From: Mycoplasma mobile 163K
GTDB lineage: Bacteria; Bacillota_I; Bacilli_A; Mycoplasmatales; Metamycoplasmataceae
Direction of reading: 5' to 3'
Length of the DNA stretch: 32,000 nt
Assembly: GCF_000008365.1 (NCBI RefSeq)
Contig: NC_006908.1
Location: 690,001 to 722,000 of the forward strand
Shown here: positions 1 through 32,000 of the stretch, piece after piece
Position numbering within the stretch: the first letter of the stretch is position 1
How the letters are laid out: the number at the start of each line of letters is the position of its first letter
Translations under genes and position numbers: made by a program
Notes under the pieces: generated by a model
Told to the model about the DNA's origin: nothing
Database searches by the model: none
Seen by the model: only the letters and a program-made list of their open reading frames with translations

Positions 1-91
1 CAATTGCTTTATACTCATCAAAAAGCAAAATAATATTTTTAAAATTTATTTGTTCTACTTTTCCAAAAAGTACTTGATCTTTTTTAAACAT
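1..91 (-). CDS. N-terminal fragment of an unidentified protein (gene continues beyond the left edge)
   Basis: ATG at 91..89 on the minus strand reads MFKKDQVLFGKVEQINFKNIILLFDEYKAI with no stop to position 1. Too short to assign a family. Confidence 0.3.
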   Translation of the reverse strand, partial: MFKKDQVLFGKVEQINFKNIILLFDEYKAI

Positions 92-162
92 AATCTCTTT
101 TTATTATATCTTATTTTTTATCTCTCCAAAAACATAAACATTATTTATGGTAAAATTTTTAA

Positions 163-711
163 ATGTTAAGAATTATTAGTGGTAAATTTAAAAACCATTT
201 TGTTGAATCTCCTCCTTTAGAAATTGTAAGACCAAGTACAGAAAAAGTCAGAGAAGCTATTTTTGATATGATTCAATTTGATATTGAGCAAGCAATTGTT
301 GCTGATCTTTTTGCAGGAAGTGGAATTTTTAGTTTTGAATTTATTTCAAGGGGAGCAATGAAAGTTTTTTCAATTGAAAAAAACTACAAAATTTTTAATT
401 TAATTAAAAAAAATATTGAAAAGTTTAAAGTAAATAACATTGATGCTATTAATACTGATGCGTTAAATTTTATTTCTCATGCTAATGGAAAAAAGTTTGA
501 TTTTATTTTTATGGATGCTCCATATGATAATTACGATCTCGTAAATGAAATCATAGCAAAAATTTTCAAAGAAGATTTGCTTAATCCAGAAGGTAGAATT
601 ATAGTCGAAACTAATGATAAAAATAAAATCATTGTTCCACAACCTGGAATGATTACTAAAGAAAAAAAATATGGGAAAACATTTGTTTTATTTTTAAATA
701 AAATTTTATAA
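163..711 (+). CDS. rsmD: 16S rRNA (guanine-N2)-methyltransferase, RsmD-like
   Basis: 182-aa ORF with SAM-binding motif DLFAGSG and a (D/N)PPY-type motif present as MDAPYD. Size is typical of RsmD. Confidence 0.75.
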   Translation: MLRIISGKFKNHFVESPPLEIVRPSTEKVREAIFDMIQFDIEQAIVADLFAGSGIFSFEFISRGAMKVFSIEKNYKIFNLIKKNIEKFKVNNIDAINTDALNFISHANGKKFDFIFMDAPYDNYDLVNEIIAKIFKEDLLNPEGRIIVETNDKNKIIVPQPGMITKEKKYGKTFVLFLNKIL

Positions 712-780
712 AAGGTGTGAGAAACTAGTTATAGTTTTTATTTAAAGTTTAGTAAATAAAATATGTGTATAATTTTAATT

Positions 781-1368
781 ATGCATCATGGGAAAATTAT
801 AATTTTATCTGGGCCTTCAGGAGTAGGTAAAGGTTCAATTGAAAAATTACTTTTAGAAGATGAAAAATTGAAATTAAAATTTTCAACATCTGTAACATCA
901 AGAAAACCAAGAGTAAATGAAATTGAAGGAAAAGATTATTTTTTTAGAAGCGAAGAAGAATTTTCAGAATTAATCAAAGAAAAAAAATTTATTGAATGAA
1001 GTAGGCATTTAAATAATTATTATGGAACTTTAAAATCTGAAGTAGATAAAATTTTAGGTGCAAAATTTAATGTTTTAATTGAAATTGAAACAACAGGTGC
1101 TTTAAACATCTTAAAATATTACAAAAAGAAAAACATGTTGAATGATGTAATTTCTATTTTTATTTTACCTCCTAGATTAGAAGAATTAGAAACAAGAATT
1201 CTTAATAGAGGTAGTGAAACAAAAGAAGAAATTAAGATCAGAATAAAAAAAGCAAAAAAAGAGATTAAACTTAAAAATAAATTCAAATATAATTTAACCA
1301 ACAATTTTTTACATGAATGTGTAGAAGAAGTAAAAAATATTTTAAAAAGGGAAATACATGAAATTTAA
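781..1368 (+). CDS. gmk: guanylate kinase
   Basis: Frame-1 fragments 763..999 and 1135..1368 join across TGA 997..999. P-loop IILSGPSGVGKGS. ATG 781 gives the usual short N-terminus; ATG 763 is the alternative. Confidence 0.88.
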
Positions 1369-2125
1369 ATATACAGTGCTCACAAATATAGGTGTGGTTA
1401 GAAAAGAAAATCAAGATCGGGCTAAAATTTTAGAAAATGAAGAAGTAGTATTTGCTATTTTATGTGATGGAATGGGTGGACATTTTGGTGGTTCTATTGC
1501 TGCCGAGATAAGTATAAAAACATTTGAAAATTTTTTCAATGCAAGATTTCCAAAAAATGTTAAAAATGAAACAAATGTTTATTTTGAATGAGTTAAAGAG
1601 GCATTGAAAAATTTAAAAGATGCTATGCTCAAAGAAGCAAATGGTGATGCAAAAAAAATGGACATGGGTACAACAATGACTGCTGCTATTATTTTTAAAA
1701 ACACTCACAATATTATTATTTTTAATATTGGTGATAGTAGAGCTTATATTTATAATGGGTTTTTACATCAAATAACTGTTGATCAAAATTTAACAAATTA
1801 TTACATTAAAGAAAAAAAATGAAATGAATTTGAAGCTTCTAAAATCCCTGGTGGATCAGCATTAGTTTCTTCAATTGGTCCAAATAAAAAAACAAATGTA
1901 GAAATTTTTCAAGTCGATAGATCAGAAGCAAATATTCCGAAATATGTTGTGTTAACTTCTGATGGTGTCCATGATTATGTTACAAAAGATTATTTTGAAA
2001 AAATTGTTGGTTCTAACAATTTAAGTTTAGAACAAAAGTCAGATTTATTAATTAAAGAAGCAATTAAAGGTCATTCAACTGATAACTTAACAATTGCAAT
2101 TGTGGAGGTTCCTAATGGATATTAA
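1358..2125 (+). CDS. prpC: PP2C-family Ser/Thr protein phosphatase
   Basis: Frame-2 fragments 1358..1591 and 1604..1822 plus a tail join across TGA codons to TAA 2123..2125. PP2C motifs ILCDGMGGH, IGDSRAY, TSDGVHD. Overlaps the gmk end by 11 nt. Confidence 0.85.
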
Positions 2126-3107
2126 AAATAGCAAAAGAATTACTGAAAAATACATTAACTTAAAACCAATTGGAAAAGGTGGTATGGCTCATGTTTATAG
2201 AGCCGAAGCCAAAGATACTGGTGTAAAAGTTGCAATTAAAACAATTGGTCCTGAAACTTCTGGAGATTCAAATTTTATTATTAATAAAAAGCGTTTTAAA
2301 GAAGAAATGAAAATTGCTCAAAAAATTTCTAATCCACACATCATAAAATTTTATCAAGGTGTCTTTGATGATAAAGATCAATACATTGTCATGGAATTTG
2401 TAGATGGAATTACTTTAGGTGAATACATTAAAGAAAGAACAAAATTAAGAGTTGATGAAGTTGTTGATTTTGCTAAACAAATTGTAAAAGGTTTTGTTGC
2501 AATTCACAGTAATGGAATTGTTCATAGAGATTTAAAATCTGCAAATATAATGGTGGATAAAACAAATAAAATTAAAATTATTGACTTTGGTATTGCTCTT
2601 GAAGATAATTCTGTAAGATATACTGCAACAAATAAAGTTATTGGTTCTGTTCAATACATGGCACCAGAAATTTTAAATAAACAAAGTGCAACAATTCAAA
2701 GCGATATTTATGCATTAGGAATTTTGTTATATGAAATGCTAATTGGAATGCCACCTTATAAAGAAGATACTCCTCTTGCCACTGCACAAAAACATCTTAC
2801 TGGAACAATTAAACCAGTAAATGAAATTGATGATCAAATTCCTCAATCTGTTGCTAATATTGTTATAAAAGCAACAGCAAAAAGTAGAACTGCAAGATAT
2901 AAGTCAATGGATGAAATTTTAGTGGATCTTGAAAGTGCTTTAGATCCTGAAAAACAAACAGAGAAAAAAATTGATTTAAGACCTGTTCAAGAAAAGGTAA
3001 AATTTAAATCAATACTTAAAAATAGAACAACTTGAATTTCAATTAGTGCTATTGTTTTAATAATAATTATCATTAGCTTAAGTGTTGGTATTGGTTTGGG
3101 AAGGTAA
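2115..3107 (+). CDS. prkC: Hanks-type Ser/Thr protein kinase with a single C-terminal TM helix (no PASTA repeats)
   Basis: Motifs GKGGMAHVY, VAIK, HRDLKSANIM, DFGIA, MAPE. ATG 2115 overlaps the prpC stop by 11 nt. Reads through TGA 3033..3035 into ISISAIVLIIIIISLSVGIGLGR, stop TAA 3105..3107. Confidence 0.9.
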
Positions 3108-3112
3108 ATAAA

Positions 3113-3952
3113 ATAAAAGGTCAAGTTTTTTCGATAAATTCAGGATTTTTCGATATTTTTTCAAGTGGTATAATTTACCGTGTTAGAGGAAGTGGAAACT
3201 TAAGAAATAACAATCAATCACCTCTAGTAGGAGATTTTGTTCATTTTGAAGAAAATGGTTTTATAACAGAAATTTTAGAAAGAAAAAATTTCTTGACAAG
3301 ACCTAAAGTGTCCAATCTTGATCAAATAATTTTGGTAGTTAGTCTAAAAGAACCAGATTTTAACTCATATACTTTAGACAAGTTGCTTTTAATTGTTGAA
3401 TTTAAAAATATTCAGCCAGTTATCATTTTTACAAAAAGTGATCTACTATCAGAATCTTCAAAAATTCCAAACTTATATGAAAAACAAGGCTACAAAGTTT
3501 TTTTAACATCTATAAATGATAAAAATTCATATGAAAAAATAAGTCAAATTTTTGAAAATAAATTAAGTGCTTTTGCTGGATGAAGTGGTGTTGGTAAAAC
3601 AACAATTATTAATCATTTAACAAACAATAATTATGAAACTCAGCAAATATCAAAATTTTTAGGTAGAGGAAAACATACAACAAGAATCACTCAAATAATC
3701 CCTTTTAATAAAGGTTGATTAATTGACACTCCAGGATTTAGTATTTTTGAACACAATTTAAAAAAAGAAGAAGTTTCAAAGGCCTTTTTTGACTTTAGAA
3801 TTTTTGCTAATGAATGTGAATTTAGAAATTGCTTCCATAATAAGGAAAAAAAATGCAAGGTAAAAGATGAAGTATCAAAAAATAATATTTTGCAAAGTAG
3901 ATATGATAATTATCTTAGAATATTAAGTGAGGTTGAAGATGAAACTTATTAG
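3113..3952 (+). CDS. rsgA: ribosome small-subunit-dependent GTPase A
   Basis: Frame 2 is open from 3077. OB-fold-like N-terminus (KGQVFSINSGFFDIF...SPLVGDFV), circularly permuted GTPase motifs TKSDL and GWSGVGKTT, Zn-finger CEFRNCFHNKEKKC, stop TAG 3950..3952. There is no ATG/GTG/TTG before TTG 3293; start assigned to ATA 3113 behind GGAAGG (3099..3104). The 5' end is uncertain. Confidence 0.8.
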
Positions 3953-4595
3953 TCCTTCTTTGTTGAATGTTGAAGAAAGCAAAAGAGCTGAAATTGCAAC
4001 TAAAATGATTGAATTAGGTATTAAATGAATTCATTATGATTTTATGGATGGAAAATTTGTACCTGAGACAGCAATTTCTTTTGAAAACTACATGGAAATA
4101 AAAGAAAAATCTCCTTCTCACATTAAAGACATACATCTTATGGTTCAAGATGTTAGTTTTTATGTTGAAAAGTTTTTAAATAAAGCAGAATATATCACAT
4201 TTCATTTTGAAGCATTAAATTACAATGAAATAAAAAAAATTTTGAAAAAATATCATGGACTTCAAAAATTTGGAATTGCATTAAAACCTAAAACAAACAT
4301 TGAACAAATCTATGAATATTTGCCATATGTGGATTTGGTTTTAATTATGAGTGTTGAACCTGGATATGGTGGGCAAAAATTTATCCCTAATTCACTAGAA
4401 AAAATTACAAAATTAAAGAAATATTTATTAGAAAGAAGCTTGGACATTGTTATTCAAGTTGATGGTGGAATAAACGAAGAATCTGGACCTCAAGCATTCG
4501 AAAGTGGCGCTGATATTTTAGTCTCAGGTTCTTATTTAGTAAAGAATTTAACAAAAGAGCAAATTGATTCACTTTTTCCAAAGGAAAAAAATTAA
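3939..4595 (+). CDS. rpe: ribulose-phosphate 3-epimerase
   Basis: ATG 3939 ([10 protein letters not shown]...) joins ORF 4044..4595 across TGA. Motifs [29 protein letters not shown]. Confidence 0.9.
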
Positions 4596-4603
4596 GGAGA
4601 AAT

Positions 4604-5932
4604 ATGTTTGATACAATTGCAGCAATCGCAACCGGAAACTCAATTCAAGCTATTTCCATTATTAGAATTTCAGGAAGCGATTCTTTTAAAATTGTAAAAA
4701 AAATTTTTACAGGAAAAATCGGAAAAAACAAAACTATTACATATGGTAATATTTTAAATCATGAAAGAAAAATTGTAGATGAAGTTCTTGTTGCTTGATT
4801 TGAAGGAACAAATAATTTCACAGGAGAAAATAGTGTAGAAATTTTTTGTCACGGAGGAATTGTTGTTACAAATTTAGTATTGCAATTATTGATTGCAAAT
4901 GGTGCTAGACTTGCTGAAAGAGGTGAATTTAGTAGAAGAAGTTTTTTGAATAAAAAAATGGACTTTGTAAAAGCCGAAGCAATTAATGATTTAATTCATG
5001 CAAAAACTATTAGACAAGCTCAAATTAGTGTTAATAAATTTGATGGGAAAATAAGCAAAGATATTGAATCATATATCGATACTTTGCTTTATTTAATTGC
5101 TACTTGTGAAACAAATATTGACTATCCAGAATATGATGATGTTGAAAATTTACATAATGAAACTTTATTACCAAAAATTAAGGAATTAATTCAAAAATTA
5201 AATGATTTAATTAAAATTTCTGAAAAAGCTTCAATAATTTATAATGGGTTAAAAATTGCAATTGTTGGAAAACCCAATGTAGGAAAAAGCTCATTATTAA
5301 ATGCTTTATTAAATGAAGAAAGAGCAATTGTTACAAATGAAGCCGGAACAACTAGAGATGTTATCGAAGCTTCTTTTCAAATTGATGGATTTTTATTTAG
5401 TATTTCAGACACAGCTGGTCTAAGAGAAGTTCAAAACAATATTGAAAATTTAGGGATTCAAAAAACTTTTGAAACAATTGAAAAATCAGATATTATTTTG
5501 CATATAATTCAACCTAATGAAGCAGAAAATGACTTTGATAAACAAATTGAAATTAAATCTAAAAATAAAATTTACTTAAAGATTTTAAATAAAAAGGATT
5601 TAATTAAAAATCACAATAAGCAAAATCACATGATAAAAATTAGTACTTTAAATAAAGACATCATTGAATTAGAAAATAAACTTTCTTCTTATTGTAATGA
5701 TGTTGAATGAGATAATCCTAATTTAATTTATTCTCAAAATCAATTATCTATGATTAAGAAATCTTATTTAGCTTTAAGTGAAGCAAAAGAAGGATTAGAA
5801 TCTGGTCTAACTCCAGATGTTGTTATAATAGATATTACTAAAGCTTGAGAAAGTTTAGTAAATATAAAAGGAAAAGCAGATAATGAATTATTACTCGATA
5901 AAATGTTTTCAAATTTTTGTCTTGGTAAGTAA
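4604..5932 (+). CDS. mnmE: tRNA modification GTPase MnmE (TrmE)
   Basis: Frame-2 fragments 4604..4798 and 4880..5710 plus a tail join across TGA. N-terminus DTIAAIAT, G-domain [12 protein letters not shown] and DTAGLR, C-terminal CLGK then TAA 5930..5932. Confidence 0.9.
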
Positions 5933-5944
5933 TTGGTAAGTAAT

Positions 5945-6730
5945 ATGAAAAAATATAGTGATGTTCATACACACCCATTAAAAGAATTTTATGAAGATGG
6001 TGAAATTGTTATTAAGGAAGCAATAGAAAATGATGTAGAAAAACTTTTTATTGTTGGAACTTCAATTGAAGATTCAAAAGAAGTAAAAGAGATATGTAAA
6101 AAATTTCCTGAGAATCTTTTCCCGATTATTGGAATTCATCCTTCAATAAGTTTTAATCCAGATGATGTTGATCAAATTGAAAAATTGCTTGATAAAAGTG
6201 TTGTCGGTATAGGTGAAGTGGGATTAGATTTTTACTATGACAATAATCCTAAAAAGGAACTTCAGATTGAAACTTTAAAAAGATTTTTAAGATTATCTAT
6301 TTCAAAAAATATTCCTACAATGATTCATATGAGAAATTCAATTGAGGATATGTATGAAATTTTTTCTCAAAAAGAATTTAAAAATCATAGAATAGTTTTT
6401 CATACTTATTCTGGAAATGCTTTTTGAGCAAAAAAATTTTTAGATTTAAATCCTAATATTTATTTTTCTTTTTCTGGGGTTGCTACTTTTAAAAATGCTA
6501 AAGATACTGTTGAAGCGATTAAAGAAATTCCTGTTGAAAGAATTTTTGTTGAAACAGATGCTCCTTTTTTGACTCCTGTTCCTTATAGAGGTACAAAAAA
6601 TAAACCTGTATATGTAAAAGAAGTAGCTAAATTTGTTGCTTCATTAAAAAAGTTAAATGTTGAGAATTTTAATATCAAGGTAAATGAAAATATAGAAAGA
6701 TTTTTTAACTTATCAAAATATGTCTCATAA
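5945..6730 (+). CDS. tatD: TatD-family metal-dependent DNase/hydrolase
   Basis: MKKYSDVHTHPL (HxH), GEVGLDFYY, and ETDAPFLTP after read-through of TGA 6425. Stop TAA 6728..6730 overlaps the rsmA start. Confidence 0.85.
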
Positions 6731-7484
6731 TTTTAAAAAAAGTCTTGGACAAAATTTTTTGCAAGATAAAAATATCATCGAAAAAATTGTGAATTTTATT
6801 CCTTTAGAAAATGAAGATGTTTTAGAAATTGGTCCGGGACAAGGAGCTTTAACTAATTTACTTGTAAAAAAATCTAAAAATGTTTTAGCATATGAAATTG
6901 ATAAAGAATTGATTCCTTTTTTAAAGGAAAAAATAAAAGCAAAAAATTTCACTTTAAAGCATGAAGATTTTTTGAAAAGTGAAATTGATTTTCAAGATAA
7001 AAAAATAATTATTGCAAACATTCCTTATTTTATAACAAGTGATATTTTGTTTAAAATTTTTGAAAACCATAAATTTTTTACAAAAGCTTTAATTATGGTT
7101 CAAAAAGAAATTGCTGATAAATTAATTGCAAAAGCAAATGATTCAAATTATGGAAAATTGAGTGTTAGTTCGCAATTCTTTGCAAATATAAAAAAAGTTA
7201 TTAATGTTCCAAGAACTTGTTTTTACCCTCAACCAAATGTTGATTCAGCAGTTGTTTATTTTGAATTTAAGAATGATATTGAAAATATTGATATTGAAAA
7301 ATTTTTAGTTTTTATAAAAACTTGTTTTTCTCAACAAAGAAAAAAACTTTCAAATAATTTAAAAAATGTTTATGATCTTGAAAAAATTAAAAGTGTTTTA
7401 AAAAAATTGAACCTATCTTTTGAGGTCAGACCTCAGCAAATTGATTTAAATGTTTATAAAATTCTTTTTTATGAATTAAATTAA
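6720..7484 (+). CDS. rsmA: 16S rRNA (adenine1518/1519-N6)-dimethyltransferase
   Basis: 254-aa intact ORF. KSLGQNFL, EIGPGQGALT, ANIPYFITS are classic KsgA/RsmA motifs. Confidence 0.92.
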   Translation: MSHNFKKSLGQNFLQDKNIIEKIVNFIPLENEDVLEIGPGQGALTNLLVKKSKNVLAYEIDKELIPFLKEKIKAKNFTLKHEDFLKSEIDFQDKKIIIANIPYFITSDILFKIFENHKFFTKALIMVQKEIADKLIAKANDSNYGKLSVSSQFFANIKKVINVPRTCFYPQPNVDSAVVYFEFKNDIENIDIEKFLVFIKTCFSQQRKKLSNNLKNVYDLEKIKSVLKKLNLSFEVRPQQIDLNVYKILFYELN

Positions 7485-7514
7485 TGTAAAATGTAAATAA
7501 AAGGTGGAATATCA

Positions 7515-8195
7515 ATGGCAATTATTTTCAACAAAAATGATCATGAATTAATAGACTTAGACGGAAGAAAAATTCTTGTAAGATTTCAGAGTGAAGAAGA
7601 AACTTCAAATAAGGCAATTAATTCTTTTGAAGACATTCAAATAAAATTGAAGCTTTTATCAGAAGATACTAAAGAGTTTTATTTTAGTTTGTTTGATAAT
7701 AATTCAAAAATAAATTTAGTAAAAGATAATAATAAAATTGATCTTGAAAATATAGATCCTAAATTTAAAGAAATTCTAACTAACATTTATAGTGCCTCAA
7801 AAGATTTAACAATAGTTAAATATGCAAAAATTTATTCTTTCTATTTAAAGCAATTATCGGATTGAAAATCTTTAAAAATGGTTTTATTAGATAATCCAAA
7901 AATTAATTTTAGAAAATGATATGAAATTTATGTTGAATTGAATGTAACTGAAGAAATTGGTAGACACTTTGATATTATTGTTGATAAGTTATCAACAAAA
8001 AGAAATATTGATGTTAATCTTTCTTGAGTAGAAAAACAAAAAAAACAATTTTTAGAATTTTTGAATGAATTTTTTACCCCAAAATTTTATTCAAATTTAG
8101 AAAAAGAATGAAATATTCAAACTAATAAATTTGTAAAAGAAGAAATAAGTAAAAAACCAAATGGACCAACATTTAATATAGTGGATGAAGCGTAA
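7515..8195 (+). CDS. hypothetical cytoplasmic protein (226 aa), no family recognised
   Basis: ATG 7515 preceded by AAAGGTGG. ORF 7515..7865 continues in frame 3 across four TGA codons to TAA 8193..8195. No TM segment and no motif recognised. Confidence 0.55.
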
Positions 8196-8237
8196 GTTTC
8201 TTTACTATATTTTTTTATTTTAAAAAAGGAGAAAGTA

Positions 8238-9236
8238 ATGTCACATTGTAATAATATCGAGGAAAATGTAATTTTTGGAACATCCAATTCAATTGAATTA
8301 GCAACAGAAATTGCAAAAAAAACAAATATTCCATTTGCTACTTTTGAAAAAGTGGTATTTGCTGATGGAGAAATTAAAGTAAAAAGTAATGTTGTAGTAA
8401 GAAATAGAATTGTCTACATCATTTTTTCTGGTTCTAGTCCTGTTAATGAAAATTTAATGGAGTTATTTTTGTTTATTGATTCTTTAAAAAGAGCTTCAGC
8501 AAAAGAAATTAATGTTGTTCTTACATATTTTCCTTATGCAAGACAAGATAGAAAAAATAAAGGTCGTGAATCTATTGGTGCAAAAGCAATTGCTGATATT
8601 TTAGAAAGAATGGGATCTACAAAAATCATTTCAATAGATTTGCACAACTCAAGTATTCAAGCATTTTTTGATATTCCGACAGATGATTTAAAAGGACAAT
8701 TTATTCTTGCGAAGGAATTAAAAAAATCAAATGAAAAATTTACTGTAGCATCCCCTGATCATGGTGGGGCAGTTAGGGCAAGACAATTGGCTGAATTGAT
8801 TTCAGACTCAATAAAAATTGCGATTGTAGATAAAAGAAGAACTGGACCAAATAAAAGTGAAATAGTTGGTGTTTTAGGAGAAGTCGAAGGTAAAAATATT
8901 GTCATCATTGATGATATTATTGATACTGGTGGAACAATAATTAAAGCAGCCGAAATGCTAAAATCTTTAGGGGCAAAAAAAATTATTGTTGCAGCAACTC
9001 ATGGACTTTTTTCGAATGGATTTCAAATTTTTGAAGAATCAGAAGCAATTGATCGTGTGATTGTAACAAATTCTGTTGCAACTGTTAATAATTTAGCTAA
9101 ATTTAAAAAATTAACAATTGCTGGAGTTGAAGATTTAATTTCAAGTGTTATTGAAGCTAATACTAAAAATGAGTCCATTTCAAAACTTTATGATACTTGA
9201 AGAAAAACAATTACTAATTTTAATGAAGACAAATAG
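8238..9236 (+). CDS. prs: ribose-phosphate pyrophosphokinase
   Basis: SD AAAGGAG upstream. Motifs YARQDRK, SPDHGG, VIIDDIIDTGGT. TGA 9198 read as Trp adds WRKTITNFNEDK to TAG 9234..9236, overlapping rsmG. Confidence 0.9.
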
Positions 9237-9846
9237 TGAAATTTGCAAAGAATTAGTTTCAAATCCTGAAAAATTTAATAAGCTTGAGCAATTTGTTTCG
9301 CTAGTTGAGGAATGAAATAAAAAAATAAATTTAACGGGTTTTGAAGGTGAAAATCTTTGAAAAGAAGGAATAAATGAGTCATTTTTTTGTTTTGAAAAAA
9401 TTTTAGAAACTAAAAATTTAAATGATTTTGAAAATAAAAGTTGAGTAGATATTGGCTCTGGAGCAGGATTCCCAATCATTCCATTTGCTATTATTTATCC
9501 AAAAATAAATTTTTATATTATTGAGAGCAATTCAAAAAGAGTTAGGTTTTTAGAATTAGTAAATGAAAAACTAAATTTGAAAATAAAAATTTTTAATACA
9601 AGAGCAGAAAATTTCTCTGAATTAAAATTTGACTTTGTTTCAGCAAGAGCTGTTGCTCATTTAGATTTACTAATAAAATACTTTATGAAAATTACAAAGC
9701 AAGATGCTACTGGCTATTTTATAAAGGGACCAAAAATTTTTGAAGAAAAAGAAGAAATTAACAACAAAAAAATAAGTATTGAAACATTAAAAATCGATAA
9801 AATAAAGGAAAAAAATGTTTTTGTTGTAAAAATGAATAGAATTTAA
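9190..9846 (+). CDS. rsmG: 16S rRNA (guanine527-N7)-methyltransferase RsmG (GidB)
   Basis: ATG 9190 (MILEEKQLL...) in frame 1 joins ORF 9577..9846 across TGA codons. Motifs WNKKINLTG, DIGSGAGFPIIP, SARAVA. Confidence 0.85.
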
Positions 9847-9860
9847 ATTTTCTATTCATT
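9831..9860. terminator. bidirectional hairpin shared by convergent rsmG and the membrane-protein gene
   Basis: AATGAATAGAA (9831..9841) pairs with TTCTATTCATT (9850..9860), 8-nt loop. Both stop codons lie inside the structure. Confidence 0.5.
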
Positions 9861-10301
9861 TTTCTTCATTGTATTTTTAATTTTTACTTTTCAAACCATT
9901 TTATCTTCTATTAAATTGATTATAAAATTAGTTGGAATTGCACTTAAAATCAAAATTACAGTAATAATAAATCTAGCTCAAATAGGTAAAGCATAACTAA
10001 GATAAATTCCTACTAAAGAAAAAGAAATTGGAATTAAAAAATAAAAAACTTGTAAATCGACAATTTTAAAATAGAAAAATAAAATGCCAATTAAAATTGA
10101 ATATAAAAAAAATCCTAACGAAATTACAAAAAATATCCCGAAAGAAAATCCAAAAATATTATCTCCAAAATCTGGTGAAGTAAAAAATCAAATCAAAATT
10201 GCTGGAATCATTATAAAAAACAATAAAAACAAAGATTTAGTTCAAGCAGATGATCTTTTAATTTTAATTCTTTGAGCTTTTTTTGAAGTTTTTTTTGCCA
10301 T
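9852..10301 (-). CDS. small integral membrane protein (149 aa, about 4 TM helices), function unknown
   Basis: Minus-strand ATG 10301..10299 to TAG 9854..9852, with four TGA=Trp codons. Basic N-terminus MAKKTSKKAQRIKIKR followed by hydrophobic stretches. The ORF track shows only an antisense artefact here (10084..10275 +). Confidence 0.55.
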
Positions 10302-10308
10302 ATTAACA

Positions 10309-10925
10309 TTATAAAGTTTCAATGATGAAAATTTGTTTATTTTTATCTTTTAATTTCAATAATATTTGATTGATATATCGGTTTATAATTGCAGTTTCCT
10401 CAAGAGTTTTAAAAGTATTTAATATTTCACTCTTCTTATTAAAACTAAAAATAATTGCTTTTTTATTTTCTTTGATATTTAAAAGAGATGTAAAAATAAT
10501 TTTAGGTATCTTTTTCTATTTTCCAAAGGTTCATTAGGCCAAGAGTGTTTTAGAGAACTTAAAACACAAATTATTAAATCGTTTTCATCTAATTGTTTTA
10601 TTTTTTTCTTGAGCATGTGAAACCTCTACAAAATGGAAAAATATTTTTTTAAAATTAATTTTGCATAAAAAATTTTTGAAATATTTCCAGAATTAATAGA
10701 TCCAATCAAAAAGATTTTGGTTGTTTTTTTCAAAAAACTTTAAAGCTTTTTCGATTTTTCCATTTTCGATAAATGGTTTTCTATTATTTTGTAGAGAATT
10801 GATTTTAAATAAAAAAGTCAAAACAGAAAAATTTCTAATCAATATTTTTGAAAAAATTTGATATTGCCAATTTTACAAAATATAAGTACTTCCATGATGA
10901 AATCAATTTTTTAGATTTGGTAACA
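10309..10925 (-). pseudogene. decayed RpiR/MurR-like regulator (SIS-domain remnant) with several frameshifts and stops
   Basis: Minus-strand pieces in three frames: ...GKIEKALKFFEK, then TTKIFLIGSINSGNISKIFYAKLILK (frame change in an A7 run), then QLDENDLIICVLSS, then a 63-codon tail IIFTSLLNIKENKK...IIETL* (stop 10311..10309). The pattern resembles the SIS-domain layout (IfifG.G.S...A, D.vI.iS.SG). No intact ORF. Confidence 0.4.
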
Positions 10926-10928
10926 TTT

Positions 10929-10953
10929 AAAAAAGAGCATAAAACTCTTTTTT
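10929..10953 (-). terminator. intrinsic terminator after thrS
   Basis: AAAAAAGAG / CTCTTTTTT, 9-bp stem, 7-nt loop, immediately downstream of the thrS stop (10964) on the minus strand, with a T-run. Confidence 0.5.
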
Positions 10954-10963
10954 AAATGTTCAA

Positions 10964-12703
10964 TTAAGCTTTTTTATAATCTAAATTTTTTAAGAAGTTT
11001 TCAATAGTTGAAGTTGTTGTGCTTTCTTCTCCATAAGCTCTGATTGTAATTGTTTTTGTTTTAGCTTCTTCTTCTCCAATTACAAAAATATATTTAGTTT
11101 TTGAAATTTGAGCTTCTCTAATTTTTTTGCTTAGTCTTTCATCTCTATTGTCAAAATAAACGTGAAATTTTTTAGATTTTAAAGTTTTATAAACAGAATC
11201 GGCATATTCAATTTGCATTTTATCATTTGGATTAACAACAGCTATTGCAAATTGTTTTGGAGCTAACCAAAAAGGAAAAACACCTTTGTTTTGTTCTAAA
11301 AGAATAGATAAAAATCTTTCATATGTCCCGATTAAACCTCGATGAATTAAAACAGGTTTTTCACGCTCATTATTTTCATTAACATATGACATATCAAATT
11401 TTTCTGGAAGTAAAAAATCCAATTGCAATGTTGACATTGTGATTTCATGGTTTAAAACTGTTCTAACTTGAAAATCTATTTTCGGTCCATAAAAAGCTGC
11501 TTCGCCAATCATTTCTTTATACTCAATTTTTAATTCTTTTAATACAGTTTCCAGATCTTTTTCTGCTGTTTCTCATAATTTATCATCTTGATAAAATTTT
11601 TCTTTATCTTTAGGGTCACGTCTTGAAAATGAAACATAATCAATTTTAATTCCAAAAATACTTAAAGCTTCGTTGATCATTTTGTATAAATGTTTAAATT
11701 CATCAACAATTTGACTTTTTCTTGCAAAAATATGACCTTCAGTCAATTGTAAGGCTCTAACTCTTTCAAAACCAGTTAATGCGCCTGATTTTTCATGCCT
11801 AAATAATCATGACTGCTCACTAAATCTTTTTGGCAAATCACGATAGCTATATAATCTTGAATTAAAAATTAAAATATGATGAGGGCAAGTCATTGGTCTT
11901 AAAATAAGATTTTCGTTTTCAACTTTAATTGGTGGATACATATCATCTTTGTAATGTGCTCAGTGACCACTTGTTTCATAAAGTTTTTGTTCACCTACAA
12001 TCGGAGTATGCACTTCATCAAAACCATACCTGTCATCAAGTTCCAAAACTGTTTTCATGATAGCGTTTTTAATTTTCATTCCATTTTCTAATCAAATAGG
12101 AAAACCTAAACCTGAAAGGGGGGAAAACATAAATAAATCTAGATTTTTTGCAATAGTTCTATGATCTCTTTCTTTTCTTTCTTTTAATAAATCTAAATAC
12201 TGATCTAATTCCTCTTGAGTTTCTCAAGCAGTACCATATATTCTTGTTAGTTGTTCTTTGTCACTATTTCCTCTTCAATAAGCTCCTGCAATTGAAAGCA
12301 ATTCAAAATGTTTTACTTCAGAAACATTTTGAATATGATTGCCCAAACAAAGATCATTGAAAATAATTTTGTTCAACCTTGGATCTTTAATTGCATAAAA
12401 AGTAACATTTTCTCCTTTTTGCTTTAATTCGTCATAAAGTTCTTTTTTAAAGGGTTTTTCGGAATTAAAAAAATCTTCTCCATGATGTTTTTCCAAAATG
12501 TAATTTTGCTTTGTAATTTTTTGCATTTCTTTTTTAATTTTTTTTAGATCTTCTTCTAATAGTGGTTTTTCAAATTTAAAATCATAATAAAAACCTTCAT
12601 CAATTGCAGGTCCGAACCCTAGCTTAGTATTTGGGAATAATTTCAAAACGGCCGTTGCTAATAAATGACTCGCTGTATGGTTCAATTGTTTGTTTGCTTT
12701 CAT
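10964..12703 (-). CDS. thrS: threonine--tRNA ligase (short form, no N-terminal TGS domain)
   Basis: 1740 nt = 580 codons joining ORFs 10964..11512 and 12275..12703 across TGA codons. N-terminus HTASHLLA (SAD/editing-type motif), class II core, anticodon-binding C-terminus. SD AAGGAG upstream. Confidence 0.95.
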
Positions 12704-12763
12704 TTTTACTTTTTAACTCCTTAAAGAATTTGTTAAAATTTTATTTATTTAACATTCAATATA

Positions 12764-12769
12764 ATTATA
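12764..12769 (-). promoter_or_regulatory. candidate -10 box (TATAAT) for thrS
   Basis: The minus strand reads TTGTATAATTAT about 60 nt upstream of the thrS ATG. The leader is too short for a T-box. Confidence 0.3.
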
Positions 12770-13021
12770 CAAATAAGAAAGTTTTATTGTAATTTAAATA
12801 TATATTAAATTTAAAAGTAAAAAATAGTCTCTAAAAGTATTTTTGATACTTTTTTAGAAAAATTTTAATTTTTGGAATTTAACTCTTATCTAGTGAATAG
12901 AATTTTAATTTTTCTCAAGATTTCCATTCTATTTTTATTAAAAAAAATGGCATTAAAAATTGTTTTAGAAATGGAATGAATATCATATTCATTAGGTATA
13001 AATAAAATAATGAGCACATAT

Positions 13022-13264
13022 TTAAAAAAGATTAAATGCTTTTATTTTGAATTGTTGGAAGGATTTTACCAAAGCTACATCTTTTTCAACATTTTCAAAT
13101 CTATTTTTAATTTTATCTAATCTTAAATTTATACTTTTTGAAAGATTTTCAATTGCATTTAAAATATTTTGATTTGATTTTGTAGATTCTTTTTGATAAA
13201 AACTTCTCCGTAATATATTTATAAGAATTACCTCATTAAAAATTTCTTCTAATTTTATAGACAC
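13022..13264 (-). pseudogene. degenerate paralog of the coiled-coil gene at 13275..13613
   Basis: Shares ...KLEEIFN...KSNQNILNAIENLSKSINLRLDKI.NR.E.VEKDV with the upstream copy, including a ~46-bp perfect DNA match. It lacks the N-terminal 15 codons and has single-base deletions that scramble NDGNSYKYIIEGVFIKKEA into NEVILINILRRSFYQKES. The C-terminus is also frameshifted (SFQQFKIKAFNLF* instead of LPTIQ...). The only possible start is GTG 13264. Confidence 0.45.
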
Positions 13265-13274
13265 AAAATTATAA

Positions 13275-13613
13275 CTAAATATTTTTAAATTTAAGTTCTT
13301 TTTGAATTGTAGGAAGTGATTTGATAAAAGCAACATCTGATTTTAAAATACTAACATCTTTTTCAACTTTTTCAAGTCTATTTTCAATTTTATCTAATCT
13401 TGTGTTTATACTTTTAGAAAGATTTTCAATTTTAGTATCAAAACTTTTAGAAAGATTTTCAATTGCATTTAAAATATTTTGATTTGATTTTGTAGCTTCT
13501 TTTTTGATAAAAACTCCTTCAATAATATATTTATAAGAATTACCATCATTAAAAATTTCTTCTAATTTTTGAATTTCTGATTTTCTTATTATTTCTAATA
13601 TTTTCTTTTTCAA
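13275..13613 (-). CDS. small coiled-coil protein (112 aa), unknown function, apparently the intact family member
   Basis: TTG start 13613 preceded by AAAGGAG. Heptad-like ENLSKSFDTKIENLSKSINTRLDKIENRLEKVEKDVSILKSDV. Contains a 33-bp internal tandem duplication (21-bp identical cores at 13410..13430 and 13443..13463). Stop TAG 13277..13275. Confidence 0.6.
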   Translation of the reverse strand: MKKKILEIIRKSEIQKLEEIFNDGNSYKYIIEGVFIKKEATKSNQNILNAIENLSKSFDTKIENLSKSINTRLDKIENRLEKVEKDVSILKSDVAFIKSLPTIQKELKFKNI

Positions 13614-14200
13614 TACTTCTCCTTTAATTTTATCTTTTTTGTATAAACTTTTTGAAAAGTTTCAATTTTTTATAGTTTTAAACTTTGTTATTGCAAATTT
13701 AATTCAAGTAAAAATTCTTATGCAATTAGGTAAAACTTACAATTATTCCTTTTTGTTATAGAAATTATTTTTAAAAAATATGGAATGTTCTTAATTTATT
13801 TTTAAAAGACAAATTGAACTTATTTTGTGATTTTTGCTAAGATTTCAATTATCTATTTTCAATAAATTTTTGCTTTAATAGTTTTAATTTCTTAAAATAT
13901 TTTTAAAAATTGATCATAATTTCAAAATTTTCATCTATTACTATATTTTCATAAACAATTATTTATTTTCCCTTTCAATTACAAATAACTTAAAATGAAT
14001 TTTCTCAATGAAAATAATTTTTGAAAATGAAATTTTGAATTTGAAATATTTATCATAGTGCAGATTTAAAATTAAAATGATAATTTACAATAAGTGAAAT
14101 TAGTTTATACACATAGTATTCATAAATTTTAAAGATCTGTTTCAAAAATATTTTAAGAAAAAAGTGATTATTTAACAAATCTTTAATCATATTTATATTA

Positions 14201-14240
14201 TTAAAAGTACTTAATTTTTTTACTAATTAAGTACTTTTAA
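14201..14240. terminator. 16-bp perfect hairpin (possible bidirectional terminator or orphan structure)
   Basis: TTAAAAGTACTTAATT (14201..14216) pairs with AATTAAGTACTTTTAA (14225..14240), 8-nt loop, followed by TTTTCTTTT. Lies just downstream (minus sense) of the coiled-coil remnant. Confidence 0.4.
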
Positions 14241-14253
14241 TTTTCTTTTAAGA

Positions 14254-14329
14254 CTAGATATTTTTAGCTTTGAGTTGTTTTTGAATTGTAGGAAGTAATT
14301 TTATCAAAGCTACATCTTTTCTTTTCCAT
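14254..14329 (-). pseudogene. deletion scar: a 13-nt gene start fused to the last ~63 nt of a coiled-coil family gene
   Basis: The minus strand reads ATGGAAAAGAAAA|GATGTAGCTTTGATAAAATTACTTCCTACAATTCAAAAACAACTCAAAGCTAAAAATATCTAG. The second part encodes DVALIKLLPTIQKQLKAKNI* (compare DVAFIKSLPTIQKELKFKNI* at 13275) but is out of frame with the ATG. Confidence 0.45.
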
Positions 14330-14351
14330 ATATTTTCCTACTTTCTTTGAT

Positions 14352-14780
14352 TTACTTTGATTTTTTAAATCCTTTAATAAATTTAAGAGCATTAAGTGTT
14401 GCGCCTTGATATTCCCCCGTAACTTTCAATGTAAAAGAACCATATTTATCTTGTGAATGAGCAATAGTTTCACCATCAATACTAATATTGAAAGTAACTC
14501 CTTTAATTGGTGGGGGTGTATCAAAGAAATCAGTAAGATTTTCATTTGTAATTTCTGAAGGTAATGTATTACTGATATCAATTTTTGAAACTAAAATTAG
14601 AGATCTAATTGTATCTAAAATAATTTGTCTTTTTCAAAGTACATCAGGACTAACACTTGTTACTGGATCAGTTGTGCTTATACTTGTACTTGTACTTGTA
14701 TTACCACAAGCTACAACAGCAACCATTGGAATTACAACCATTGTCGTTGCTCCTAAACTTAAAAATATTTTCTTTTTCAT
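14352..14780 (-). CDS. lipoprotein (142 aa) with a Lipoprotein_17-like surface domain; the only intact cassette (X)
   Basis: MKKKIFLSLGATTMVVIPMVAVVAC|GNTSTSTSIS: signal peptide plus lipobox Cys. Body ...TLPSEITNENLTDFF...GSFTLKVTGEYQ...IKGFKKSK* matches the pattern of mycoplasma lipoprotein-associated domains. One TGA=Trp. SD-like AAAGGAAAGAGAG upstream. Confidence 0.75.
14638..14688. repeat. inverted repeat IR1-left (partner 15083..15133)
   Basis: 51 bp with 2 mismatches to the reverse complement of 15083..15133. Encodes TSISTTDPVTS(V/A)SPDVL at the start of the mature lipoprotein. Confidence 0.85.
14682..14699. repeat. hexanucleotide microsatellite (ACAAGT)x3 on the coding strand (Thr-Ser repeats)
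   Basis: acttgt x3 perfect on the plus strand, plus a degenerate fourth unit. Sits exactly at the signal-peptide/mature-protein junction of cassette X. Cassette Z has one unit. Confidence 0.8.
14696..14780. repeat. inverted repeat IR2-left (signal-peptide module; partner 15440..15524)
   Basis: 85 bp with 7 mismatches by manual alignment to the reverse complement of 15440..15524. Confidence 0.8.
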
Positions 14781-14814
14781 ATATTTCTCTCTTTCCTTTG
14801 AGTTTTATAACTCA

Positions 14815-14820
14815 ATTATA
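14815..14820 (-). promoter_or_regulatory. candidate -10 box for lipoprotein cassette X
   Basis: The minus strand reads AAAATATAATTGAG, 35-40 nt upstream of ATG 14780. It lies inside the segment bounded by IR1. Confidence 0.25.
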
Positions 14821-15082
14821 TTTTCTAGTTGTTAGATGTATTTCTAACTAAGCAAGCAAAATAATTATAAAAGTATTTCTTTATTATAATTATTTTATCT
14901 AAACTTTTTTAATTTGAATAAAAAGTAAAAAATCGTTGTCTCACTCTTATAATTTTATCATTAAACTCATAAGAAAATAATATTAATTATTTTTGTTTTT
15001 ATTTTGAAAGAAAGTAATATTTTTTAAATTTTGATTTATTTTAGGAAAGCAAAATTGTTTCAATATTTTATTTTCTTTATCT

Positions 15083-15418
15083 ACAAGTATAAGTACAACT
15101 GATCCAGTAACAAGTGCTAGTCCTGATGTACTTGCAAAAAGAGGAGTAATTCTATCTGCAATTGATAAGGTAATTTTTAATCCAATAGGTGATTTTGCAA
15201 ATACCTTACCTTCTCAAGTTAATAATGAAACTTTAAATCAATTTATAAAAACACCAGATTCAATTAATGGAGTAAGTTTTATTGTCAGTATTGATGACGA
15301 AGCAATTAAAAGTTCAAGTGATAAACAAGGTGTATTAGTAATTAGAGTAAGTGGAACATTAGATGGTGTATAAAATCAAAGTATTATAACTATTGGTGGT
15401 TTTAAAAAATCAGAGTAA
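15083..15418 (+). pseudogene. 5'-truncated lipoprotein cassette Z (no start, no signal peptide; in-frame TAA 15371)
   Basis: Begins exactly at TSISTTDPVTSASPDVL..., continues ...TLPSQVNNETLNQFIKTPDSINGVSFIVSIDDEAIKSSSDKQGVLVIRVSGTLDGV*NQSIITIGGFKKSE*. Paralogous to X along its whole mature length. Opposite orientation to X. Confidence 0.65.
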
Positions 15419-15439
15419 ATCAAAGAAGGTAAGAGGATT

Positions 15440-15550
15440 ATGAAAAAGAAAATGTTTTTAGGTTTAGGAGCAACAACAATGGTTGCAATTCCGATGGTTG
15501 CTGTAGTTGCTTGTGGTAATACAATATTTAAATATTCTTTTAATTTTTAA
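15440..15550 (+). pseudogene. orphan lipoprotein signal-peptide module W (36 codons) lacking a mature domain
   Basis: MKKKMFLGLGATTMVAIPMVAVVACGNT then unrelated IFKYSFNF*. Has its own SD (AAGGTAAGAGG). Homology to X stops at GGTAATACAA. Confidence 0.55.
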
Positions 15551-15615
15551 ATAGTTTTTCAAAAGATTATTAATTAAATACAAAATTTTGCTAAATTACT
15601 CTAAAAATAAAATTT

Positions 15616-15655
15616 AAAAATACAAAATAGTCCAATAGGACTATTTTGTATTTTT
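15616..15655. terminator. strong bidirectional intrinsic terminator
   Basis: 18-bp perfect stem AAAAATACAAAATAGTCC / GGACTATTTTGTATTTTT, 4-nt loop, A/T runs on both sides. Overlaps the last codons of the thioredoxin-like gene. Confidence 0.7.
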
Positions 15656-15991
15656 AAGAGCCTCTTCGACTCATTCTACTAATAATTCTTTAGGAAAGTA
15701 TTCAAATCCTTTTCTAAAAATTTCATTATTTTTTAAGACAATGTGTGTAGGAATTCTTAAAACTTCTCATTTATTTCCTGTTACTTTTCATAGACCTGAT
15801 TCTTCAGCATCTACTCTTAAAAATTTTACTTTATCATTATTTTTAAAATGATCTACAAATTCTTCTACAACAGGCGCCATTGCTCTACAATCTCCACAAG
15901 TCTCTGTTGCAAATTCTAAGTAAATGACTCTATTGTGATTTTTTTCAATAAAATCTTGTGCATCTTTTCATTTGTAAGTTTGTAATGACAT
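15641..15991 (-). CDS. thioredoxin-fold protein with a CGDC active-site motif (116 aa)
   Basis: Minus-strand ATG 15991 to TAG 15643..15641, with four TGA=Trp codons. EFATETCGDCRAMAPVVEEF, then cis-Pro region RIPTHIVL. Missing from the ORF track because of the TGA codons. Confidence 0.7.
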
Positions 15992-16075
15992 ATTTTTTCC
16001 TTTATTTTTACTTTATATAAGTATAACTCTTAGCTTATATTATATCATTATATTTTTCATTCAATTAGAATTATA

Positions 16076-18055
16076 CTAATTTGCTTCTAATTCTAAAATA
16101 ATATCTCTTAGCTCTGCTGCTCTTTCAAAATTTAATTGTTTTGAAGCATCTAGCATTTGATTTCTTAAATCTTTTACTAATGCTTCTTTTTCTTTAATTG
16201 ATTTTTTTGTTTTTGAATGTGACATGAATGAAATTAAACTCTCATTTAATTTCTTATCTTCAATTGCTTCAGTTATTGGTTTAATAATTGTTTTTGGAAT
16301 AATGTTATGTTTTTTATTGTAATCCATTTGAATTTTTCGCTTGTCAAGATTATCATAAATAGTTTCTTCCATGCTTTTAGAAATATTATTTGCATAAAAA
16401 ATGACTCTACCATTAACATTTCTTGCTGCTCTACCCACAATTTGAATTAAAGATTTTTTACTTCTAAAAAATGACTCTTTATTTGCATCTAAAACCATAA
16501 TTAAACTAACTTCTGGTAAATCAATTCCTTCACGCAATAAATTAATTCCAATAACAGTATCATAAACTCCTTTTCTTAATTTTCTCAAAATTTCATTTCT
16601 TTCAAAAGTTGTGTAGTCTGAATGAATATATGCAACTTTTTCTTTTTTTTCTTGAAAATATCTTGTAAGTTCTTCGCTGACTTTTTTAGTTGTAGCTAAA
16701 ATAAGAGTTCTTTGCTTTTTAGCTTTTTGTTTTTGAATTTCATCAAACATATCTTCCACTTGATTTTGTTCTCTTCTTATTTCAATAAGTGGATCTAATA
16801 AACCTGTTGGTCTAATTATTTGTTTAACAATTTCACCATGTGCTTGATTAATTTCGTAATCTGAAGGAGTTGCTGAAATGTATATTTTTTGAAATTCATA
16901 TTTTTCAAATTCATGAAATTGCAAAGGACGATTATCAAGAGCTGAAGGAAGTCTAAATCCATAATTAACAAGGTTTAATTTTCTTGCTCTATCGCCATTA
17001 TACATTCCATTAAGTTGCGGTATCATCATATGACTTTCATCAATTATTAATAAAGCATCATTTGGTAAATAATCAAAAAGTGTAAAGGGTTGCTCTCCTT
17101 CTGCTCTACCATCTACATGACGAGAATAATTTTCAATTCCAGGACAAAAACCAAATTCTTCAAGTGATTCTAAATCATTTCTTGTTCTATCTTCTAATCT
17201 TTGTTTTTCAAGAAGTTTTCCTTCTTTTTCAAAATATTCTAATCTTTGATGTAATTCTTCTCTAATTCTTAAAACTGCTGCTTCAATTGTGCCTGTAGGA
17301 GCAGTGTATGCTGAAGCTGGAAAAATTAAATATTCTTTAAATTTTTCAATTGTGATTTTGTTATTAGAATCAATTGTTGAAATTTTTTCAATTTCATCTC
17401 CAAAAAATTCCACTCTTATATGAAAGCCTTTAGTTCAAGCAGGAATAATATCTACAAAATCCCCCTTTGCGTTAAAACTGCCTGGTTCGCTTGCAACATT
17501 ATTTCTTTTGTAACCCCTTTGAACTAGATCTAATAAAAATTCTTTTCTTGAAATTTTTTGAGCTATTGAAATATTATAAAAAGCACTTCAATATTCTTTT
17601 GGTTTTAAAGCTCCATAAATTGAAGCAACACTTGCCACAACGATAGTATCTCTTTTTGTAGAAATAGAGTTTAATGTTGACATTCTCATCTCTTCTAAAT
17701 CTCAATTAGATTTGGTAGTTTTATCAATATAAGTATCAGTATTTGGCATGTAAGCTTCGGGTCTATAGTAGTCAAAATAACTTACAAAATATTCAACTCG
17801 GTTATTTGGAAAAAAATCTTTTAATTCACTATAAAGTTGACTTGCTAAAGTTTTATTATGCGAAAGTAGTAAAACAGGTCGATTTGCTGCTTTTATTACA
17901 TTTGCAATTGTAAAAGTTTTTCCACTACCTGTTACTCCAAGTAAAACTTGAGATTTTTTATTTTGTTCTAAACCTTCAATTAATTCTTGAATTGCTCTTG
18001 GTTGATCACCTGTTGGTTTATATGTTGAAACTAATTCAAATCCTTTATTTTCCAT
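16076..18055 (-). CDS. uvrB: excinuclease ABC subunit B
   Basis: 1980 nt = 660 codons joining ORFs 16076..17413 and 17702..18055 across TGA codons. Walker [10 protein letters not shown], helicase motifs, C-terminal UVR motif FERAAELRD. Confidence 0.95.
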
Positions 18056-18162
18056 AATTTGAATTATACAAAAGTTTCTTTGTGAAAAATTTTAATGATT
18101 TACATTTTAGAAAATAACAATAATTTAACTTTTTCAAAATCATAAAAATATAGAATTAAATT

Positions 18163-20997
18163 ATGATCACTAAAAGAAAATTAAGTAAAAAGAAAAAGTG
18201 ACTGATAGGAATTAGTGCATTCGGAGTAGTTTCTACTTCGATAATAACTCCTATTCTTTTAATTGCTTCAAATCCAACAGTTAATAGTTCAAGTGCATTT
18301 AATAAAGAAAAAGAACAAAACTGATTAAATGAAAATACTTTTAGTATTAAGTTGGAAGAAAAGAATCGTTCAATTACTCCGTTTAAATCAAATTCACTAA
18401 CTTTTTTCTCTCTTGCAATTGAATCTCCTAATTATTTTAGTGTTAAAAATAATTTGGAATCTATTGAATTCCCAGAAGATTTTAGTGAGGCAATAAGCTA
18501 TAAAGTAGTTGAATCAATTCCTGAACAAGGAAAGATTTTAGCAAATATTCATTTTCAATCTGGTGCGATTAAAGAAAAAGTAGAAATATCAAATTTTTTA
18601 ACTACTAGTCAAGCTGAAAATATTTTAAAGCAAAATTTATCTCATATTAAAATTTTTTCTGCAAATCCTTCTATTTCTTATACAAATAAATACTACGAAG
18701 ATATTTCAAAACCTGATTCTACTATTAAAGAAAATGAAACAAATATTAACAAAGACTATTTTTTTGAGGCAATCTCAAACTCTATTGCTCCAAATCTTGA
18801 ATCAGTACCTAAAATTTTTCCAAATGACTTTATTATTTTAGGTTTACCTAAAAATATTCCTGTTTCATTTGTTAGACAATTCATTTCAGTGTCTCCTGAA
18901 AATCAAACTGTTAGACTTGATTTTAATGGGTTTGATTATCCTTCAGTGATTGGGATTAAAATTCAAGGGTTTAAACCTGTCTCAACAAATGTGAATTCAA
19001 TGAGTTCTTACAATTCTGATTTAGAAAAATTAAAATCATTAACTTTTAAATCTAAGCCTATTGAATTGCCTAAACAAAATCAGTTAGATTCTAACAATAT
19101 TTTTTCTTCTGAAACTTTATTAGAAAATTTAATAAATTTAAATGAATCAAATATGCTAAATTTTATTAAGGATAATTTATTGTTAAATTATTTATCAAAT
19201 GTTACAACAACAGAAGCAAATTTCACAATTATTTTAAAATCGGGCGCTAAATTTACTTGAGAAAGTTTAAAATTTAATAATTTAAAAACAGAATTTTCAT
19301 CAATAAATGATTTATATAAATATGCAGAGAATCAATTTAGTAACTTATCAATCCAAGAACTTGAATTTGATTTACAAAATATGAATGTTAAAAATGGACA
19401 AATTCAAAAAACTAAACAATTTATAAATCCCACACCTCAATCATATTGAAGTGCATCTTCTTTTATTGACAAAATAAGAAATTCTGAAGTAAAAATCAAC
19501 AATAAAAGTGGCTTAAATTTAAGTATTTCATATTTACTAGATGGAACTGTTAAATCACTTGCACCTATTGTAGGAGAAGCTACTGGAGAAATTAAAATTT
19601 CTTCTAGTGAAACAAATTTAAATTTTGTAACAACTCAAGCTAAAATTCAACCTCTTTTATTTTGATCAGAAAAAGATGAAAGTACAAATATATTTAAAAT
19701 TTTCACATACCCTTCAATCCAAACTTTATATGCAGGGGGGGATGTTGAAATTGATGCTCCTCTTTCAGGTCGTTTTTTTTCAGCAGGAGGTAATACTCTT
19801 TTAAATAGTCCTGAAATAGAAACTAAATTACCTAAAGAAGGAGCAAAAATAAATATTGGTTATATGTTAGTTACACCTGATTCGAGTGGTAAATTTATAC
19901 CAAATTTAAATTCTACTCAAATTGTAAAAGCTTCAATAAGTACAAGTAAAACTAATAGTTCTCAAAATCTTAGTTATTTTTCTTTCATTTCAAACATGTT
20001 GCCTCAAGATGAAAAAAAATCTTTGGAAGATGTTCCTCAAAAATCTTCAATTATTATCAGAAGTTCAAATAGCTATTATGATGATGTTAAAAACGGAATT
20101 GTTGACACTAGAAAACAAGACTTATATTTAGAAAATAAAATTCATTTTGAAACTCATGTAAATCCATATTCTAAAGATGAAAGTGGCAATTGAATTTCAA
20201 AATTGGGAAGTAAAAGTTTTTCAAACTTTAGTTTCACAATTCAAAATCAAGGAGAAATTGTAAACAACTCTAATTTTTACAATAAACAAGAATTGGATAC
20301 TTTATTAGATGTTCAAATTGATGAATTATCTAAGGATTTGAATCAATCAACAAAAAAAATTAATTTATATTTTAATGAAGTATTTCAAAATCTTGAACAG
20401 AATAGAGTTCCAGCAAAAATTGGAAGGGATAATTTAGAATTAGCAAAACTAGATTCAAGGCAATTTATCCTTAAAAATGGGTTTAGAATATCACTTAATG
20501 AATTAGTTGTTGAAGACAAAAGGATTTTTGCAAAGATGAATTTAATAGGAGCAATAAATTATTTGTCATATTTTGATAAATTAAATCCTTTGTGATTGAA
20601 TTTGAATAATTTAAGTAATGTTGAAGTTGAAATAATTCCTATGATACATTCGCTAAGTTCAAATAATAATCATAATATTTATTCAAAATATGAAATCAAT
20701 TCACTTTCAAGTTCAATTACAAATAAAAATTTTGACTTAATTAAATATGAAAAAAATTTAAATGAATCAAAGTTAAGTGAATCAATACCTTCAATTTTAA
20801 AAAATCAAAAAATTAGTAATGGATTTTATTTAAAATTCAAAAATTCCGATGAGAAGACCAATAATAATTTGTTTGCTTCTCATGATTTAGAATTTGCAAA
20901 AATTTTTGGAAGTAGAACAGGAATTTCAAGTGCTTATTTTTCATTATCAGTTCTTACTTTACAATATGCTGTATTGAAAGATGAAATAAGTGAATAA
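18163..20997 (+). CDS. large membrane-anchored surface protein (944 aa), unknown function
   Basis: ATG 18163. Basic N-terminus plus one TM/signal-anchor (WLIGISAFGVVSTSIITPILLIA, no lipobox Cys). Frame-1 fragments 18352..19260, 19864..20193, 20203..20595 and 20596..20997 all join across TGA. Asn/Ser-rich, with segments resembling mycoplasma lipoprotein-associated domains (e.g. ILANIHFQSGAIKEKVEISNF, GIKIQGFKP). Confidence 0.7.
19735..19741 (+). repeat. G7 homopolymer inside the surface-protein gene
   Basis: gcaGGGGGGGat encoding AGGD, with a T8 run 30 nt downstream. The longest G run I noticed in this AT-rich window. Confidence 0.8.
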
Positions 20998-21049
20998 AAA
21001 TTTATTTTTATTCATGGTATAATTACTAAATAATTAAAAAGGAGAGACT

Positions 21050-21697
21050 ATGAAATCAGTAAATATGAGAGAAAGTGTAAATGAAAAATCTTTCTCTCCA
21101 AACGCAGATAATAGAATAAGAAGACCAGAAAACCCATTATGATTAAAAATTATATTTTGAATTTCTTTTGTCTTAATTATTCCAATAATTTTTTATATTG
21201 TTTGATACATTAAAACAAAAAATTATTTTATTGAATTACAAACAAGAATTAACCAACAAGCTTCTGGAATTGATATCCAATTAGCAAAAAGAAGAGATAC
21301 ATTGGTTAAAACTTATGAATCTGTAAAAGGATACTTAAGACATGAAAAAGATATTCAAGAAAATATTGCCAAACTTAGAAGTCAAGCAATAAATCCAGAA
21401 AATAGAGGAGAAGTTGCTTCGCAAATTGAAAATTTAACTTCTCAATTTAAAATTTCTTTTGAAAATTATCCAGATTTAAAAGCAAACACAATTATGATTG
21501 ATTTCATGAATACTATTGAAGATCTTGAAAGAGAAATTGCTGCAGCTAGAAGACTTTACAATTCAGATGTTCAAAGATATAACCAACAGATTCTTTCTGT
21601 ACCTGGAACAATTGTTTCTTACAATAATAAATTAGAAACATTCCCACTCTTTGTTGCTTCAGCGCAACAAAGAGAAGATGTTGAAATTAAATTTTAG
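21050..21697 (+). CDS. lemA: LemA family membrane protein
   Basis: SD AAAGGAGAG. ATG 21050 joins ORF 21302..21697 across three TGA codons. One N-terminal TM, then the LemA pattern QLAKRRDTL...NYPDLKAN...LEREIAAARRLYN..V..YN. Confidence 0.85.
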
Positions 21698-21705
21698 GTC
21701 TTTTT

Positions 21706-22767
21706 ATGAAAGTAAAAAAATTCAGAAATTTGATTGAAACTAATTATGAAGATCTCTTTGATGAGGAAAGTGTTCTTAAGCACATTGTAGAAAATTTTGA
21801 ATTTAAAAGCCCCACTTCAACTGTGGCTTTTATTATAAAATTTTGAGCTCTTTTAGTTTTTATCCCGATTATTATTGCCATTATTTTTATTTCAATGTTT
21901 TTTACAACACTAATCTTTCCGTTGCTTATTGCTTTTATTGTTTTTATTTTTATTACATTTTGTATTTCATCAATAGTGTTAACAATATTTCATCGTTTGA
22001 AAAAACAAATTAATTATGAAATTAAAAGAAGTTTAAATGTTTCTAAAATTTATAAAATAATTTTAGATAAAGTGGAAAATATTGATATTTTCGAACACAA
22101 TTATAAAGATTTAGAAATGTTTGTGTGAAATTATTCTAATGTTGTTTCAACGACTGTAAAAATGAATACTAATGCTAGAAGTACTTCGTATTCAAGACCA
22201 AGAAATGAATTACTTTTTAAAAAATCAGATGTCCTTCATGGAGAATTTAATCAAAAACCTTTTAGTATTGGTATTGCAACATGACGTTATGAAGTTTATG
22301 ATTCAAAAAACAAAAGAACAGATTATTATTATGTTGATAGTTGTGTTTTAAAAATAGATAAACATGCTTCAAAAAGTGACTCACCACTTTTTGTAAACGA
22401 CAAACATAGTGGTCCAAAAGAATTAGATGATCTTGAGAATAGAGATTTTAATAAAAAACATAAAATTAGAACAGCAGATAGAATATTTAGTAGAAAAATT
22501 TTTACTATTTACACACAAGAATTATGATTAAAATTGGAAAAAATGAGCGGTTTAAATACTAAAGTTGCAATTTTTAATGATGAATATGTTCAAGTGTTTA
22601 ATGGTAAAAATATTAATCAGAATCTTTTTAAAATTAATCCTAGAAAAATAAAAACTTATTCAAAAGAAGCAATTGCTAAAAGTATTCTTGAAGATATAAA
22701 AGAAGATCTTAAATATTTATTGTTGCTTTTAAGTTATTTTGGTACAAGTGAAGAAATGAACAAGTAA
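21706..22767 (+). CDS. membrane protein (353 aa), DUF3137-like partner of LemA
   Basis: ATG 21706, 9 nt after lemA. Fragments 21895..22128 and 22534..22767 join in frame 1 across TGA. Two adjacent TM helices, then a soluble domain with LENRDFNKKHKIRTADRIFSRKIFT..QELWLKL, resembling the DUF3137 pattern as I recall it (E..F...F.V.s.D...aR.ilt). Confidence 0.55.
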
Positions 22768-22799
22768 AATTTAAATGCATTGCTGCATTTAAATTTTTT
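22766..22799 (+). terminator. intrinsic terminator after the lemA operon
   Basis: 14-bp stem AAAATTTAAATGCA / TGCATTTAAATTTT, loop TTGC, followed by TT. Starts within the stop codon. Confidence 0.7.
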
Positions 22800-22813
22800 G
22801 TGTGGAGGAATAT

Positions 22814-23251
22814 ATGAAAATAATAAAAGAAGAAACAAAAAATGCTCTTTTTGTAGGAAGTTTTACATATTTTAAAATGGGGCATTTTGATGTTGTAAAA
22901 AGAGCTTTAAAAGTTTTTGATTATGTTTATATTGCACCAAGTATTAATGAGGAAAAAAATAATGAAAATTCTTTAGAAGAAAGATACTTAAAATTGAAAA
23001 ATAAGTTCAAAAATTTTAAAAGAATTGAAATCATAAAAAATACAGGAGATTCTAGTAGTCTTGCAAAAAAATTAAATGCTTCAATTGTTAGAGGGGTAAG
23101 GATTGATGATGAAAATATCTTCATTCGCGATTCTCTTTATGAAAAAAAATTAATTCAATATTATGAAGAACATGGTGTTGAATGTTTTGTTGTTTATAAT
23201 AAATCAAATTCTGAAGAATTTTTCCCTGAAAATTATCAAATAGACTATTAA
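22814..23251 (+). CDS. coaD: phosphopantetheine adenylyltransferase-like (divergent)
   Basis: ALFVGSFTYFKMGHFDVVKRALKVFDYVYIA aligns with CoaD GSFDPxTNGHxDIIxRA. SLEERYLKLK and IVRGVR also match the CoaD pattern. 145 aa. Confidence 0.6.
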   Translation: MKIIKEETKNALFVGSFTYFKMGHFDVVKRALKVFDYVYIAPSINEEKNNENSLEERYLKLKNKFKNFKRIEIIKNTGDSSSLAKKLNASIVRGVRIDDENIFIRDSLYEKKLIQYYEEHGVECFVVYNKSNSEEFFPENYQIDY

Positions 23252-23314
23252 ACTTATTTTGTAATATCCACTTTAAAGAAGAAAATAAATAGTTTATAAT
23301 TGATTATATTATAA

Positions 23315-23878
23315 ATGATAGCAATTACAGGAAAAAGTGGTGCAGGCAAAACTTACTATAGCACTAAATTAAGAAAATTAGGTTACAAAGTATTTATTGG
23401 AGATGAATTTAATAATATAATTTATTCTTTTAATAATGAAGGTTACAACTTAGTAAAAAATCATATAAGCGGTACTTTAGTTAATGAAAAAGGTGTTGAT
23501 AAACCAAAATTAGTTGCTTGAATTTTAGAAGATTTTAAAAATAATTTGGAAAAATTGAAAAATTTAATAGAACCTTTGCATTTTGAACATTTAAAAAAAA
23601 ATAAATATGATTTTGCAGAACTTGCTCTTATAACTAAAGAATCAAATTTTAGAGATTTATTTTTAGAAATAATTTTTCTTAATATTTCAGAAAATAAAAG
23701 AAAGAAAAATTTAATTGAAAAAAGAAAAATTAGTCTTGAACAATATTTAAATATAAATAAAAAAATTGCTGACCATAGTGAAGGCAAACATTTTTTCAAT
23801 ATTAAATTTGAAATTGATAGTGTAAAAGAAGAAGATGTTTTGAATTATCTAATTAATAAAAGCAAAAATAGTAATTAA
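23315..23878 (+). CDS. coaE: dephospho-CoA kinase-like P-loop kinase
   Basis: [14 protein letters not shown]-loop at the extreme N-terminus. [29 protein letters not shown] matches the CoaE pattern (idR.kL...vF.d...l..Ln.i.HP). Fragments join across TGA 23519. Adjacent to coaD. Confidence 0.55.
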
Positions 23879-23973
23879 ATTTTTATTTATTGTGCTTAAA
23901 TGAATGCTTTTTTTCTAAGTGTGCAAATTTGAGGTTATACTTATTATATAAACATAACAATGAGGTACTCCAA

Positions 23974-25170
23974 ATGAATTTTTCAAGTTACAATTTAGAA
24001 AATTTTTTAGATGAAAATCTAAAAAATTTAAAGGAGAAAAATCTTTATTCAACAATTGATACACTTGAAGGTGCAAATGGCCCTGAAATAATTATAGATG
24101 GAAAGAAAAAAATAAATTTAGCATCAAATAATTATCTTGGTTTTGCAACACATCCTGATTTAATTGAAGCATCAAATAATGCAACGATAAAATATGGTGT
24201 GGGTTCAGGAGCTGTTAGAACTATTAATGGAACTCTTGATGTTCATATTGAACTTGAGAAAAGAATTGCCAAATTCAAAGGAACAGAAGCATCTATTGCA
24301 TTTCAATCGGGTTTTAATGCGAACATGGGTGCAATTTCTTCGATTATGGGAAAAGATGATGCAATTCTTTCTGATAGTTTAAATCATGCCTCAATTATTG
24401 ATGGGTGTCGTTTATCAAAAGCGAAAATTATTCGTGTTGAGCATTCAGACATGATAGATCTGGAACAAAAAGCAAAAGAAGCAACTGAAAGTGGTCTTTA
24501 CAAAAAAATTATGTATATTACTGATGGTGTTTTTTCAATGGATGGTGATGTAGCAAAATTAGATAAAATTGTAAAAATAGCCGAAAAATATAATTTAATC
24601 ACTTATGTAGATGATGCACATGGTTCGGGTGTTCTTGGTAAAGGAGCAGGAACTGTAAAAGAATTTGGTTTATCAAATAAAATTGACTTGCAAATGGGAA
24701 CTTTATCAAAAGCAATAGGAGTTGTTGGAGGTTATGTAGCAGGATCTCAAAAATTAATTTCTTGGCTAAAATCTCAGGCTAGAACTTTTTTATTTTCAAC
24801 TTCTTTAACTCCAGGCTCTTGTGCTGCTATTATTAAAGCGATTGATTTAATAGAATCTGATTCTTCGTATGTTGAAAAATTGTGAAAAAATGCGAATTAC
24901 TTTAAAAAAGAATTGCAAAAAATAGGTTATAACATTGGAAATTCTCAAACACCAATCACTCCTATTATTTTAGGAGAAGAAAAATTAGCTCAAAATTTTG
25001 CAAAACGTCTAATAGAAGAAGGTGTTTATGTTAAACCAATTATTTTTCCAACTGTGCCTTTAGGAACAGCAAGGGTAAGAAATATGCCAAGTGCTGCTCA
25101 TTCAAAAAAAATCCTTGATGAAGCTATTAAAATTTATTTAAAAGTAGGTAAAGAAATGAAAATTATTTAA
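23974..25170 (+). CDS. kbl: 2-amino-3-ketobutyrate CoA ligase (glycine C-acetyltransferase)
   Basis: ATG 23974. Fragments 23890..24885 and 24913..25170 join across TGA 24883. Alpha-oxoamine synthase motifs [25 protein letters not shown], and PLP-lysine GTLSKAIG. Confidence 0.85.
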
Positions 25171-25203
25171 CTTTCATTTCAAAAATAATATTAAGGAGAA
25201 AAT

Positions 25204-26154
25204 ATGAAAAGAATTATTGTAACAGGTTGTTTAGGTCAAATAGGATCGGAATTAATTGCTCGTTTAAGAAAAGACAAAGGAACTGAAAATGTTCTTGCAA
25301 CCGATATAAAAAAACCTGAAAATCACCCTGTTATTAAAAATGGGTTATTTGAAACTTTAGATGTTTTAGATGAAGTTAAAATGTATGATCTTGCTAAAAA
25401 TTTTAAAGCCGATACAATTATTCATTTAGCCTCATTGCTATCTGCAACAGCAGAAGATAAACCGCAATTTGCTTGACATTTAAACATGACAGGTCTTATG
25501 AATGCTTTAGAAACAGCAAGAAAACTAAATTTGAAATTTTTTACACCAAGTTCGATTGGAGCATTTGGGCCAGAAACACCTAAAGTAAATACGCCTCAAG
25601 ATACTATCCAACGTCCTAAAACAATGTATGGAATTACTAAAACTGCGGGTGAGTTATTATGTGATTATTACTATAATAAATTTGGGGTTGACACAAGAGG
25701 AGTTCGTTTTCCGGGATTAATTTCTTATGATACTTTACCTGGCGGAGGAACAACTGATTATGCTGTTGAAATTTATTATGAGGCAATAAAAAAAGGTATG
25801 TATAAATCTCCTATTGGTAAAGGTACTTATATGGATATGATGTATATGCCTGATGCTATTGATAGTATTATTAAGTTGTTAGAAACACCGCAAGAAAAAT
25901 TAATTCATAGAAATGCTTTTAATGTGTCTGCAATGTCTTTTGATCCTGAAGAAATTAAAAATAGTATTAAAAAATTTATTCCAAGTTTTTCAATGACTTA
26001 TGAAGTAAATCCAAAATTGCAAAAAATTGCGAATTCTTGACCTGATTCTTTAGATGTATCAGCCGCTAAAAAAGAGTGAGGCTTTTCTCCTAAATATAAT
26101 TTAGATGAAATGTCTAAAGATATGATTGAAAAATTAAATAAAAAACTAGCTTAA
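25204..26154 (+). CDS. tdh: L-threonine 3-dehydrogenase, SDR/epimerase type
   Basis: SD AAGGAG. Rossmann [12 protein letters not shown], catalytic YGITKTAGE (YxxxK), [14 protein letters not shown] characteristic of short-chain TDH. Three fragments join across TGA. Stop TAA 26152..26154. Confidence 0.85.
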
Positions 26155-26166
26155 TGCTAGTTTTTT
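26140..26166. terminator. bidirectional terminator between convergent tdh and pdhD
   Basis: AAAAAACTAGC / GCTAGTTTTTT, 11-bp stem, 5-nt loop containing the tdh stop codon. Confidence 0.65.
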
Positions 26167-26179
26167 ATTTAATTTTCCT

Positions 26180-27982
26180 TTATTTCTTTTTTAATTTGTG
26201 ACTTGCTGTACGGGCATTTTCTCAAATAATTTCACTGAAAGTAGGGTGAGGGTGTATTGCATTAGCAATTTCATGAACTGTTGTTTCTAAATCTATAGCA
26301 ACAACTAATTCACTAATTAAATCAGTTGCATGTGCTCCAATAATATGAGCTCCTAAAATTTCATGAGTTTCTTTATCAATAATTAATTTAGAAAAACCCA
26401 TTGTTTGATCTGATGCAATTGCTTTTCCAATAAATTTCATTTGATGTTTTTCAGAAATATATGCTCTACCACTTTCTTTTGCTTGTCTTTCGGACATTCC
26501 TACAGAAGCAATTTCAGGATGTGTGTAAATACATGCTGGGACTGTTTTACCTGTATAAGATAGATCTCCGTTTCCTAAAAGATGTTTTATTGCAATGTGA
26601 GCATGTTGATAAGCGACATGAGCAAGCATAGTTTTAAAAGTGACATCCCCAATTGCGTAAGCTCCTGGAATATTTGTTTGACAAAATTCATTAATAACAA
26701 TTTCGCCTTTTTCACCAATTTGATATCCGACTTCTTTTGCATTAGCAATGACTGGAATTCTACCAACTGAGACCATAATTTTTGAAGCCTTAATTGTTTT
26801 AGCTTCTCCGTTTACTTTGTAATGTAAAGTATCTTTTTCAATTTTAACAGTTTCTGCATTATAAACAATTTGGATTCCTGAACTTATTAATTTATCAGAT
26901 AAAACTTTAATAACATCTTCATCCAAAGCAGGAATGATTGTTGGAGCATTTTGAATAACTGTTACTTTAGAACCTGACGCTGCAAAAATTTGAGCAAATT
27001 CAATTCCAATAACTCCTCCACCAATAATTACTAATTCTTTTGGTAAAGATTCAATTTGAATTGCTTCTTCAGCTGTAATTGCAAATCCTGATTTATAAGC
27101 TTCTTCAAAACCTGGCAAAGTTAATTTTCTATTTTTTGAACCTGTTGCAATAATGATATTTTCAGCTTCATAAATTTCACCATTAACTTGAACAACCTTA
27201 GGCGCTAAAAATTTAGCCTCTCCATTAATGGTTTTAACTTTGTTCCCCTTCATAAGAGCAAGAACACCACCAACAAGAGTATTAACAACTTTTTGCTTTC
27301 TTTCTTGCATTTTTTTTCAATTCATTTTAAGTTTAGAAACATCAATATCTAATCCATAATCTGAAGCGTGTGAAAGTTGCTCGAACACTTCTGTTGATTT
27401 TAATAAAGCTTTTGTTGGAATACATCCCACATTAAGACATACTCCTCCTCAATATTCTTTTTCAATAATCAGAGTTTTTTTACCATTTTTACCAGCTTCT
27501 TCAGCAGCTAAATACCCACCAGGACCACTACCTAAAACAATAACATCATATTTATCAGTGATTTTCCCATTAAAAGATGTTGGTTGAATAGATGTTGATG
27601 ATGTAGGAGTACTTGAAGTTTTTTTTCCAAAAGACATAACTTCATCTGAAACAGCAACTTCTCCAACTACAGAAGCTCCACCACCTGCTTTTTTAGGAGC
27701 TTCTGCTTTTATTTCGGCAGGTTTAACTTCAATAGATTGTGAAGATGAACCATCATCAATGTAGTAAATTTCTTGACCAACATGAATTGTATCACCTTGA
27801 GCCATTGCTACTTTAACAATTTTTCCTGTAGCAGGAGAAGGAATATCAGAAGTTACTTTATCTGTTTCAACAGAAAATAAAGCTTCTCCTTCTTTTACCA
27901 TATCTCCTTCTTTTTTATAAATTTCAGCTACAAGACCTTCATGAAGTCCTTCACCAATATCTGCAAATTTAAATTTAAACAT
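26180..27982 (-). CDS. pdhD: dihydrolipoyl dehydrogenase (E3) with an N-terminal lipoyl domain (600 aa)
   Basis: ORFs 27449..27982 and 26222..27310 join in frame across TGA codons. Lipoyl motif [13 protein letters not shown], linker [18 protein letters not shown] motif VLGSGPGGY, redox disulfide [14 protein letters not shown]-terminal [11 protein letters not shown] 26222 read as Trp extends to TAA 26182..26180. Confidence 0.9.
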
Positions 27983-27983
27983 T

Positions 27984-29345
27984 TTAAAACACTCCTAATA
28001 GTTCTGGGTTTTCTAAAAAGTGTTTTACTTTTTGAGCAAATCTTCCAATTGTAGCCCCATCAACTCATCTATGATCTGCTGCAACAGTAAGATTCATAAT
28101 TTTACCTGCAACAATTCCATTTTTTGTAACAATTGGTTCATCTTTAATTACACCAATACCAGCAATTGCCATATCAGGATAATTAATAACAGGAATTCCG
28201 AATAACGAACCTACAGAAGCATAATTTGTAACTGTAAAATCACTTCCTTTTAGTTCATCTGCCTTGATTTTTTTATCTCTAGCAGCAACTGCAAGTCTAG
28301 TAATTTCTTTAGCAATTTCAATTATATTTAGTTTATCTGCATTTTTTATAACAGGAACCATTAGTCCTGCTTCGGTATCGACTGCAATTCCAATATTTAA
28401 AGTTCCTGAATAAACTAGTTCGCTTGCTTGTTCATCATATTTAGCCATTAAAACAGGAAATTCTTTTAATGCTAAAGTTATAGCTTTAATTATAAAAGGT
28501 AAAAAAGTTACTTTAACTCCAGTTAAATCTTGAACGGAATCTTTAATTTTTTCTCTTAAAGAAACTAGAGAACCAACATTAATTTCATTTACTAAATTAG
28601 TATAAGCAACATTTGATCAAGAATTTTTCATTGCTTTTGCAATAGCTTTTCTAATAGGAGTCACTTTTTCTCTTTTTAATTCATTAGCTAAAGAAATCAA
28701 AGGTTGAACTTGAGAATTTGAAACAGCTTTTTCAACATTTTGTTGAATTTGTTGAATGGAAACTGGTTTTGAAACAATCTCAGGGCTTTGTCCTAACATT
28801 TTAGCTCTTGCTAATGCTCTTCTGTTTGAAGATTCACTACTGTTTAAAGTATTTGTTTCAAAAACAACACTTTGTCCTAACATTTTAGCTCTTGCTAATG
28901 CTCTTCTGTTCTCAGGCGTTGCAGAAATGCTTGCACTTTGAACTATTTCTCTTGGAGAAACTTGAGATTGAGAATTTGAAGAATTACTATTTACTCTTCC
29001 AAAAGACATGACTTCATCTGAAACAGCAACTTCCCCAACAACAGAAGCTCCTCCCCCACCTGCTTTTTTAGGTGCTTCTGTTTTTATTCCAACAGAAGAA
29101 CTTGATGATGAACCATCTTCAATCTGGTAAATCTCTTGACCAACATGAATTGTATCACCTTTGAACATTGCTACTTTAATAATTTTTCCTGTAACAGGAG
29201 AAGGAATATCAGAAGTTACTTTATCTGTTTCCACAGAAAATAAAGCTTCTCCTTCTTTTACCATATCTCCTTCTTTTTTATAAATTTCGGCTACTACACC
29301 TTCGTGAAGTCCTTCACCAATATCTGCAAATTTAAATTTAAACAT
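27984..29345 (-). CDS. pdhC: dihydrolipoamide acetyltransferase (E2) copy 1: lipoyl domain + repeat-containing linker + catalytic domain (453 aa); chimeric pdhD-5'/pdhC-3'
   Basis: ORFs 28617..29345 and 28065..28448 plus a tail join across TGA (1362 nt = 454 codons). Lipoyl [13 protein letters not shown]. No canonical PSBD, only a duplicated (E/S)[14 protein letters not shown]. Catalytic DHRWVDGA. Stop TAA 27986..27984, one nt before the pdhD ATG. Confidence 0.85.
28228..28391. repeat. 164-bp perfect direct repeat, copy A (partner 29590..29753)
   Basis: Identical base for base to 29590..29753 by manual comparison, offset 1362 nt. Encodes [47 protein letters not shown] in both E2 genes. Confidence 0.85.
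28786..28826. repeat. 41-bp perfect direct repeat, copy 1 (partner 28870..28910; period 84 bp = 28 codons)
   Basis: ctttgtcctaacattttagctcttgctaatgctcttctgtt occurs twice. Encodes [14 protein letters not shown] in the E2 copy-1 linker. Confidence 0.9.
28870..28910. repeat. 41-bp perfect direct repeat, copy 2
   Basis: Identical to 28786..28826. Confidence 0.9.
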
Positions 29346-30242
29346 TTAATACACTCCTAACATATCTGGATTTTCTAATAATTTTTTAACTTCTTGAGCA
29401 AATCTTCCGATTGTTGCTCCATCTACTCATCTATGATCGGCTGCAACGGTTAAGTATAATACTTTCCCTGCAACAATTCCTTTATCACTAATGATTGCCT
29501 TGTCAACAATTGCTCCAATTCCTGCAATTGCAATATCTGGATAATTTATAACAGGTACTCCATATAATGACCCTACTGAAGCATAATTCGTAACTGTAAA
29601 ATCACTTCCTTTTAGTTCATCTGCCTTGATTTTTTTATCTCTAGCAGCAACTGCAAGTCTAGTAATTTCTTTAGCAATTTCAATTATATTTAGTTTATCT
29701 GCATTTTTTATAACAGGAACCATTAGTCCTGCTTCGGTATCGACTGCAATTCCTAAATTTAATGTTTTAGGATAAATTAATTCGCTATTTTGCTCATCAT
29801 ATTTTGCAGTTAAAATTGGAAATTTTTTTAGCGAAACATTGATGGCTTTGATAATAAAAGGTAAAAAAGTTACATTGACTCCTTCATCTTTTAAAATAGC
29901 ATCTTTAATTCTTGTTCTTGATTCTCATAAAGATGTAGCATCTATTTTTGTTACTAAATTTGTATAAGCAACATTTTCTCAAGAATTTGTCATTGCTTTA
30001 GCTATTGCTTTTCTTATTGGTGTTACTTTTTCTCTCTTGGCAACTGTTTGAGAAGTTGGATCAAATTGAGATTTAGCTAGTTGTAAATTGCTATTACTTG
30101 TAGCTGAATTTTTACTAAAATTCAAAACATCTTCTTGATAAATTCTTAATTTATTTTTTGATGGTTTTAATTTAGTAATATCAATTTTTAATTTCAGTGC
30201 TAAATTTTTTGCAAGTGGCGTGATTATGATTTTGTTTTCCAT
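29346..30242 (-). CDS. pdhC: dihydrolipoamide acetyltransferase (E2) copy 2: PSBD + catalytic domain, no lipoyl domain (298 aa)
   Basis: SD AAAGGAG. ATG 30242. ORFs 29979..30242 and 29427..29723 join across TGA (897 nt). PSBD-like IITPLAKNLALKLKIDITKLKPS...RIYQEDV. Catalytic DHRWVDGA. Stop TAA 29348..29346 abuts the ATG of copy 1. Confidence 0.85.
29590..29753. repeat. 164-bp perfect direct repeat, copy B
   Basis: Identical to 28228..28391. Confidence 0.85.
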
Positions 30243-30290
30243 AATTAAAACTCCTTTCTAGTATAGTTTTACTTTTAATATTTATAATAA

Positions 30291-30324
30291 AAAATAAAGT
30301 TTATTTTAAATAAAACTTTATTTT
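30291..30324 (-). terminator. hairpin between pdhB and E2 copy 2 (terminator/attenuator candidate)
   Basis: AAAATAAAGTTT (30291..30302) pairs with AAACTTTATTTT (30313..30324), 10-nt loop. Lies in the 97-nt gap after the pdhB stop, with T-rich sequence following on the minus strand. Confidence 0.4.
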
Positions 30325-30339
30325 CAATAGATTATTAAA

Positions 30340-31319
30340 TTATTCAGCTTTCAGTTCTCTTAATTTTGCAATGATTTTTTCTTTTGAAATAACAAAGAAG
30401 TTTTCACCTTTAGCAAGAGGAACTGTAATGTCATAACCTGTTAATCTTACTGGTGCTGCTGATAAGTATTCAAAAAGTTCTTCATTAACTCTTGTAATAA
30501 TTTCTGCTGAAACTGAAAATGATTTTACAGCTTCATGAACAACAATAAGTTTTCCTGTTTTTTTAACAGATTCTAAAATTGTATCAATATCAAGAGGTTT
30601 AATTGTTCTTAAATCAATTAATTCAACACTCATTTCACTTCCTAATTCTCTAATTGCTGCTAAAGAATCATGAACTTGTGCTCCATAAGTAACTAATGTA
30701 ATATCTGTTCCTTCTGTTAAAACATTAGCTTTACCAATTTCTACTTCATATTCTTCTGCAGGAATTTCTTCTTTAAAAGCACGATAGATTTTTTTAGGTT
30801 CAAAGAAAATAACAGGATCTGGATCTTTAATTGCTGCAATTAATAAACCTTTTGTGTCATAAGGAGTTGAAGGCAAGATAACCTTTAATCCTGGAATGTG
30901 TGCATATAAAGCTTCTAAAGCTTCTGAGTGATGCTCTAAAGCTCTAATTCCTCCACCCATAGGAATTCTTACAACCATAGGAACTGTAAAACGCCCTCTT
31001 GATCTATTTCTATATCTTGCAGCATGCGTGAATAGTTGCATCATTGCTGGGAAAGAAAAACCTGAAAATTGAATTTCTACAACTGGTTTTAATCCATAAA
31101 TTGCTGCTCCTACTCCTACTCCTGCAATTGCAGCTTCTGAAATAGGTGCATCAAAAATTCTTTTATCTCCAAATTTTGCTTGAAGTCCTTTAGTTGCTCT
31201 AAAAACTCCACCTTCATATCCGGCATCTTCACCTCAAAGAACAACATCTTTGTCTTTTTCCATCATAATTTCTAAAGCATTTGTAACTGCTTCGATATTA
31301 TTTACTTTAATTTTTGCCA

Positions 31320-31320
<1 letters not shown>
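30340..31320 (-). CDS. pdhB: pyruvate dehydrogenase E1 beta subunit
   Basis: ATG 31320 (MAKIKVNNIEAVTNALEIMMEKDKDVVLWGEDAG...) joins ORF 30340..31044 across TGA codons. 981 nt = 327 codons. Typical E1-beta sequence throughout. Confidence 0.95.

Positions 31321-32000
<680 letters not shown>

Follow-up and report, generated by a model that had tools for sequence, protein, structure and literature searches.

The window analysed here, a 32-kb stretch of the genome of Mycoplasma mobile 163K (26% GC; genetic code 4, in which TGA encodes Trp), contains three members of one lipoprotein family within 1.2 kb (Table 1). X is the sole complete member, Z is a mature domain with neither start codon nor signal peptide, and W is a signal peptide with no mature domain. 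This trio was proposed in the initial annotation, together with an in-frame TAA 14 codons before the end of Z; the translations, the PF04200 scores and the structures of Z and W agree with it, and the stop codon is located in Table 1. Lipoprotein_17 (Mvsp) proteins dominate the surface of M. mobile, which is the model organism for gliding in mycoplasmas.

Table 1. Features of the lipoprotein locus (positions in the window)
Feature	Positions	Strand	Description
X	14352..14780	minus	Complete 142-aa lipoprotein gene with Lipoprotein_17 domain (code-4 translation)
X signal peptide and lipobox	14697..14780	minus	Codons 1-28, ending ...VVAC-GNT (translation)
Putative X promoter	14883..14912	minus	TTAAAA, 18-nt spacer, TATAAT; ~100 nt upstream of ATG; consensus match only
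Putative transcription terminator	14200..14241	minus	17-bp hairpin downstream of X, V' and the coiled-coil fragment; -16.5 kcal/mol, z = -4.8
X-body repeat arm	14607..14688	minus	5' end of X body; core 14638-14688
Z repeat arm	15082..15163	plus	5' end of Z; opens with TACAAG (15082-15087); core 15083-15133
Inter-arm segment	14689..15081	.	393 nt; SD, start codon, signal peptide and upstream region of X; candidate invertible expression module
(TACAAG)x3 tract	14683..14700	minus	Encodes (T)STSTS; W and Z homologies both end here; proposed crossover region
Z	15083..15373	plus	5'-truncated Lipoprotein_17 body without start or signal peptide, to premature TAA (15371-15373)
Z C-terminal relic	15374..15418	plus	Last 14 codons (NQSIITIGGFKKSE) and original stop; frame kept past TAA
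SD and W signal peptide	15422..15524	plus	Probable start of next gene in former tandem array; homology to X up to TACAA (15520-15524)
W ORF	15440..15550	plus	36 aa; signal peptide and lipobox, then unrelated IFKYSFNF and stop
V'	14314..14353	minus	Remnant of another array member, downstream of X: SD, ATG and 4 codons; cut at ~codon 5, not at TACAA
Coiled-coil fragment fused to V'	14253..14317	minus	Matches the 3' end of the coiled-coil ORF family (13022-13613) over 65 nt at 85% identity

The product of X exactly matches AAT28056/WP_011265090 (UniProt Q6KH74), which GenBank and UniProt name 'Expressed putative lipoprotein'. It scores 54.8 bits against PF04200 (Lipoprotein_17) over profile positions 2-84 of 84, and both X and Z lie above the gathering threshold of 22.4 bits. 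Its signal peptide is MKKKIFLSLGATTMVVIPMVAVVAC, and it has a lipobox. The N-termini of X and W (MKKK..., a hydrophobic stretch, then VVAC-G) are predicted substrates of signal peptidase II, and the NCBIfam models of mycoplasma lipoprotein signal peptides match both weakly, below their cut-offs. Promoter-like consensus matches are as numerous in the region as expected from shuffled sequence, and the hairpin downstream of X possibly acts as a transcription terminator. A single-sequence AlphaFold model of X (pLDDT 32) is too low in confidence for use, and no solved structure homologous to X was found by sequence.

Z, followed to its original stop (15083..15418), aligns codon by codon with X codons 32-143 without gaps, its premature TAA falling at X codon 128. 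It scores 43.9 bits over profile positions 5-70 of 84; the stop removes positions 71-84, which comprise the last conserved strand and the '..GF' ending kept in other Mvsp repeats, so that Z is an incomplete silent cassette, with its domain cut at the TAA. Over its 112 codons it carries a single stop and zero frameshifts against ~3.5 stops that we estimate under neutrality, so its expression may have ceased only recently. In RefSeq, Z is a 126-aa ORF starting at the TTG at 14993. Independent expression from this codon was rejected, since an SD, a lipobox and a plus-strand promoter-like site are all absent upstream of Z, where alignment scores for a decayed signal peptide equal those of the shuffled null. 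Z also yielded no GenBank protein in the original proteogenomic annotation, in which X was named 'Expressed', and this would fit a silent or decaying Z.

W differs from X codons 1-28 at 7 of 84 nt (15440..15524), and the 16-mer GCTTGTGGTAATACAA is common to X and W alone. A gene call for W is found in the Logan assemblies only. Downstream of its signal peptide no decayed body is detected, alignment scores there again equalling the shuffled null. On the other side of X, V' forms a direct repeat (D1) that is 80% identical to 14765-14804, in an alignment that extends beyond the X stop; beyond each body in the locus lie an SD and the beginning of another gene, as in a tandem-array unit. V' is cut elsewhere than the other fragments and is joined to foreign DNA, and non-specific rearrangement has therefore also shaped the locus. 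The thrS-trx interval is a patchwork of duplicated pieces. Two Logan runs share a contig start at 13744, which was considered as a possible rearrangement mark and set aside, a repeat boundary of the coiled-coil family being more likely.

The members are related to one another by inverted repeats at 14696-14798 and 15422-15524 (I1; 103 nt, 85% complementary), at 14607-14688 and 15082-15163 (82 nt, 85%), and at 14336-14386 and 15384-15434 (51 nt, 80%). The 51-nt core reported earlier between X and Z (14638-14688 vs 15083-15133; 2 mismatches) is reproduced, and its 22-nt perfect stretch (14654-14675 in the X arm) occurs at two sites only in the window, with 0 expected by chance. Both arms encode TSISTTDPVTS in frame, so that a crossover anywhere in the repeat would yield a fused ORF. 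The sole SD, ATG, signal peptide and promoter-like site between the arms belong to X, with nothing comparable before Z, as had been noted when the repeat was described as bracketing the only expression module.

The homology of W to X stops at GGTAATACAA, and that of Z to X starts at TACAAGTATAAG. Of the earlier claim that both breakpoints fall on the same TACAA, it stands that each lies on a TACAA(G) unit after the lipobox; on X's own sequence they are 12 nt apart, because X holds (TACAAG)x3. For two independent random breaks in a 429-nt gene, we estimate a coincidence within ~5 nt at p ~0.02. The window contains 7 copies of TACAAGTA where 1.1 are expected, and four of the seven are in X or Z. 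The shorter TACAA is common (132 copies in 32 kb, about one per 240 nt), so that a secondary TACAA in the spacer carries little information and a 5-nt microhomology fits illegitimate recombination too. TACAAG as a family-wide feature was rejected, since neither the tract nor the signal/linker sequence of X and Z is found in MvspH or in the paralogue Q6KHD5.

Divergence is unevenly distributed along the genes, with 9 of 135 nt differing in codons 1-48 vs 95 of 240 nt in the rest of the comparison, the body (p = 2e-18). The pattern at synonymous sites is the same (5 of ~32 changed in codons 1-48 vs 40% in the body, p = 0.003) and are also conserved within the repeat (p = 0.013). At a body divergence of 39.6%, two or fewer differences in 51 nt have p = 4e-9. 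The identity of the X-Z repeat does not differ from that of the X-W signal peptide (Fisher p = 0.48), and the two therefore look like one conserved 5' block spanning codons 1-48, which is usual in variable lipoprotein families. For the same reason, the 96% identity of the repeat was rejected as proof of recent exchange between the arms. Body dN/dS between X and Z is about 1 (0.55/0.57).

X and Z share their Pfam domain with the Mvsp family of M. mobile, are named 'lipoprotein 17-related variable surface protein' by NCBI, and have MvspA, M, N and H as their best remote relatives. They differ from the Mvsps, which contain up to 16 domains, in having one each, and they were not called Mvsp in the original annotation. 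The one-domain 'MvspP' (residues 30-139) of the Gli123 preprint may correspond either to X or to Q6KHD5, a paralogue of 176 aa. Tandem Lipoprotein_17 genes are present elsewhere in the M. mobile genome. A protein homologue search for relatives of the family recovered this locus alone, JGI metagenomes scanned with the 22-nt repeat core and with the X mature protein gave no match, and signal-peptide words compared with genome contigs gave only an unrelated 38%-GC Bacillota MAG among the matches listed.

We tentatively favor, at a little short of an even chance, the reading that the locus is the product of site-preferring recombination in a tandem array, and that it is now a fixed or very rarely used relic in decay. 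The source would be single-domain Lipoprotein_17 (Mvsp-like) lipoprotein genes in a short tandem array, all with a 5' block conserved over the SD, the signal peptide and the codons as far as codon 48, in the presumed order promoter - signal(X) - TACAAG - body(Z) - SD - signal(W) - TACAAG - body(X) - SD - V'. This ancestral state is read from the present locus, the family having been found in no related strain or species, and the array and the number and kind of events are inferred with it. Two recombination events would then have followed, with crossovers in TACAA(G) just after the lipobox codons, each also using one secondary TACAA in the upstream spacer. The first route would consist of an inversion between the W side and the spacer, followed by one between the X-body and Z-body sites; the second of two other inversions; and in the third a body(Z)-SD-signal(W) circle would be excised and then inserted again. 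These routes are equally parsimonious, and one of them includes the proposed switch inversion itself. The earlier suggestion that a Z-W unit was excised and re-inserted as a circle is accordingly kept as one parsimonious route, with the two inversion routes as its equals. All simple histories from a tandem array need at least 2 crossovers at TACAA(G), and the two-step routes cross over there exclusively, which supports site-preferring recombination; a site-specific recombinase would have been involved. The outcome would be an expressed X (ON), a silent, in-frame and inverted cassette Z, and a dead-end signal peptide W, and one more inversion at the 51-nt repeat would produce signal(X)-body(Z).

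The likeness to expression-site switches of the vsa type, drawn in the initial annotation, is apt, and the nearest published match is the UU172 element (with the mba locus) of Ureaplasma parvum/urealyticum, in which switching is proven and occurs in 1-2% of cells (Zimmerman et al. 2011, PMC3047005). In both loci two ORFs are opposed, one alone having a promoter, start codon and signal peptide. Of the two repeat copies, one sits within the 5' coding part of the expressed gene, and the second immediately precedes the start-less ORF. The 51-nt repeat of the expressed UU172 gene is composite, with two parts common to two different partners (PMC3047005), as is the repeat of X with its two partners. 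Inversion at UU172 gives in-frame chimeras, as the M. mobile repeat would, no candidate recombinase adjoins either element, and Ureaplasma likewise has Lipoprotein_17 proteins. The repeat sequences seem unrelated, the 51-nt Ureaplasma repeat having no obvious similarity, and the M. mobile locus differs in the stop codon of its silent body and in its third site (W), which lacks a body. UU172 switching is experimentally established; in M. mobile it would be a prediction from sequence.

The vsa locus of M. pulmonis, a member of the same family that has gliding-machinery genes in common with M. mobile, is switched by the tyrosine recombinase HvsR. According to PMC2268961, it likewise has one expression site composed of a promoter, RBS and 5' coding region, its silent genes lack their 5' ends, as Z does, and the expression site is joined to silent bodies through site-specific inversions. 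The vsa expression site contains 714 nt of coding sequence and serves many silent genes, whereas that of M. mobile contains ~90 nt and faces one silent body; hvsR is located near vsa, whereas no recombinase lies within 14 kb of the M. mobile locus. M. agalactiae vpma and M. bovis vsp (Xer1/Mbr) are also families of surface lipoproteins that share a conserved 5' block, have one active promoter and switch by site-specific inversion (PMC2268961). Recombination there takes place in the 5' untranslated region and swaps whole genes together with their signal peptides, whereas the M. mobile junction lies in coding sequence past the signal peptide, and their recombinase is encoded within the locus, unlike in M. 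mobile.

An active phase-variation switch is rather unlikely. A recombinase encoded elsewhere would here reversibly invert 14689-15081, exchanging X for a signal(X)-Z chimera; the OFF state would come from inversion between the X arm and the W arm, after which the promoter and signal peptide would lead into unrelated sequence. Every anatomical requirement for this is present: the composite site of X, part of it common to W and part to Z, mirrors the proven Ureaplasma element (PMC3047005); M. pulmonis, from the same family, uses the same logic (PMC2268961); Z is gapless and in frame up to one late stop; the synonymous sites of the repeat are conserved; and one of the parsimonious histories contains this very inversion. 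Against it, contigs from three Logan runs (at least two submissions) are 100% identical and colinear over all proposed junctions, in the reference order only. The longest exact repeat (22 nt) is shorter than the assembly k-mer, which we take to be 31, and the repeats themselves would therefore not break a contig; assemblies give the majority path, so that a 1% subpopulation, as in Ureaplasma, would be invisible. A signal(X)-Z chimeric protein is not on record in a collection of 15 billion proteins, the 32-kb window encodes no recombinase domain, as had been stated from the start, and literature searches found no published report of a DNA inversion or recombinase in M. mobile. Z has lost its last conserved strand, the repeat is no more conserved than the signal block, and the left half-site of Z and the right half-site of W are unrelated to those of X. 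Of the switch originally proposed at the X/Z repeats, the anatomy and the in-frame arms thus hold good, and the single arrangement, the Z stop and the missing chimera leave a working switch unsupported. The fuller version, a three-state switch of the vsa/UU172 type (X ON; signal(X)-Z ON; OFF via W) with a TACAAG core, a recombinase encoded elsewhere and Z-SD-W as a cassette derived from a circle, is doubtful.

The locus could also be non-specific debris, in which illegitimate recombination at microhomologies, or template switching during replication, acted after a tandem duplication, with the short (TACAAG)n repeat as a fragile hotspot and with no recombinase and no function. The fusion of V' to a fragment of another duplicated family, the duplicated pieces that make up the thrS-trx interval, the abundance of TACAA, the body dN/dS and the stop in Z are all consistent with such a history, which is nevertheless unlikely: two junctions in two array members share one motif (p ~0.02 or less with no site preference), and they have left the genes head-to-head and in frame around the only promoter. 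Gene conversion, for which the M. synoviae vlhA pseudogenes and M. genitalium MgPar are models, is very improbable. Z would then be a silent donor, its variable middle copied into X via the conserved 5' (51-nt) and 3' (51-nt, 80%) flanks. Conserved flanks around a divergent center would suit this, and four clustered mvspN substitutions in a laboratory mutant resemble a tract of conversion between mvsp paralogues (10.1101/2022.09.07.507039, Table S4). The donor is single, exact identity reaches at most 22 nt in the 5' flank and ~14 nt in the 3' flank, both short stretches for RecA, and the W breakpoint and the inverted position by the promoter are left unexplained.

Surface variation in M. mobile has so far been described in other terms, as 'antigen modulation', and no DNA-rearrangement mechanism for Mvsps is reported in the searchable literature. 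If the three-state switch were at work, it would be the first genetic phase-variation mechanism in this species and would carry the vsa/UU172 design over to a fish mycoplasma, in which the expression module is very small (~90 coding nt); its recombinase and short core site (TACAAG) might also find use as a genetic tool. As a fossil, the locus would still record how tandem lipoprotein arrays turn into head-to-head expression-site layouts. Fossil or active, the locus is an incremental addition to a well-known class.

The window has a GC content of 26%, and TGA is the only interruption of its long genes, so it was retranslated with code 4. M. mobile 163K (genome 777,079 bp) is currently placed by NCBI in Mesomycoplasma, family Metamycoplasmataceae. 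The lipoprotein gene X exactly matches AAT28056/WP_011265090/Q6KH74, and the reading frame of its inverted copy Z exactly matches WP_041362981, both of M. mobile 163K. Both are listed at NCBI as 'lipoprotein 17-related variable surface protein'; in the original proteogenomic annotation X is an 'Expressed putative lipoprotein' and Z has no entry. Translation, alignment and Pfam agree with the initial annotation that X is complete (one Lipoprotein_17 domain, 54.8 bits), that Z lacks a start and signal peptide, and that W is a signal peptide lacking the mature domain (body); the in-frame TAA noted near the end of Z is its only one and lies at X codon 128. The 126-aa RefSeq ORF for Z has a TTG start without Shine-Dalgarno sequence (SD), and its first 30 residues (MFLFWKKVIFFKFWFILGKQNC...) come from the intergenic DNA preceding Z (14993-15082, plus strand). 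This N-terminus is probably an annotation artefact.

Features of the lipoprotein locus, its surroundings and a paralogue (window coordinates unless a contig is named)
Feature	Position	Strand	Description
X	14352-14780	minus	142 aa; lipoprotein signal MKKK..., hydrophobic stretch, VVAC
Z	15083-15418	plus	gapless alignment to X codons 32-143
W	15440-15524	plus	matches X codons 1-28
cc1 coiled-coil ORF	13022-13336	minus	probably frameshifted
cc2 coiled-coil ORF	13275-13613	minus	TTG start, AAAGGAG SD
Third copy of cc1/cc2 3' end	14253-14317	minus	65 nt, fused to V' start remnant downstream of X
Perfect 20-bp hairpin, then T-run	15614-15657	minus	directly after trx
Q6KHD5/AAT27995	64-594 of L005 (Logan SRR4046664); SRR29904083 8-kb contig		176-aa Lipoprotein_17 lipoprotein elsewhere in M. 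mobile

The truncations of Z and W are sharp, with nothing signal-peptide-like upstream of Z and nothing body-like downstream of W. The match of W to X ends at ...GGTAATACAA and that of Z begins at TACAAGTATAAG. X carries three TACAAG units here, so the two breakpoints, earlier described as identical, share one repeated unit and not one nucleotide. A repeat finder gives three inverted-repeat pairs: SD with signal peptides (103 nt, 85% complementary), body 5' ends (82 nt, 85%), and body 3' ends with the downstream SD (51 nt, 80%). The 51-nt X-Z inverted repeat reported previously, with 2 mismatches, is confirmed; its 22-nt perfect stretch has no further copy in the window, and 22 nt is also the length of the longest exact repeat at the locus.

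X and Z differ at 2 of 51 nt in this repeat (dS 0.08, dN 0.03) versus 95 of 240 nt in body codons 49-128 (dS 0.57, dN 0.55), while the signal peptides of X and W differ at 7 of 84 nt (dS 0.25, dN 0.05). The repeat is conserved far above the body (p = 4e-9), also at synonymous sites (p = 0.013), and not significantly above the signal-peptide block (Fisher p = 0.48). The simplest reading is that conservation extends over one 5' block, from the SD to codon 48, and gives way to divergence in the domain behind it; on this reading the 51-nt identity is weak evidence of recent exchange between the inverted arms. Such an arrangement is usual for variable lipoprotein families.

The signal peptide of the paralogue Q6KHD5 matches at ~80% identity only as far as GCTTGTGG; its DNA is ~80% identical to W and X through the Cys-Gly codons and then unrelated. 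MvspH differs throughout from the X/W signal peptide and linker. The X/Z linker is conserved in neither of these family members, so the 5' block is specific to a small X/Z/W subfamily. A tandem 163-aa Lipoprotein_17 gene follows Q6KHD5, downstream of two ABC transporter genes. No relatives carrying the X/Z/W family were found by homologue search of the protein collection or in JGI metagenome scans. A scan of genome contigs with signal-peptide words, which were uninformative, gave only JAEZLH010000024 (MAG Bacillota bacterium OH_CDB_63) among the matches listed; its 135-aa lipoprotein was rejected as a relative, the likeness to the X signal peptide being due to chance (38% GC, code 11, unrelated contig).

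When X is aligned with the Z-W region, the match extends beyond the X stop codon into a further SD-ATG-Lys-Lys start, so each body precedes the start of another gene, the signature of a tandem array. The start behind X, V', breaks off after some four codons and is joined to a 65-nt stretch, 85% identical to where an unrelated coiled-coil ORF pair 1 kb away has its 3' end, and then comes a strong hairpin; the thrS-trx interval is thus a patchwork of duplicated fragments. The coiled-coil ORFs cc1 and cc2 are tandem paralogues with no above-threshold Pfam family. The hairpin after trx, a textbook intrinsic terminator, lies at the right-hand boundary of the lipoprotein patchwork.

The current order is rc(V') rc(bodyX). 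rc(sigX) rc(P) U. bodyZ SD sigW. junk (rc, reverse complement; sig, signal peptide; P, promoter; U, spacer upstream of bodyZ; dot, TACAAG site). It could derive from a tandem array P-sigX.bodyZ-SD-sigW.bodyX-SD-V'. A single inversion joining the second site to a TACAA in opposite orientation ahead of P would give P-sigX.bodyZ-SD-sigW.junk, with bodyX silent, inverted and beside the promoter, and inversion between the two body sites would then produce exactly the current order. Two different inversions would work equally well, as would excision and re-insertion of a bodyZ-SD-sigW circle; the cassette excision initially proposed is thus one of three adequate routes, the other two being inversion-only. 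No one-step route works, because the motif-cut fragment W follows the silent body, not the expressed one. Every crossover in all routes would fall in TACAA(G). It is chiefly this that speaks for a mechanism with a site preference, tempered by the abundance of TACAA (132 copies in 32 kb). We tentatively read the locus, at somewhat short of an even chance, as a tandem lipoprotein array that recombination at one short motif brought into a switch-like arrangement, which is by now decaying and fixed or almost fixed. At least one breakpoint in the thrS-trx interval lies outside TACAA; that the locus is non-specific debris is unlikely.

The recombination switch first proposed is supported in part: the locus has the structural features of the expression-site inversion class but lacks an intact silent cassette. 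Arguments for present activity are a complete, in-frame layout, a promoter-like TTAAAA-18-TATAAT within the candidate invertible segment, and a Z frame that has been maintained. However, the Z stop costs the domain its final profile positions together with the '..GF' ending, which closes every Mvsp repeat; a 15-billion-protein collection contains neither a signal(X)-Z nor a signal(W)-X protein; and no recombinase is found among the window ORFs, as already noted. Contigs of three public Logan runs (SRR29904083, SRR29904084, SRR4046664) are 100% identical to the window and unbroken across the proposed junctions, although assemblies show majority paths only and would hide a rare switched subpopulation. 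A switch active at present is rather unlikely. That Z serves as a gene-conversion donor is very improbable, though in a laboratory mutant of M. mobile, spontaneously deficient in MvspI, mvspN (MMOB6080) has a cluster of four substitutions, two of them synonymous (10.1101/2022.09.07.507039, Table S4). The cluster resembles a tract converted from a paralogue, not a set of separate point mutations, and suggests that paralogues in this species do exchange sequence.

In design, the Ureaplasma UU172 element is the best match, with two head-to-head ORFs sharing one promoter and N-terminus, repeats within the expressed ORF and ahead of the start-less ORF, a 51-nt composite sequence whose two parts are each common to a different partner, and measured switching of 1-2% (PMC3047005). 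The M. pulmonis vsa locus follows the same principle but has a much larger expression site, and in the vpma and vsp loci recombination takes place at sites within the 5' untranslated region (PMC2268961). If real, the X/Z switch would be a further system of a well-known kind, in an organism without any described.

Contigs of two Logan runs (L001/L002 and the SRR29904083 contig) share an exact left end at 13744, although these runs have other M. mobile contigs that reach 8-50 kb; a repeat with further copies in the genome probably has its boundary there. The SRR4046664 contig starts at 15398. Elsewhere in the window, two adjacent pyruvate-dehydrogenase-cluster genes (26180-27982 and 27984-29345, both minus strand) have nearly identical N-terminal segments of ~50 aa, presumably duplicated lipoyl domains.

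What the first reader, a model, noticed from the sequence alone, without database searches (positions are those of the whole stretch)
27984..30242. Extra, chimeric E2 gene produced by a ~1.36 kb tandem duplication across the pdhC/pdhD boundary
Three consecutive minus-strand genes follow pdhB. (i) A 298-aa E2 with a PSBD and catalytic domain but no lipoyl domain. (ii) A 453-aa E2 with a lipoyl domain, an unusual linker and a catalytic domain. (iii) E3 with its own N-terminal lipoyl domain. The first 80 residues of (ii) and (iii) differ at only 7 positions, and the linker EAPKKAGGG(G)[17 protein letters not shown] is shared. The nucleotide similarity runs on upstream through the start codons into the 3' ends of the preceding E2 genes (...GRFAQ.VK..LENP..LGV.*). 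The offset is constant at 1362-1363 nt, which equals the length of gene (ii). This is the signature of a tandem duplication whose unit begins inside pdhC and ends inside pdhD, fusing pdhD's lipoyl-linker module to a pdhC catalytic domain. From memory, a lipoyl-less PdhC plus a lipoyl-bearing PdhD has been described for Mycoplasma hyopneumoniae; this needs verifying. The inserted third gene re-creates a conventional lipoyl-E2 but without an obvious E1/E3-binding domain. The core could therefore be a mixed assembly of one PSBD-only and one lipoyl-only E2. I am not aware of that arrangement having been described.
Basis: partly seen in the sequence, partly recalled or inferred. Interest (0 to 1): 0.7.

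Follow-up and report, generated by a model that had tools for sequence, protein, structure and literature searches.

The report
Extra chimeric E2 gene in Mycoplasma mobile
Mycoplasma mobile carries a second, old and intact pyruvate-dehydrogenase E2 gene that joins the lipoyl "swinging arm" of its E3 gene to the catalytic core of its E2 gene; two tortoise mycoplasmas have the same layout, so the enzyme core may be built from two complementary subunits.

Summary
With genetic code 4, the minus strand encodes pdhB, E2a (298 aa: binding domain PSBD plus catalytic domain CAT), E2b (453 aa: lipoyl, linker, CAT; no PSBD) and E3 (600 aa, with its own lipoyl domain). The organism is Mycoplasma mobile 163K, and both E2 genes are already in GenBank.

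E2b's CAT is closest to E2a's, and its lipoyl domain is closest to E3's. Similarity runs unbroken across both gene junctions. This fits a tandem duplication across the pdhC/pdhD boundary.

The duplication is old. Synonymous sites are near saturation (pS 0.49). A 164-nt stretch of perfect identity (P~1e-18) and a 94%-identical lipoyl domain show later gene conversion. This is not an assembly artefact.

The "constant offset" follows automatically from the genes being adjacent. About 105 residues of E2b's linker match neither parent gene.

The layout is not unique. M. agassizii and M. testudineum have it; M. pulmonis and six other relatives examined do not. Trees favour two independent origins.

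A mixed E2a/E2b core is plausible but untested. I found no paper describing this. RefSeq models cut off the lipoyl domain in two species. I rate it a new variant of a known kind, of moderate interest.

The parts
30340..31320 (-). pdhB (E1 beta, 326 aa). It lies upstream of the E2 genes.
   Evidence: Code-4 ORF. It is 61-73% identical to the E1b proteins of relatives.
30292..30323 (-). AT-rich hairpin followed by a run of T in the 97-nt pdhB-E2a spacer. It may be a terminator or attenuator that separates pdhAB from pdhC1-C2-D.
   Evidence: Sequence read. Fold energy -8.7 kcal/mol, z -2.8. This is an inference only.
29346..30242 (-). E2a (pdhC-1, AAT28068.1, 298 aa). It has a PSBD (residues 5-40, 30123-30230) and a CAT domain (residues 69-295, 29358-30038), and no lipoyl domain.
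   Evidence: An AGGAG Shine-Dalgarno motif lies 8 nt upstream of the ATG.
27984..29345 (-). E2b (pdhC-2, AAT28067.1 / Q6KH63, 453 aa): lipoyl domain, linker and CAT, with no PSBD.
   Evidence: AGGAG lies 8 nt upstream of the ATG, inside the 3' end of E2a.
29121..29336 (-). E2b lipoyl domain (residues 4-75; lipoyl-lysine in ETDKV, K42). It is about 94% identical at nucleotide level to the E3 lipoyl domain.
   Evidence: Pfam PF00364, 63 bits. pS 0.12 and pN 0.05 against E3. 93.6% identity over codons 1-78. AF2 pLDDT 79-96.
28998..29051 (-). Post-lipoyl motif [18 protein letters not shown] (E2b residues 99-116). M. mobile E3 has it too, as do most Mollicute E2 and E3 proteins.
28677..28997 (-). 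E2b-specific linker (residues 117-223). It has no detectable homologue in E2a, E3 or the flanking DNA, and is predicted to be disordered apart from two short helices.
   Evidence: Local-alignment z-scores of 1.9 and 0.1 against shuffles. hhalign against a PSBD profile gave probability 0.1%. AF2 pLDDT below 60.
28870..28910 (-). First copy of an exact 41-nt repeat. It encodes [14 protein letters not shown] (residues 146-159), predicted helix 144-155.
28786..28826 (-). Second copy of the exact 41-nt repeat (residues 174-187), predicted helix 173-183.
27987..28676 (-). E2b catalytic domain (residues 224-453). The DHRWVDG active-site motif is intact.
   Evidence: Pfam PF00198, 281 bits. The columns invariant across homologues are kept. 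The closest solved structure is the G. stearothermophilus E2p core.
28228..28391 (-). Gene-conversion tract in E2b: 164 nt that are 100% identical to 29590-29753 in E2a.
   Evidence: Identity in the flanks is 73-78%. P of such a run is about 1e-18.
29590..29753 (-). The partner of the conversion tract, in E2a.
26180..27982 (-). E3 (pdhD, 600 aa), with an N-terminal lipoyl domain (residues 4-75, 27758-27973).
   Evidence: AGGAG lies 9 nt upstream of the ATG.
26131..26175 (.). Terminator-like hairpin (20-bp stem) just after the E3 stop codon. It lies between E3 and a convergent gene, and probably marks the end of the operon.

Best explanation
E2b is a real and long-maintained chimeric paralogue of pdhC.

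Origin (inferred from trees and the homology map). The ancestor had the arrangement typical of the hominis group: a lipoyl-less PdhC (PSBD plus CAT) followed by a lipoyl-bearing PdhD. In the M. mobile lineage, unequal recombination duplicated a block running from inside pdhC to inside pdhD. The new middle gene joined pdhD's Shine-Dalgarno site, lipoyl domain and post-lipoyl linker to pdhC's catalytic domain, and left out the PSBD.

Maintenance (shown). The copies have since diverged to near-saturation at synonymous sites, while amino-acid change has been restrained. They are patched from time to time by gene conversion with both parent genes.

Function (inferred). All three genes have their own AGGAG ribosome-binding site, lie head to tail, and are probably co-transcribed. 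E2b is made from the long start, is lipoylated on K42 and is catalytically competent. Because it has no PSBD, it most likely works by co-assembling with E2a in one core. E2a would supply the docking sites for E1 and E3. E2b would add a lipoyl arm tethered to the core, alongside the arm carried by E3. That would increase the number of swinging arms and uncouple it from E3 occupancy.

The same gene design arose separately in the ancestor of M. agassizii and M. testudineum.
For: Gene structure and domains.

Chimeric ancestry:
- The E2a and E2b CAT domains are sisters at 99%, or 80-83% with the conversion tract masked.
- The E2b and E3 lipoyl domains are sisters at 83%.
- Similarity is continuous across both gene junctions.

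Age and selection:
- Outside the tract, pS is 0.49 and pN 0.18. Against other species the values are pS 0.45-0.69 and pN 0.24-0.29.
- The ORF is intact over 453 codons, and the active-site motif and the invariant columns are kept.
- In the tortoise species the E2b orthologues show pS 0.58 and pN 0.12.

Gene conversion: a 164-nt identical run, P~1e-18. In all three species the lipoyl domains of the paralogues are closer within a genome than between species.

Translation signals: AGGAG lies 8-9 nt before each ATG.

No PSBD in E2b.

Independent origin:
- M. pulmonis (two genes) is sister to the tortoise pair at 100% in an E1b+E3 tree, while M. mobile groups elsewhere.
- E2b proteins from the two lineages grouped together in 0 of 500 bootstraps.
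- The linker motifs differ between the lineages.

Precedent for the two-gene parent state: M. hyopneumoniae.
Against: - No expression, lipoylation or assembly data could be found. Jaffe et al. 2004, the M. mobile proteome paper, is not held.
- RefSeq now also carries a 299-aa model that starts at M155 and would lack the lipoyl domain.
- The fusion junction is not identifiable, because 105 linker residues have no parent.
- Because gene conversion is demonstrated, sister grouping of paralogues within a genome cannot by itself exclude an older, shared duplication.
- The trees are neighbour-joining on short alignments, and several deep nodes are weak.
- A mixed core is only one way for a PSBD-less E2 to function.
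Confidence: 0.6

Rival explanations
1. Single ancient origin. The three-gene layout arose once, before M. mobile, M. pulmonis and the tortoise mycoplasmas diverged. One version has a conventional lipoyl-PSBD-CAT E2 duplicating and then subfunctionalising into E2a (which lost the lipoyl domain) and E2b (which lost the PSBD). E2b was then lost repeatedly, and gene conversion makes the paralogues look lineage-specific.
For: - Gene conversion is demonstrated in M. mobile. Concerted evolution of the lipoyl domains is seen in the tortoise species even though their E2b gene predates their split.
- E2b lacks a PSBD in both lineages and carries repeated short basic helical motifs in the same linker position.
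- The post-lipoyl motif of E2b is also typical of conventional Mollicute E2 proteins.
Against: - On the E1b+E3 tree this scenario needs at least three independent losses: M. pulmonis, adleri/felifaucium and the collis/sp. 6243 clade.
- There is no trace of E2a/E2b orthology groups anywhere in CAT, even with the conversion tract masked (0 of 500 bootstraps).
- pN between the M. mobile paralogues (0.18) is below every between-species value (0.24-0.29).
- The linker motifs of the two lineages show no significant similarity.
Confidence: 0.25
2. E2b works on its own rather than in a mixed core. The repeated amphipathic basic helices in its linker ([14 protein letters not shown] twice; in the tortoise species MPKGLxKRExxxWLKNQ) would be a new, minimal docking motif that recruits E1 and/or E3 in place of a PSBD. 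Alternatively, E2b has a separate role, such as a moonlighting one.
For: - The linker motif is conserved between M. agassizii and M. testudineum while the surrounding linker is not.
- It is duplicated almost exactly in both M. mobile (41 of 41 nt) and M. agassizii.
- AF2 predicts the only linker helices exactly at the two motif copies.
- Similar basic helices occur in the E3 linkers of M. collis and M. hyorhinis.
Against: - There is no statistical similarity to the PSBD or between the motifs of the two lineages.
- The helices have low pLDDT (45-60).
- The CAT domains of E2a and E2b are 78% identical and are still exchanging sequence, which fits shared assembly better than separate cores.
- There is no experimental hint of any kind.
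Confidence: 0.15
3. E2b is a decaying or non-functional by-product of duplication, or only the short 299-aa CAT-only product is made.
For: RefSeq holds a 299-aa model for M. mobile and a 279-aa model for M. testudineum. E2b's PSBD is missing.
Against: - The 453-codon frame is open in a genome of 26% G+C despite near-saturated synonymous divergence.
- pN/pS is well below 1 in both the CAT and the lipoyl parts.
- The lipoyl-lysine motif and the catalytic motif are intact.
- A Shine-Dalgarno site lies at the long start.
- The same design is retained in two tortoise species since before they split.
Confidence: 0.05
4. Assembly artefact: a collapsed or expanded repeat has created a false extra gene.
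For: None beyond the tandem arrangement itself.
Against: - The copies differ at about 19% of CAT positions and about 6% of lipoyl positions, and each has unique segments.
- The middle gene has a 321-nt region found nowhere else in the locus.
- Independent assemblies of two other species show the same layout.
Confidence: 0.01

Closest known systems
Mycoplasma hyopneumoniae PDH arrangement (Matic et al. 2003, Gene 319:99; lipoylated PdhD shown in PMC7873978)
   Same: It has a lipoyl-less PdhC (PSBD plus CAT, about 300 aa) followed by PdhD with an N-terminal lipoyl domain. M. mobile's E2a and E3 are this pair, and the same pair is found in M. pulmonis, M. collis, Moose RK, adleri, felifaucium and others.
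   Different: M. mobile has a third gene between the two. It puts a lipoyl domain back on a catalytic core, without a PSBD.
Three-gene pdh loci of Mycoplasmopsis agassizii and Mycoplasma testudineum (genome records only; I found no description in the literature)
   Same: The order and domain content are identical: a PSBD-CAT gene of about 305 aa, a lipoyl-linker-CAT gene of 414-446 aa without a PSBD, and a lipoyl-E3 gene. Within each genome the paralogues resemble each other.
   Different: The linker motif is different (MPKGLxKRExxxWLKNQ). The CAT domains form their own clade, and these species are separated from M. mobile by two-gene species. No long identical conversion tract was detected.
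Conventional Gram-positive / Mollicute E2p (lipoyl-PSBD-CAT), e.g. Geobacillus stearothermophilus E2p (PDB 3duf, 1b5s)
   Same: E2b has the same lipoyl and CAT folds and the same active-site motif. G. stearothermophilus E2p is the best match among solved structures (E 8.6e-71).
   Different: E2b has no PSBD between the lipoyl domain and CAT. The PSBD sits on a separate paralogue.
Eukaryotic E3-binding protein (E3BP / protein X) in mixed E2-E3BP PDH cores (e.g. PDB 6h60)
   Same: A paralogue of E2 with a lipoyl domain and a core-forming domain co-assembles with E2, and the two divide the binding tasks between them. This is the closest model for how a mixed E2a/E2b core could work.
   Different: E3BP keeps a subunit-binding domain, and (from general knowledge) has lost the catalytic histidine. 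E2b has lost the binding domain and keeps DHRWVDG. The origins are unrelated. Co-assembly of E2a and E2b is not shown.
Lipoyl-bearing E3 proteins (Neisseria meningitidis, Alcaligenes eutrophus (now Cupriavidus necator), M. capricolum; double-lipoyl E3 in many Mycoplasmopsis species)
   Same: The lipoyl domain is a movable module within PDH loci. Some relatives raise the number of lipoyl domains by duplicating the domain inside E3 (E3 of about 720 aa).
   Different: In M. mobile the extra lipoyl domain ended up on a copy of the catalytic core rather than as a second domain on E3.

Membership tests
2-oxoacid dehydrogenase E2 acyltransferase (dihydrolipoamide acetyltransferase) | C-terminal catalytic domain (PF00198) with the DHRxxDG active-site motif | tested here: met
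   PF00198 scores 281 bits for E2b and 269 bits for E2a. AADHRWVDG is present in both, and the invariant columns are kept.
2-oxoacid dehydrogenase E2 acyltransferase (dihydrolipoamide acetyltransferase) | At least one N-terminal lipoyl domain with the lipoyl-lysine (DK) motif | tested here: met
   For E2b, PF00364 scores 63 bits at residues 4-75, with the ETDKV motif and a confident AF2 fold. E2a does not meet this feature.
2-oxoacid dehydrogenase E2 acyltransferase (dihydrolipoamide acetyltransferase) | Peripheral-subunit-binding domain (PF02817) between the lipoyl domain and CAT | tested here: not met
   E2b has no Pfam hit at E<=1. hhalign against a 17-sequence PSBD profile gave probability 0.1%. 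AF2 shows no folded domain in residues 81-223. E2a meets this feature marginally (24.5 bits against a cut-off of 23.7).
2-oxoacid dehydrogenase E2 acyltransferase (dihydrolipoamide acetyltransferase) | Actual lipoylation, acetyltransferase activity and assembly into a 24- or 60-mer core | not testable with these tools
   This needs an anti-lipoate blot, an enzyme assay, and native mass spectrometry or cryo-EM.
Chimeric gene formed by tandem segmental duplication | Each half is most closely related to a different neighbouring gene of the same genome | tested here: met
   CAT is sister to E2a's (99%, or 80-83% masked). The lipoyl domain is sister to E3's (83%).
Chimeric gene formed by tandem segmental duplication | Collinear nucleotide homology that runs across the gene boundaries of the repeated unit | tested here: met
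   Repeats D1 and D2 overlap the stop/start junctions, with a 1-nt indel.
Chimeric gene formed by tandem segmental duplication | An identifiable fusion junction where homology switches from one parent to the other | tested here: not met
   The 321 nt between the two homologous blocks match neither parent (z 1.9 and 0.1).
Concerted evolution by gene conversion between paralogues | Mosaic identity: a tract of identity far longer than the background divergence allows | tested here: met
   164 identical nt against a background of 75% identity, P~1e-18. pS is 0 inside the tract and about 0.5 outside it.
Concerted evolution by gene conversion between paralogues | Paralogues within a genome are closer than orthologues, although the duplication predates speciation | tested here: met
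   In the tortoise species the lipoyl domains have pN 0.08 and 0.12 within a genome, against 0.19 and 0.15 between species (tree). The E2b orthologues group at 80-99% in CAT. The lipoyl domain is short (78 codons), so the support is moderate.
E3BP-like non-catalytic core paralogue | Retains a subunit-binding domain and has lost the catalytic histidine | tested here: not met
   E2b has no binding domain and keeps DHRWVDG. The resemblance is one of working principle only.

The most novel reading that the evidence does not exclude
Some mycoplasmas build the PDH core from two catalytically competent E2 paralogues with complementary accessory modules. One carries only the docking domain for E1 and E3; the other carries only the lipoyl arm. 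This split design has evolved twice independently by the same kind of pdhC/pdhD-spanning duplication, and gene conversion keeps it compatible. In its strongest form, the short repeated basic helices in the E2b linker are a new minimal docking motif.
Probability: 0.3. Interest if true: 0.65.

Novelty: new variant of a known kind. Interest (0 to 1): 0.5.

Why it matters
The 2-oxoacid dehydrogenase complexes are textbook examples of modular, swinging-arm catalysis. In bacteria the core is normally built from a single E2 species that carries all three modules. The only well-studied mixed cores are the eukaryotic E2/E3BP cores.

A natural bacterial system in which the lipoyl arm and the docking domain sit on different, still-exchanging paralogues would be a simple test bed. 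M. mobile has a small genome and can be genetically manipulated. Such a system could address how many arms a core needs, whether arms tethered to E3 and to the core are equivalent, and how heteromeric cores stay compatible.

It is also a clean example of a gene born by a boundary-spanning duplication, of concerted evolution, and probably of convergent re-invention.

There is a practical point too. Current RefSeq models cut off the lipoyl domain of this gene in M. mobile and M. testudineum, so automated surveys will miss it.

Tried and rejected
- Table-11 ORF calling. It fragments every gene at TGA, so I replaced it with code 4.
- Looking for the fusion junction. I aligned the E2b linker DNA with E2a's 5' part plus the upstream spacer plus the end of pdhB, and with E3 downstream of MSFG. 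Neither match was significant. The protein half of that script used the wrong frame and was ignored.
- Testing whether the linker is a decayed PSBD. Pfam at E<=1, hhalign against a PSBD profile and AF2 were all negative. A by-eye likeness of [12 protein letters not shown] to PSBD helix 1 is therefore not claimed.
- Homology between the M. mobile and tortoise linker motifs. The alignment is not convincing.
- Literature. I found no paper on the double E2 using species, gene, accession or locus-tag terms. The locus tags were my own guesses. Jaffe et al. 2004 is not held.
- Metagenome scan for close relatives of M. mobile carrying E2b. Only distant hits came back.
- A search with the tortoise E2b lipoyl-linker region found no further species with that linker.
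- tRNA and Rfam scans of the window: nothing.
- The sigma-70 and terminator scan: promoter-like sites were fewer than in shuffles, so this was uninformative except for the hairpin after E3.
The survey of relatives is therefore a sample, not a census.
Full report
**1. What is there.**
The window has 26% G+C and uses TGA as a sense codon, so table-11 ORFs are fragmented. With code 4, the minus strand between 26.2 and 32 kb encodes the following genes:
- pdhA, cut by the window end.
- pdhB, 30340-31320.
- E2a, 29346-30242, 298 aa.
- E2b, 27984-29345, 453 aa.
- E3, 26180-27982, 600 aa.

E2a abuts E2b with no gap, and one base separates E2b from E3. Exact-match look-ups identify the organism as Mycoplasma mobile 163K. 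E2b is AAT28067.1 / Q6KH63 and E2a is AAT28068.1.

**2. Domains.**
Pfam results:
- E2a has a PSBD (residues 5-40, just above the cut-off) and CAT (69-295).
- E2b has a lipoyl domain (4-75) and CAT (222-450), and no PSBD hit even at E<=1.
- E3 has a lipoyl domain (4-75) followed by the flavoprotein domains.

A profile comparison of the E2b-type linkers with a 17-sequence PSBD alignment is negative (probability 0.1%).

AlphaFold2 with a 48-sequence alignment gives confident lipoyl (1-78) and CAT (224-453) folds. Residues 81-223 are disordered, except for two short low-confidence helices at 144-155 and 173-183. These helices coincide with two copies of [14 protein letters not shown], which are encoded by an exact 41-nt repeat.

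Both E2 proteins keep AADHRWVDG and the columns that are invariant across homologues. E2b and E3 keep the ETDKV lipoyl-lysine motif. The closest solved catalytic core is that of Geobacillus stearothermophilus E2p.

Each of the three genes has AGGAG 8-9 nt upstream of its ATG. For E2b and E3 this motif lies inside the conserved ...LGV codons of the preceding gene. A hairpin follows E3. An AT-rich hairpin lies in the pdhB-E2a spacer.

**3. The duplication.**
- The E2b and E3 N-termini differ at 7 of the first 80 residues.
- The post-lipoyl linker is shared.
- The CAT domains of E2a and E2b are 78% identical in protein and 81% in DNA.
- The similarity runs through both stop/start junctions.

Phylogenetically, E2b's CAT is sister to E2a's (99%; 80-83% when the conversion tract is masked). 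Its lipoyl domain is sister to E3's (83%). This is what a duplicated block running from inside pdhC to inside pdhD predicts.

- The constant offset of 1362-1363 nt is an arithmetical consequence of the three genes being adjacent. It is not an extra signature.
- The junction cannot be seen. E2b residues 117-223 (321 nt) match neither E2a's 5' part and upstream DNA nor E3 beyond MSFG.

**4. Age and concerted evolution.**
The duplication is not recent.
- In CAT, pS is 0.4-0.65 in most windows. That is the same as between species, so it is near saturation. It drops to zero across E2b residues ~325-369.
- That tract is 164 nt of perfect identity (28228-28391 = 29590-29753), within flanks that are 73-78% identical. 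The probability of such a run is about 1e-18.
- Outside the tract, pN is 0.18 between the paralogues, against 0.24-0.29 to M. pulmonis and the tortoise species.
- The lipoyl domains are 94% identical (pS 0.12, pN 0.05).

So this is an old duplicate under purifying selection that is repeatedly patched by gene conversion from both neighbours. That rules out an assembly artefact and argues strongly against a pseudogene.

**5. Relatives.**
A scan of species-representative genomes, plus targeted look-ups, gave pdh loci for eleven Mollicutes.
- Seven hominis-group loci have the two-gene arrangement of lipoyl-less PdhC plus lipoyl-PdhD: M. pulmonis, M. collis, sp. 6243, Moose RK, M. adleri, M. felifaucium and a Logan contig.
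- Lipoyl-bearing E3 is widespread in the class. Some Mycoplasmopsis E3 proteins carry two lipoyl domains.
- Mycoplasmopsis agassizii and Mycoplasma testudineum have exactly the M. mobile layout: PSBD-CAT (305 / 304 aa), lipoyl-linker-CAT without a PSBD (446 / 414 aa), and lipoyl-E3.

So the arrangement is not unique. It is rare, though. A search with the tortoise E2b lipoyl-linker region found only those two species, and I found no description in the searchable literature.

**6. One origin or two?**
Evidence favouring two origins:
- In an E1b+E3 tree, M. pulmonis (two genes) is sister to the tortoise pair (100%). M. mobile groups with the collis/sp. 6243 clade (81%).
- In CAT trees, the four tortoise sequences form one clade (99-100%) and the M. 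mobile pair forms another. A clade uniting E2b across the two lineages appears in 0 of 500 bootstraps.
- Within the tortoise clade the E2b orthologues group together (80%; 99% in the C-terminal third). Their duplication therefore predates their split.
- The E2b linkers carry different motifs: MPKGL[SR]KRE..W[AL]KN in the tortoise species, present twice in M. agassizii and once in M. testudineum.

Two gains are more parsimonious than one gain plus three or more losses.

Because gene conversion is active, a single older origin cannot be excluded. I give it about 25%. The trees are neighbour-joining on short alignments.

**7. How it probably works.**
These points are shown: the domain content, intact motifs, signs of purifying selection, ribosome-binding sites and operon context. 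The rest is inferred.

E2b is translated from the long start, lipoylated on K42, and catalytically active. Lacking a PSBD, a core made only of E2b could not recruit E1 or E3 in the canonical way. The simplest model is therefore co-assembly with E2a. E2a would provide docking, and E2b would add a core-tethered arm next to the arm carried by E3.

The ongoing sequence exchange between the CAT domains would help to keep their interfaces compatible.

Relatives that duplicated the lipoyl domain inside E3 suggest that extra arms are repeatedly favoured in this group.

An alternative is that the repeated basic helices in the linker are themselves docking motifs. They are conserved between the tortoise species and duplicated almost exactly in two lineages. 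There is no statistical or experimental support for this.

**8. Comparison with known systems and verdict.**
E2b is a member of the E2 acyltransferase family by its CAT and lipoyl domains, but it fails the PSBD criterion. A mixed core would work like the eukaryotic E2/E3BP core. E2b is not an E3BP homologue in the defining features: it keeps the catalytic histidine and lacks a binding domain.

The finding is a new variant of a known kind. The genes have been public since 2004, but their chimeric nature, age, concerted evolution and recurrence in tortoise mycoplasmas appear not to have been described. Interest is moderate (0.5), because all the functional claims await experiment.

Noticed in passing
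window 27984-29345; L002 6699-7943: Public annotation hides the lipoyl domain of the middle gene. RefSeq has a 299-aa model for M. mobile (WP_192805348.1, starting at M155) alongside the 453-aa one. The NCBI protein for M. testudineum is a 279-aa CAT-only model, although the open frame encodes 414 aa including a lipoyl domain.
   Followed up: partly
window 28998-29051 and 27625-27680; E2 and E3 proteins of many Mollicutes: A strongly conserved motif, [12 protein letters not shown](E/D)L(F/L)..., follows the lipoyl domain in nearly all Mollicute E3 proteins and conventional E2 proteins. It is missing from the E3 of M. pulmonis and M. testudineum. I know of no function for it. AF2 leaves it unstructured.
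   Followed up: partly
P0149 (M. collis E3), P0143 (M. hyorhinis E3), P0140 (M. neurolyticum E3): The E3 linkers of these species contain a basic helix-like stretch (PNRLAARRAAKMQQ, LSRRAAMRERALAQQ). It resembles the repeated [14 protein letters not shown] of M. mobile E2b. It may hint that the E2b linker derives from an ancestral E3 linker. The similarity is short and of low complexity.
   Followed up: no
L006 6773-8938 (M. adleri), L008 6728-8872 (M. felifaucium); P0127-P0129, P0137, P0144-P0146, P0155, P0157, P0159, P0160: Many Mycoplasmopsis E3 proteins are about 720 aa long and carry two tandem lipoyl domains. This is another way of adding swinging arms.
   Followed up: no
L004 5394-6620 (uncultured Mycoplasmatales MAG): A conventional E2 is split by one in-frame TAA into a 128-aa lipoyl-only ORF and a 276-aa PSBD-CAT ORF, and the E3 there has no lipoyl domain. 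This could be a real split or a sequencing error.
   Followed up: partly
P0080 vs P0028 (Malacoplasma iowae-like E2): A 397-aa variant of the 453-aa M. iowae-type E2 lacks the PSBD segment altogether. It may be another PSBD-less lipoyl-E2, or an assembly variant.
   Followed up: no
P0013 / P0243 (M. fastidiosum), P0023 / P0250 (M. cavipharyngis): These pneumoniae-group species each have two full-length E2 genes on one chromosome. P0023 contains two PSBD copies. I did not examine their loci.
   Followed up: no
window 13060-13505 and 14336-15524: This is a repeat-rich, poorly coding stretch. It has direct repeats 13062-13154 / 13339-13431 (86%) and 13133-13194 / 13443-13504 (97%). It also has inverted repeats 14607-14798 vs 15082-15524 (85%) that place two lipoprotein-like N-termini (...STSISTTDPVTS.SPDVL.KR) in opposite orientations. 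This may be a variable surface-protein locus.
   Followed up: partly
window 30292-30323 (minus strand): A perfect 13-bp AT-rich hairpin followed by a run of T lies in the pdhB-E2a spacer (dG -8.7 kcal/mol, z -2.8). It would fit separate pdhAB and pdhC-C-D transcription units, as in the M. hyopneumoniae pdhCD operon.
   Followed up: partly
P0211 (M. capricolum E3): The post-lipoyl segment VEVVEENASVVGATPVSNDVLPSRAPKPK is duplicated in tandem in the E3 linker.
   Followed up: no
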